From Thermodesulfobacteriota bacterium (lineage in GTDB: Bacteria > Desulfobacterota_D > UBA1144 > Nemesobacterales > Mycalebacteriaceae): DNA of 64,000 nucleotides. The notes below the pieces were generated by a model, which was not told where the DNA came from, ran no database searches, and saw only the letters and a list, made by a program, of their open reading frames with translations. Shown piece by piece: positions 1 to 64,000 of this stretch. Where the stretch lies: positions 1 through 64,000 of the forward strand of contig OZ242184.1 of NCBI GenBank assembly GCA_965205855.1, written 5' to 3'. Every line of letters begins with the position of its first letter. Positions within the stretch are counted from its first letter, which is position 1. The translations under genes and the position numbers were made by a program.

Positions 1-1014
1 AACCACGCCGTCCTCAAGGACAACCCTGACGGCCTTCCCGTTCCGGGCGACAAAAACAAATGGCTTTCCGCCGTCGTAAAGGACGGCGTTCACCGGAATC
101 CGCACAACCCCAGAGAGCAGCCCGGACTGAATCCTGATGTTCACAAACTCGCCCGACCACATTTCCGCGTTGAGGTTTTCATCGTCTGCGGCAATCTCAA
201 CTGAGTAGGTTGTTGAGCCCTCGTCCGTTTCTTTGCCCACGCCTTTGACAGTCGCGGGAACGGTGATTTTTCCACCGGGGGTTTTGTATTCAATCAGAAC
301 CTTCGTGCCGCGACCGGCTCTTTTTGCGATTGAAGAATCAACGCTCGCGACAACGCGGGTTTTCCCGTCGCCGGTGATTTGGGCGACCGGTTCTCCCCCT
401 ATAACTTCCTGACCGATGTCCGGGAAAACCTCAACAACCTCGCCGTCAATCGGAGAGCGTATGTTGAGGCGGTCGTAATACCACTTGGCTTTTCTGTACA
501 CCGCCTCAAAAGCCTCAAGCTGGGACAAAGCTTTGAGGCGGGCGTTGCGAGCTGAATCAAGTTCGTCCTTTGAGACAACTCCTTTGTCAAAGAGTCTTTT
601 GTACTGCCCGTATTTTCTGTCCGCCTCTTCAAAATCGGACTGTGCCGAAGCAAAACGCCCTTCTGCCTCTCTGAGTTCATAAAGGCGGCCACTGTCCTCA
701 AGGACAAGAATAACTTCACCCTTGGCGACTTTGTCTCCGCGCGATTTTTTTTTCTCAACTACAAATCCCGAAGCACCGGCAAGAACCCGCACGCTACGGT
801 CTCCCTCAACTTTTCCGAGAACTGTGTCATACAATTCCACATCCTCTGAGACAACGGCGACAGCTCGCACGGGACTGGGATACCGGGTTATGTCTTCCGG
901 CTGACGCGAGGAGGCAAATCTGAAGTAAAGCAAAAACAGCACGGCGAGAAATACCGCGACAATAACGAAAAACTTTTTCCACTTCACCTTTGAACTGCTA
1001 TTTGCTACCGTCAT
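1..1014 (-). CDS. RND efflux periplasmic adaptor (membrane fusion protein), 3' end runs off the window
   Basis: Translated by hand from ATG at 1014: MTVANSSSKVKWKKFFVIVAVFLAVLFLLYFRF (TM anchor) ... SGFVVEKKKSRGDKVAKGEVILVLED (lipoyl-like half), then a coiled coil. Not in the ORF track because there is no stop in the window. Confidence 0.8.
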   Translation of the reverse strand, partial: MTVANSSSKVKWKKFFVIVAVFLAVLFLLYFRFASSRQPEDITRYPSPVRAVAVVSEDVELYDTVLGKVEGDRSVRVLAGASGFVVEKKKSRGDKVAKGEVILVLEDSGRLYELREAEGRFASAQSDFEEADRKYGQYKRLFDKGVVSKDELDSARNARLKALSQLEAFEAVYRKAKWYYDRLNIRSPIDGEVVEVFPDIGQEVIGGEPVAQITGDGKTRVVASVDSSIAKRAGRGTKVLIEYKTPGGKITVPATVKGVGKETDEGSTTYSVEIAADDENLNAEMWSGEFVNIRIQSGLLSGVVRIPVNAVLYDGGKPFVFVARNGKAVRVVLEDGVV

Positions 1015-1175
1015 AAAAAAACCAAATCCGCGCGGTCGCGCATCCGAATTCCGGCGTTTTTTCCGCGGCAAAACAGACGAGCGTTTTTTGTAGTTTACAC
1101 ATATAAAACAGTGTTGATATCAATTTTTATTTGTAATACAATGTCGCAAATCCACATAGTTAACAGGAGGTTACT

Positions 1176-1451
1176 ATGACAAAATCTGACATCGCATCGC
1201 ATCTGGCAGACAAATGCGACATTTCCAAAAAGGCGGCGGGAGAAATCCTTGACGAGCTTGCTATGATAACCTACAAGCAGACCAAGAAAGCCAAGGAGTT
1301 CACTTTTCCGGGACTTGGTAAGTTTGTTGTGGACAAGCGCAAAGCACGTATGGGACGTAACCCCGCAACGGGAGAGACAATAAAAATTCCCGCCAAATGG
1401 GTCGTCAAGTTCAAAGTTGCGAAAGCCTGCAAAGACGCCGTAGTCGGTTAG
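1176..1451 (+). CDS. hup: HU family DNA-binding protein
   Basis: 91 aa with FPGLGKF and RKARMGRNPATGETIKIPA motifs; AGGAGG RBS. Confidence 0.93.
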   Translation: MTKSDIASHLADKCDISKKAAGEILDELAMITYKQTKKAKEFTFPGLGKFVVDKRKARMGRNPATGETIKIPAKWVVKFKVAKACKDAVVG

Positions 1452-1478
1452 TTTCAGGCATATCAATTCAACTTAAAT

Positions 1479-1514
1479 AAAACCGTGCCTCTTCGGGGGC
1501 CACGGTTTTTTTTT
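1479..1514. terminator. Rho-independent terminator, likely bidirectional
   Basis: AAAACCGTG-CCTCTTCGGGGGC-CACGGTTTTTTTTT between convergent genes. Confidence 0.8.
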
Positions 1515-1515
1515 A

Positions 1516-2280
1516 TTACTCATCCGAAGTTCCGGACGACAGAGAGAAACTCAACTTCTCCCTTGAGCGGGAGGCGATGTCATCGCGCAACCGCTTGACC
1601 GAGCGGAATTTCTCTTTTTCCGTTCTTGTAAAATCCGTTTCAAAAGTCAGGCGCTCACGCAAGGCGAAAGGCCAGGGGCTGATTGAGTAACTGCTTTCGG
1701 AAACCCTTCTGAGCTTTATCTGTTTGCGCGACCCTCCGCCGAGTGGCACATCGCTTATTTTAAGACTGTCCCACCCATGGCACAAAGCAAGGGAAATCGC
1801 GTCCCCTATCTGAAGCAACCTGAGTGCTTTGCTCGTATCCGGGGGAATTTGCTCCAAATCTTCCAAGCCGAGAGCTTGCGTGACAAACTCCCCTATCTCC
1901 CGCCTGAGGGAAAGCGACCATTTTGTGGGACTGCGTGAAAGCATCCGCTCGTTCAGCCTGTTGAAATGAAGTGCTATGAGAACGCTCGCAAAAACATTCG
2001 TTTCCATATGCGTCTCAAAGCACCGCCTCCATATTTCACCCTGCCTCGGGACGGACACTTCGGTAAAATCTTCCGGCTCGCCGTTGCGGTTCAAAACCGG
2101 CAGACTATCCGCCTGTTTCCATCCGCAGTCATGCTCGGACAGGGCAAAAAGCAGGTCATTTGCGGGGTCGGGAAAGAAAAAATCTCCGCCGCCCCAGAAA
2201 CTCATAATCTGTGCCGAGAGTTTCGCGTGGTTGTCCTGAGTGAACAAAAACCAGCCTTTTCCGCTCCGTCTGCGAACCAT
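1516..2280 (-). CDS. DUF3891-like family protein
   Basis: Start taken at MVRRRSGKGWFLFTQDNHAKLSAQIMSFWG; contains HDCGW and LQIGDAISLALC, typical of DUF3891. Confidence 0.7.
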   Translation of the reverse strand: MVRRRSGKGWFLFTQDNHAKLSAQIMSFWGGGDFFFPDPANDLLFALSEHDCGWKQADSLPVLNRNGEPEDFTEVSVPRQGEIWRRCFETHMETNVFASVLIALHFNRLNERMLSRSPTKWSLSLRREIGEFVTQALGLEDLEQIPPDTSKALRLLQIGDAISLALCHGWDSLKISDVPLGGGSRKQIKLRRVSESSYSISPWPFALRERLTFETDFTRTEKEKFRSVKRLRDDIASRSREKLSFSLSSGTSDE

Positions 2281-2355
2281 CCCGATGAAAACATAACACA
2301 ACATCGGATGGCGGGACGGGTTTAACGGGACAGGAAGTCTGGCATAATAGAAGCC

Positions 2356-3006
2356 ATGCCCGAAGGAAAAACGGTTAAAACCGAAACGGTTAAAACATCG
2401 GAACCCGGCGCCGCGCAAAAGGCGGCGCGCGCCGTCCTTTCGGGCGGGGTGGTTGTCTATCCAACCGAAACTCTTTACGGAATAGGCGGACTCGCCTCAA
2501 GGCGGGATGTCGCGGCAAGGGTTTCGCGTATAAAGAAAAGACCGGACGGCAAACCCTTTCCCGTTCTCGCGAGGGACATCGGGATGCTTTCCCGTTATTT
2601 CGTAATATCGGAAAAACAGAAAGACGCTTACCGGAAGATGTTTCCGTTGCCACTCACTCTTGTTCTGCGTTGCAAAAACACGGATTTTTTTCCGCCACAG
2701 ATCTCAAAAGACGGAAAGACCGCGGTCAGGGTGTCGCACGGAGAGTTTGTTCGGGGTCTTTTTGAACTGCTGGATGAGCCTTTAATATCGTCCAGCGCGA
2801 ACATAAGCGGCGGGCAAAACCTGTCATGTGGCGAGGAAGCCGGGCGGATTTTCGGCGGCACGGTTGAACTAATAGTTGATTCCGGTAACTTACCGCCATC
2901 AAAAGGCTCAGCCATTGCGGATCTTACCGGGGAAACTCCGGAGATTCTGCGCAAAGGCGACCTTGATACCGAACAAACAAGTGAATTCTTAAAATGGCTG
3001 TCGTAA
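2356..3006 (+). CDS. tsaC: L-threonylcarbamoyladenylate synthase (TsaC/Sua5/YrdC)
   Basis: YPTETLYGIG, KKRPDGKP and SSANISG motifs. Confidence 0.9.
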   Translation: MPEGKTVKTETVKTSEPGAAQKAARAVLSGGVVVYPTETLYGIGGLASRRDVAARVSRIKKRPDGKPFPVLARDIGMLSRYFVISEKQKDAYRKMFPLPLTLVLRCKNTDFFPPQISKDGKTAVRVSHGEFVRGLFELLDEPLISSSANISGGQNLSCGEEAGRIFGGTVELIVDSGNLPPSKGSAIADLTGETPEILRKGDLDTEQTSEFLKWLS

Positions 3007-4205
3007 AAGGTTTCCGCGGGATTCTCTACAATCCCAAAAAAGCGGGTGATTTGTCCGAACTGGTCGCTCCTCCCTACGATGTAATTGACAAAAAGGAGCA
3101 AAAAAACCTTTACGAAAAGCATCCGCTAAATTCAATAAGGCTTATTCTTTCAAAAGAGCCGGGGGAGAAACGTTACCGTAGCGCGGCGGACACGCTGAAA
3201 AAATGGCTCGGAGAAAAAATTCTTCAAAGGGATAAAAAGCCCGCGATTTACCGATATTGTCAGGATTTTGAATTAAACGGGGAAATTTTCAAAAGAAAGG
3301 GTTTTATCGCAATCGTCAAAATAGAGGATTTTGAAAGCGGCGTTATTCTTCCCCATGAAAAAACCTTTGAAAAATACAAAGAAGACCGCCTGAGCCTCAT
3401 ACGGGCATGCAACTCAAACCTGAGCCAGATTTTTGCAGTCTACTCAGACCCGGAAGGAGAGGTTGAAGCGGCAGTTGAAAAAGCATCGGGAGAGCCGTTT
3501 GCTCAAATAGAGTTCAAGGGAGTGAAAAACACCGTTTGGAGAGTGAATTGCAAAGAGACGCTTTTGAAGATTTCTACCCTTATGGCGGATAAAAAACTTC
3601 TCATAGCGGACGGGCATCACCGCTATGAAACCTCCATAAACTACAGAAACATACGCAGGCGCGACGATGGCGGAGACCGCGACAAGCCGTATGAATACAT
3701 AATGATGTATCTCTGCGGCGCCGAGGGAGGCGGACTTGTTGTCGAGCCCACTCACAGGGTTGTCAAAAATCTGGGCGGAATGTCCGGCGGAGAGGTGGCC
3801 TCAATTTTGCGAAAAGAGTTCGACTGTTCGGAAACCGAACCGCAAAATCCCCCGGATTTGCTTCGGGATCAGGTTGTTTTTGTTTATGACAAGGGTGAGA
3901 AAGCGCTGGTTTTTTCCCAGAAAAACAAAAGCGGAGACCACAAAGCAATGGGCGCGTTTATGTTGCGCGATATGGTCATAAAAAAAATTATCGGCTCTGA
4001 AACCGAAATTGTTTTCACAAAATCACATTCCGACCTTATGGAACTTGTCGGGACGGGTAAATGCGAAGCCGGTTTTATAATGCCCCGACCGCTAATCACA
4101 GACATTATGGACGCCTCGGAAAAAGGCGTCAGAATGCCCCAGAAAACCACTTATTTTTATCCCAAAATCCTCTCCGGGATTGTTATAAATCCCCTGTGGG
4201 ATTAA
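2994..4205 (+). CDS. DUF1015 family protein
   Basis: APPYDVI, ILPHEKT, IADGHHRYET and MPQKTTYFYPK motifs. Confidence 0.88.
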   Translation: MAVVKGFRGILYNPKKAGDLSELVAPPYDVIDKKEQKNLYEKHPLNSIRLILSKEPGEKRYRSAADTLKKWLGEKILQRDKKPAIYRYCQDFELNGEIFKRKGFIAIVKIEDFESGVILPHEKTFEKYKEDRLSLIRACNSNLSQIFAVYSDPEGEVEAAVEKASGEPFAQIEFKGVKNTVWRVNCKETLLKISTLMADKKLLIADGHHRYETSINYRNIRRRDDGGDRDKPYEYIMMYLCGAEGGGLVVEPTHRVVKNLGGMSGGEVASILRKEFDCSETEPQNPPDLLRDQVVFVYDKGEKALVFSQKNKSGDHKAMGAFMLRDMVIKKIIGSETEIVFTKSHSDLMELVGTGKCEAGFIMPRPLITDIMDASEKGVRMPQKTTYFYPKILSGIVINPLWD

Positions 4206-4221
4206 AATTACCGGCGCTTAA

Positions 4222-6015
4222 ATGGAACCCGAATACATACGCAACTTCTCAATAATCGCGCATGTGGACCACGGCAAGTCTACTCTTGCAGACCGCATAC
4301 TTGAATTCACGGGAACCCTGAGCGAGCGCGAAAAAAAAGACCAGTTCCTTGATCAGATGGAGCTTGAGCGGGAACGCGGAATTACGATTAAGGCACAGGC
4401 GGTCAGAATCAACTACAACGCGAAGGACGGCAAAACCTACGAGTTAAACCTAATAGACACTCCCGGGCATGTTGATTTCAGTTATGAAGTTTCCCGAAGC
4501 CTGATGGCGTGCGAGGGAGCGCTTCTTGTTGTTGACGCTTCGCAGGGAGTTGAGGCGCAGACGGTCGCTCACACCTTCCTTGCCGCGGACTCCGGGCTGG
4601 AAATTATTTCGGTGATAAACAAAACAGACCTCCCGTCCGCTGATCCCGAAAGGGTTGCCGGGGAAATTGAGGAAGTGCTCGGAATTGACGCAAGCGGCGC
4701 GGTTCTTGCAAGCGCGAAAGAGGGAACGGGCATAGGTGAAATTCTTGAGGCGGTTGTGAAGCACATCCCCCCTCCTGCGGGAAAAAGCGGCAATCCTCTC
4801 AAGGCGCTTATATTTGACAGTTGGTTCAGCTCATACGAGGGAGTGGCAATGCTTGTCAGGATTTTTGAGGGAAAGTTACGTGTCGGCAAGCGGATAACGC
4901 TTATGTCAACCGGTAAACAGTATCTGGTGAAAAAACTCGGCGCTTTCCGCCCCCGCCTTGAGGAAATGGAAGAGTTGGAAGCCGGCGAGGTCGGTTTCGT
5001 AACAGCAGCGGTAAGAGAGATAAGCGAGGCACATGTGGGAGACACAATAACGGACGCGGAGAAGCCCGCTTCCACGGCGTTTGAGGGTTTCAAGGTTATG
5101 AAACCGATGGTTTTCAGCGGTCTTTATCCCACAAACACCGGGGACTATGAAAAATTGCGCGAGGCGCTTGAGAAATTGATATTGAACGATTCCTCTTTCG
5201 TCTATGAACCGGAAACCTCCACCGCGCTCGGGTTCGGTTTCAGGTGCGGATTTCTCGGCCTGCTCCACATGGAAATTATAAAGGAGAGGCTTGAACGGGA
5301 ATTTGACCTTGAGTTAATCACAACCGCGCCAACGGTAATTTACAAAACCGTTCACATTTCCGGCGAAGAACAATTCATAGACAATCCGGCTGATTTTCCC
5401 ATGGGAGACAAAAAAATATCCGTTGAGGAACCGTTTGTTCTTGTCTCAATACACACGCCCTCAGAAACTCTGGGACAGATTATAGAGCTGTGCGAAAGCC
5501 GGCGCGGGGTTCAAAAAAGCATGAAATACATAACCCCCGAAAGACTGATTGTTGAATACACGCTACCTTTGTCGGAAATAGTTTTTGATTTTTACGATCG
5601 CCTTAAATCCGTTTCGCGCGGATATGCGTCAATGGATTACGAACCCGCCGGATACGGGGCTTCAAATCTCACGCGGCTGGATATTCTTGTGAACGGCGAA
5701 CCCGTAGACGCGCTTTCTTTGATTGTCCACAAGGACAAATCCTACGAGCGGGGACGCGATTTAATTGAAAAATTAAAGGAGTTAATTCCGCGTCAGTTAT
5801 ACGAGGTGGCAATACAGGCGGCGATGGGAAGCCGCGTCATAGCGCGTGAGACCGTCCGCGCGATGAGAAAGGATGTAACCTCAAAATGCTACGGCGGCGA
5901 TGTTACGAGAAAAAGAAAACTGCTTGAGAAACAGAAAGAGGGGAAAAAACGTATGAAACAGGTCGGAAGCGTGGAAATTCCGCAAGAGGCTTTTTTGGCT
6001 GTTTTGAAAACTTGA
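4222..6015 (+). CDS. lepA: Translation elongation factor 4 (LepA)
   Basis: [56 protein letters not shown]. Confidence 0.98.
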
Positions 6016-6202
6016 AAATTGCCAATTTGTACTATAGGAGTAATAAGTGGAGAATTCCAATGAACAAAGCACGAGAAAAAAGGTTAAAATAAAGAACCGA
6101 GAGGCTTTTGAGCATAAGCGCCTCCGCAAACCCACAAAATGAAGAAGCCAAAGATTGATAATCGAGTTTTTCAACTTTCCTTTATAAGTCCCCTAATTTA
6201 AC

Positions 6203-6212
6203 GGGGGGGGGG
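6203..6212 (+). repeat. G10 homopolymer at the RBS position of the adhesin gene
   Basis: AC-GGGGGGGGGG-TAG-ATG, with ATG at 6216. Confidence 0.85.
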
Positions 6213-6215
6213 TAG

Positions 6216-9200
6216 ATGAACACTATACGTTTCTGTACTACAATCGTCCTTGTCCTTATGATCTCGGTAACTGGGGCCAGTGCAAACCATGAAAATGAAA
6301 GTGGAGGGAGTCCTGGCCCACCACACTTCATCACGGGACATGTGGCCTTCACCGGTGTCCTGGAGGAGGATGAGTTGCTGACGGCGGATCTCTCTGACTT
6401 GGAAGATGATGATGGTTTTGGTGAGTTTGTTGATTGGGAATGGGCTTACGTCACCGACACATCGTACCTTGCTATCCCGGGAGCGACCTCTAACACCTAC
6501 ACCCTGACCCAGCAAGAGGTGGGACACCGGATGGGCCTGGAAGTAACTCATAGAGATCCCCAGCTTGGTGATAGGCGTATAGTTAGCTTTATTCCCCGCG
6601 AGACGGTGGGCAATGTCAATGACCCTCCCACCGGTGAGGTGACGATTGACGGTATCCTGCGCGAGAATGAGGAACTGATGGCGAATACCTCTTCCCTTGC
6701 CGATGAGGATGGTCTTGTAGGTGAGGATGGTATGCACGTCGGGTTCTTCTATCGATGGAATACGCGCGACGGGAACACGGACACGCCGATTCCCGGCGCG
6801 ACCCTGCGCACCTACACCCTGACCCAGGCCGAGGTCGGCAAGTCCATCACCGTGACTGTCGACTACGTCGATCGCTGGACCACGCTTGAGAGCGTAACCA
6901 GCGCTGCCACTGCGGTGGTGAGGGGTTCCACTGAACCTGTTGCCGATGCCGGACCAGATCAGCGCACCGTCAAGGGTACCACCGTCACCCTTGACGGCAG
7001 TCTCAGTTCCGTACCCAGTGGCGACGCCCTGGCCTATTCCTGGACGCATACGAATGCCGGCATCACGCTGAACGGTGCTAATACCGCCAGCCCAAGCTTC
7101 ACCGTGCCGGCGGATCTGGTGGGGGACCTGATGGGGGAGGGGAACTTGACTTTCATCCTGACGGTGACCGACACCGGAGGTGTAGAGTCAACACCCGACA
7201 GCGTCGACATACTCATCAGACCACTGTTCCGAAGCACAGTGAACGACCAGGCCTATACTGAAAATGTGGAGATAGCCAATCTGGGGTTGCCCGATGCTCG
7301 CGGTCGGGGCAAAACCTACAGCTTGATCAGGGAGGGATCGCTTTCAGACCTTCCGGGTGGGCTGACATTCAATGCAAGTACACGCACACTGTCCGGCACC
7401 CCGGACGAAATTGGCGTGTTTAACCTAATCTACACCGTAACGGATAGTGACGGCGGAACCGATTCACTGAGATTTCGTATCACGGTGATCAACGCCGCCC
7501 CCACCGCCGATGCTGGTCCAGATCAGAGGGTGGGCAAGGGCACAGAAGTCACCCTTGATGGCACTGGCAGTACGACAAGCCCTCCAGGCCGCACGCTGAC
7601 ATATGCCTGGACGCAGACTCGTGGCACCACGGTGTCTTTAAACAGTCCTACAGCAGCACAGCCAACTTTCACCGTTCCAAACGTGATACCGACAACTGAT
7701 CCGTCCTCGCTTGATTTCAGCCTGGTCGTCACTGACGGACAGGTCTCGTCCAGCAACGAGGAAACCGTCAGAATCTTTGTCAGACCGCTGTTTCGTACAA
7801 CCATTGCCAATCAGACCTATAGCGAGGACACTGCAATTGACAATCTGATTTTGCCCACGGCACTGGAGAGACCGGGGGATACTAATACCTATGGACTGGC
7901 TTCTGTGCCCGCTGGTCTATCCTTTGATCCTGCTGCCCGCACACTGTCTGGTACGCCGACAATACCTGGAACGTTTGACTTGACCTACACCGCAACGGAT
8001 CAGGACAGTAGAACCGATTCACTGGAATTTAGTGTCACCGTTAGCAACGCCAATGACCCGCCCATCGGAGTACCGACCATTAACGGCACCGCGACACAGG
8101 GAGAGGCACTCACGGTGGACACCACAGGCATTAGCGATGCCGACGGCCCCAGCGCTTTAGACTTCTCCTATCAATGGCTGGCAGACGGAAGTAATATTAG
8201 CGGCGCGACCTCTGCGACCTACACCCTGACACAGAACGAGGTGGGACAGATGATCACCGTGACCGTCAGCTACACCGATGCCGGCAGCACCGACGAGAGC
8301 CTGACCAGCGCTGCCGTCGGGCCGGTTAGCAACGCCAATGACCCGCCCACTGGCAGTGTGACCATTAGCGGCACCGCGACACAGGGAGAGGCACTCACGG
8401 TGGACACCACAGGCATTAGCGATGCCGACGGCCCCAGCGCTTTAGACTTCTCCTATCAATGGCTGGCAGACGGAAGTAATATTAGCGGCGCGACCTCTGC
8501 GACCTACACCCTGACACAGAACGAGGTGGGACAGATGATCACCGTGACCGTCAGCTACACCGATGCCGGCAGCACCGACGAGAGCCTGACCAGCGCTGCC
8601 GTCGGGCCGGTTAGCAACGCCAATGACCCGCCCATCGGAGTACCGACCATTAACGGCACCGCGACACAGGGAGAGGCACTCACGGTGGACACCACAGGCA
8701 TTAGCGATGCCGACGGCCCCAGCGCTTTAGACTTCTCCTATCAATGGCTGGCAGACGGAAGTAATATTAGCGGCGCGACCTCTGCGACCTACACCCTGAC
8801 ACAGAACGAGGTGGGACAGATGATCACCGTGACCGTCAGCTACACCGATGCCGGCAGCACCGACGAGAGCCTGACCAGCGCTGCCGTCGGGCCGGTTAGC
8901 AACGCCAATGACCCGCCCATCGGAGTACCGACCATTAACGGCACCGCGACACAGGGAGAGGCACTCACGGTGGACACCACAGGCATTAGCGATGCCGACG
9001 GCCCCAGCGCTTTAGACTTCTCCTATCAATGGCTGGCAGACGGAAGTAATATTAGCGGCGCGACCTCTGCGACCTACACCCTGACACAGAACGAGGTGGG
9101 ACAGATGATCACCGTGACCGTCAGCTACACCGATGCCGGCAGCACCGACGAGAGCCTGACCAGCGCTGCCGTCGGGCCGGTTAGCAACGCCAATGACCCG

Positions 9201-12200
9201 CCCACTGGCAGTGTGACCATTAGCGGCACCGCGACACAGGGAGAGGCACTCACGGTGGACACCACAGGCATAAGCGATGCCGACGGCCCCAGCGCTTTAG
9301 ACTTCTCCTATCAATGGCTGGCAGACGGAAGTAATATTAGCGGCGCGACCTCTGCGACCTACACCCTGACACAGAACGAGGTGGGACAGATGATCACCGT
9401 GACCGTCAGCTACACCGATGCCGGCAGCACCGACGAGAGCCTGACCAGCGCTGCCGTCGGGCCGGTTAGCAACGCCAATGACCCGCCCACTGGCAGTGTG
9501 ACCATTAGCGGCACCGCGACACAGGGAGAGGCACTCACGGTGGACACCACAGGCATTAGCGATGCCGACGGCCCCAGCGCTTTAGACTTCTCCTATCAAT
9601 GGCTGGCAGACGGAAGTAATATTAGCGGCGCGACCTCTGCGACCTACACCCTGACACAGAACGAGGTGGGACAGATGATCACCGTGACCGTCAGCTACAC
9701 CGATGCCGGCAGCACCGACGAGAGCCTGACCAGCGCTGCCGTCGGGCCGGTTAGCAACGCCAATGACCCGCCCACTGGCAGTGTGACCATTAGCGGCACC
9801 GCGACACAGGGAGAGGCACTCACGGTGGACACCACAGGCATTAGCGATGCCGACGGCCCCAGCGCTTTAGACTTCTCCTATCAATGGCTGGCAGACGGAA
9901 GTAATATTAGCGGCGCGACCTCTGCGACCTACACCCTGACACAGAACGAGGTGGGACAGATGATCACCGTGACCGTCAGCTACACCGATGCCGGCAGCAC
10001 CGACGAGAGCCTGACCAGCGCTGCCGTCGGGCCGGTTAGCAACGCCAATGACCCGCCCACTGGCAGTGTGACCATTAGCGGCACCGCGACACAGGGAGAG
10101 GCACTCACGGTGGACACCACAGGCATTAGCGATGCCGACGGCCCTGACACTTTGACCTTCTCATATCAATGGCTGGCAGACGGAAGTAATATTAGCGGCG
10201 CGACCTCTGCGACCTACACCCTGACACAGAACGAGGTGGGACAGATGATCACCGTGACCGTCAGCTACACCGATGCCGGCAGCACCGACGAGAGCCTGAC
10301 CAGCGCTGCCGTCGGGCCGGTTAGCAACGCCAATGACCCGCCCATCGGAGTACCGACCATTAACGGCACACCGACACAGGGAGAGACACTCACGGTGGAC
10401 ACCACAGGCATAAGCGATGCCGACGGCCCCAGCACTTTGGACTTCTCCTATCAATGGCTGGCGGATGGAAGTAATATTGACGGTGCTAACTCTGAAACCT
10501 ACACCCTTACACAGAGCGAGGTGGGACAGAACATCTCCGTTACCGTCACATACACCGATGATGGCAGCACCAACGAGAGCCTTACCAGCGCTGCCGTCGG
10601 GCCGGTGACTAACGCCAATGACCCGCCCATCGGAGTACCGACCATTAACGGCACCGCGACACAGGGAGAGACACTCACGGTGGACACCACAGGCATTAGC
10701 GATGCCGACGGCCCCAGCACTTTGGACTTCTCCTATCAATGGCTGGCAGACGGAAGTAATATTAGCGGCGCGACCTCTGCGACCTACACCCTGACACAGA
10801 ACGAGGTGGGACAGATGATCACCGTGACCGTCAGCTACACCGATGCCGGCAGCACCGACGAGAGCCTGACCAGCGCTGCCGTCGGGCCGGTTAGCAACGC
10901 CAATGACCCGCCCACTGGCAGTGTGACCATTAGCGGCACCGCGACACAGGGAGAGGCACTCACGGTGGACACCACAGGCATTAGCGATGCCGACGGCCCC
11001 AGCGCTTTAGACTTCTCCTATCAATGGCTGGCAGACGGAAGTAATATTAGCGGCGCGACCTCTGCGACCTACACCCTGACACAGAACGAGGTGGGACAGA
11101 TGATCACCGTGACCGTCAGCTACACCGATGCCGGCAGCACCGACGAGAGCCTGACCAGCGCTGCCGTCGGGCCGGTGACTAACGCCAATGACCCGCCCAT
11201 CGGAGTACCGACCATTAACGGCACCGCGACACAGGGAGAGACACTCACGGTGGACACCACAGGCATTAGCGATGCCGACGGCCCCAGCACTTTGGACTTC
11301 TCCTATCAATGGCTGGCGGATGGAAGTAATATTGACGGTGCTAACTCTGACTCCTACACCCTTACACAGAGCGAGGTGGGACAGAACATCTCCGTTACCG
11401 TCAGCTACACCGATGCCGGCGGCACCAACGAGAGCCTTACCAGCGCTGCCGTCGGGCCGGTTAGCAACGCCAATGACTCTCCCACCGGAGTACCTGTCAT
11501 TAACGGCACACCGACACAGGGCGCGGAACTCACCGCCGACACCACAGGCATAAGCGACCCTGACGGCCCTGACACTTTGACCTTCTCACATCAATGGCTC
11601 GCAGATGGAAATAATATTGACGGTGCTAACTCTGAAACCTACACCCTTACACAGAGCGAGGTGGGACAGAACATCTCCGTTACCGTCACATACACCGATG
11701 ATGGCAGCACCAACGAGAGCCTTACCAGCGCTGCCGTCGGGCCGGTGACTAACGCCAATGACCCGCCCATCGGAGTACCGACCATTAACGGCACCGCGAC
11801 ACAGGGAGAGACACTCACGGTGGACACCACAGGCATTAGCGATGCCGACGGCCCTGACACTTTGACCTTCTCATATCAATGGCTCGCAGATGGAAATAAT
11901 ATTGACGGTGCTAACTCTGAAACCTACACCCTTACACAGAGCGAGGTGGGACAGAACATCTCCGTTACCGTCACATACACCGATGATGGCAGCACCAACG
12001 AGAGCCTTACCAGCGCTGCCGTCGGGCCGGTGACTAACGCCAATGACCCGCCCATCGGAGTACCGACCATTAACGGCACCGCGACACAGGGAGAGACACT
12101 CACGGTGGACACCACAGGCATTAGCGATGCCGACGGCCCTGACACTTTGACCTTCTCATATCAATGGCTCGCAGATGGAAATAATATTGACGGTGCTAAC

Positions 12201-15107
12201 TCTGAAACCTACACCCTTACACAGAGCGAGGTGGGACAGAACATCTCCGTTACCGTCACATACACCGATGATGGCAGCACCAACGAGAGCCTTACCAGCG
12301 CTGCCGTCGGGCCGGTGACTAACGCCAATGACCCGCCCATCGGAGTACCGACCATTAACGGCACCGCGACACAGGGAGAGACACTCACGGTGGACACCAC
12401 AGGCATAAGCGATGCCGACGGCCCCAGCACTTTGGACTTCTCCTATCAATGGCTGGCGGATGGAAGTAATATTGACGGTGCTAACTCTGACTCCTACACC
12501 CTTACACAGAGCGAGGTGGGACAGAACATCTCCGTTACCGTCACATACACCGATGCCGGCGGCACCAACGAGAGCCTTACCAGTGATACCGTCGGGCCGG
12601 TGACTAACGCCAATGACCCGCCCATCGGAGTACCGACCATTAACGGCACCGCGACACAGGGAGAGACACTCACGGTGGACACCACAGGCATAAGCGATGC
12701 CGACGGCCCCAGCACTTTGGACTTCTCCTATCAATGGCTGGCGGATGGAAGTAATATTGACGGTGCTAACTCTGACTCCTACACCCTTACACAGAGCGAG
12801 GTGGGACAGAACATCTCCGTTACCGTCACATACACCGATGCCGGCAGCACCAACGAGACCCTTACCAGTGATACCGTCGGGCCGGTGACTAACACCAATG
12901 ACTCTCCCATCGGAGTACCTGTCATTAACGGCACCGCGACACAGGGAGAGACACTCACGGTGGACACCACAGGCATTAGCGACCCTGACGGCCCTGACAC
13001 TTTGACCTTCTCACATCAATGGCTCGCGGATGGAAATAATATTGACGGAGCTAACTCTGAAACCTACACCCTTACACAGAGCGAGGTGGGACAGAGTATC
13101 TCCGTTACCGTCACATACACCGATGCCGGCGGCACCAACGAGAGCCTTACCAGCGCTACCGTCGGGCCGGTGACTAACACCAATGACTCTCCCACCGGAG
13201 TACCTGTCATTAACGGCACACCGACACAGGGCGCGGAACTCACCGCCGACACCACAGGCATAAGCGACCCTGACGGCCCTGACACTTTGACCTTCTCACA
13301 TCAATGGCTCGCAGATGGAAATAATATTGACGGAGCTACCTCTGACTCCTACACCCTTACACAGAGCGAGGTGGGACAGAACATCTCCGTTACCGTCACA
13401 TACACCGATGCCGGCAGCACCAACGAGACCCTTACCAGCGCTACCGTCGGGCCGGTGACTAACGCCAATGACCCGCCCATCGGAGTACCGACCATTAACG
13501 GCACCGCGACACAGGGAGAGACACTCACGGTGGACACCACAGGCATAAGCGACCCTGACGGCCCTGACACTTTGACCTTCTCACATCAATGGCTCGCAGA
13601 TGGAAATAATATTGACGGAGCTACCTCTGACTCCTACACCCTGACACAGAGCGAGGTGGGACAGAACATCTCCGTTACCGTCACATACACCGATGCCGGC
13701 AGCACCAACGAGACCCTTACCAGTGATACCGTCGGGCCGGTGACTAACACCAAGAACAATAACGACGCACCCGTCGCAGTGGCGACGGCGACGCCCAATC
13801 CGGCCATCGAGGGCGATACCGTCACCCTCAACGGCAGTGCCAGTTCCGATCCCAACGGCAATGATGCGGATCTGACCTACCTCTGGGAACAGACCAGCGA
13901 ATCCGATATCAGCCTGAGTTCCACGATGGCAATCTCCCCCACCTTCACCGCGCCAATACGCCAGACGGCGGATGACGCAGAGTTGGTATTTACCCTGACC
14001 GTGACCGATTCGACAGGGCTGTACTCCATCGACACCGTCACCATCACCGTGACGGCGGATGTCTCTGTGCAAAAGACGGTTGAGACCGTCAACCGGTTTA
14101 TGGATACCCGCACCCGGCTCATTCTGGCCAACCAGCCCAATGCTTTGCGCCGGATCAATCGGTTGCAACGCGATGCTGGTGCAGAAGAGCTGAGTTTTGC
14201 CACGGGCGAGATCAACAAACTCATACCCTTTGAGTTTGAACTGAGTAGCCTCGGAACCGGGAATTACAATTTCGCCACCAGCCTGGACCAGGTCACCCGC
14301 GCCGCCAAACACCTGCAAATGATCCAAGGGGAGACAGCCACCCATGAGCGCCGACGCTTTGATGTCTGGGCTGAGGGCAGCTTCTATAAATTCAACGGTA
14401 GCGCTGGCTCTGAAGGTGATTTCGCTCTTATCTATCTGGGGACTGACTATCTGGCCTCTCCGAACCTGCTGGTGGGCGGGGTGCTACAATATGACCAGTT
14501 GAGCGACAGCAACGGTAGCTCCGACATCGAAGGCAAGGGCTGGATGGCCGGACCCTATGTGACCGCACGACTGAAAGAGAACCTCTATGTGGACGCACGT
14601 GTGGCCGGGGGTACCTCCGACAATGAGGTCACTCCGGTGGGCACCTATACGGACAGCTTCACCTCCACCCGCTGGCTGGCAGACATCAGCCTGTCCGGGG
14701 TCTTCACACAAGGTCAATGGACCCTCCAACCCAATGCCGCCCTGTCCTATCTGGCAGACAGGCAGAGTGCCTACACCAACACGCTGGGTGTCACGATTCC
14801 CGGTCAGACGGTCTCCCAGGGGCAATTCAAGGTTGGCCCGACGGTCTCGAGACAGTTCCTGGGAGGCAATGGCTGGCGCTATGAGCCCAAGATCACGCTG
14901 GATGCGATCTACAGCCATGCGAACATCAGTGGTGTCAGTTTAACAACCGCCAGGCAAGAGTATGCCTGGCGGGCGCGGGTGGCCCACGAGCTCAGCATAA
15001 CCAGCCCCGGTGGTATCGGCCTGTCACTCACCGGCATTTATGACGGCATCGGGCAAAGAGAGTTTGAAGCCTGGGGCCTGAGGCTTAATCTGAATATGAA
15101 GTTCTGA
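6216..15107 (+). CDS. Giant autotransporter adhesin (2963 aa): signal peptide, Ig/PKD-like domains, 20 tandem 95-aa repeats, C-terminal beta-barrel
   Basis: N-terminal signal; ADAGPDQ PKD-like and LSGTP Ig-like modules; tandem NDPP...FSYQWLADG...YTLTQ repeats; C-terminal region with DVWAEGS and alternating strands, ending in LNLNMKF (terminal Phe). Confidence 0.88.
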   Translation: MNTIRFCTTIVLVLMISVTGASANHENESGGSPGPPHFITGHVAFTGVLEEDELLTADLSDLEDDDGFGEFVDWEWAYVTDTSYLAIPGATSNTYTLTQQEVGHRMGLEVTHRDPQLGDRRIVSFIPRETVGNVNDPPTGEVTIDGILRENEELMANTSSLADEDGLVGEDGMHVGFFYRWNTRDGNTDTPIPGATLRTYTLTQAEVGKSITVTVDYVDRWTTLESVTSAATAVVRGSTEPVADAGPDQRTVKGTTVTLDGSLSSVPSGDALAYSWTHTNAGITLNGANTASPSFTVPADLVGDLMGEGNLTFILTVTDTGGVESTPDSVDILIRPLFRSTVNDQAYTENVEIANLGLPDARGRGKTYSLIREGSLSDLPGGLTFNASTRTLSGTPDEIGVFNLIYTVTDSDGGTDSLRFRITVINAAPTADAGPDQRVGKGTEVTLDGTGSTTSPPGRTLTYAWTQTRGTTVSLNSPTAAQPTFTVPNVIPTTDPSSLDFSLVVTDGQVSSSNEETVRIFVRPLFRTTIANQTYSEDTAIDNLILPTALERPGDTNTYGLASVPAGLSFDPAARTLSGTPTIPGTFDLTYTATDQDSRTDSLEFSVTVSNANDPPIGVPTINGTATQGEALTVDTTGISDADGPSALDFSYQWLADGSNISGATSATYTLTQNEVGQMITVTVSYTDAGSTDESLTSAAVGPVSNANDPPTGSVTISGTATQGEALTVDTTGISDADGPSALDFSYQWLADGSNISGATSATYTLTQNEVGQMITVTVSYTDAGSTDESLTSAAVGPVSNANDPPIGVPTINGTATQGEALTVDTTGISDADGPSALDFSYQWLADGSNISGATSATYTLTQNEVGQMITVTVSYTDAGSTDESLTSAAVGPVSNANDPPIGVPTINGTATQGEALTVDTTGISDADGPSALDFSYQWLADGSNISGATSATYTLTQNEVGQMITVTVSYTDAGSTDESLTSAAVGPVSNANDPPTGSVTISGTATQGEALTVDTTGISDADGPSALDFSYQWLADGSNISGATSATYTLTQNEVGQMITVTVSYTDAGSTDESLTSAAVGPVSNANDPPTGSVTISGTATQGEALTVDTTGISDADGPSALDFSYQWLADGSNISGATSATYTLTQNEVGQMITVTVSYTDAGSTDESLTSAAVGPVSNANDPPTGSVTISGTATQGEALTVDTTGISDADGPSALDFSYQWLADGSNISGATSATYTLTQNEVGQMITVTVSYTDAGSTDESLTSAAVGPVSNANDPPTGSVTISGTATQGEALTVDTTGISDADGPDTLTFSYQWLADGSNISGATSATYTLTQNEVGQMITVTVSYTDAGSTDESLTSAAVGPVSNANDPPIGVPTINGTPTQGETLTVDTTGISDADGPSTLDFSYQWLADGSNIDGANSETYTLTQSEVGQNISVTVTYTDDGSTNESLTSAAVGPVTNANDPPIGVPTINGTATQGETLTVDTTGISDADGPSTLDFSYQWLADGSNISGATSATYTLTQNEVGQMITVTVSYTDAGSTDESLTSAAVGPVSNANDPPTGSVTISGTATQGEALTVDTTGISDADGPSALDFSYQWLADGSNISGATSATYTLTQNEVGQMITVTVSYTDAGSTDESLTSAAVGPVTNANDPPIGVPTINGTATQGETLTVDTTGISDADGPSTLDFSYQWLADGSNIDGANSDSYTLTQSEVGQNISVTVSYTDAGGTNESLTSAAVGPVSNANDSPTGVPVINGTPTQGAELTADTTGISDPDGPDTLTFSHQWLADGNNIDGANSETYTLTQSEVGQNISVTVTYTDDGSTNESLTSAAVGPVTNANDPPIGVPTINGTATQGETLTVDTTGISDADGPDTLTFSYQWLADGNNIDGANSETYTLTQSEVGQNISVTVTYTDDGSTNESLTSAAVGPVTNANDPPIGVPTINGTATQGETLTVDTTGISDADGPDTLTFSYQWLADGNNIDGANSETYTLTQSEVGQNISVTVTYTDDGSTNESLTSAAVGPVTNANDPPIGVPTINGTATQGETLTVDTTGISDADGPSTLDFSYQWLADGSNIDGANSDSYTLTQSEVGQNISVTVTYTDAGGTNESLTSDTVGPVTNANDPPIGVPTINGTATQGETLTVDTTGISDADGPSTLDFSYQWLADGSNIDGANSDSYTLTQSEVGQNISVTVTYTDAGSTNETLTSDTVGPVTNTNDSPIGVPVINGTATQGETLTVDTTGISDPDGPDTLTFSHQWLADGNNIDGANSETYTLTQSEVGQSISVTVTYTDAGGTNESLTSATVGPVTNTNDSPTGVPVINGTPTQGAELTADTTGISDPDGPDTLTFSHQWLADGNNIDGATSDSYTLTQSEVGQNISVTVTYTDAGSTNETLTSATVGPVTNANDPPIGVPTINGTATQGETLTVDTTGISDPDGPDTLTFSHQWLADGNNIDGATSDSYTLTQSEVGQNISVTVTYTDAGSTNETLTSDTVGPVTNTKNNNDAPVAVATATPNPAIEGDTVTLNGSASSDPNGNDADLTYLWEQTSESDISLSSTMAISPTFTAPIRQTADDAELVFTLTVTDSTGLYSIDTVTITVTADVSVQKTVETVNRFMDTRTRLILANQPNALRRINRLQRDAGAEELSFATGEINKLIPFEFELSSLGTGNYNFATSLDQVTRAAKHLQMIQGETATHERRRFDVWAEGSFYKFNGSAGSEGDFALIYLGTDYLASPNLLVGGVLQYDQLSDSNGSSDIEGKGWMAGPYVTARLKENLYVDARVAGGTSDNEVTPVGTYTDSFTSTRWLADISLSGVFTQGQWTLQPNAALSYLADRQSAYTNTLGVTIPGQTVSQGQFKVGPTVSRQFLGGNGWRYEPKITLDAIYSHANISGVSLTTARQEYAWRARVAHELSITSPGGIGLSLTGIYDGIGQREFEAWGLRLNLNMKF
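8041..13740 (+). repeat. 20 x 285-bp intragenic tandem repeat
   Basis: The same phase (T-AGC/ACT-AAC-GCC-AAT-GAC) recurs at 8041, 9181, 10321, 11461 and 12601, and the array ends at 13741. The spacing is 1140 = 4 x 285, giving 20 units. Confidence 0.95.
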
Positions 15108-15502
15108 GCCGCCCCAGGTTTAACGCCACGAGCAGATTGGCTGGTAAGCGTCAAAGGAAGCCCCTCGTTAATCTGATTCGGTCAATCCTGCGGACGCCAG
15201 ATGCAGTGATTACCAGTGCTGTAGCCACAACGGATTATTTGAAAATCATCAATTAATACAAGGAATATCCACATTAATTCTCCCACCCGGAATGCAGTGG
15301 ATTTTTGAGAATGGTGAAATGCCTATACCCAAATCAGTGCAAAACCCAACCCCTTTCATACCTTTACGAAGAGGACCAACCAGCTAAGCCGCGGGTGCAG
15401 TTTGAACCATCTGCCGTGTAATCTGATTGCTTTATTTGTTCTAACTTTGAGTTATTTATTTGAAATATTGGCATGTCTATTCCTCCTATAATAATGAAAA
15501 AT

Positions 15503-17197
15503 TCAGTTTTTCATCTTCTCCTTCATCGGCTCTGTAATAAAATAAGTCGCCGGACTTATCGCGTCCGGATCAGTGCGAACATTCACAACCGAGGGTTTGC
15601 CGCAGTCAAGGGCACGCGCAATAGCCCCTTCAAGTTCCGAATATTCCGACACAAATTCGCCCTTCCCGCCCATCGCTTCGGCGATTTTATGAAACTCAAA
15701 CTCTCCGAGCATAACGCCGTCAAACGGCGTTTTTTCCCCGTATGTAATGCGCAGCTGATTCTTCGTCATTCCCCATGCGGCGTCGTTACAGACAATTATA
15801 ACAACCGGCAGATTGTGTCTTATCGCCGTATCAAACTCCATAAAATTTATTCCGAGAGCACCGTCTCCGGTTATTAAAACAACGGGCTTTTCCGGACGTG
15901 CCGCTTTTGCTCCGAGTGCAAAAGGCAAACCAACTCCCATGCAGCCGAGCGGACCGCCTTTGACATATCCTCCCAGAATTTCCACGCGGCAGGCCGCGTC
16001 CGTCCATGCCTGACAGTCTCCTCCGTCGGGAACAAAAACCGTTTCCTTAGGGACGATTTTATTTACAGCTTCAACAACCGAGACCGGATGAATTTTGCCT
16101 TTTTTTGTCGAGTTGTTTTTTTCGCGGAAAAACAACCGCGATTTTTTTTCGGAAATCTTTTTTATTTCCGAAGTCCACTTGTGAAAATCGAGGACAGACT
16201 TTTTCAACTCCCGGTTTAATTTTTTCAGAGCCGCCCCGACATCGCCCACGACCGGAATATCAATATTTCCGTTTCTGCCGATTTCCTCGGGGTCTATGTC
16301 AATCTGCGCCTTTTTGGCTTTTTTATTGAAGCTTTTTCCAAAACCCATGAAGATTCCCGCGCGAACCCCGGCAAACAAAACAAAATCCGCCTTAGCAGAC
16401 GCCTCCAGAAAACCGAAAGGAGACGAAGGGCTTGCCGCGCCGAAACAAAACGGGGACGAATCCGCAATCGCCCCTCTGCCAAGATTCAGAGTAAAAACCG
16501 GAGCGCGGACAATTTCTGAAAATTTCAATAATTCGTCCCGGGCATTTGAATAAAACACCCCGCTTCCTGCGACAAAAACCGGCTTTTTTGCAGACCGTAT
16601 GTTTTCCGCGATTTCCCTTATCGCCTCATCGGACGGTTCGGGGTTTTCAATTTCTGAAAAATCGGGTCTCTCAACATCGGCTTCGGCACAGAAGGGATAA
16701 GTAACCTCGTAGGACATTCCCAGATAAACCGGACCCGGCCTGCCGGTTTTTGACGCGCGCCACGCATCTGTCATATAACGCGGAATTCTTGCGGCCTCAT
16801 AAACCGTTCTAACCCACTTCGCCACGGGAAGAGCGAGCGCCTCCTGATTGATTTCCTGCAATGAAAGCCGGTCATTTTCCTCTATTCCCGACCTGCCGGA
16901 AATCACAACAAGCGGGGAATTCGCAAGACGGGACAACGCCATTGCCGTGAGAGCGTTTGTGAACCCCGCCCCCGCGGTTACAAGACACACCGCCGGTTTT
17001 CCGGTTGAACGGGAGTAAGCGTCCGCCGCCATCGCCGCGCCCTGCTCATGGTGAGTGTCAAGAAGCCGTATCCCCAAATCCGAGCAAGCCTTGAAAATTG
17101 GATTGATATGCCCGCCGCCGAGCGTGAACACATCCTTTACGCCGAGTTTTTTGAGGGTTTCGGCAAGCAGCAAGCCTCCCTGTTTTGTATTCGCCAT
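15503..17197 (-). CDS. Thiamine pyrophosphate-dependent enzyme (acetolactate synthase-like / 2-hydroxyacyl-CoA lyase-like)
   Basis: HEQGAAMAADAY, GCMGVGLPFALGAK and GDGA...CNDAAWG TPP-binding motif. Confidence 0.85.
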   Translation of the reverse strand: MANTKQGGLLLAETLKKLGVKDVFTLGGGHINPIFKACSDLGIRLLDTHHEQGAAMAADAYSRSTGKPAVCLVTAGAGFTNALTAMALSRLANSPLVVISGRSGIEENDRLSLQEINQEALALPVAKWVRTVYEAARIPRYMTDAWRASKTGRPGPVYLGMSYEVTYPFCAEADVERPDFSEIENPEPSDEAIREIAENIRSAKKPVFVAGSGVFYSNARDELLKFSEIVRAPVFTLNLGRGAIADSSPFCFGAASPSSPFGFLEASAKADFVLFAGVRAGIFMGFGKSFNKKAKKAQIDIDPEEIGRNGNIDIPVVGDVGAALKKLNRELKKSVLDFHKWTSEIKKISEKKSRLFFREKNNSTKKGKIHPVSVVEAVNKIVPKETVFVPDGGDCQAWTDAACRVEILGGYVKGGPLGCMGVGLPFALGAKAARPEKPVVLITGDGALGINFMEFDTAIRHNLPVVIIVCNDAAWGMTKNQLRITYGEKTPFDGVMLGEFEFHKIAEAMGGKGEFVSEYSELEGAIARALDCGKPSVVNVRTDPDAISPATYFITEPMKEKMKN

Positions 17198-17264
17198 TAC
17201 GGAGTAATTGTACAGAAAGACAGGAACATTGGCAGTAAAAACCGGCGGATAAATTCAAAAAAAC

Positions 17265-17292
17265 CTTGAAACGGGGCAAGCCGTTCCTATAT
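17265..17292 (+). promoter_or_regulatory. RpoH (sigma32)-type heat-shock promoter
   Basis: CTTGAA-N15-CCTATAT directly upstream of the Hsp20 gene. Confidence 0.6.
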
Positions 17293-17326
17293 TGAAGATG
17301 TAGTCGGCAAAAAGGAGGTAGCTGAA

Positions 17327-17743
17327 ATGACAATAAAAAAATTAAGACTTCTGGAGCCTTTTGACATGCTGAGGGAATTTGAAAATGTGTTTCAACCCCG
17401 TGCAGAGGAAAGCGCTCCGGTTCCGAGGACGGATATAGCCGAAACGGACAAAGGATATGAAATAAGCCTTGAGGTTTCGGGCGTTGACAAAAACGACCTG
17501 TCCCTTGAGGTAAAAAACAATGTCCTCAACGTAAACGGCGAGAAGAAGTTCGGGAAAAGCAATGAGGGGAAAAACTACATAGCCACCGAAAGGGTCTATG
17601 GAAAGTTCACCCGGAGATTCCGGCTTCCCGAAAATGCGGATGAAGACGGCATAAAAGCCGATTCCAAAAACGGCGTGCTACGCATCATCATCCCGAAGAT
17701 GGAACCCAAAGAGGAAAAATTCCTCAGAATTGAAGTCAGGTAG
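17327..17743 (+). CDS. Small heat-shock protein Hsp20
   Basis: PRTDIAET, ERVYGKFTRRFRLP and NGVLRIIIPK alpha-crystallin motifs; AGGAGG RBS. Confidence 0.93.
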   Translation: MTIKKLRLLEPFDMLREFENVFQPRAEESAPVPRTDIAETDKGYEISLEVSGVDKNDLSLEVKNNVLNVNGEKKFGKSNEGKNYIATERVYGKFTRRFRLPENADEDGIKADSKNGVLRIIIPKMEPKEEKFLRIEVR

Positions 17744-17763
17744 CGGTAAAACCGCAAAATTAA

Positions 17764-17807
17764 AAAAAGCGCTTCCGCCGGCAAACTGGCGGGGCGCTTT
17801 TTATTTT
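17764..17807. terminator. Rho-independent terminator, bidirectional
   Basis: AAAAAGCGCTTCCGCCGG-CAAA-CTGGCGGGGCGCTTTTT. Confidence 0.75.
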
Positions 17808-18698
17808 CTAAGGTTCTATTCCAAGCTCCTTTCTAATTTTTACGTCGGGCGGGGTATTTTTCGCCCAGTAGTCGGAAAATATGGTTTTTTTCCTTTGTGC
17901 CGTGGTTTCAAGTGTTTTCTCCCCGTCCCCGCGTCCGCTTTTGTAAACCTCGCGCCATGAAATTATCTTATGCGGAAACTCACTCTCAAAATCCGTTTCA
18001 AAAACCCTCTGCGTACTGGGAAAAACAAGCGAGTATCTGATGACTCCCTCACGCGGGTTTGAAATTTTCGCATCTGCAATTTCCGCACCGAAACCGGTGT
18101 GGTGGAGACGGCTTATCAAAAGACCCGGAACAATTTTGATTCTGCCAGTGGGAAGCGACGACGGGTCAATTCTCGCGCGCGTCCAGATTTCATCCTCAAG
18201 AATGGAGCCGTCCGTGCGGAAATTCCGGTCTCCTTCGCTTTGAAAATATGAAAGTGATTTTCCCTCGTATTTTTTGCCCGAAAGGTTGAGCTGGGTAAAA
18301 ACATGCCCGCACCACTCCTGCGATGAAAGAGTAACCTTGAGGGAGCGTAAATCGTCTCTGGAAACGGGCGTAAAAACCGAAGACATGGTTGAATATCTGT
18401 AAACGCCCGTATTGAACTTTTTGATAAAATTCATTTTGAGAACCTTTACGGCATCCTTTCCCGCGCGCGCAGGGTCGTCCAGTTTTACATGCTTTGAGCG
18501 GGAAAAATCTTCCGTAACAAAGACCAGAACCGCGTATCCCGGATTGTTATTGCCGTAACGCGCCTGGTTGAGTTCGTAACTCGTTATTTCCGCTTTGCCC
18601 GCATACCAGTATTTCTTAAACTGTTCGGTCTCGCCGGCCGAAGACCACGCGACGGGGAGAAAACACAGAAAGAAAAGCGCGAGAACTCGTATGTTCAT
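17808..18698 (-). CDS. Exported conserved hypothetical protein
   Basis: True start taken at MNIRVLALFFLCFLPVAWSSA (signal peptide); conserved-looking YWYAGKAEITSYEL and SSQEWCGHVF blocks. The longer ORF start in the track overlaps rpmG. Confidence 0.7.
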   Translation of the reverse strand: MNIRVLALFFLCFLPVAWSSAGETEQFKKYWYAGKAEITSYELNQARYGNNNPGYAVLVFVTEDFSRSKHVKLDDPARAGKDAVKVLKMNFIKKFNTGVYRYSTMSSVFTPVSRDDLRSLKVTLSSQEWCGHVFTQLNLSGKKYEGKSLSYFQSEGDRNFRTDGSILEDEIWTRARIDPSSLPTGRIKIVPGLLISRLHHTGFGAEIADAKISNPREGVIRYSLVFPSTQRVFETDFESEFPHKIISWREVYKSGRGDGEKTLETTAQRKKTIFSDYWAKNTPPDVKIRKELGIEP

Positions 18699-18788
18699 AA
18701 CGCAGATAGCATAACTGAAGTTTTCTTGAAATCCCCGCGGGGAGTTGTTATATTCCCGTTGTCTTCTGACACGAGGCAGGGCTGAGAC

Positions 18789-18950
18789 ATGGGAAAACAG
18801 GGAAACAGGTTCATGGTGAAGATAAAAAGCACCGAGAGCCACCACATCTACTACACGGAGAAAAACAAGGTGAACACCGAGGAGCGTCTTGAGCTCAAAA
18901 AGTTTGACCCGGTCGTGAGAAAGCATGTGCTTTACAAGGAGACCAAATAA
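18789..18950 (+). CDS. rpmG: 50S ribosomal protein L33 (Cys-free form)
   Basis: Translated by hand: [53 protein letters not shown]; the stop overlaps the rpmB start (TAATG). Confidence 0.93.
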
Positions 18951-19192
18951 TGGCTCGCAGATGCGCAATCACGGGGAAAAAGCCGCTTTCCGGAAACCAT
19001 GTTTCCCATGCGAACAACAAGACAAGAAGGCGCCAGTTGCCCAACCTTCAGACCAAAAGGATGTATGTTCCAGAACTGGGCAAATTTGTGAGAATCAAAC
19101 TCTCCACGCGCGCGCTCAGAACCGTTGACAAAAAGGGTCTTTTGGCTTTTCTCAGAGACAAGGGACTTGCCCTGAAAGATGTCGCAAGATAG
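18950..19192 (+). CDS. rpmB: 50S ribosomal protein L28
   Basis: [34 protein letters not shown]. Confidence 0.96.
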   Translation: MARRCAITGKKPLSGNHVSHANNKTRRRQLPNLQTKRMYVPELGKFVRIKLSTRALRTVDKKGLLAFLRDKGLALKDVAR

Positions 19193-19204
19193 TCCCCGTG
19201 TCTC

Positions 19205-20113
19205 CTAAACCAGATAGATTAGTATGTTCGGCAGAACAAAGAAAGACACCGCCGTGCCAACGGCGATGACCGAGGCGACTTTGTCTGGCTCGGCACCGTA
19301 TTTTTCGGCAAGCACAAGGCATGTAACCGCGGTCGGCATCGCGGACTGAAGAATCATAACCTTCTCTTCAAGCGGTGAGACTCCGAAAAACGGAATAAGT
19401 GCAAGCGCGGCAAAAAAGCCAAGCACAATACGTGAAAATCCGAAAAGGGAAGAAACCCAAAAGCCCGAAACGGAGAGTTGCGAAAGCCGGTATCCGAGAA
19501 TGAACATCATACCGGGAACCGCAATCTCTCCGAGAAGCGAAACCCCCCTGTCTAGAAAAAGCGGAAGTTCATACCCGCCGAAACTCACCCATATTCCCCC
19601 GACAGCGGAATAGACAAGCGGAAGTTTGAAAACCTCCGAAACCGCCCCGCGTGGACTTACAAGCGCGACTCCGAGAGTGTAGTGAAGAAGCGCCATTGCC
19701 ACCATGCAGACAATGGCAACCTGCAAACCCTCGGCGCCAAACGCAAACAGAGCCAGCGGCAAACCCATATTTCCATTGTTGGCAAAGATAAGAGTGGGAA
19801 CATAGACGGGACGCGAAAGTTTGAACAACTTGGCAAAAAGCATGCCAACCACGAGGCACAGCACGGAAATGCAGGCAAAAAATATAAATATGCGCACCAC
19901 GGACTCAAAGGACATAGGTGAGTGGGCGAAAGACGAAAAAATCAGGCACGGAGCCGCAATATACAGAACAAGGTCGTTAATCGGCGAAATCTCAATACGT
20001 TTTATCCTCCCGAACAGAAAACCCACCGCGATTATAAGAAAAACCGGCAGCACTATGTGCGCAATTCCCGCGTCCGCTATCTCAATCCTGAGCGGGAAAT
20101 GAAAATCCGGCAT
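19205..20113 (-). CDS. AEC (auxin efflux carrier) family transporter
   Basis: Multi-TM protein with NNGNMGLPL and QSAMPTAV motifs. Confidence 0.87.
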   Translation of the reverse strand: MPDFHFPLRIEIADAGIAHIVLPVFLIIAVGFLFGRIKRIEISPINDLVLYIAAPCLIFSSFAHSPMSFESVVRIFIFFACISVLCLVVGMLFAKLFKLSRPVYVPTLIFANNGNMGLPLALFAFGAEGLQVAIVCMVAMALLHYTLGVALVSPRGAVSEVFKLPLVYSAVGGIWVSFGGYELPLFLDRGVSLLGEIAVPGMMFILGYRLSQLSVSGFWVSSLFGFSRIVLGFFAALALIPFFGVSPLEEKVMILQSAMPTAVTCLVLAEKYGAEPDKVASVIAVGTAVSFFVLPNILIYLV

Positions 20114-21099
20114 TACAACCTCACAACACAGGAGCCCCAGGTAAAACCAGCGCCGAAAGCGGCGAGAAGAAGCGTACTGCCCTTGCAGACCCTGCCCTCG
20201 TGAATTGCCTCATTCAAGGCGATTGGGATTGAAGCGGAGGAGGTGTTTCCGTATCTGTCCAGATTGACCGACACCTTCTGTTCGGGAAAATCCATCCTTT
20301 TTCTGATAGCCTCAATAATTCTGTAATTCGCCTGATGCGGAATGAAAAAATCTATGTCCGAAGAATCAATTCCGGCGAGCTTCATTGCTTTGTCCGAAGC
20401 GGTTTCCATCGCTTTGACAGCGATTTTAAAAACCTCATTGCCCTGCATTTTGAGAAAATGGCTACGCGCGCGGACGCTTTCCTCCGTGGCGGGAATGCGC
20501 GAGCCACCACCGGGCATATACAGAAGGTTCCAGTTTTCGCCATCGGAGCCCATGCACGAAGAAAGTATTCCGGGAGTATCGGATTTTTGTAGAACCGCCG
20601 CGCCCGCACCGTCTCCGAAAAGCACGCAGGTCGTCCTGTCCTGATAGTCCATAATCTTTGAAAGAGTCTCCACCCCGACTGCGAGTACGGTTTGAGCGCG
20701 GCCGGAATCTATCATGTCCCTGCCTATGTGAAGCGCGTAGAGAAAACCCGAACAACCCGCGCTGACATCAAATGAATAGGCGTTTTTCGCCTTGAGTTTG
20801 CTTTGCAGAACGCATGCGGTTGAGGGAAAAAGATAGTCCGGCGTAACGGTGGCAACCAGTACGACATCAATCCCGTCCGCGGAAACTCCCGCCACCTCAA
20901 GCGCGACGCGCGCGGCATGTGCCGCCATGTCCGAAGACGCCTCTTCCTGCGCCGCTATTCTTCTCTCTTTTATACCTGTTCTCGAAACTATCCACTCATC
21001 GGAAGTTTCAACAATCTTCTCAAGATCACTGTTAGTAAGTATTTTTTCCGGAGCGTAAGACCCTACCCCCGCGATTTTGACAAAACTCATTTTCGGCAT
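20113..21099 (-). CDS. fabH: 3-oxoacyl-ACP synthase III
   Basis: SAGCSGF (catalytic Cys), PHQAN, GNTSSASIP, FGAGFTWG; start uncertain (21099 or 21090). Confidence 0.95.
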   Translation of the reverse strand: MPKMSFVKIAGVGSYAPEKILTNSDLEKIVETSDEWIVSRTGIKERRIAAQEEASSDMAAHAARVALEVAGVSADGIDVVLVATVTPDYLFPSTACVLQSKLKAKNAYSFDVSAGCSGFLYALHIGRDMIDSGRAQTVLAVGVETLSKIMDYQDRTTCVLFGDGAGAAVLQKSDTPGILSSCMGSDGENWNLLYMPGGGSRIPATEESVRARSHFLKMQGNEVFKIAVKAMETASDKAMKLAGIDSSDIDFFIPHQANYRIIEAIRKRMDFPEQKVSVNLDRYGNTSSASIPIALNEAIHEGRVCKGSTLLLAAFGAGFTWGSCVVRL

Positions 21100-21152
21100 T
21101 ATCGGTTCAAAAAAGATTGATGTCAAACACCGCGCGTCTCAACTCTCCGCCG

Positions 21153-21614
21153 CTACTTCCTTTTTGCGGCAGACCCATCCGCCCGTTCAATCCTCTCAAC
21201 TTCACCTGCGTCAAGAGACACGGCAAGACGGACTCGCGGCAAATCGTTGCGGTCTGAAAGCCATACTTCGGCGCTTTTTGACTCGGAAAGACAGGTGAGT
21301 ATTTCCATGTCTTTTTTCGATTCGGGAAGGAAAAAATAGTCGTAACTGAATTTGCCGTCCGCTCCGGCGTCAACAAACAGAACCGAGCAGATGGAAGGAA
21401 ACTCGTCTTTTTCAACACGCTCAAAATGAAAACTCAAATTCGGCTTGAATCTGTCTCCAAGCAGAAAAGCAAGCGCACAATCCTTAACGGCAAAAACGGC
21501 CCGCCCGCAGTGAAGCAGTGTGAAACAGCCCGAATCAATAACGGAAAAAGCCATGGCGGTCTCAGAATTAAACTCGCAACCGCGAACGTCGGCAATCTGT
21601 TTGGTATCCGCCAT
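21153..21614 (-). CDS. Hypothetical protein
   Basis: 153-aa ORF with GGAG RBS, co-oriented with fabH; no recognised motif. Confidence 0.6.
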   Translation of the reverse strand: MADTKQIADVRGCEFNSETAMAFSVIDSGCFTLLHCGRAVFAVKDCALAFLLGDRFKPNLSFHFERVEKDEFPSICSVLFVDAGADGKFSYDYFFLPESKKDMEILTCLSESKSAEVWLSDRNDLPRVRLAVSLDAGEVERIERADGSAAKRK

Positions 21615-21892
21615 TAAAACTCCTTCCGTCAGATTACCTTGAAAGACCGACTAAGGAAAAAATTTGTTGATTTTTAACTAAGCCCCTAAAAGACGGAAAA
21701 ACTATCTCGGAATTGATGTCGGGTTCGCTTACACGCCGGATGTTACGTTCAACGGAACAGACAACGATGTTCCGAAAAGATGCGACCAGATATTGAGGGT
21801 CCTTGCCGAATGTGATGGATTCGTCCGGAGGATATGACCCAAGTTTGTTGTTTTTTTTCGGTTGACTGTTTTCCCTTTCTTCCTGTAGAATT

Positions 21893-22087
21893 ATGCAAAT
21901 GGACAGTTTTGTAATAGTAGTTCTTGTTGTTGCTCTTGTCATCATCCTCTTTGTTGTGAAAAGCAACAAAAAGGGCGGTGAAGAAGATATGTCTTCCGGC
22001 TCTTCAGAAATGGACGACACCCCAATGCCCCCGGAAAGCAAAAGCACGGGTAACGAGCAAGACGCATTTCGTAGCCCCAAATCCTGA
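21893..22087 (+). CDS. Small single-TM membrane protein with acidic tail
   Basis: FVIVVLVVALVIILFVV followed by KSNKK and an acidic low-complexity tail; TAGAAT -10-like element immediately upstream. Confidence 0.6.
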   Translation: MQMDSFVIVVLVVALVIILFVVKSNKKGGEEDMSSGSSEMDDTPMPPESKSTGNEQDAFRSPKS

Positions 22088-22111
22088 ATGACAATCCTCT
22101 GCTTGCGGCTT

Positions 22112-23053
22112 TCAGCCCAAAAAGGATTCCATCAGGATATGATTTCTCAGGTTCACGGCCGCACCCGCGTGCCTGCGCTCACTGAACATATCGGGATGAA
22201 AAATTCCCGCCATTATCTCAATCCCGTCTGCTATGCGCGGAGACGGTCTTGTGAAGTGCGAATTTGAGTCAACAACATAAACGTGCCCCTTTTTGACGGC
22301 GGGAAGCGTTCTCCACAATTCCGATTGCGAAAGACAGGAAGATTCCGAGACGGTTCTTTCAATTCCAAATCCACAAGGCATAAGAATCACAATATTCGGC
22401 GCAAAATTCGCGATTTTCTCCCATGAAACCCTGCGGGATTTCCGTCCCTTTACGCCGAGACCATCTTCTCCGCCCGCCGCTTCCGCCATTTCAGGAATCC
22501 AATGCCCCGCTGCGTAGGGCGGGTCCATCCACTCCATGCAAAGAACCCTCGGACGGTCTTTGCTTACCTCAAAAACCTTTTTAACCCTTTCCACTCTCCC
22601 GCGGAGTCCGCGGACGAGCTTTTCCGCTTGCATTGAAGTTCCCGTCAGACCGCCGACGGTTTTTACCGTGTCAAAAATGCCCTCAATATCATGCGGGTCA
22701 AGAGACAAAACTTCGGGATTGAAATCCAGAGCCTCCGCTATTTCAAAAACTTCTCCGCCGTTGGGAGCGCAAACCCTGCAAAGCCCCTGAGTGATTATCA
22801 GATCGGGCTTGAGAGCACGCAGTTTTTCAATACCCACCCTGTAGACGGGTTTCCCCTCGCGCGCATTCTCACAGACGCGGGCGTCTATCTCCGTACCTGA
22901 AAGCCCTCCGTCAATGGTGCCGAAAACAACTCTGGGCTTGCCTTGCACTTCCGGCGGATAGTCGCACTTGTCAGTCACTCCGACAAGCGAATCGCCAATG
23001 CCGAGAGCGCAAACAATCTCTGTGGCAGACGGAAGGAATGAGCATATTCTCAC
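22112..23053 (-). CDS. Cobalamin/siderophore-type substrate-binding fold protein (BtuF-like), no signal peptide
   Basis: MRICSFLPSATEIVCALG, LVGVTDKCDYP, KPDLIITQ, RPSPRIADG. Confidence 0.82.
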   Translation of the reverse strand: MRICSFLPSATEIVCALGIGDSLVGVTDKCDYPPEVQGKPRVVFGTIDGGLSGTEIDARVCENAREGKPVYRVGIEKLRALKPDLIITQGLCRVCAPNGGEVFEIAEALDFNPEVLSLDPHDIEGIFDTVKTVGGLTGTSMQAEKLVRGLRGRVERVKKVFEVSKDRPRVLCMEWMDPPYAAGHWIPEMAEAAGGEDGLGVKGRKSRRVSWEKIANFAPNIVILMPCGFGIERTVSESSCLSQSELWRTLPAVKKGHVYVVDSNSHFTRPSPRIADGIEIMAGIFHPDMFSERRHAGAAVNLRNHILMESFLG

Positions 23054-23060
23054 AATACGC

Positions 23061-24086
23061 CTACCTGAAAGCCGGGATTACCTCGGAGCCGAAAAGCTCA
23101 ATACAACGTGAAGTCTCTTCGGGAGGCGCTTGCGGAAACACCATGCGGCAGGCGATGTTGTTTATGCCGACCTCGCGGCGGTATTTATCAATCTCCTCCG
23201 CGCAATGTTCGGGGGTTCCTATTATAAAACGGTCTTCCGCCATATGCTCAAACAGCGGGTCGTCCGGCCCTTTCACCTGCTCGCCCCTTATGAATATCTT
23301 GATGCCGAGGGTCAGATAGAACTTATACATGTTGATTATGTATCTCTCTCCGCCTTCAAGCGCGCTTTTTTTGCCTGAACTCACAAAGGTTTCCCTGAGA
23401 AGCACATGCTCAACCCCTTTAGGGTCGTGCCCGGCTTCTTCTGCGACGGTGTTATACCAGCCGAGCGTGTCCCGTATCATCTCCATTGTGCGTCCGGGTC
23501 CGATTAAAAGCGGATATCCGAGCCGTCCCGCTCTTTTAACCGCCGGTTCCTCAAAAGCACCTATGTATAAAGGGATGTGGGGCTTTTGAACCGGCTTGGG
23601 CGTAACATCTATGTTTTCGTATTGAAACCTTTTTCCCTCGTATGAAAACGTTCCGGGAGCCCACGATCTGAGCAGAATGTCTATGCCTTCCTCAACAAGT
23701 GAAGGGCGGTTTTTTATTGACAGACCGAAGCCGTCAAATTCCTCCTTTCTGTAGCCGATTGCCACTCCCAGATCAAATCTGCCGCCCGATATGTTGTCCA
23801 CAACCGCGGCGTCTTCGGCAACACGCACGGGATTATGGAGGGGCAGTATAAGCGCACCCGTCCCTATGCGTATGTTTTCCGTAACGGCCGCCATTGCCGC
23901 CGCCATTGCAAGAGGAGACGGGCAGTATCCGTCCTCAAGAAAATGATGCTCCGACAGCCAGACGGAATCAAACCCGACCTTTTCCGCGAGCTTTGTCTGC
24001 TCAAGCGCGGCAGAGTAAAGCCGCTTGTGGTCAACACCCGTATCCGCATGAGTCTGCATGCTGAAAAGTCCCGCTCCAAACTTCAT
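23061..24086 (-). CDS. LLM-class flavin-dependent oxidoreductase
   Basis: GFDSVWLSEHHF, HNPVRVAEDAAVVDNISGGRFDLGVAIGYR; start at MKFGAG after GGAGG. Confidence 0.9.
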   Translation of the reverse strand: MKFGAGLFSMQTHADTGVDHKRLYSAALEQTKLAEKVGFDSVWLSEHHFLEDGYCPSPLAMAAAMAAVTENIRIGTGALILPLHNPVRVAEDAAVVDNISGGRFDLGVAIGYRKEEFDGFGLSIKNRPSLVEEGIDILLRSWAPGTFSYEGKRFQYENIDVTPKPVQKPHIPLYIGAFEEPAVKRAGRLGYPLLIGPGRTMEMIRDTLGWYNTVAEEAGHDPKGVEHVLLRETFVSSGKKSALEGGERYIINMYKFYLTLGIKIFIRGEQVKGPDDPLFEHMAEDRFIIGTPEHCAEEIDKYRREVGINNIACRMVFPQAPPEETSRCIELFGSEVIPAFR

Positions 24087-24152
24087 TTTGACACCCTCCT
24101 GTATTTCCCGATAGATTGATTTTATCTTACAATACCCCACGGAGATAACACT

Positions 24153-25214
24153 ATGGCAAAAACAATAAGATTCGGACTTTCGGCACCAATGCCGGGAGCG
24201 GACACGGGAGGGCTTCTTGAGTTCTCAAAGAAAGCCGACAAACTCGGATTTGACACTATCTGGTATCCCGACCATACGGTTTTTGTGGCTCCGGGTGCCA
24301 AAGCCCCCGAAGCGTGGACAATCGCATCGGCGGCGGCGGGAATAACATCAAACATACAACTCGGCACGGTTTCCGACCCGCACAAAACGCATCCGTCAAC
24401 ATTCGCCCAGCGGCTTGCCACGATTGACCACCTCTCCAAAGGAAGGGTGATAATCACAATGGGCGTAGGGGAATCAATGAACCTCGATGCTTACGGAGTT
24501 GAATGGAACAAGCCGTTCACAAGAATGAAAGAGGCGGTTGAGATTATGCAACTTCTGTGGAAAAACGACGAACACAGCCCCGTGAACTACAACGGCGAGT
24601 TTTTCAATTTGAAAGATGCGTTTCTTCAGATACAACCGTTTGAACGGGACAGAATTCCGGTTTACTTCGCCACTCACACTCCAAAGGGTCTCGCTCTTAC
24701 CGGAGAGGTGGGAGACGGCTGGCTGCCGATTGACCTCAACCCTGCGCTTTACGAGAAATACCTTGCAGACATACACTCCGCTGCGGACAAAGCCGGAAGA
24801 GACAGGGATGAGATTGACCCCGCCCTGTGGGTTTTCACCTCTCTCGGTGAAAACGAAGACGAGGCATACAAAACTATTGAGCCTTTCAAATACGTGCTGA
24901 TAATGCAGGAGCAACTGGAAGCGGCGGGCTACGATGTGAAAATCCCGGACGAGTACAAGGGTTTGAACTATTTCAACATAGTCCCGCAGGACATCGAAGG
25001 CAGGGCAAAGTTCCGCGAAATAGGGCAGTTTTTTCCGCGCGAAGCGATTATGGATTTCACAATTACGGGGTCAAAGGACGATTGCATAAAGAAGATTGAA
25101 AAATTTGTTGAAAAAGGCGTGAGGAATTTTGTGCTTTTCTACCGGTTCAGCCCCGACCCGGAAAAAGCGCTTGAAACTTACGCGAAAAAGATAATTCCGT
25201 ATTTTAAGGGTTGA
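24153..25214 (+). CDS. LLM-class oxidoreductase (Mer-like, possibly F420-dependent)
   Basis: GFDTIWYPDH, ATIDHLSKGRVIITMGVGE, GEVGDGW. Confidence 0.88.
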   Translation: MAKTIRFGLSAPMPGADTGGLLEFSKKADKLGFDTIWYPDHTVFVAPGAKAPEAWTIASAAAGITSNIQLGTVSDPHKTHPSTFAQRLATIDHLSKGRVIITMGVGESMNLDAYGVEWNKPFTRMKEAVEIMQLLWKNDEHSPVNYNGEFFNLKDAFLQIQPFERDRIPVYFATHTPKGLALTGEVGDGWLPIDLNPALYEKYLADIHSAADKAGRDRDEIDPALWVFTSLGENEDEAYKTIEPFKYVLIMQEQLEAAGYDVKIPDEYKGLNYFNIVPQDIEGRAKFREIGQFFPREAIMDFTITGSKDDCIKKIEKFVEKGVRNFVLFYRFSPDPEKALETYAKKIIPYFKG

Positions 25215-25314
25215 AGAACGTAATAATAACGGGGTTTTCGGCGAAACTGTCGTTTTGCTATACATTCGGAAAGTCAATATAAACTAAAAGTCCGTTTTTT
25301 CAGATGTAGCGGAT

Positions 25315-25554
25315 TTTGCGTAAAGTGTCCGCCGGAATATTTGACGTAAACTGTTTCATACCTACTCTACTGTTCACAAAATAGTTTACGTTTAGTTTTT
25401 TCGCGTTTTACTTTATGCAAACTGTTTTGTGCTTATCTTATTGTTCACAAAGAGATTTGTGTCTAATATTTTGTAGTTTGTTTTACGCAAATAAGACGAT
25501 GGAAAGTAGAAGTCCGGCTTTGCATAAATTATTTGCCTGAATAGTTTACGCAAA
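25315..25554. promoter_or_regulatory. Cluster of five TTTAYGCAAA motifs upstream of the fic pseudogene
   Basis: Copies at 25315(-), 25412(+), 25482(+), 25519(-) and 25545(+). Confidence 0.5.
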
Positions 25555-25587
25555 ATGCAGACTTGGTTACAATCTGAGGTTGAGGTT

Positions 25588-26519
25588 ATGGACCCGTTCA
25601 TTCCAGACAAGCTACCGATTGAAGCCGCTAACTATTCATCTGCGGATATTGTAAGAGCCACCGAAAAAGCCAACAGAGCCATTATGTCCGCTTTGCGTCT
25701 TGGGGAGCAAACTCTCAGCAATAACAGAAGTTTGTCTCTTATTATTCTCAAGAAACTTCATGCAATACTTCTTGGCACGGGAAGTGTGCGAGGAAAAACC
25801 AAAAACCCTGGAAATTTCCGCAAAAAACAAAACCGGATTGGCATTTCGGGATGACCATTGAAACGGCAAGCTTTGTTTCGCCCGAACCTGTTCTTGTTCA
25901 GGAGTTCATGGAAAAATGGGAAAGGTTTTAACACTCAAACCAACCTGACATTCTCATTCAAGCCGCCGTTTTGCACGCTCAGTTTGAACTCATACATCCT
26001 TTTGAAGATGGCAATGGACGACTCGGTCGTCTCATAATTCCTCTTTTTCTTCATGAAAAGAAGGCGATATCCCGTCCGAATTTCTATCCGTCCGCCTATC
26101 TTGAAAGAAACAGGCCGGAATACATGGACGCCTTGAAAAGGCTCGGCTCAAAACCGGGAGAATGGAACAACTGGATTCTTTTTTTCTTGAAAGGCGTTAC
26201 GTTTCAGACAAAAGAGGATTCGGAAAAAATAAAAAGAATGATGGAAATGTACGAGAATATAAAAGGGCGCTTTGTTGAAATCACTCACTCGTAATTTGCC
26301 GCGGGCTTACTTGACGCAATTTTTAAAAGGCCCGTTTTCCGCAGAGTCGGAATTGAAAAAATCTTGGACAGGGCGCAAAACCCAGCGCGGCAACCCTTAC
26401 CAGTATTTTGAATAAACTGTCAAAAAAAAGGAGTATTGGAAATTGTTACGGAAGGCAAAGGAAGAAGAGGCACTGTTTACCAATTTGTTGAATTGATGGA
26501 ACTTTTGGAAGGAAAATAA
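25588..26519 (+). pseudogene. Fic family protein pseudogene
   Basis: MDPFIPDKLP start, PGNFRKKQNRIG, intact HPFEDGNGRLGR motif and C-terminal GKGRRGTVYQF. Interrupted by a frameshift near 25854, in-frame TAA stops near 25930 and at 26292, and a further frameshift. Confidence 0.85.
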
Positions 26520-26865
26520 ACCGCCGGAAAACCGGAATTGGAACACCTTGAATAATTGATGCAAATGATAAAATCCGGACGGAGAAAACTCGAACAAAGA
26601 AGATACTTTCCAAATGGCAGATTATTCCCGTCATAAAAATCTTTTGCAAAAATTAAACTGTGAAAATACCGATAGTATTGAACTTGCTCTGGTTTATCCT
26701 GATTTTAAACAGATGGAAAAACTAAAGAATTGAAAACGGATAATTCTTTTTTAATGCTACTAAAAATGTGGGAAATTAAATGCCCGATGATTGCGATGCA
26801 GGTGGAAAAAACGGGAAAATATTGCCGCATAATTTTCTTTGTAAATTCACAGAAAAACAAATCCC

Positions 26866-27354
26866 TCACTCCCCTTCCAAAACAACAAGCACAGCTTCGC
26901 TTTCAACGGCGTCTCCTTCCTCGACCTTAATCTCTTTTATTTTTCCCGATACCGCCGCTTTTAATTCGCTTTCCATTTTCATTGCTTCAACCACAATAAC
27001 ACCTTCGTCCGCGTCAACAGAATCGCCCTCGGCTTTGAGGATTTTCACAACCCTGCTCGGCATTGGGGAAGATATCTGAAACCCGCCTCCGCCGTCCGAA
27101 GACACTTCCCTCTCCGTAACGGATTCAAAGTCATACAAAATTCCCCCATGGAATACCTGAACCTTTTTGCCTTTCTTTACAACACCTGCGGTGTAGGAGC
27201 CGTGTTTATCACAAACTATTGACACAAGCGCGGGGTCAAGTCTTGCAAAATCAACAGTGGAAGAGAAGTCGCCGCACTCAACAACTGCGCGTCCGTTTTC
27301 TTCTTCAATGTTGACGCGAAACTTCTCATTGCCGAGCTGAAGTATGTATTTCAT
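26866..27354 (-). CDS. Biotin carboxyl carrier subunit of an acyl-CoA carboxylase
   Basis: SPMPSRVVK and EAMKME biotinylation motif. Confidence 0.92.
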   Translation of the reverse strand: MKYILQLGNEKFRVNIEEENGRAVVECGDFSSTVDFARLDPALVSIVCDKHGSYTAGVVKKGKKVQVFHGGILYDFESVTEREVSSDGGGGFQISSPMPSRVVKILKAEGDSVDADEGVIVVEAMKMESELKAAVSGKIKEIKVEEGDAVESEAVLVVLEGE

Positions 27355-28862
27355 CAACCCCAACCCTCGTATCCGCCCCGTAAAACGCCAATCCTACGGC
27401 CAAAACTCTTCCAACCGGAAACCGCTTTTCCTCCGCCGCCCTTTTCCGTGCCGGCGGAACCGAAGTAAAGCGCAAGTGCCGCGGCAACCGCCGCCTGCTG
27501 TTTGCCTTCATCTCCGGGCACAAGCAGTTCGGGATGCCTTTCTATAAATCCCGTGTCTATGTCGGCTTTCATAAACTCGCCGTTTTGCATAACGCGAATG
27601 AGAAACCCTATGTTGGTCTTTGTGCCGAGAACCATGTATTCGCCGAGAGCAGCCGCCATTTTCTTTATTGCCTCTTCGCGCGTCTCAGCCCAGACGGCAA
27701 GTTTGGAAAGCATCGGGTCGTAGAAAGATGTAACCTCGCAACCGCTGAAAATAGCGGAATCGTCCCTGACTCCGGGGCCGTCCGGCGTTTTTAAATAATC
27801 TATGGTTCCGGGCGCGGGAAGGAAGTTCATCTCCGGGTCTTCGGCGTAAATTCTGCACTCAACAGCATGCCCGTTGATTTTGAAATCGGACTGCTTGAAC
27901 GGAAGTTTTTCACCGTCCGCTATGCGAATCATCCATTTTACAATGTCAAAGCCGGTTATCAGCTCTGTCACGGGATGCTCAACCTGTATGCGTGTGTTCA
28001 TCTCAAGGAAATAAAAATTCTGCTTCGCGTCCATTATAAACTCAACCGTTCCAGCGCCCTTGTATGAAACCGCTTTTGCTATGCTGGTGGCAACTTTGCC
28101 CATCTTTGCGCGTGTCTTTTGCGAAACAAAACCGGACGGCGCCTCTTCAATAACCTTCTGATGCCTGCGCTGAATTGAGCACTCACGCTCAAAAAGATGC
28201 AGAACATTACCGTGTCCGTCCGCTATTACCTGAATTTCAATATGACGCGGCTTCTCAACAAACCTCTCTATAAAGACCGAATCATCCCCGAAAGCCGAAA
28301 GCGCCTCGCTTTTCGCCATTCTGAGAGAGCTTTCAAACTCGGACTGCTCCCTCACAAGGCGCATTCCCTTACCTCCGCCGCCCGCAGACGCTTTTATCAT
28401 AAGCGGATAGCCGATTTCCTCCGCCACTTTCCCCGCTTCGGAGTCTTCCACCGCTCCCTGCGAGCCCGGCACAAGCGGAACTTTGGCTTTCGCGGCGATG
28501 TTTCTCGCGGTGATTTTGTCTCCCATAAGACTGATGGTCTTCGCGGACGGCCCTATGAAAACTATCCCTGCTTTTTCGCATGCATCGGCAAAACTTTCTT
28601 TTTCGGAAAGGAAACCGAAACCGGGATGAACAGCTTCGGCACCGGTCTTTTTGCAGGCGTCTATAATTTTTTCAATAACAAGGTAACTTTCGGTCGGTTT
28701 TGAGCCGCCTATGTGGACGGCTTCATCGGCAAGGGAGACATGCGCCGCCTTCCTGTCCGCATCGGAGTAAACAGCGACAGTGCCGATTCCCATCTCACGA
28801 CAGGCCCTGATTATTCTTACCGCGATTTCGCCCCTGTTTGCTATGAGTATTTTGCCGAACAT
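27354..28862 (-). CDS. accC: Biotin carboxylase subunit (AccC/PccA-like)
   Basis: KILIANRGEIA, GGGGKGMR, ERECSIQRRHQK, EMNTRIQVEHPVTE. Confidence 0.93.
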   Translation of the reverse strand: MFGKILIANRGEIAVRIIRACREMGIGTVAVYSDADRKAAHVSLADEAVHIGGSKPTESYLVIEKIIDACKKTGAEAVHPGFGFLSEKESFADACEKAGIVFIGPSAKTISLMGDKITARNIAAKAKVPLVPGSQGAVEDSEAGKVAEEIGYPLMIKASAGGGGKGMRLVREQSEFESSLRMAKSEALSAFGDDSVFIERFVEKPRHIEIQVIADGHGNVLHLFERECSIQRRHQKVIEEAPSGFVSQKTRAKMGKVATSIAKAVSYKGAGTVEFIMDAKQNFYFLEMNTRIQVEHPVTELITGFDIVKWMIRIADGEKLPFKQSDFKINGHAVECRIYAEDPEMNFLPAPGTIDYLKTPDGPGVRDDSAIFSGCEVTSFYDPMLSKLAVWAETREEAIKKMAAALGEYMVLGTKTNIGFLIRVMQNGEFMKADIDTGFIERHPELLVPGDEGKQQAAVAAALALYFGSAGTEKGGGGKAVSGWKSFGRRIGVLRGGYEGWG

Positions 28863-28884
28863 CTTGCGCGTCGCCCCAAGCTTG

Positions 28885-30456
28885 TCAGAGAGGAATGTTT
28901 CCGTGCTTTCTCGGCGGATTGGTTTTTCTCTTTCCTTCAAGCATTCTGAAAGCCGAAACAATATTTTTTCTCGTTTCCTCCGGCATGATTATACGGTCAA
29001 TAAAACCGAGTTCCGCAGCGCGGTACGGGTTTGCAAAGTTCTGTTTGTATTCTTCTATCAGCTTCGCTCTCTCGGCGTCCGGGTTTTTCGCCTCGGCAAT
29101 TTGAGCGCGGGAAATTATGTTGACCGCGCCTTCCGAACCCATAACCGCGATTTCCGCGCTCGGATACGAAAGGTTGATGTCTCCTCTTATATGTTTTGAA
29201 GACATAACATCATACGCGCCACCATACGCCTTTCTTGTGATAACCGTAACCCTAGGCACGGTGGCTTCGCAGTATGCGTAAAGAAGTTTTGCACCGTGCC
29301 TTATGATTCCTCCCCATTCCTGATTTGTTCCCGGAAGGAAGCCCGGAACATCAACCAGTGTAAGTAGCGGTATGTTGAAACAGTCGCAAAACCTCACAAA
29401 TCTCGCCGCTTTCACAGATGCGTCTATGTCAAGGCAGCCCGCGAGAAACATCGGCTGATTGCCCACAACGCCTACCACTTTTCCGTTCATACGGGCAAAA
29501 CCTATAACCATGTTTTTGGCGTAATGTTCCTGAACTTCAAAAAAGTATGAGTTATCAACAACACGGGTTATCACTTCTTTCATATCGTAGGGTTTGTTCG
29601 GATTTTCGGGAATCACATCCGCAATCTCGCCCGTCAAGCGGTCTGCGGGGTCGTCGCATTCCTCTTCGGGCGGGTCTTCCATGTTATTTGAAGGCAGGAA
29701 GGAAAGAAGCTCCTTGATTGTATCAATGGACTCCTCATCGTTTGCCGCGGCAAAGTGCGCGACTCCGCTTCGCGAATTGTGAACAATAGCCCCGCCAAGT
29801 TCTTCCGATGTTACTTCCTCATGCGTTACCGCTTTTATGACATCGGGACCCGTGATAAACATATAACTCGTCTCTTTGGACATAAGAGTAAAATCCGTCA
29901 TCGCGGGGGAATAAACCGCTCCGCCGGCGCAGGGACCCATAATCGCCGATATTTGCGGAATCACCCCCGAAGCAAAAACGTTTCTCTGGAAAATCTCGCC
30001 ATATCCGGCAAGGCTTTCGACCCCTTCCTGTATTCTCGCGCCGCCGGAATCGTTAAGTCCTATCACCGGCGCGCCCGTATCAACAGCCATATCCATAACC
30101 TTGCAGATCTTTTTCCCGTGAACCATTCCAAGCGAGCCACCGAAGACCGTGAAATCCTGCGCGAAAACAAAAACCCTCCTCCCGTTCACGGTTCCGTATC
30201 CGGTAACCACTCCGTCACCGAGAAACTTTTTGCTTTCCATTGCGAAATCTTTGCACCTGTGGACGACAAACTTGTCCAGCTCCTCAAAACTTCCCTTGTC
30301 CACAAGAAGGGCAACGCGTTCCCTCGCGGTCTGTTTACCGCTGTCGTGCTGTTTGGCAATACGCGCCTTGCCACCGCCGAGTTCGGCTTCCTGCCCTTTC
30401 TTTTTAAAGATTTTTTCGGCTGGATCTTTGGGTGTTTTGTCGTCTTTTTTGCTCAT
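28885..30456 (-). CDS. pccB: Propionyl/acyl-CoA carboxylase carboxyltransferase beta subunit
   Basis: [41 protein letters not shown]. Confidence 0.93.
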
Positions 30457-30601
30457 CTTCAAGGTTCCGATACGGAAAAATTACAGGGTTTGACTATACC
30501 GAAAGGCACATAATCAAGCAAGCGGAGAAAAGGGAAATTACATACCTGATTAGACATTGCTTTTTTGACACAACCGCTATTTTTTTATATTTCTAACCTC
30601 T

Positions 30602-30668
30602 GCACTTACTCACAAGTACCCGCTTGTCGGGTCTTTGATAAATGCAAAATTCTGCTTGCAGAGGAATA
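30602..30668 (+). ncRNA. Structured leader element, copy A (3'-truncated)
   Basis: GCACTTACTCACA...ACCCGCTTGTCGGGTCT...TAAAT...TCTGCTTGCAGAG GAATA, nearly identical to the 5' half of copy C; TTGACA at 30565. Confidence 0.6.
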
Positions 30669-30685
30669 GTTTAGAGGACGTTATC

Positions 30686-31168
30686 ATGAACGAAATCAAA
30701 CCAATCGCCCTGTGCTTGGCTTTATGCCTTTTGCTTACCTCGTGTCTCGCAACACCCTATCAAAAATTGGGATTTAGCGGTGGGTTTACCGAGACACAAC
30801 TTGCGCCCGATATTTTCCGTGTGAGATTTCAGGGAAACGCATTCACTTCAGGAGACCGCGCCCAAGAGTTTACTCTGTTAAGAGTATCGGAATTATGTTT
30901 TGATAATGGCTTTGCCCATTTCACCATTGGTGATGAGAGCAATCAAGTAGTTCGGCAGACGATTCAAACCGCTCCCGCAACTTCCCGCACAAGAAGTTCA
31001 AGTTATTCAAGCACAACAACCTATGAGCCTGCAAAGTTTCATAATTTCTTCAGACCGAACAGTTATATGCTGGTGCGTTGTTTCAAACAAAAGCCAAGCG
31101 ACAGATATACTTTTGATGCGGCCTTTCTAATAAGAAGTCTCAAGACCAAATACAAAATCAAGAATTAG
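30686..31168 (+). CDS. Lipoprotein, resembles the CC0125/CC1285-type family
   Basis: Lipobox LTSC followed by ATPYQK..GGFTETQL...FRVRFQGNAFTS...LLRVSEL; GAGGA RBS. Confidence 0.75.
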   Translation: MNEIKPIALCLALCLLLTSCLATPYQKLGFSGGFTETQLAPDIFRVRFQGNAFTSGDRAQEFTLLRVSELCFDNGFAHFTIGDESNQVVRQTIQTAPATSRTRSSSYSSTTTYEPAKFHNFFRPNSYMLVRCFKQKPSDRYTFDAAFLIRSLKTKYKIKN

Positions 31169-31308
31169 GCAAATTTGTAATGTTCTTGATATAAGGCAAT
31201 ACTTTCGGGGCTCGCTCCGCAAAGTATTTTTTCGCTTATCTGAGAAGCCAGGCTGTATTAAAAAACTTACGAAAATCTGGCAGATATTTGACAGAATACA
31301 GTCGCACT

Positions 31309-31896
31309 TCAAACAATCTCCCCCCACAACTCCCCAACCTTCTCCCGCAACACTTTCAAATTCTCCGAATTATCAATAGTAAAATCATAATCGGGATTAC
31401 GTCCCGCTTGCGACTTCAACCTTTTCCGCGCTTTCTCATCATCAAGCCCGTCTCTTTTCGCCATTCTTTCAATCTTTTTCTCATCGCTTGCGTCAACCAG
31501 AACAAGCGCGTCCACAATTTTACCCAAAACCCCGCCGCGCGAAAGCAAAGCCGCCTCTATCACAACCGCTTTTGCTCCCTCACTTTCCGCCTTTCTGACG
31601 CGAAATACTATCTCGTCCCGTATCTCAGGATGAGTTATGCCCTCAAGGATTTTTCTTTTTCCTTCGTCCGAAAAAACGGTTTCTCCAAGTTTCGCCCTGT
31701 CTATTTTCCCCTCGGAATCAAGCACGCCGCTACCGAACCGCTCAACTATCCGCTCAAAAGCGGGCTTTCCGGGAATGGTAACAAAACGCGAAACCTCGTC
31801 CGCATCTATCAACTTCGCGCCGAGTTTGGCAAACATCCCGGCAACCGTGGACTTGCCCGAACACACATTGCCGCAAAGCCCTATTACTATTGCCAC
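31309..31896 (-). CDS. coaE: Dephospho-CoA kinase
   Basis: IGLCGNVCSGKSTV, IDAD, LEGITHPEI. Confidence 0.93.
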   Translation of the reverse strand: MAIVIGLCGNVCSGKSTVAGMFAKLGAKLIDADEVSRFVTIPGKPAFERIVERFGSGVLDSEGKIDRAKLGETVFSDEGKRKILEGITHPEIRDEIVFRVRKAESEGAKAVVIEAALLSRGGVLGKIVDALVLVDASDEKKIERMAKRDGLDDEKARKRLKSQAGRNPDYDFTIDNSENLKVLREKVGELWGEIV

Positions 31897-31899
31897 CGC

Positions 31900-33312
31900 T
31901 CACTCCCCGCTTTTTGCAAACGCAATCGCTTTTTCAATCCTCAAAATGGTTTTTCCCCTTCCAAGCGCGGCGGCAACCTCGATAATTCCGGGGCTTTCGG
32001 TCTTTCCCGTAAGCGCGACCCTGAGCGGCTGTGCCATCTGTTTCATCTTTATCCCCGTCTCTTCGGTAATCGCGGAAAATACCGCTTTCAAACCGTCCAT
32101 ATTAAAATCCCGGTCTTCCATTCCGGCAAACTTGGAATGTAAGGTTTGCAACGCTTCAAGAGTTTTACCGTTTATAAATTTGTCCTTTGCCTCGCTGTCA
32201 AACTCCACTTCATCACGGAACAGAAAAACGCTTTTCTCCGCCATCTTAATAACAGTTTCCGCTCTTTCCCTGAAAAGATGATACGCCTTTTCCGCATCCT
32301 CTGCGGAAACATCAAAGCCCAGGCCGGAAAGGGTTGCGCGCAGCGGGGTTGCGACATCGCTTTTTCCTTCGCGTATATGAATGGCATTGACCCAGTGCAT
32401 TTTTTTCTCGTCAAAATTGGACGGCGAGGTTCCAAGTCCTTTTATGTCAAACTTCTTAATCAGTTCGGGTATTGTAAAAATTTCCTCATCCCCGCAAGAC
32501 CAGCCGAGACGCGCGATATAGTTTGCGACACCAGAAGGAAGAAAACCCTGCCCGCGCAAGCCGGATACCGAAGCCGCCGCACCGTGCCGTTTGCTCAGTT
32601 TTGAGCCGTCCGGCGCGAGGATAACGGGAAGATGAACAAAAGCGGGAATGGAAAAACCGAGTGCTTTCAAAACTAAAATCTGTTTCGGCGTATTAACCAA
32701 ATGCTCATCGCCTCTTATCACATGTGTTATTCCGGTAAGCGCGTCATCAATCGCCGAGGCAAAATTGTAAGTCGGCACGCCGTCAGAGCGGACGATGACA
32801 AAATCCTCTATGTCGCTTGTGGAGAATCCCATGTTCCCGTGAAGCAGATCGGTGAAAACAACCTCGCCAGAATCATCCTGGGATACGGCAAAACGCAATG
32901 CAAAAGGGGCTTCGTCTCTCTTCCCGCGCTCCGCCCATTCTCTTTTATAGTGGAAATGCCCAGCTTCGTTTTTGGCTTTTTTCTTCTCGCCCTCAAGGTC
33001 TTCGGGCGTCATATAACACTTGAACGCAGACCCGGCTTTCAGAAGTTTTTTCGCATATTCACTGTAAATACCCAAGCGGTCAGACTGGCGTAAAGTCTTA
33101 TTTTCATCCCAGTCAATTCCAATCCACCGCAGAGACTCCTTAATTTCCAGAAGCGATTCCCCGGTTGACCGCTCCACGTCCGTGTCTTCAATGCGCAGGA
33201 CAAACTCGCCGTTGTTACGGCGCGCGAAAAGCCAGCTGAAAAGCGCGGTTCGCGCCCCGCCGATGTGAAGCAATCCGGTCGGAGACGGAGCAAACCTTGT
33301 TCTGACTTTCAC
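31900..33312 (-). CDS. gltX: Glutamate--tRNA ligase
   Basis: RFAPSPTGLLHIGG (HIGH) and KLSKR (KMSKS) motifs. Confidence 0.96.
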   Translation of the reverse strand: MKVRTRFAPSPTGLLHIGGARTALFSWLFARRNNGEFVLRIEDTDVERSTGESLLEIKESLRWIGIDWDENKTLRQSDRLGIYSEYAKKLLKAGSAFKCYMTPEDLEGEKKKAKNEAGHFHYKREWAERGKRDEAPFALRFAVSQDDSGEVVFTDLLHGNMGFSTSDIEDFVIVRSDGVPTYNFASAIDDALTGITHVIRGDEHLVNTPKQILVLKALGFSIPAFVHLPVILAPDGSKLSKRHGAAASVSGLRGQGFLPSGVANYIARLGWSCGDEEIFTIPELIKKFDIKGLGTSPSNFDEKKMHWVNAIHIREGKSDVATPLRATLSGLGFDVSAEDAEKAYHLFRERAETVIKMAEKSVFLFRDEVEFDSEAKDKFINGKTLEALQTLHSKFAGMEDRDFNMDGLKAVFSAITEETGIKMKQMAQPLRVALTGKTESPGIIEVAAALGRGKTILRIEKAIAFAKSGE

Positions 33313-33563
33313 TTGGAGCCGTCAAGACCGCCCAAACGGGCGAGTTCCTGCAACTCGTTGAAACCTCCGACAAATTCATCGTCTTTCAGAATAAGCGGAA
33401 CGGTTCTCCAGTTGAATTTTTCCATAAGCCTGGCCCTCTCCTCGGGGTTTTGTGTGAGGTCTATCTCCTCAAATTTTATCCCCTTGCTGGCAAGCAGCGC
33501 TTTGGAAGCTTTGCAGTAAGGGCAGGTTGTTGTTGTGTAAATTTTGAATACGGGGTTGGCCAT
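33309..33563 (-). CDS. grxC: Glutaredoxin 3-like
   Basis: CPYC, TVP and GG motifs. Confidence 0.88.
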   Translation of the reverse strand: MANPVFKIYTTTTCPYCKASKALLASKGIKFEEIDLTQNPEERARLMEKFNWRTVPLILKDDEFVGGFNELQELARLGGLDGSK

Positions 33564-33677
33564 TGTTCACTCTCCAAATCGGATAGAATCAATATACTTG
33601 GCTTTGCGCAAGCGCGAAAGTATGTTTTATCCGTTTGTGCAGATTTAAGCCGCGGACAAAATCAGAGGAAATTCAAA

Positions 33678-34802
33678 TTGGACTCAAAACAGTTAAACAA
33701 ACTCTCGCCGCCGGAGCGTATTCTCATGGGACCCGGCCCCAGCAATGTGAGCAAAGCGGTCTATGACGCGCTCGCAACGCCAATCATCGGACATCTCGAT
33801 CCCGATTTTCTTACGACTATGGACGAAATCGGTAATATGCTGCGGGCTGTATTTCAGACAACAAACAAACTTACAATCCCGATGTCCGGCACGGGAAGTT
33901 CAGGAATGGAAACCTCTTTTGTAAATGTTATTGACCCCGGAGACACGGTTGTAGTAGGGGTGAACGGCGTTTTCGGCGAAAGAATGTGCGATGTCGCGTC
34001 CCGTTGCGGCGCTAGGGCTGTTCGCGTTGATGCGGAGTGGGGAGACATAATAGAGCCGGACGTTTTCATCTCCGCGCTCAAAAAACACCCCGAAGCGAAA
34101 TCGGCGGCGATTGTTCATGCGGAAACCTCAACCGGAGCCCGCCAGCCGCTTGAAGAGATAGGAAAGTATATAGCGGGAACGGACACGCTTTTTGTTGTGG
34201 ACGCGGTAACATCTCTTGCTGGATGCGACTTGAAGGTGGACGACTGGGGAGTGGATATCTGCTACAGCGGAACACAGAAATGTTTGAGCGTTCCACCGGG
34301 AATATCGCCCGTAACTTTCAGCGAAAAGGCACAAAACGCGCTTGTTGCCAAGAAAAACAAGGTTCAGAGTTGGTATATGGACCTCTCAATGATTTGTAAA
34401 TACTGGGGCAGCGAGAGGGTTTATCACCATACCGCTCCCGTATCAATGCTTTTCGCGCTGAGAGAGGGCTTGCGCGTTATTCTCGATGAAGGACTCGCGG
34501 AACGGTTTGAGCGGCATGAAAAAACGGGAAACCTGCTTTGCGAAAAACTCGCCTGTCTCGGTTTTACGCCTTTTGCGCGCGAGGGGTACCGGCTTCCGAT
34601 GCTTGCCTCGGTTTTACTCCCCAAAGGACTGCCCGACGCCGAAACAAGACGGACGCTTTTGAACGACCACGGAATTGAAGTGGGTCCGGGGCTTGGAGAG
34701 ACAAAAGGTAAAATCTGGAGAATAGGGCTTATGGGGGAAAGTTGCACATTGGAAAATGTGGAGTTGATAACGAACGCGCTCTCAAATGTTACGGTGGGCT
34801 GA
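33678..34802 (+). CDS. Alanine-glyoxylate/serine-pyruvate aminotransferase (class V PLP)
   Basis: LMGPGPSNV, HAETSTG, VDAVTS, SGTQKCL; TTG start after GAGG. Confidence 0.9.
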   Translation: MDSKQLNKLSPPERILMGPGPSNVSKAVYDALATPIIGHLDPDFLTTMDEIGNMLRAVFQTTNKLTIPMSGTGSSGMETSFVNVIDPGDTVVVGVNGVFGERMCDVASRCGARAVRVDAEWGDIIEPDVFISALKKHPEAKSAAIVHAETSTGARQPLEEIGKYIAGTDTLFVVDAVTSLAGCDLKVDDWGVDICYSGTQKCLSVPPGISPVTFSEKAQNALVAKKNKVQSWYMDLSMICKYWGSERVYHHTAPVSMLFALREGLRVILDEGLAERFERHEKTGNLLCEKLACLGFTPFAREGYRLPMLASVLLPKGLPDAETRRTLLNDHGIEVGPGLGETKGKIWRIGLMGESCTLENVELITNALSNVTVG

Positions 34803-34816
34803 GCGATTTGCTCAGG

Positions 34817-34844
34817 TTGACTTGTTTGGAGCTTTTGTTATAAT
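34817..34844 (+). promoter_or_regulatory. Sigma70 promoter of rplM-rpsI
   Basis: TTGACT-N16-TATAAT. Confidence 0.65.
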
Positions 34845-34863
34845 GGCAATCCCGTAATTCTCT

Positions 34864-35292
34864 ATGAAAACATACGTTGAAAAAGCGAATATCCGTTCAA
34901 GGCGGTGGCAGATTGTTGACGCGGACGGGAAAACCCTCGGACGCCTTGCGACAAGGCTTGCCACGATTCTGCGCGGCAAAAACAAGCCTGAGTTCACACC
35001 CCATGCGGACACGGGAGACTTTGTTGTTGTTGTCAATGCGGCAAAGGTTCATATGACCGGAAAAAAAGGCGAAAACAAGATGTACTACCGCCACAGTGGA
35101 TATCCGGGCGGGCTGAAATCTGTATCGGCACAAACTCTGTCTGTCGCGAAGCCGGAGGAGATTTTGAGAAAAGCGGTGTGGGGAATGCTGCCGAAAAACA
35201 AGTCGCAGAAAAAGCTGATAAAAAGACTTAAAGTTTATGCGGGAGAATCTCATCCTCATGCGGCGCAGAATCCGAAAGCCGCGGAGCTGTAG
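34864..35292 (+). CDS. rplM: 50S ribosomal protein L13
   Basis: [27 protein letters not shown]. Confidence 0.97.
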
Positions 35293-35312
35293 GTTCTAAA
35301 AAGAGACAAAAC

Positions 35313-35714
35313 ATGGCTACGGGTCAAAAAAACATTTTCAACGGAACGGGCAGGAGAAAAAACTCCGTTGCTTCGGTATGGCTAAAGCCCGGTTCGGGAA
35401 AAATCACCATCAACAAAAGGGATATGAAACAGTATTTTCCCCGTGAGACATGGCAGATAAAAGTAAATGAACCTCTTGTGATAACAGGTTCACTCGGTCA
35501 GTTTGATGTGTATGTCAACGTGAGAGGCGGAGGATTGACTGGACAGTCCGGCTCAATAAGTCACGGGCTTTCCAGAGCTCTTTTGAAATACGATGAGACT
35601 TTAAGGAAGAAACTGAAGTCCGCGGGTCTTTTAAGACGCGACTCGCGCATGGTGGAAAGCAAAAAATACGGCCGCAAAAAGGCACGTCGCGGACAGCAGT
35701 TCTCAAAGAGGTAA
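35313..35714 (+). CDS. rpsI: 30S ribosomal protein S9
   Basis: [25 protein letters not shown]. Confidence 0.97.
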
Positions 35715-35719
35715 CCTAT

Positions 35720-37075
35720 TTGCCCTCTAAACCGCCCTCCAAAAAGCCACGCAGGAAGAGCAAAGGCATAAATATCGCCTCTCCCGAAGGGAAGCTCGGT
35801 GTTCTTATTCCCGGCATAGGCGGAGCCGTAAGCACAACATTCATAGTCGGTGTCGAGTCGGTTAACAAGGGTGTCGGAGAACCTATAGGCTCCCTGACTC
35901 AGATGGGAACCATACGATTGGGCAAACGCACAGAGGGCAAAAGTCCGAAAATCAAAGAGCTTTTCCCTCTCGCCAATTGCAAAAACCTTGTCTTCGGAGG
36001 CTGGGATATTTTCCCCGAAAACTGCAATAAGGCAGCTATCAAGGCGGGTGTACTTAATCCTTCAACCCTTACGGAAGTGGAGAAAGAGACTAGTCTGATA
36101 AGCCCGATGAAGGCGGTTTTTAACAAGCAATATGTGAAAAACCTCTCCGGTAGCCATATAAAAAAAGGCAAAACAAAAATGGATCTTGCCAGACAGCTGA
36201 TTGAAGACATCGCAAGATTCAAAAAGGAAAACGGACTCAAGCGCGCCGTTATGGTCTGGTGCGGGAGCACTGAAACATACATTCAACCGAAAGCGGTTCA
36301 CTCTACCGTGGCAAAGTTTGAGCAGGGGTTGAAGAAAAATGACCCGGCAATAGCTCCGAGCATGATATACGCTTATGCTGCCATAAAATCGGGCGTTCCC
36401 TACGCAAACGGGGCTCCAAACCTGTCCGCCGATATTCCCGCTCTCACGGACCTTGCAAAGAAACACAAAGTTCCGATTTGCGGAAAAGACTTCAAAACCG
36501 GACAGACTCTTATGAAAACCATTCTGGCTCCGGGATTAAAGGCGAGAATGCTGGGCTTGAACGGCTGGTTTTCAACAAACATACTCGGCAACAGAGACGG
36601 CGAGGTGCTTGACGACCCCGGCTCATTCAAAACAAAAGAGGAAAGCAAATTAAGCGTGCTTGAATACATACTCCAGCCGGAACTTCACTCCGAGCTTTAC
36701 TCGGACTACTATCACAAGGTGAGAATAAACTACTACCCGCCGCGCGGAGATGAAAAAGAGGCGTGGGACAACATAGACATATTCGGTTGGTTGGGCTATC
36801 CAATGCAGATAAAGATAAACTTCCTGTGTCGCGACAGCATTCTCGCCGCGCCGGTTGTGCTTGACCTTGTGCTGTTTCTTGACCTCGCCAAACGGGCGGG
36901 AATGAGCGGAATACAGGAGTGGCTTTCCTTTTACTTCAAAAGCCCTATGGTTGGAGAGGGATTATATCCCGAACACGATTTATTCATCCAGCTGACCAAG
37001 TTGAAAAACACCCTGCGCCATATCGCGGGCGAAGAGCAAATCACCCATCTTGGGCTTGAATACTACGAGAAATAG
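35720..37075 (+). CDS. ino1: myo-inositol-1-phosphate synthase
   Basis: FGGWDI, GKDFKTGQT, NILGNRDG and CRDSILAAP conserved MIPS blocks. Confidence 0.92.
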   Translation: MPSKPPSKKPRRKSKGINIASPEGKLGVLIPGIGGAVSTTFIVGVESVNKGVGEPIGSLTQMGTIRLGKRTEGKSPKIKELFPLANCKNLVFGGWDIFPENCNKAAIKAGVLNPSTLTEVEKETSLISPMKAVFNKQYVKNLSGSHIKKGKTKMDLARQLIEDIARFKKENGLKRAVMVWCGSTETYIQPKAVHSTVAKFEQGLKKNDPAIAPSMIYAYAAIKSGVPYANGAPNLSADIPALTDLAKKHKVPICGKDFKTGQTLMKTILAPGLKARMLGLNGWFSTNILGNRDGEVLDDPGSFKTKEESKLSVLEYILQPELHSELYSDYYHKVRINYYPPRGDEKEAWDNIDIFGWLGYPMQIKINFLCRDSILAAPVVLDLVLFLDLAKRAGMSGIQEWLSFYFKSPMVGEGLYPEHDLFIQLTKLKNTLRHIAGEEQITHLGLEYYEK

Positions 37076-37139
37076 TTAGAGATACCCGGAAACGTCAAGA
37101 GGTAGGAGACTGAACAAACGCTTCCGGGGTTCTCACAAA

Positions 37140-37775
37140 TTAAAATCTGACTTCCAATTTCGGGCCGATACTCAGTCCCCAAATATCGTCAATACTGTTG
37201 TCATTTGTCCACAGCGAATAAACAAACTGTCCGTCAATACCTATTGTTGCTCTCTCGGAAACTGAAAAACCAAATCCCAATTTTCCGACAAATGGTATGG
37301 ATGTTGTGGCACTGATTTTATCTCCGACATCGTAGAAATTTACTCCGGTTCCCACTCCAAGGTTGAACTCTACCGAACCGTTTCCGGCTTTCAGAACCAA
37401 AAGGGCTGGAAGCAGAATATGGTTTAAAGTTTCTCCGTCCACAGTAACCATTACATTAGCCCCTCCGCTTGTACCCGTGACATCAAATTTGCTTGAACTA
37501 ACTGTCCATCTTGGTTCAAATTCCAGGGCAAAACTGCTTTCTCCGAGAAAAACTCCGAGTTTGGGAGCCAGATAAAAACCGTTTTCTTTTACTTCTACAT
37601 TCGTCACGGTAACGCTACCGATTGTCAAGGAACCTTTGGAATCCAATTTTTGATAGGCATACCCCGAACTTAAACCAAAATAAGCTTTTGGCGAACCTGT
37701 CTGAGCCTTTGAAATACAAAACGGAAAACCCGTCAAAAACAATACAGAAACAGCGAGAATTAAAGATTTTCTCAT
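37140..37775 (-). CDS. Outer-membrane beta-barrel protein (8-stranded, OmpW/OmpA-like)
   Basis: Signal peptide, amphipathic strands, C-terminal LEVRF. Confidence 0.8.
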   Translation of the reverse strand: MRKSLILAVSVLFLTGFPFCISKAQTGSPKAYFGLSSGYAYQKLDSKGSLTIGSVTVTNVEVKENGFYLAPKLGVFLGESSFALEFEPRWTVSSSKFDVTGTSGGANVMVTVDGETLNHILLPALLVLKAGNGSVEFNLGVGTGVNFYDVGDKISATTSIPFVGKLGFGFSVSERATIGIDGQFVYSLWTNDNSIDDIWGLSIGPKLEVRF

Positions 37776-37812
37776 TTGAAACCTCCGTTAATTTAGACTT
37801 GCACAGCTTTAA

Positions 37813-37952
37813 GGCGCCGGGCCTTGTCCACACCAAACGAAGGTTTGAAATGTTCCCGCCTATTCCCCAACGGAAGGGATCAAGCTCCCGCTTAGTCAGG
37901 TTTTCTATTTAGCAGGAGACCCGACAAAGGGTCTCCTTCGTTCAATGTGGAC
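37813..37952 (-). ncRNA. Structured leader element, copy B
   Basis: Minus strand: GUCCACAUUGAACGAAGG / CCUUCGUUUGGUGUGGAC terminal stem (3 G-U pairs), core ACCCUUUGUCGGGUCUCCUGCUAAAUA, tail AAGGCCCGGCGCC; promoter TTGACT-N18-TATAAT at 37988-37959. Confidence 0.75.
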
Positions 37953-38043
37953 GTTGCAATTATAAGGTAAGAAAACCGGATAAGTCAATTAAAAAAAAAG
38001 GTTTTTCCATTTTCATCCGGCTGACGGGCGAAGAATATCTAAG

Positions 38044-39285
38044 TTAATTCCGCATAAAACTGTAAAGATGTCCTCCGATTTCGGAGTTTTTCAGTTTGTT
38101 CAGAGAGTGCTTCTCAATCTGCCTGATGCGTTCGCGCGTCAGGTCAAACATCTTGCCGATTTCGTCAAGTGTAAATGTTCCCGAATGGTCTATGCCGAAA
38201 CGCAGTTTGATTATCTTCTCTTCCCTTTCGTTGAGATGGAGTTTCAACGCCTCGCGCAGTTTTTCCGAAAGGTCGTTTTTTGCCATAAGAGAGTCCGGAA
38301 CCAACTCCTCCTGATCCGGAACGGAATCAAGCAAAGTGGCGTTCTTGCCCTCAAGAATAGGTGTGTCAAGACTTATGGCGTCGTTTGTTGAGTTCAAAAT
38401 CCTTTTCACAACCTCAATGGTTATTCCAGATTCCTCGGATATCTGTTTCGGAGTCGGCTTTCTGTCCAGTTTTTTGGAAAGTTTGGCAACCGTTTTATAT
38501 ACGCGATTCGCCTGCTCAAGCAGATAAACCGGTACCTTAATTGTTCTGGTCTGCCCCTGAAGCGCCCTGAGTATGGCCTGATGTATCCACCATGAGGCAT
38601 ATGTTGAAAACTTGTATCCCTTTGTGTGGTCAAACCTCTCGACCGCTCTCATAAGTCCGAGATTGCCTTCCTGAATCAAGTCGGGCAGGGGAAGTCCCCT
38701 GTTTGTGTATCTCCTTGATATTGTTATCACAAGCCTCAGGTTGGCTTTGACAAATTTCTGTTTCATCCTCTGCGCCTTTTTTTTCTGGGCAATTCGCGCC
38801 AGCTTCCAGAGAACTTCTATTCTTTTGTTATATTCGGTCTTTTTCGCGGAACTTCTCGACATTTTCGTCTTTTTGACAAGCCGTTCAATTTTTGTAAAAT
38901 TTTTGTATGTTTTGTCCTTTTTTCTGTAGCTCCAGTCAGTATCTTCCGCGACCGCTTCGTATTTTTTTATCTTGGACGATATCTCAACTTCCTGCTTCGC
39001 TGTGAAAAGATCCTCCGAAGACATGTCCTTGAAATAAACATAAAGAAGGCGCATATGCTCATCTGGGCTGAAATCAGCCTTCTTTTTCTTTGTTTTTAAG
39101 GCTTCAAGAAAAACCTGGGCCGGAGGAGGTTCGGGAAAGTCATCGTCCGGAGAATTAGCGGTTCCCCCTATTTTCCCAAATTTGACTTCACTGTCCTCAT
39201 CCTCAGCAACGGACGATGCCTCAGATTCCAAGCTCCGGGAGTCATTTTTCATGTTTATCTTAAGTTTTTTTTCCTTATCTGACAT
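38044..39285 (-). CDS. Sigma70-family RNA polymerase sigma factor (RpoD/RpoS-like, lacking a typical region 1.1)
   Basis: NLRLV, DLIQEGNLGLMRAVERFD, FSTYASWWI, TLDEIG..TRERIRQIE. Confidence 0.9.
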   Translation of the reverse strand: MSDKEKKLKINMKNDSRSLESEASSVAEDEDSEVKFGKIGGTANSPDDDFPEPPPAQVFLEALKTKKKKADFSPDEHMRLLYVYFKDMSSEDLFTAKQEVEISSKIKKYEAVAEDTDWSYRKKDKTYKNFTKIERLVKKTKMSRSSAKKTEYNKRIEVLWKLARIAQKKKAQRMKQKFVKANLRLVITISRRYTNRGLPLPDLIQEGNLGLMRAVERFDHTKGYKFSTYASWWIHQAILRALQGQTRTIKVPVYLLEQANRVYKTVAKLSKKLDRKPTPKQISEESGITIEVVKRILNSTNDAISLDTPILEGKNATLLDSVPDQEELVPDSLMAKNDLSEKLREALKLHLNEREEKIIKLRFGIDHSGTFTLDEIGKMFDLTRERIRQIEKHSLNKLKNSEIGGHLYSFMRN

Positions 39286-39335
39286 AGTTGCAAAAACTCC
39301 GCAAAGAAAACCGCGAAATACGCTATTTATAAAAA

Positions 39336-39941
39336 TCAGGCGGCGGAGAGATTCTTCTCAACCTGCTTCCAGTTGACAACATTCCACCACGATTTGATAT
39401 AGTCGGGACGCCTGTTTTGGTAGTTCAGATAGTAGGCATGCTCCCACACATCAACCCCCAGAATCGGGGTCAAACCTTCCGAAACGGGGTTATCCTGATT
39501 TGGAGTGGAAGTAACCACGAGCTTGCCAGAATCAACGCAAAGCCATGCCCAACCGCTTCCGAAACGGGTTGCCCCCGCTTTTGAAAACTCGTCTTTGAAC
39601 GAGTCGAAACTTCCGAAAGTCTTGTCTATCTCCATTGAAAGGTCTCCCGACGGAGAACCACCTCCGTTGTCAGACATGCAGTTCCAGAAAAACGTGTGAT
39701 TCAAATGTCCACCACCGTTGTTCCTCACCGCCACTCTTATGTCTTCGGGCAGGGAATCCAGACCTTTCACAAGATCATGCGCGCTTTTTTCAAAAAGTTC
39801 GGGATGCTTTGCCAGTGCGGCGTTCAAATTCGTAACATATGCGTTGTGATGCTTGGAGTGATGTATTTCCATTGTCTTTGCGTCAATGTGCGGCTCCAAA
39901 GCGTCATAGCCGTAAGGCAGTTCGGGTAAAACATACGCCAT
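39336..39941 (-). CDS. sodA: Superoxide dismutase (Mn-type signature)
   Basis: [23 protein letters not shown]. Confidence 0.93.
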
Positions 39942-40196
39942 TATTCTATCTCCTTGTTATTAATATAAAAATTCGGTTTATTGCCTCTCACCAAATAGGC
40001 ATTCTATCACAAAAAATTTTAATAAGAAACAGAAAAAAAGGGGACTTATACAAAGTTACCCACTGACTTCATAATTGAACCGCTTGGGGTCGTGCCAAAA
40101 CCAACCTATACAAGAACCGTGATAAATGCCATTTCCCTTGATTTGTTCGACATTTTGACCTTGACAGGGCAGCCACCCCTGTATATTTTGATCTTC

Positions 40197-40307
40197 GGCA
40201 CTTACTCACAGATACCCGCTTGTCGGGTCTCTGATAAATAGAAAACTCTGCTTACAGAGGAATAATCAGGCTTCTCAATCTGTTGGGTAAGTGCCAAGAC
40301 CCGGCGC
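40197..40307 (+). ncRNA. Structured leader element, copy C
   Basis: GGCACTTACTCACAGAT / ATCTGTTGGGTAAGTGCC terminal stem, core ACCCGCTTGTCGGGTCTCTGATAAATA, tail AAGACCCGGCGC; promoter TTGACA-N17-TATTTT at 40161-40189. Confidence 0.75.
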
Positions 40308-40337
40308 TTTGCGCCCAACCATGAGGAGGTGGTAATT

Positions 40338-40706
40338 ATGGTCAAAAATGTAAAAGAAGTGGGGACGAAGATTGTAATTTGTTTGCTAATTGTTTGTGTG
40401 GTAACAAGTTGCGGCAGGATAGCATCACCTGTCAGTTCTACAATACTGGGAGATAAGGTGCTACCCTGCGAGACTATCAGTTTAGAGATAGCCGATAATA
40501 ACAAAGCTATCAGTGAATTAAGGGGTGAGGTAAAAGGTAGAAGGGCGAAGAATATCATTCTCGGCATTACTGGCTTTTTCTTGATTGTTCCGCTTTTCTT
40601 TATGGACTTTGGAAGCGCGGCGGAGACGGAAATCATTGCTTTCCAAAAACGCAATAGCGCGTTGAAGCGTCTTGCGGGTTCAAGGGACTGCGAAGCAACT
40701 TATTGA
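40338..40706 (+). CDS. Small lipoprotein, hypothetical
   Basis: Lipobox VTSC, internal hydrophobic segment, two further Cys; GAGGAGG RBS. Confidence 0.72.
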   Translation: MVKNVKEVGTKIVICLLIVCVVTSCGRIASPVSSTILGDKVLPCETISLEIADNNKAISELRGEVKGRRAKNIILGITGFFLIVPLFFMDFGSAAETEIIAFQKRNSALKRLAGSRDCEATY

Positions 40707-40726
40707 GCGCGTTTCAACCTCTTATT

Positions 40727-40757
40727 CGCAAACCCTTGCTTCGGCAGGGGTTTTGCG
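40727..40757. terminator. Stem-loop / probable terminator
   Basis: CGCAAACCCTTGC-TTCG-GCAGGGGTTTTGCG between convergent genes. Confidence 0.6.
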
Positions 40758-40848
40758 TATGGGTTGGGTGGGTATAATTGACATTGTAATACAGGTTGTT
40801 GAATACATATGGGGTTAGGTAATGGGGACTTATATACCTTGTTAGACA

Positions 40849-42255
40849 TTATCCCGCGCGGCAACTTTCAAGAATATCCATGACCGTCCCTTCAAGCAGT
40901 ATTCTAAGGTGCTTTTTCCCCTTTACCGCTTTGTGGGAATCACTCAGCGCCACTCCACCGGCCCAGATTATATCGCCCTTGTGAGTAAATACCGGTAACT
41001 GCTTTCTCAAAAAAAACGGTATTTTTCTGTTAACAAAGATGGATTTTAGTTTCTTTTTTCCTTTCATACCGAGCGGAATCGTTCTGTCTCCGGGCCTGAA
41101 ATTTCTGACTTCAATCGGAAAACCGGTTCTTTCAAGAGAAAAATGCCCGACATTTTGCCTACCCCACAGGGATGTATCGGCGGTTTTTTCAAAATGCGTC
41201 CGAATGCCGTCCGGAAGTTCGTGCATTCCTTCTTTTGTTACGGTCAGTTTGTAGTCGCCCGAAGAAGAGCTCCCGCGGCTCAGACGGAAAATATCGTAGC
41301 CTTTTTCCATTGTTACACCGCAAGGAAGACTCACCGCGCCGGAGGTTTTACCCGAAACCAAAAGAGTGTCCATTGCTTCCAGATGTGAAAACTCAAGTCT
41401 TTCAAGACCGCCCTTGATCGTTGAATACGCCGTCCTTAAAACCTCCGACCTCACGGCCTTGTGAAAACACGCGTATCCAGAAACCGACCCGACCGCAAAT
41501 CCGGCCGGGTTACCGTGAAAAAAAATCCGGTCAAAAGCGTCTACGGCTTGCAGCGATATGTATGAAGACTGCTGGCCGGCGGTGTCGGCAAGACGGTTGA
41601 GCGCGGAATTTATCTGCGGGTTGAATTTTTCAAGTAACGGAACAAGCGTCTTCCGGATTCTGTTTCTTGTAAAAACTGTTGACTCATTGCTGGTATCTTC
41701 AACCCATTTTTCATCTTTGTTTTTTATGTATTCGCCAACCTCTTTCCGCGAAATCATGACAAAGGGCCTTATCAAGTTGCCGGAACGCGGTTTTATTGAC
41801 GAAATTCCAAGCGTCCCGCTTCCTCTCAGAACTCTCATTAAAACCGTCTCGGCTCTGTCATCCATTGTGTGGGCGGTCGCGATTCTGTCCGCTCCGTTTT
41901 TTTCACAAACTTCGCGAAAAAAAGCGTACCTGAGTTCTCTTGCGCCTTGCTCTATCGAAAGCCTGTTGCGCTTTGAGAATGTTTTCGTATCTTCGGAGCG
42001 TATCTCAAACGGCAGACCTTTTTTTTCGCAAAGCGCGGCGACAAAATCGGCGTCACGCAGGGACTCACGCCCGCGCAGGCAGTGGTTGAAATGGCAAACA
42101 AAAATTTCGGGAGCATATTCCTCAAGTTCTCTCAGAGCCAGAAGAAGCGCGACTGAGTCCATGCCGCCAGAAACGCCCACAATCACCTTCATGCCGGGGC
42201 GGGGCAGCATATCAAAATCTCTGATGGCAACCCTGATTTTGTCTTGAAGGCTCAA
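40849..42255 (-). CDS. tilS: tRNA(Ile)-lysidine synthetase
   Basis: SGGMDS PP-loop, ARELRY, TAHTMDDRAET, RNRIR. Confidence 0.94.
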   Translation of the reverse strand: MSLQDKIRVAIRDFDMLPRPGMKVIVGVSGGMDSVALLLALRELEEYAPEIFVCHFNHCLRGRESLRDADFVAALCEKKGLPFEIRSEDTKTFSKRNRLSIEQGARELRYAFFREVCEKNGADRIATAHTMDDRAETVLMRVLRGSGTLGISSIKPRSGNLIRPFVMISRKEVGEYIKNKDEKWVEDTSNESTVFTRNRIRKTLVPLLEKFNPQINSALNRLADTAGQQSSYISLQAVDAFDRIFFHGNPAGFAVGSVSGYACFHKAVRSEVLRTAYSTIKGGLERLEFSHLEAMDTLLVSGKTSGAVSLPCGVTMEKGYDIFRLSRGSSSSGDYKLTVTKEGMHELPDGIRTHFEKTADTSLWGRQNVGHFSLERTGFPIEVRNFRPGDRTIPLGMKGKKKLKSIFVNRKIPFFLRKQLPVFTHKGDIIWAGGVALSDSHKAVKGKKHLRILLEGTVMDILESCRAG

Positions 42256-42899
42256 TCTTTTGACGCGGCCAGCCCGCCGGAAATAATTACATTAAAAGCG
42301 TGCTCAACGGACATGGGAATTTCCCTCACTTTGGACTCCGGAACCATCACATAAAAACCGCTTGTGGGATTTGGAGTTGTGGGCAGAAAAATATTCACAA
42401 GGGTTTCGTCAAGAATGTTATGTCCTTGTCCAGGCTTCATTTTGTTCATAAGAAAACCTATCGCGTAGACTCCCTCCTTAGGGTACTCAAAAATCACAAC
42501 TCTTCTGTTTTGCTCCTCTCCAGAACCTGCTGTGAAGAAAAGCGTTTTTAATATCTGTTTTGAGGCGTTGTAAGCGGTTCTGACAAGTGGAATTGTAAGT
42601 ATTATGGACTCAACAAAACTCACAAGCCGGTTGCCTATTATATTTCTCGCCGTGTATCCGGTGAGAACGACAAGAAAAACCGTACAGAAAACCCCTATTG
42701 AGAAAGAAATAAGTTTGAAGACCCAGTCGGGAAAAGAGTAGTTGTAAATTGAATTTTCAAGCACCATTGCCGGCACGGCGCTGACAAGCGAGTATATCCA
42801 GAGTGAAACTTTGTAAGTAAAAAAAAGCGACAACCCAAACGGAACAATGACCACCAGCCCCGTCAGAAAACCCGCTCTAATCCAGTTAACTAAACGCAT
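42252..42899 (-). CDS. DUF502 family membrane protein
   Basis: FLPTTPNPTSGF and IISGG motifs. Confidence 0.88.
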   Translation of the reverse strand: MRLVNWIRAGFLTGLVVIVPFGLSLFFTYKVSLWIYSLVSAVPAMVLENSIYNYSFPDWVFKLISFSIGVFCTVFLVVLTGYTARNIIGNRLVSFVESIILTIPLVRTAYNASKQILKTLFFTAGSGEEQNRRVVIFEYPKEGVYAIGFLMNKMKPGQGHNILDETLVNIFLPTTPNPTSGFYVMVPESKVREIPMSVEHAFNVIISGGLAASKD

Positions 42900-42900
42900 A

Positions 42901-43200
42901 TCAGTCGGGTTTGGAAACCTTGGAACCAGCTGCCGTACGCAAAATCCTGCTGGATTTAAAAACAACCTCATTTCTTGAGGGAATTTCCACTACCTCCCCA
43001 GTGGAAGGATTTCTCCCTTTTCTGGGCTTTCTTTTTTTTACATAAAGGCTCCCAAAACGCGGCAGTTTCACAGAATTGCCTTTTTTCAGGGAGTTTTTTA
43101 CGGTGTCAAAAAAATAGTCCACAATATCGGCGGCTTCTCTTTTTGAAAACCCCAGTTTTGTGTTTATCGGGTCCGCCAGGTCTTTTTTTGTTATAGCCAT
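42901..43200 (-). CDS. ihfA: Integration host factor subunit alpha
   Basis: MAITKKDL, GRNPSTG; canonical position downstream of pheT. Confidence 0.88.
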   Translation of the reverse strand: MAITKKDLADPINTKLGFSKREAADIVDYFFDTVKNSLKKGNSVKLPRFGSLYVKKRKPRKGRNPSTGEVVEIPSRNEVVFKSSRILRTAAGSKVSKPD

Positions 43201-43206
43201 TGTTTT

Positions 43207-45639
43207 TTATCTGGTTGTGGCTCCGAAAGTGTCTCCGAGAACGCGAACGGCTTTTTCACGAACCGTGTTCGCTTCCTCGTCGGTAAGGGTTTTTTCCGAA
43301 GACCTTAAAAGCATTGAAATTCCCACGCTTTTCATATTTTTACCTATGGACTCATCCTCAAAAAGGTCAAAAATCCAAACATCCTCAACAAGAGGACTTG
43401 TCTCTTTAACTCCCGATATTATACTGCCGATTTCAAGGTCTCTGTCCACAAGAAAGGCCACATCGCGCCTTACCGGGGGAAATTTGGGGAACGGAGAAAA
43501 AACAGGATTTCCACCCGCCGCGCAAACGCGGAGTTTCTCAAATTTGAGTTCAAGCGCGACAATGCGTTTCGCATCAAAATCAAATCCGCATGCCGTCCGA
43601 GGATGTATTTCCCCTATGTCTCCGAGCTCCGTTCCGTCCTTGAAAACAATCCGCGCGCTTTTTCCTGGATGAAAATAACCTTTGTCCGAGCCGGAAAGGA
43701 AATCAACCGCACCGGCAAAAGAATCGCCGCCGGGGAAAACCCCAAGGGCCTTTTCAACAAGACCCTTCATATCAAAAAAATCAAAATCCCCCGCGTCCCA
43801 CAATTCACTTGCACCTTCGCCTGCGGCAATCGCGGAAAAAACCCTTTCCTCTCCGGGCAACTGTCCTTCGCCCTTGTGGTAGAAAATCTTGCCGAGCTCA
43901 AAAAGCCTCACATCCGCGCGTTGTCTGGAAAGATTGAATCTCAGGTTCCTAATTAAACCCGCGAGAAGGGTTCCTCTCATTGCCGAAAGCTCCTTTGATA
44001 TGGGGTTGAGAACCTCAACCATCCCGCCCGAGTCAAACATCCGTAAAATATCGGGACTGTCAAACCCGTAGTTCACCGCCTCTGAAAAACCGTTAAGAAT
44101 AAAGACATTTTTCATTGAGTCTTCCGCATCGCCACCGTGGTCGGTTTTCAGCACGCTCATGCCGAATTTCGGCTCGGTTTTTGGTATGTTGTTGTATCCG
44201 ACAAGACGGGCAATTTCCTCGGTAATATCGGCGGGCCGTGAAATGTCGGTCCTGAAAGAGGGAACTTTGAGGGACAGAACATCGTCTCCGCAATCCGACA
44301 CCTCAAAACCCAGAGAGACCAACATTCTTTCGGCTTCCCGCCTTCCGACACCGATTCCGAGAAAATTTCCGGTTTTTTCAAGCGAAATATCAACCTCGCG
44401 CGGTTTTATCTCAACCGGATAGACATCGGTGAATCCTCTCATATCCAGACCGCCCGCGATTGATTTTATAAGAGATGCCGCCCTTTGAAGAGCCACGGGA
44501 GCAAGAGAAGGGTCAACGCCTCTTTCAAACCTGTAAGAAGATTCCGATGACAACTTCAGGCGTTTGGAAGCACGCCTTATAACCGCCGGATTGAAGCACG
44601 CCGCTTCAAGCAGAACATTTTTTGTCGCTTCGCTCACCCCGGAAGTTTCACCGCCCATTATGCCGGCAATTGCGACCGGCGCGTCCGAATCCGCTATGAC
44701 AAGATCGGCCGGTTTCAATTGATACGCTTTGGAGTCAAGAGCCTTGACGGACTCTTCCTGCGCAGCATTCCTGACCGTCAGACACCCACCCTTGAGAAGG
44801 TCGCGGTCAAATGCGTGAAGGGGTTGACCGAACTCAAGAAGAACAAGGTTTGTAACATCCACAATGTTATTAACCGGCTTGATTCCGCACGCGGAAAGCC
44901 GCGCCCTGAGCCACAACGGCGATTGCCCAACTTCAACTCCGTTCACAACTCCGCAACAGTAGCGAAGACATGCGTCTTTGTTCTCAATCCGCGCCGTAAC
45001 CGCCTTTTCATCGGGTTCGGGGTCAGGTCTTTTAACACCGCCCGGTTTAAGAACGCCGGGAACTTTAAGCATTCTGCCAGTCGCAACGGCGATTTCCCGC
45101 GCAATCCCCAAAATACCCAGACAATCCGGTCTGTTCGGCGTAACGGCCACTTCAATAACAACATCTTCAACGCCGGGAATATCCCCAAGCGGTGTCCCCG
45201 GCGCAACCAAGTCCGGCAGTATCATAATTCCTTCGGATTTGGCGATGGAGATTCCAATCTCTTCTTCGGCGCAAAGCATACCGCCAGACTCGTATCCCCG
45301 TATTTTGGCGCGTTTTATCGTCATCCCTTCCGGAAACACAGGAGTTTTCGGCAACACCGCGCCCGGAAGCGCAAGCACGGCGATGTCTCCGGCCTTCATG
45401 TTTGATGCGCCGCAGACAATTTTATGAATATTTTTCCCGTCCGTAACAGAGCAAAGAGACAAACGGTCAGCGTTCGGGTGTGGTGTTATATCTTCTATCC
45501 GAACTGCGACAACGCCGGACGGAGCAAGAAATGAAATTGACTCCGTCTCAAGGCCCGCCATTGTGAGCGTTTCACCCAACTCGGCGGGAGAAAGATCAAA
45601 ATCCACATATTCTTTCAGCCATTTTACAGTTGCTCTCAT
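43207..45639 (-). CDS. pheT: Phenylalanine--tRNA ligase beta subunit
   Basis: HPNADRL, TPNRPDCLG, SESSYRFERGVD, FPPVRRDVAF. Confidence 0.96.
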   Translation of the reverse strand: MRATVKWLKEYVDFDLSPAELGETLTMAGLETESISFLAPSGVVAVRIEDITPHPNADRLSLCSVTDGKNIHKIVCGASNMKAGDIAVLALPGAVLPKTPVFPEGMTIKRAKIRGYESGGMLCAEEEIGISIAKSEGIMILPDLVAPGTPLGDIPGVEDVVIEVAVTPNRPDCLGILGIAREIAVATGRMLKVPGVLKPGGVKRPDPEPDEKAVTARIENKDACLRYCCGVVNGVEVGQSPLWLRARLSACGIKPVNNIVDVTNLVLLEFGQPLHAFDRDLLKGGCLTVRNAAQEESVKALDSKAYQLKPADLVIADSDAPVAIAGIMGGETSGVSEATKNVLLEAACFNPAVIRRASKRLKLSSESSYRFERGVDPSLAPVALQRAASLIKSIAGGLDMRGFTDVYPVEIKPREVDISLEKTGNFLGIGVGRREAERMLVSLGFEVSDCGDDVLSLKVPSFRTDISRPADITEEIARLVGYNNIPKTEPKFGMSVLKTDHGGDAEDSMKNVFILNGFSEAVNYGFDSPDILRMFDSGGMVEVLNPISKELSAMRGTLLAGLIRNLRFNLSRQRADVRLFELGKIFYHKGEGQLPGEERVFSAIAAGEGASELWDAGDFDFFDMKGLVEKALGVFPGGDSFAGAVDFLSGSDKGYFHPGKSARIVFKDGTELGDIGEIHPRTACGFDFDAKRIVALELKFEKLRVCAAGGNPVFSPFPKFPPVRRDVAFLVDRDLEIGSIISGVKETSPLVEDVWIFDLFEDESIGKNMKSVGISMLLRSSEKTLTDEEANTVREKAVRVLGDTFGATTR

Positions 45640-45710
45640 ATAAAAAACCCTCGCAGGACGGTTATTATTGTAAAATAATTGGAATATAAATCAAACCACG
45701 GACGGCACTT

Positions 45711-46877
45711 ATGACAAAGAGGAATCGGCGTTCGGAAAGCGCCGTGCCTGAAAACGAACTGTCGCGCGCGGTTGCGGACGAAATATGCAAACGCGGCGCA
45801 ATCACCTTTGAACGCTTTATGGAAAGGGCTCTTTACGACAAGGGGTTCGGATATTACTCAAGTGGCGCGGCGGAAATCGGAAAAAAAGGGGATTTTTACA
45901 CAAGTCCGGCGGCGCATCGGGCTTTCGGGGAAACACTTGCGCGGCTCATAGGAGTTTTGAGAAAACATATTGACTCGGCTTTGTACGCGGAAAAAATGAC
46001 CGTTCTGGAAGTCGGCGGCGGAAACGGCGGACTTGCGCTTGATATTCTCTCCGCTCTTGCAAAAACCGACCCCGATGCTTACAACTCCGTCGAATACATA
46101 ATTGTTGACCGTGCGAAACCGCGAAAATGCGTAGTCTCGGGCAAGCACTCAAACTTCCGCAGAGTGGAGAGTTTTTCCGATATTGGAAAACAGATAAGCG
46201 GAATTGTCCTTTCAAATGAGTTGTTTGACGCTCTCGCGTTTCACCGGCTTGTGTTCAGAAACGGACGCATAAGGGAGATTTGCGTCTCAAAATCTGAAGA
46301 CGGATTTATTGATATCGAAACCGCTCCTTCAAAGGACAAGCTGGTTAAATACTTTGACAGATGCGGCGGTGTGGAAAAAATGGGTTTTGCCGAGGGGCAA
46401 CGGTTTGAGGTTTCAACCTCTGCGGCGAAAATGCTCAAACAGATGTCCAGAATACTGAAAAAGGGCGTGATTCTTATAATAGACTACGGGTTTCAAACGG
46501 ATGAGCTGTTCAGCCCAGACAGAATGGCGGGAACCTTCAAATGCGTTTCGAGCCACCAGATAAACGAATCCCCCTATGAAAACATAGGAAAACAGGACAT
46601 TACAGCGCATGTTGATTTCGGAAACCTTGAAAAAACCGGCGAGGTGTCAGGTCTTGAAACCTTGAAATACACAACACAGGGGCAGTTTCTTGTTGACTGG
46701 GGAATAATGGAGATAGCCGAGCGCAATCCAGACGACATATTCGCGATTAAAAACCTGTTTATGCCCGGAATGATGGGCGACCGCTTTCGGGTTCTGATGC
46801 AGATAAAAAACGCCAGAAAACTGAAAAACGGGTTTTACCCCGAAAGTCCGGTCAGAATTTCGTTCGGAGTGAGTTAG
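45711..46877 (+). CDS. SAM-dependent methyltransferase, MidA/NDUFAF7 family
   Basis: GDFYTSP, EVGGGNG, SNELFDAL, IDYG, QDITAHVDF. Confidence 0.9.
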   Translation: MTKRNRRSESAVPENELSRAVADEICKRGAITFERFMERALYDKGFGYYSSGAAEIGKKGDFYTSPAAHRAFGETLARLIGVLRKHIDSALYAEKMTVLEVGGGNGGLALDILSALAKTDPDAYNSVEYIIVDRAKPRKCVVSGKHSNFRRVESFSDIGKQISGIVLSNELFDALAFHRLVFRNGRIREICVSKSEDGFIDIETAPSKDKLVKYFDRCGGVEKMGFAEGQRFEVSTSAAKMLKQMSRILKKGVILIIDYGFQTDELFSPDRMAGTFKCVSSHQINESPYENIGKQDITAHVDFGNLEKTGEVSGLETLKYTTQGQFLVDWGIMEIAERNPDDIFAIKNLFMPGMMGDRFRVLMQIKNARKLKNGFYPESPVRISFGVS

Positions 46878-47011
46878 TCCGCAATGTATAATTTCCAACG
46901 GTTTTAACTTCAAATCAATTTGAGAAAAAATATACGGATAAAAGACACACTTGACACCTGACCCTCTGCCGTTACAGTAAATCTCATACTAAAACTGCGA
47001 GGTGAAGACTG

Positions 47012-47695
47012 ATGGCGGATTCAATCTACAAAAACAACATCGGCCCCGAAATGGGCAAATTTAAAGATGCAAACTCTGAGTTGTTTAACTCATGGATGGC
47101 TTATCACGATAGTGTTTTTACCGACGGCGCTCTCTCTGTAAAAGAAAAACAACTGGTTGCGCTTGCCGTTGCGCACATCACATCATGCCCTTATTGCATA
47201 CGCTCACGCGCCGCCGCTTCAATGAAAGCCGGAGCGACAGAGCAGGAGATTGTTGAGGTAATCTATGTCGCAATGCGTCTCGCAATGGGAGCGCCATACG
47301 CCTTTTCAAGCATAGCGTTTGAGGCGTGGGACCACCTTGAGGCGGGAGTTCCGCTCAGCGAAGGGCATTTTTTCAAGAAAAACATCGCCCATGAGATTAG
47401 CTGTTTCAAAGAGGAAAGCGGCGACATAGCGGACCAGTTCGGCAAATTTCACAAAAAGACCTTTGAAGACGGTGCGCTTACAAAGAAATTCAAGCGCGGC
47501 ATTGTTGCCACCGCTTGCGCGCTTGTAACAAAATGCCCTTACTGCATAAGGTCCTGCGTAAAAGACGGCAAAGCGGACGGAGTTACATCCAAAGAGATAG
47601 CCGAAACCATCAATGTGGCGATGGTTATGGCCGCAGGGGCTTGCTGGGCGCATTCTTCCATAGCAATGGAGGCGGTTGCGGCGGCAAAAAAATGA
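47012..47695 (+). CDS. Carboxymuconolactone decarboxylase / AhpD-like protein with two tandem domains
   Basis: Two repeats of DGAL...CPYCIRS...EI.E.I.VAM; TTGACA-N16-TACAGT upstream. Confidence 0.85.
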   Translation: MADSIYKNNIGPEMGKFKDANSELFNSWMAYHDSVFTDGALSVKEKQLVALAVAHITSCPYCIRSRAAASMKAGATEQEIVEVIYVAMRLAMGAPYAFSSIAFEAWDHLEAGVPLSEGHFFKKNIAHEISCFKEESGDIADQFGKFHKKTFEDGALTKKFKRGIVATACALVTKCPYCIRSCVKDGKADGVTSKEIAETINVAMVMAAGACWAHSSIAMEAVAAAKK

Positions 47696-47722
47696 CCGCA
47701 AGCGCCGTTTGACAACCCCGCA

Positions 47723-49096
47723 ATGGCGGGCGAAACCATATCAGCAATAGCAACGCCGCCCGGAAAGGGCGGCATTTGCGTTATACGAATAAGCGGAGAG
47801 AACACCCTTTCCGTAATAACCAAGCTCTTTATGTTTCACGGGAAACATCGGGAATTTAAGCCGCGGATGCTGTATACCGGAAACATTGCCGATCCTGCGG
47901 ATAAAACCGTTGTGGACAGCGCAATGTGCGTTTTTATGAAATCCCCGAGCTCATACACGGGAGAAGACTACGCCGAAATTCATTGTCACGGAGGGCTTGC
48001 CTGCTCCGCGGCAATTATGGACCTGACACTGAAACACGGTTGTAGAACCGCAAATCCGGGAGAATTTACGCAAAGGTCGTTTCTTAACGGCAAGATGGAT
48101 CTCTCCCAAGCTCAGGCTGTCGCAGATATAATAAACGCACAGACCGGACTTGGACTCAAACAGGCGGGTTTGCAGCTTGCGGGCGGGCTTTCGGACAAAA
48201 TCAACAGCGAAAAAGCGCAGTTGCTTGAACTGCTTGCCGAGATTGAAGCGCGAATAGATTTTCCCGAAGAAAAGACAGGCAAAGTTAAGAACAAAGCAAT
48301 GAGAAAAACCGCTCAAGATGTGGGCGAAAACTTCAAATCGCTACTTTCCACATATACAACAGGACATTTGATACGAGAAGGCGCAAGCATAGCCATAACC
48401 GGAAGACCGAATGTTGGAAAATCAAGTCTTATGAACTCTCTGCTCGGAAGAAAGCGTTCCATAACAAGCCACGAACCCGGAACGACAAGAGACTACATTG
48501 AGGAACAGTCTTCAATAGGTGGCATAGCGGTACGTTTTACCGACACTGCGGGAATCAGGGAAGCTGAAAGTGAGGCCGAAAAAACGGGAATAGATATGGC
48601 TCGCGACAAGGCGCTCGGTGCGGATATACGGATTTTGGTTGTTGACGGAAGCGTTCCGGCTTGTGTAGAAGACATAAAAACAGTTAAAAACGCTTTGGAA
48701 AACACAGTGCTGGCGGTCAACAAGGCGGATTTGGGCAAATACGCGATAAAAGCCTTTCTGGAGAGATTTCCAAAAGAAAAGACCGTTTCCACATCGGCAA
48801 AAACAGGCGAAGGTATAAAAGAACTGAAAAAAACAATAGGCACAATCCTCATGTCAGACTCCCGACCCATAGAAAGCAACGAAGCCGTACTAACGGGGAT
48901 ACGGCAGAAAAAAGCGGTTGAAAAGGCGCTTGACGCAATCAACATCTTCCTCGAGCTTCTCAAAGACGAAGAATCGCCTGAAATACTGTCAATAAAGGTC
49001 AGAGAAGCAATGGATGCTCTCGGGGAAATAACCGGAGAGACCACAACGGAAGAACTGCTTGGCGTTATTTTCGGAAAGTTTTGCATCGGAAAGTAG
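47723..49096 (+). CDS. mnmE: tRNA modification GTPase MnmE
   Basis: TISAIATPPG, GRPNVGKSS, DTAGIR, FCIGK. Confidence 0.97.
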   Translation: MAGETISAIATPPGKGGICVIRISGENTLSVITKLFMFHGKHREFKPRMLYTGNIADPADKTVVDSAMCVFMKSPSSYTGEDYAEIHCHGGLACSAAIMDLTLKHGCRTANPGEFTQRSFLNGKMDLSQAQAVADIINAQTGLGLKQAGLQLAGGLSDKINSEKAQLLELLAEIEARIDFPEEKTGKVKNKAMRKTAQDVGENFKSLLSTYTTGHLIREGASIAITGRPNVGKSSLMNSLLGRKRSITSHEPGTTRDYIEEQSSIGGIAVRFTDTAGIREAESEAEKTGIDMARDKALGADIRILVVDGSVPACVEDIKTVKNALENTVLAVNKADLGKYAIKAFLERFPKEKTVSTSAKTGEGIKELKKTIGTILMSDSRPIESNEAVLTGIRQKKAVEKALDAINIFLELLKDEESPEILSIKVREAMDALGEITGETTTEELLGVIFGKFCIGK

Positions 49097-49112
49097 GTTG
49101 TTTTACAAATGG

Positions 49113-49297
49113 TGTTTCATGTGGAAAATTGGGTACTTCTCTATACAAGTATCCCAACGTTTTTTGAATCTTGTGGATGGACACGGCTTATCTCTGGTTG
49201 TATCCACAAATTTTTTAAGATATTCACTCTCAAATAATCAATAATCCCTCTCTAGTAGAATTGAAGTTTTCCACACTTTCCACAAAGTTGTGGAAAA
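49113..49297. promoter_or_regulatory. Candidate replication origin (DnaA-box cluster, parS-like site, AT-rich stretch)
   Basis: TTTTCCACA at 49120(-), 49267(+) and 49289(-); CTTTCCACA 49276; GTATCCACA 49200; TGTGGATGG 49172; TGTTTCATGTGGAAAA 49113-49128 resembles parS; immediately after mnmE. Confidence 0.62.
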
Positions 49298-49327
49298 CAT
49301 TATTAAAAAGAAAGGGTCAAGTCTTGT

Positions 49328-50176
49328 TCATACCCATTTAAAATACTGATACAAAAGACTTTTCAAGATTTTATAAGAGTTTTGAACAGATGTTGAAAAA
49401 GTAAGGGTCATGTCTTGGATTTTCAACTTTTCCACAAGAGTCATTCCTTCCAAAGAGTTTGTGGCAAAAACAAAATCCGCCTGCATCATATCTTCGGGGC
49501 GGAAGAGGCGTTGTGATACCGCAAAGCCGTTTTCAGAGGCAATTTCAATCAGAGTTTCCCGTGTAATGCCCGGCAGTATTCCACAGCCCAGCGGCGGAGT
49601 GAAAATATCACCGTCTTTTCCCCAGAAGATATTGCGGCAGGTTGTTTCGGTAACAAAGCCGTCTGGGGTGAGGAAAAGGGTGTCGTCAAAATGTCTTTTT
49701 TTCGCCGCTCTCATTGCAAGCACATTTTCCAGATAATTGAGCGATTTAATTCCCGAAAGCGGAGAATAATTCCTTGAATATTCCATGCCGGAACAAATTA
49801 TTTTCAAATTTTGCTTCAATAATTGTTCGGATATTTCTGTTACGGAAATTATTGTTTGAAAAGAATCGGGTTCTGCGAAAAAAGGCGTGCAAGAACCGCC
49901 GGCAACCACACATAGTTTTACTGCGCAATCTTGAAACTCGCTTTTTTGCACAGCTTCGAAAATTTCTTCAGTTATTTTTTCGCCGTCCGGTTCGGGAATT
50001 TGAAGAACGGAAGCTCCGTGCAAAATTCTTTTTATGTGTTTTTTCAAACAAACGGGACAGGAGCCTTTCCATCTCATCGTTTCAAAAACTCCGTCTCCGT
50101 AGAAAATTCCCTTTAAAGAAATTCCCCCGATGTCGGAAATCTCTTTTCCTTTAATATAGACACGCTGATTTTTCAT
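49328..50176 (-). CDS. pabC: Aminotransferase class IV / 4-amino-4-deoxychorismate lyase-like
   Basis: YGDGVFETMR, IKSLNYLEN, ILPGITR; adjacent to a pabB-like gene. Confidence 0.75.
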   Translation of the reverse strand: MKNQRVYIKGKEISDIGGISLKGIFYGDGVFETMRWKGSCPVCLKKHIKRILHGASVLQIPEPDGEKITEEIFEAVQKSEFQDCAVKLCVVAGGSCTPFFAEPDSFQTIISVTEISEQLLKQNLKIICSGMEYSRNYSPLSGIKSLNYLENVLAMRAAKKRHFDDTLFLTPDGFVTETTCRNIFWGKDGDIFTPPLGCGILPGITRETLIEIASENGFAVSQRLFRPEDMMQADFVFATNSLEGMTLVEKLKIQDMTLTFSTSVQNSYKILKSLLYQYFKWV

Positions 50177-59532: not shown

Positions 59533-60222
59533 TCACAGCAAACCGTTTTCAACGAAACTGAAATGCTCGTGCGAGCAGACGATAATGTGGTCAACCAGCC
59601 GTATGTCAAGCGATTTACAGACCCGCGCGAGTTCTTTTGTTATATCTTTGTCGCTTTGCGAAGGGTCGGAGTGGCCGCTCGGATGGTTGTGGACAACTAT
59701 TATTCCGGAGCACCGTCCGATACCAAGCGCCTTCTTTACAACATCCCTTATGTTCATATCGACGCTGCTTACGGACCCTTCGGCAATAACTTCATGCTCA
59801 AGAAACTGGTTTTTTGTGTTGACAAAAATCAGCATCATAAACTCCTTGCTTTCCCTTCCTATCCGTGACTTAGCAAACGAGATTACCGACTGCGGAGAGG
59901 TCAGATAGTCTTCGCGGCGGATTCTTGTTTCCATATAGCGCCAGTTCACCTCCCTTATAAGTCTGATAAATGCGGCGGTGGAATCTCCAACCCCGTCGGC
60001 TTTTTTCAGGTCTTCCGCTCCGGCGTCAAGAACCTCAACAAGGGTCTTGAATTTTCCAATCAGGTTCTTTGCCGCGGGTTTCACATCCCTGCGCGGTATC
60101 GAGTAGGTAAGAAGAAGCTCCAGCGTCTCGTAGTCTTCAAAGGAGGACAGCCCTTCCTTAAGAAACCGTTTTCTGATACGTTTCCTGTGCTCTTCGTAGT
60201 GTTTGCTGATTCTCCGGCTCAC
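59533..60222 (-). CDS. radC: RadC family JAB-domain protein
   Basis: HRKRIRKRF, LELLLTYSIPRRDVKP, HNHPSG...SQSD, DHIIV; GTG start inferred. Confidence 0.9.
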   Translation of the reverse strand: MSRRISKHYEEHRKRIRKRFLKEGLSSFEDYETLELLLTYSIPRRDVKPAAKNLIGKFKTLVEVLDAGAEDLKKADGVGDSTAAFIRLIREVNWRYMETRIRREDYLTSPQSVISFAKSRIGRESKEFMMLIFVNTKNQFLEHEVIAEGSVSSVDMNIRDVVKKALGIGRCSGIIVVHNHPSGHSDPSQSDKDITKELARVCKSLDIRLVDHIIVCSHEHFSFVENGLL

Positions 60223-60281
60223 AATCTGGTAGTTTATCAAGCCGTGTGGAAAAAAGACCAAATTTCTGGAGCATTTGTCAA

Positions 60282-60944
60282 ATGAGAATAGTTCTTGTTC
60301 CCGTAAAAAGATTTTCAAAAGCCAATGAGAGACTTTGCGCCGTACTGTCGCCGGGTCAACGCGAAGGGCTTGCCCGCGTCATGCTTGAAGATGTACTCTC
60401 AAGCATATCGCTCTGCAAACACGTGGACAAAGTTGTTATAGTAACCGCGGAACCCGAAGCGATGGAAATGGGGCGAAGGTTCGGCACGGAGGCAATCGCC
60501 GAGCAAACACAGTGGAGCGAAAGTTCATCGGTTGAGTTTGCAATGAAAAAATGCGGCCAGACGGGAGCCGGGTCGGTTCTTGTGGTTCCGGGAGACATAC
60601 CCCTTGCGCAACCATGGGAATTTGACTCTGTAATGGAAAAAGACGATGGCGAAAAACGCATCGTTGCGGTCCCGTCGCGGGACGGCACGGGAACAAACGC
60701 GCTTATGATGAGGCCTCCGGGCGCCGTGTCTCCGAGTTTCGGGGAAAACAGTTTTATGCGGCACAAAAAAATCGTGTCGGATATGGGAATTGAATTTTCA
60801 TCTCTTATCCTGAGCGGCATAGGGCTCGACATAGACGCGCCGGAAGATCTGGAAACCTTTATGAGCTCCGGCGCGGAGACAACAAAAACGCACAGATATA
60901 TCAACAGCCTAGGAATAAAAACAAAAACCGGAAAACCGGCTTAA
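60282..60944 (+). CDS. cofC: 2-phospho-L-lactate/PEP guanylyltransferase (F420 biosynthesis)
   Basis: VPVKRFSKANERL, MLEDVL, PGDIP, GTGTNAL, FGENSFMRH, DIDAPEDL. Confidence 0.87.
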   Translation: MRIVLVPVKRFSKANERLCAVLSPGQREGLARVMLEDVLSSISLCKHVDKVVIVTAEPEAMEMGRRFGTEAIAEQTQWSESSSVEFAMKKCGQTGAGSVLVVPGDIPLAQPWEFDSVMEKDDGEKRIVAVPSRDGTGTNALMMRPPGAVSPSFGENSFMRHKKIVSDMGIEFSSLILSGIGLDIDAPEDLETFMSSGAETTKTHRYINSLGIKTKTGKPA

Positions 60945-60948
60945 CAAT

Positions 60949-61836
60949 ATGGGGTTTGTCAATTTCAATTTTCTCGGTCTTGATTCGGAAGAAGCAGATT
61001 TCAAAAGGTCAAAAACGGTCGTTGTTCCGGTCCCTTACGAAAGAACCGTGTCATTTCGAGGAGGCTGCTCGGGTGGCCCGATGGCGATAATAGAGGCGTC
61101 CCGCTCAATTGAGCTTTACGATGACGAACTGGAGTGTTGCCCGTCGGAATCGGGAATACACACATTAAACGAGCTGGAATGCGACATAAACCCCGCCGCA
61201 ATGGTGAAATTGGTGAGGAAAACCTGTCTGGACGCGGCGCAAAAGGGAAAGTTTGTCGCAATGGTGGGAGGAGAACATTCCGTAACACTGGGAGCGTTTC
61301 TGGCGCAAAAAGAGGTTCATCCCGAAATATGCTTTCTCTCGGTGGACGCTCACTGTGACCTGCGGGATAGTTATCAGGGGTCGGATTTTAGTCACGCATG
61401 CGTAACGCGCAGAATTTTGGAAACGGGCGCACAGGTCGTGGAGGCTGGCATAAGAAGTATGTCCTCGGAGGAGGCGGCGTTCGCGCAAGGCCGCAAAGAC
61501 CTTTCAATCTTCAGGGCGGACGACATGGTTGGCCACAACCCTGAAAAATGGATTTCCGAGATTGTGGAAAAACTCGGAGAGGAAGTATATCTCAGCATTG
61601 ATATTGACGGGCTCGACCCTTCATTGATGCCTTCGGTTGGAACCCCGGAACCCGGAGGGCTGGGCTGGCATGACATAACCGCGCTTATACGCGCGGTTTT
61701 TTCCAAAAGAAAAGTTGTGGGCATTGACATAGTTGAGCTATCTCCTATACCGGGCGTTTGCGCGCCAGATGTTACGGCCGCCAAGCTTCTTTATAAAGCC
61801 GTGGGATACAAGTTTTTCGGGTCAGTGAAATCTTGA
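60949..61836 (+). CDS. speB: Agmatinase
   Basis: GGEHSVT, DAHCDLRD, SIDIDGLDP, GTPEPGG. Confidence 0.9.
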   Translation: MGFVNFNFLGLDSEEADFKRSKTVVVPVPYERTVSFRGGCSGGPMAIIEASRSIELYDDELECCPSESGIHTLNELECDINPAAMVKLVRKTCLDAAQKGKFVAMVGGEHSVTLGAFLAQKEVHPEICFLSVDAHCDLRDSYQGSDFSHACVTRRILETGAQVVEAGIRSMSSEEAAFAQGRKDLSIFRADDMVGHNPEKWISEIVEKLGEEVYLSIDIDGLDPSLMPSVGTPEPGGLGWHDITALIRAVFSKRKVVGIDIVELSPIPGVCAPDVTAAKLLYKAVGYKFFGSVKS

Positions 61837-61889
61837 TAAACCCCATGCCGGTATGCTACAATCGGGTTTTCCGAATTTTTCAAACAAGC

Positions 61890-61961
61890 GGCGGCGTAGC
61901 TCAGAGGTAGAGCAGGGCTCTCATAAGGCCCCTGTCGGAGGTTCGAGTCCTCCCGCCGCCA
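61890..61961 (+). tRNA. tRNA-Met(CAT), elongator type, CCA not encoded
   Basis: GGCGGCG/CGCCGCC acceptor stem (G1-C72 paired), GGGCT-CT-CAT-AA-GGCCC anticodon arm, GGAGG-TTCGAGT-CCTCC T arm. Confidence 0.9.
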
Positions 61962-61986
61962 AAGCAAAAAGTTTTCAGATGAAAAC

Positions 61987-62391
61987 CTAATCTTCCTTTT
62001 TTTTAAAATCCAAAGAAACGGAGTTGATGCAGTATCTCATTCCGGTTGTTTTAGAGGGACCGTCGGGGAAAACATGTCCTAGATGCGCGTCGCAATTTGA
62101 GCACATAACCTCGACTCTACTCATTTCAACCGAGTCGTCCTGTTCGGTTTTGACATTTTCGCCTTCCGCTGGACGGTCAAAACTCGGCCATCCCGTTCCC
62201 GAATCAAATTTTGAATCGGACTTAAAAAGAGCCTGTCCGCAACATACGCAGACATACTCTCCCTTCTCTTTATGGCTGTTGTATTCTCCGGTGAAAGGTT
62301 TTTCCGTTCCCTTCTTGCGCGCAACGGCAAATTGCTCGTCCGTTAGCTCCTTTTTCCACTGCTCGTCTGTTTTTACCACTTTATCCGACAT
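61987..62391 (-). CDS. msrB: Peptide-methionine (R)-S-oxide reductase
   Basis: GTEKPFTG, SGTGWPSF, HLGHVFPDGP, RYCINS. Confidence 0.96.
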   Translation of the reverse strand: MSDKVVKTDEQWKKELTDEQFAVARKKGTEKPFTGEYNSHKEKGEYVCVCCGQALFKSDSKFDSGTGWPSFDRPAEGENVKTEQDDSVEMSRVEVMCSNCDAHLGHVFPDGPSKTTGMRYCINSVSLDFKKKED

Positions 62392-62423
62392 GGCAATCAA
62401 CCTAACAAGGCAAAGACTCCATG

Positions 62424-63281
62424 TCAAAACCTCCGGTCTTTTTTGAGAAAACGCGATTTCGCTTCGCGTCCGCGCTTAAGGAGTTTTACAAGCTCTTTTT
62501 TGTTTCCGGATCTGACCGCTCCGCCAATCGCGTCAACTTCACGGGAAAACCCTTCCAGCGCCTCAAGAACCGGGCCGGAATTTTGAATAAGTATTCCCGC
62601 CCACATCTCCGGTTCGCTCATCGCGATTCTGGTTGTGTCTCTGAGTCCGCCGCCGGAAATGGAAAAAACATCAGGCCCTTCAGAGCGCGCAGATGCGGCG
62701 GCGGAGGCGAGAGAGTAGGCGCACACATGGGGAAGATGGCTTACAAAAGCAAACATCCGGTCGTGCTTTTCGGGAGACATTCTCAGTATCCGGGCTCCCA
62801 TTTTTTCCCAAACGGCTTCAACCTTTTTTGACGCCTCGTCGGGCTCGCATGCGACTACCACGGGGTTGTCCTTAAAAATGCCCCTTTTGTAGTTGCGCGC
62901 ACCGTGGGTTTCGTCTCCCGCAATCGGGTGCGCGGGCACAAAACTCACATCTTCGGGCAAAATACGGTTTATACTCGCGACAATCGGGGCTTTGACGCTT
63001 CCCACATCTGTCAAAATCAGACCGGGACGGGACGAGGCGAAAATCCCGAGCGAGATCGTTTCCATAAAATCAACCGGAACCGCAAGCACGCAGATTTCCG
63101 TGCCCGGTGGAATCTTTCCGGGATCGTCAAACCCCTTATCCACAAGACCCTCCGAAACGCAGAAGGCGACCGCTTCGGAGTCTTTATCCACACCCGTAAC
63201 TTCAGACGCGATACTCAGCGCCTTGAGGTCGGCGCAGACCGAAGCTCCCATCTTTCCAAGTCCCACAACGGCAATTTTCAT
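62424..63281 (-). CDS. tyrA: Prephenate/arogenate dehydrogenase
   Basis: GLGKMG, DVGSVK, HPIAG, SHLPH, DTTRIA. Confidence 0.9.
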   Translation of the reverse strand: MKIAVVGLGKMGASVCADLKALSIASEVTGVDKDSEAVAFCVSEGLVDKGFDDPGKIPPGTEICVLAVPVDFMETISLGIFASSRPGLILTDVGSVKAPIVASINRILPEDVSFVPAHPIAGDETHGARNYKRGIFKDNPVVVACEPDEASKKVEAVWEKMGARILRMSPEKHDRMFAFVSHLPHVCAYSLASAAASARSEGPDVFSISGGGLRDTTRIAMSEPEMWAGILIQNSGPVLEALEGFSREVDAIGGAVRSGNKKELVKLLKRGREAKSRFLKKDRRF

Positions 63282-63288
63282 TCTTTTC

Positions 63289-64000
63289 TCACTTCCCCAT
63301 CACTCCGACGACGGCTTTTATGAAAGCCGCGTTATGCTCGGCGGTTCCCACAGTGACTCTTATGTGATTGGCAAGCCCATATGCCGAAGCCGGGCGCACA
63401 ATAACGCCTTTGCGCAGAAGTTTTTCATAAACCCGCGCCGAATTTTCCCCCGTATCGGCAAGAACAAAGTTTGCTTTCGATTCCGTATGGAATATTCCCA
63501 GAGAGCCAAGTTGAGAGAAAAGATAGTCAAGCCCGGCAAGGTTTGTCTCCCGCGAAAAGGTGGTGTGAGAGTCATCTTTTAAAGCCGCTAGCGCCGCTAT
63601 TTGGGCCGGGGAATTGACGTTGAAAGGCTCTTTGGCACGATTTAAAAACGCCGCCACCGGTTGCGAGGCAACCGCGTAGCCTATTCTCATTCCCGCAAGC
63701 CCATGAATTTTTGAAAAGGTTCTGACGGTTACAATTCCCTCCCTGGTTCGGTGATAATCAAGGGAGTCAGGGTAGTTTTCGTCCTCTACATACTCAAAAT
63801 AAGCCTCATCCATAACTATGAGAACATGTTCGGGAACTTTACCGAGAAAATCCTCGAACTCGCTTCGCGAGAAAATCGTGCCGGTTGGGTTGTTAGGGTT
63901 CGCGAGAAAAACAACCTTCGTCCGTGGAGTCAAACGCGCCGCAAAGTCTTCAAGGTCGTGCTTTAAAAAAGGCATCGGGGAAACAACCCCTTTCGCTCCC
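63289..64000 (-). CDS. hisC: Histidinol-phosphate aminotransferase (5' end outside window)
   Basis: NPNNPTG, DEAYFEY, RTFSKIHGLAGMRIGY. Confidence 0.93.
   Translation of the reverse strand, partial: GAKGVVSPMPFLKHDLEDFAARLTPRTKVVFLANPNNPTGTIFSRSEFEDFLGKVPEHVLIVMDEAYFEYVEDENYPDSLDYHRTREGIVTVRTFSKIHGLAGMRIGYAVASQPVAAFLNRAKEPFNVNSPAQIAALAALKDDSHTTFSRETNLAGLDYLFSQLGSLGIFHTESKANFVLADTGENSARVYEKLLRKGVIVRPASAYGLANHIRVTVGTAEHNAAFIKAVVGVMGK

Follow-up and report, generated by a model that had tools for sequence, protein, structure and literature searches.

By following a conserved RNA element through a 64,000-nt stretch of a Thermodesulfobacteriota genome (positions 1 to 64,000 of contig OZ242184.1, hereafter the window) and through its relatives, we found that the element always forms a 5' leader, in most cases that of a gene for a lipoprotein or a surface protein, and that it probably acts as a switch regulating cell-surface protein genes. 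Its helices with their conservation and covariation, the complementarities between its strands and its gene context are observed directly. We propose an exchange model, which in our judgement stands at about even chances, in which the leader would adopt two competing folds, one built on a long helix (P1) with a local hairpin (PL), the other on a helix between a conserved core and a 3' tail (core:tail) with an alternative hairpin (hairpin 2).

The copy described first (copy C) lies on the forward strand, in the 5' untranslated leader that precedes a lipoprotein gene. A promoter-like site (TTGACA-17-TATTTT, 40161..40189) has the end of its -10 hexamer 7 nt 5' of the first P1 base. The 5' strand of P1, called "a" (40197..40213), is placed by the minimum-energy fold and by covariation, and constitutes a lineage-specific 5' arm with which the transcript is predicted to begin. 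It is followed by ACCCG (40214..40218), the 5' strand of PL with CGGGU (40224-40228) as its partner, and by the core UGUCGGGUCU (that is, TGTCGGGTCT; 40221..40230), which overlaps the 3' strand of PL and is also the 5' strand of the core:tail helix. Hairpin 1 (40231..40269) consists of P2 (40231-40235 with 40265-40269) around an inner hairpin (40246-40250 with 40255-40259) and contains the conserved loop stretches AAAUA and GGAAUAA. Downstream of it, the J segment and the inner portion of the P1 3' strand can form hairpin 2 (40270..40292), which is predicted by the fold of the 5'-trimmed RNA and is possible in copy C only with P1 at least partly open. The P1 3' strand "d" (40278..40295), located by covariation, is separated by a single A from the tail AGACCCGGCG (40297..40306), which supplies the 3' strand of the core:tail helix. 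A small hairpin, GGCGC-UUU-GCGCC (40303..40315), also draws on the 3' half of the tail and makes a third competitor. Then come a Shine-Dalgarno site (GAGGAGG, 40323-40329) and a lipoprotein ORF of 122 aa including the stop, with its ATG at 40338 (40323..40706 for both), which has no Pfam family.

The two pairings that a sequence-only reading of this DNA had assigned to the core, a local one with ACCC (40214-40217, here extended to ACCCG at 40214-40218) and one over 10 nt with the tail at 40297-40306, were confirmed in their coordinates and letters. The same holds for the topology, since the core lies inside P1 and the tail outside, which makes the core:tail helix a pseudoknot relative to P1. 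That picture of P1 was incomplete, in that its 3' strand also pairs with the J segment and, in many copies, with the ribosome-binding region.

The exact core is present four times in the window, at 30625 (+), 37917 (-), 40221 (+) and 53602 (+), in the same context each time. By itself the 10-mer is unspecific: the window has seven matches at one mismatch or fewer where 3.3 would be expected, and the rest of the genome holds several exact matches that are unrelated to the element. By contrast, a model built from the genome's five full copies (R1) found six copies of the element in the 1,401,274-bp genome (E 6e-25 to 7e-4), two full ones of which lie outside the window, so that the whole element, unlike its core alone, is specific in the genome. 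Copy B (37812..37952, reverse strand) has its core at 37926..37917, its tail AGGCCCGGCG at 37824..37815 and an insertion in hairpin 1; it is preceded by a promoter-like site (TTGACT-18-TATAAT) and heads a 211-aa ORF resembling secreted outer-membrane proteins (37775..37140). Copy D (53577..53715, forward strand), with its core at 53602-53611 and its tail AGGCTTGGCA at 53703-53712, is followed by a broken DNA-methylase-like ORF. As had been claimed, all 10 positions of the B and D tails keep a Watson-Crick or G-U pair with the core despite their substitutions. Copy A (30597..30685, forward strand; core 30625-30634; 28.8 bits with R1) is a 3'-truncated copy of the C type that retains the 5' arm, PL, the core and hairpin 1, lacks the P1 3' strand and the tail, and abuts the Shine-Dalgarno site and the ATG (30686) of a 160-aa lipoprotein. 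The core had been called invariant, which is right within this genome, whereas the exact 10-mer occurs in 32 of 75 related copies.

To follow the element further, we used R1, which matched 34 of 101 related genomes, and a structural model (R2) made from a 13-sequence seed alignment (A5), the 5' ends in the MAFFT alignment (A4) being out of register for P1. R2 matched 35 of 120 genomes of the phylum, namely 5/5 in family f1, 26/37 in f8, 2/5 in f3 and 1/33 in f2, and gave no match in 39 genomes of five other families of the phylum. A motif scan with one genome per species returned 18 stretches, all from Candidatus Dadabacteria or Thermodesulfobacteriota MAGs except for one titled Poribacteria; a BLAST search of one related element against plasmids gave no match. 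A Shine-Dalgarno site and a nearby downstream ORF on the same strand accompany 55 of 67 distinct copies, with the start codon mostly 27-60 nt from the tail. The 12 copies lacking a Shine-Dalgarno site together with an ORF of 40 aa or more were left out of the context counts, as were six more with the start codon more than 70 nt away or an ORF shorter than 60 aa, which leaves 49. The downstream products begin with signal peptides, and 25 of the 49 have a lipobox-like motif. A Pfam family was assigned to 9 of 45 downstream proteins, including OMP_b-brl (two), N_methyl, PEGA, Ank, RTX (two) and YadA_head, and DUF2085 was found on one downstream product in this genome. These genes are coherent only as encoding exported or surface proteins, a context that fits a general factor better than a pathway metabolite.

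We then looked at the helices in an alignment of 76 matches, 68 of them distinct, that was aligned with R2 and is therefore fitted to the nested structure P1, PL, P2 and P3 (A6). First, 96.6% of 1925 alignment cells are paired in these four helices, against 73.6% after shuffling, and 446 cells are changed on both sides against 114.5 (0/500 shuffles). This effect far exceeds what the fitting alone could give; the permutation counts, here as below, overstate significance because related sequences are not independent. Second, covariation is seen at all 17 P1 pairs, and the duplex of each a strand with its own d strand (-21.7) is much stronger than with d strands of other copies (-6.0; 0/5000). 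Third, P2 occurs as CUG/CAG, CCG/CGG, CCA/UGG and GCG/CGC, and P3 as CCC/GGG, GCC/GGC and CCU/AGG. Finally, 92.5% of the PL cells are paired and the PL duplex reaches -5 kcal/mol or lower in 65 of 67 copies; in L071, a double change (ACCCU/AGGGU) keeps PL and breaks a core:tail pair.

For the core:tail helix, we used an alignment fitted to it (A3). There, 94.9% of 719 cells are paired, and 92.2% of 677 cells remain so on A6, which is fitted to the rival nested structure, whereas sliding the partners by 1-3 columns leaves only 26-55% of cells paired. Within the clade, pairing is not above the shuffle control (113/500 on A3, 167/500 on A6) because both strands are conserved; four and five of the 10 pairs, respectively, show changes on both sides (18/500 and 3/500). 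Adding 22 metagenomic relatives gave 91 distinct rows (A7, also fitted to the core:tail helix), on which the helix exceeds the shuffled control in paired cells (95.1% versus 88.4%), in cells altered on both strands (46 versus 13.4) and in covariation score (0.351 versus 0.210), with 0/500 for each. The tail purines vary between A and G opposite U and stay G opposite C on A6, with A at tail position 2 solely opposite U. Compensatory core/tail variants include GGGCUU/GAGCCC, GGGGCU/AGUCCC and UAUCGGG/CCCGAUG. The first pair, of U1 with position 10, is open in about one third of the copies, and the helix is therefore effectively of 9 bp. The sequence-only reading had staked this helix on tail variants of further homologues; these keep pairing in 92-95% of cells, with mismatches in L071, L035, L030, L024 and L074. 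Together, these patterns of sequence variation argue that the core:tail helix is real and conserved, and it probably forms in a functional state.

How the two sets of helices relate was addressed by folding. The full-length minimum-energy folds of copies C, B and D all contain the long P1 (-41.6, -63.9 and -54.6 kcal/mol; z -4.5, -5.4 and -6.9). When the same RNAs were trimmed to just 5' of the core, they folded into a three-way junction closed by the core:tail helix and containing hairpin 2 (z -2.7, -2.1 and -2.3), and at least 7 of the 10 core:tail pairs formed in 60 of 67 distinct copies treated in this way. We refer to P1 plus PL as fold Y, in which the tail would be free or in a small downstream hairpin, and to the core:tail stem plus hairpin 2 as fold X, in which the 5' arm would be wholly or partly released. 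Enforcing the core:tail helix in the full-length RNA costs a mean of 11.9 kcal/mol, and fold X, being less stable than fold Y by that amount, would need help or removal of the 5' arm. The J:d duplex that makes hairpin 2 is also specific to each copy (own -4.91, non-own -2.80; 0/5000), and the same comparison gave no complementarity signal between J and the 5' arm. So, by these duplex comparisons, strand d has at least two partners, both kept by selection.

These results bear on a simpler reading, in which only the nested fold works, as a 5'-terminal stabilising stem-loop, and the core:tail helix and hairpin 2 are relics of sRNA-Xcc1, an RNA family discussed below, or the tail is kept for other reasons. 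It would agree with the nested fold being the energy minimum by about 12 kcal/mol, with P1 starting at the predicted transcription start, with core:tail variation that does not rise above shuffles within the clade, and with copy A, which has neither d nor tail and yet is followed by an intact ORF. We nevertheless consider it quite unlikely, since the tail is conserved as much as the core across 68-73 distinct copies from several genome families, its variation obeys pairing (A/G only opposite U), at least four compensatory variants are independent, and hairpin 2 complementarity follows each copy's own d, though d covaries with a.

A second question is whether the core:tail helix could be added to P1 rather than replace it. 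The linker between P1 and the core is 7 nt in copy C (40214-40220) and about 10 nt in most copies. The stacking of the knot on P1 that had been suggested is at odds with A-form geometry: a linker of 7-10 nt would have to span 17+10 bp, about 76 Å, so that coaxial stacking on the full 17-bp P1 does not appear to fit. Two crude energy sums were made, one for a folded-back form and one for a form that keeps only outer P1, and the minimum contiguous outer P1 for inclusion was 11 bp and 14 bp, respectively. Leaving out any penalty for the pseudoknot, the folded-back form, with P1 intact and the core:tail helix added, is 6.8 kcal/mol lower than the nested fold (54 copies); the knot and hairpin 2 on the outer 5-11 bp of P1 lie about 5.5 kcal/mol above it (47 copies). 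By this crude sum, the core:tail helix could be added to an intact P1 at no net cost before the penalty, and P1 therefore need not open.

We weighed the sequence-only reading in the form that P1 stays intact and that the core toggles between its local hairpin, with the tail in a downstream hairpin of its own, and a true pseudoknot with the tail, stabilised by a ligand or protein. Besides the conservation of the core:tail helix and the two sums just given, this reading draws on what follows the tail. The tail is paired downstream at a mean fraction of 0.64 in the unconstrained ensemble of the 49 copies, and a core-like GYCSG repeat lies 3' of it in 22 of them; this pairing has a mean z of -1.1 (below -1 in 23/49) and an own versus non-own p of 0.06, which we take as moderate support for a tail:downstream hairpin. 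ACCCG, core, tail and repeat would then follow a 1:2/3:4 versus 2:3 logic. However, the linker geometry, as reasoned from A-form helices, allows only the folded-back or partial-P1 forms, the copy-specific complementarity of d to J and to the ribosome site is left unexplained, and relatives without the 5' arm, which use core:tail as an ordinary closing stem, are not accounted for. A static P1 with a toggling core is therefore unlikely, if still a serious contender, and exchange between whole folds is likelier than a knot added to a static P1.

The exchange model gives strand d a role at the ribosome-binding site, and the transcript start matters to it as well. In 48 of 58 related copies (minimum contiguous outer P1 of 8 bp for this count), a -10-like hexamer ends 6-7 nt 5' of the first P1 base, and the transcript is therefore predicted to begin at that base. 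Against the downstream leader, d pairs better with its own (-9.83 kcal/mol) than with that of other copies (-8.72 kcal/mol; 1/5000), a small effect that is absent in 22 of 49 copies. The best d duplex lies over the Shine-Dalgarno site in 27 of the 49 and in 14 of the 20 with duplexes at or below -10 kcal/mol. Such duplexes reach -15.3 kcal/mol in copy B, where GGAGG is covered, and -14.9 kcal/mol in one copy outside the window, and in L040 a 12-bp d match crosses the start codon. In copy C, the best downstream partner of d is GCCCAAC, 18-26 nt 5' of the start codon (-11.3 kcal/mol), which misses the Shine-Dalgarno site.

Two other arrangements at the ribosome site were considered and rejected. 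First, plain masking of the Shine-Dalgarno site that differs between folds found no counterpart in silico, where accessibility from the Shine-Dalgarno site to the AUG did not differ between the two folds (0.50 and 0.46; p = 0.18, 49 copies), a result that also weighs against the exchange model. Second, direct pairing of the 5' arm with the ribosome site was rejected with an own value of -5.5 against a non-own value of -6.3 (p 0.999) and 4986/5000 in a second control.

By searching Rfam, we asked whether the element is already known. At gathering thresholds, the window contains two tRNAs only, and at E up to 10 nothing relevant was found in 40100-40400, with copy C giving no match to RF02221 (sRNA-Xcc1); neither search matched any riboswitch family. 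For the self-cleaving role that the sequence-only reading had kept in play, no ribozyme family was matched, whether in the gathering-threshold search of the window or in the search near the element that allowed E up to 10. A conserved complex fold is all that suggests a self-cleaving ribozyme or an antisense-sensing element; with sRNA-Xcc1 as the sole family matched in related loci and no specific complementarity of the 5' arm to the ribosome site, we regard either as extremely improbable.

Of nine related loci, eight gave an RF02221 match exactly at the element (model positions 1-87; 30.3-39.7 bits), and this genome's two copies outside the window scored 30.5 and 30.3 bits; all of these are below the gathering score of 53 bits. 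In the alignment, core and tail fall in the model's 9-bp closing stem, hairpin 1 (AAUACAAUACCCG..GGG.AAUAAG) is matched almost letter for letter, and the model's second hairpin aligns to the J segment and the inner half of the P1 3' strand. The hairpin 1 internal loop of the family (AAUACAA.ACCC...GGGGAAUAA) is found in the related loci, where P2 and P3 covary; copy C has a substituted inner hairpin (CUCUG/CAGAG) flanked by the retained AAAUA and GGAAUAA stretches. The similarity is mutual but weak: in the reverse direction, R1 picked up 13 of the 50 canonical phage loci (E up to 1), each time at the element. Five bridging metagenomic loci (L227, L209, L228, L222 and L201) have both a full-length R2 match and a score above the RF02221 cut-off. 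By these sequence matches, the element is a distant, sub-threshold relative of sRNA-Xcc1, and by the curated test it is not a member. The 5'-arm design, with its long P1, capping hairpin, core:tail helix and downstream core repeat, is also present in metagenomic contigs of other composition, namely L215 and, with core GGUCGGGUGG and tail CCACCCGGCU, L212, L223 and L233.

Canonical sRNA-Xcc1 was then examined for its context. Its hairpin 1 motif was found in over 101 stretches from viruses or proviruses, and all 18 phage loci tested score 63.6-77.5 bits with RF02221. A Shine-Dalgarno site and an ORF lie downstream of 51 of 68 distinct canonical elements (median 42 nt), and in 51 of 51 the best duplex of hairpin 2 and the junction strand with the downstream leader covers the Shine-Dalgarno site; this duplex is stronger with the element's own leader (-20.2 kcal/mol) than with others (-16.0 kcal/mol; 0/5000). 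The downstream proteins are of antirepressor type in 20 of 26 cases (AntA, P22_AR_N/C, KilA-N, Bro-N, ORF6N, Phage_pRha). As a separate observation, 4 of the 18 canonical loci lie beside isrK and C4 RNAs.

In the accessible parts of the literature, sRNA-Xcc1 is described as common in prophages and integron cassettes and is treated, as in Rfam, as a trans-acting sRNA. In integron cassettes of Xanthomonas it was placed 5' of symE (preprint 10.1101/2025.06.18.660453), and in APSE phages it was located before a gene for an ORF6N protein. The example found first, from Xanthomonas campestris, was reported as an RNA of 88 nt whose ends were mapped and which gave a Northern band near 100 nt (PMC2996969). 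For the family, two additional covarying pairs are recorded in Rfam 15 (PMC11701678). Our search of this literature, which covered openly readable main texts, found neither a cis or leader role nor a variant with a 5' arm. Relative to the known sRNA-Xcc1 family, the new features are the added 5' arm, the association with surface-protein genes and the cis setting within one phylum.

The X. campestris precedent raises the prospect that our leader is likewise processed or terminated after the tail into a stand-alone trans-acting RNA of about 90-115 nt. The 5'-trimmed RNAs do fold into a compact junction, and some copies, such as L012 and L041, have a U-run after the tail. Against this, the copies examined lie 20-60 nt 5' of a start codon and its Shine-Dalgarno site on the same strand, most have no U-tract following the tail (5 of 75 copies, in which core or tail could not be clearly anchored, were dropped from this survey), and the complementarity to the ribosome site of the element's own gene points to action in cis. 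We therefore hold a trans-acting product to be very unlikely.

Returning to the exchange model, the family core would be a three-way junction whose closing stem is the core:tail helix, with hairpin 1 (P2/P3) bearing the conserved AAUAYAA / GGRAAUAAG loop and hairpin 2 being variable. The arm added in this lineage would begin at the transcription start with strand a, of 17-19 nt, which would pair with d (the 3' half of hairpin 2 and the junction strand) to give the long P1, with ACCCG capping the core in PL. Since d is also complementary to the ribosome-binding region, strand a may be an anti-sequestrator that holds d off that region. In fold Y, the 5' end would be buried and the ribosome site free, with expression presumably on; in fold X or upon loss of the 5' arm, the junction strands would mask the ribosome site and the 5' end would be exposed, with expression presumably going down. 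Fold X might be favoured by a ligand or protein at the conserved hairpin 1 loop, or by 5' processing. From the helices and complementarities described above we infer that both folds are used in living cells, which way they regulate, and that there is an effector. As for direction, the earlier proposal that the knot locks an ON state found no support, and the analogy with the canonical relatives suggests the opposite.

More speculatively, and with well under an even chance, the sRNA-Xcc1 junction could be the sensor of an undescribed class of cis switch, responsive to a ligand or a protein, with which phages gate antirepressors; this phylum would have recruited it with a 5' arm for a lipoprotein and surface-protein regulon, the competition of P1/PL with core:tail/hairpin 2 serving as its platform. 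A widespread RNA filed as a trans-acting sRNA appears, here and in phages, as a leader whose strands compete for the ribosome-binding site of the following gene. The variant in the window displays this competition very clearly: its 5' arm, J, P1 3' strand and tail, like the ribosome site, can each pair in more than one way. The element would be a predicted controller of many envelope proteins in a poorly known, streamlined phylum, and a defined construct of 110-150 nt could help to assign a function to the entire sRNA-Xcc1 family.

Known leader systems share parts of this design. Translational riboswitch platforms work by sequestrator/anti-sequestrator logic and classical attenuators by a scheme of 1:2, 2:3 and 3:4 pairings. 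Like such switches, the element has ordered, mutually exclusive segments, both in ACCCG/core/tail/downstream repeat and in a/J/d/ribosome site; unlike them, one of its exchanges crosses P1 with pseudoknot topology and most copies have no U-tract after the tail, and no leader peptide or terminator was identified for it. It also combines covarying conserved structure with mutually exclusive helices, as generically expected of a riboswitch, ligand aside. SAM-II and preQ1 are H-type pseudoknot riboswitches, and in these as in the element a 3' tail pairs back into the loop of an upstream helix; the element differs in its enclosing helix of 17 bp, its 1-nt link to the tail and its link of 7-10 nt to the core. 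The ompA leader is a 5'-terminal stem-loop that stabilises its mRNA. Stem-loops of this type resemble the element in that its helix starts at the predicted first transcribed base and precedes envelope-protein genes, whereas its stem encloses a conserved junction with alternative pairings. Compared with sRNA-Xcc1, the element adds the 5' arm, which makes a P1 of 16-20 bp with the 3' part of the junction, and it is chromosomal and multi-copy in one phylum, before lipoprotein, outer-membrane and surface protein genes. Both have in common a three-way junction with a closing stem of the type ..GUCGGG.. / ..CCCGGC.CC, hairpin 1 loops that are nearly the same (AAUACAAUACCCG..GGGGAAUAA), a hairpin 2 that varies and a position 5' of a same-strand ORF, and in many canonical sRNA-Xcc1 copies the 5' strand of the stem also has a complementary stretch upstream.

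Copy A of the structured leader RNA (window positions 30597-30685, forward strand) is a leader of the same type as copy C that carries a natural 3' deletion. It retains the 5' arm, the hairpin that caps the core, the core itself and hairpin 1, the first of the two hairpins of the junction, and lacks both the 3' strand of the long helix P1 and the tail. Hairpin 1 directly abuts the Shine-Dalgarno site and the ATG at 30686, the start of a lipoprotein of 160 aa. In copy C (40197-40306, forward strand), we also noticed a terminator-like site on the minus strand at 40246-40259 (CTCTGTAAGCAGAG followed by a T-run), which corresponds to the inner hairpin of this copy read from the other strand and is probably a side effect of it.

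Downstream of copy D (53577-53715, forward strand), window positions 53716-54300 hold a DNA-methyltransferase-like ORF (MFKNQTIWTGDNLPIMRG...LDPFP), which is interrupted by a stop and resumes in a different frame. Two related loci outside the window, L036 and L010, carry behind the leader an ORF of this kind that looks intact. Thus, envelope proteins are not the sole class of genes found downstream. Elsewhere in the window, at 8040-13792, a 285-nt unit is repeated head-to-tail in 20 copies that are 76-100% alike; since the unit equals 95 codons, the array is presumably the gene for a giant repeat protein.

The long 5' arm helix and the core-capping hairpin are also present in four metagenome-contig relatives that do not belong to the clade of the window (L215:6343-6463, L212:237-346, L223:4415-4523 and L233:5668-5779; GC 0.50 and 0.64-0.68). 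In these loci, the pairing between core and tail shows compensatory changes, and L215 has a core repeat downstream as well.

Canonical sRNA-Xcc1 (Rfam RF02221), a distant relative of the element, is very frequent in (pro)phages (viral contigs L099-L178), and isrK and C4 RNAs adjoin it in 4 of the 18 loci scanned. Antirepressor-type genes start downstream of it at a median distance of 42 nt, and their Shine-Dalgarno region is complementary to the hairpin 2 loop and junction strand of sRNA-Xcc1 in all cases (51/51). This canonical phage "sRNA" looks like a cis-acting leader.
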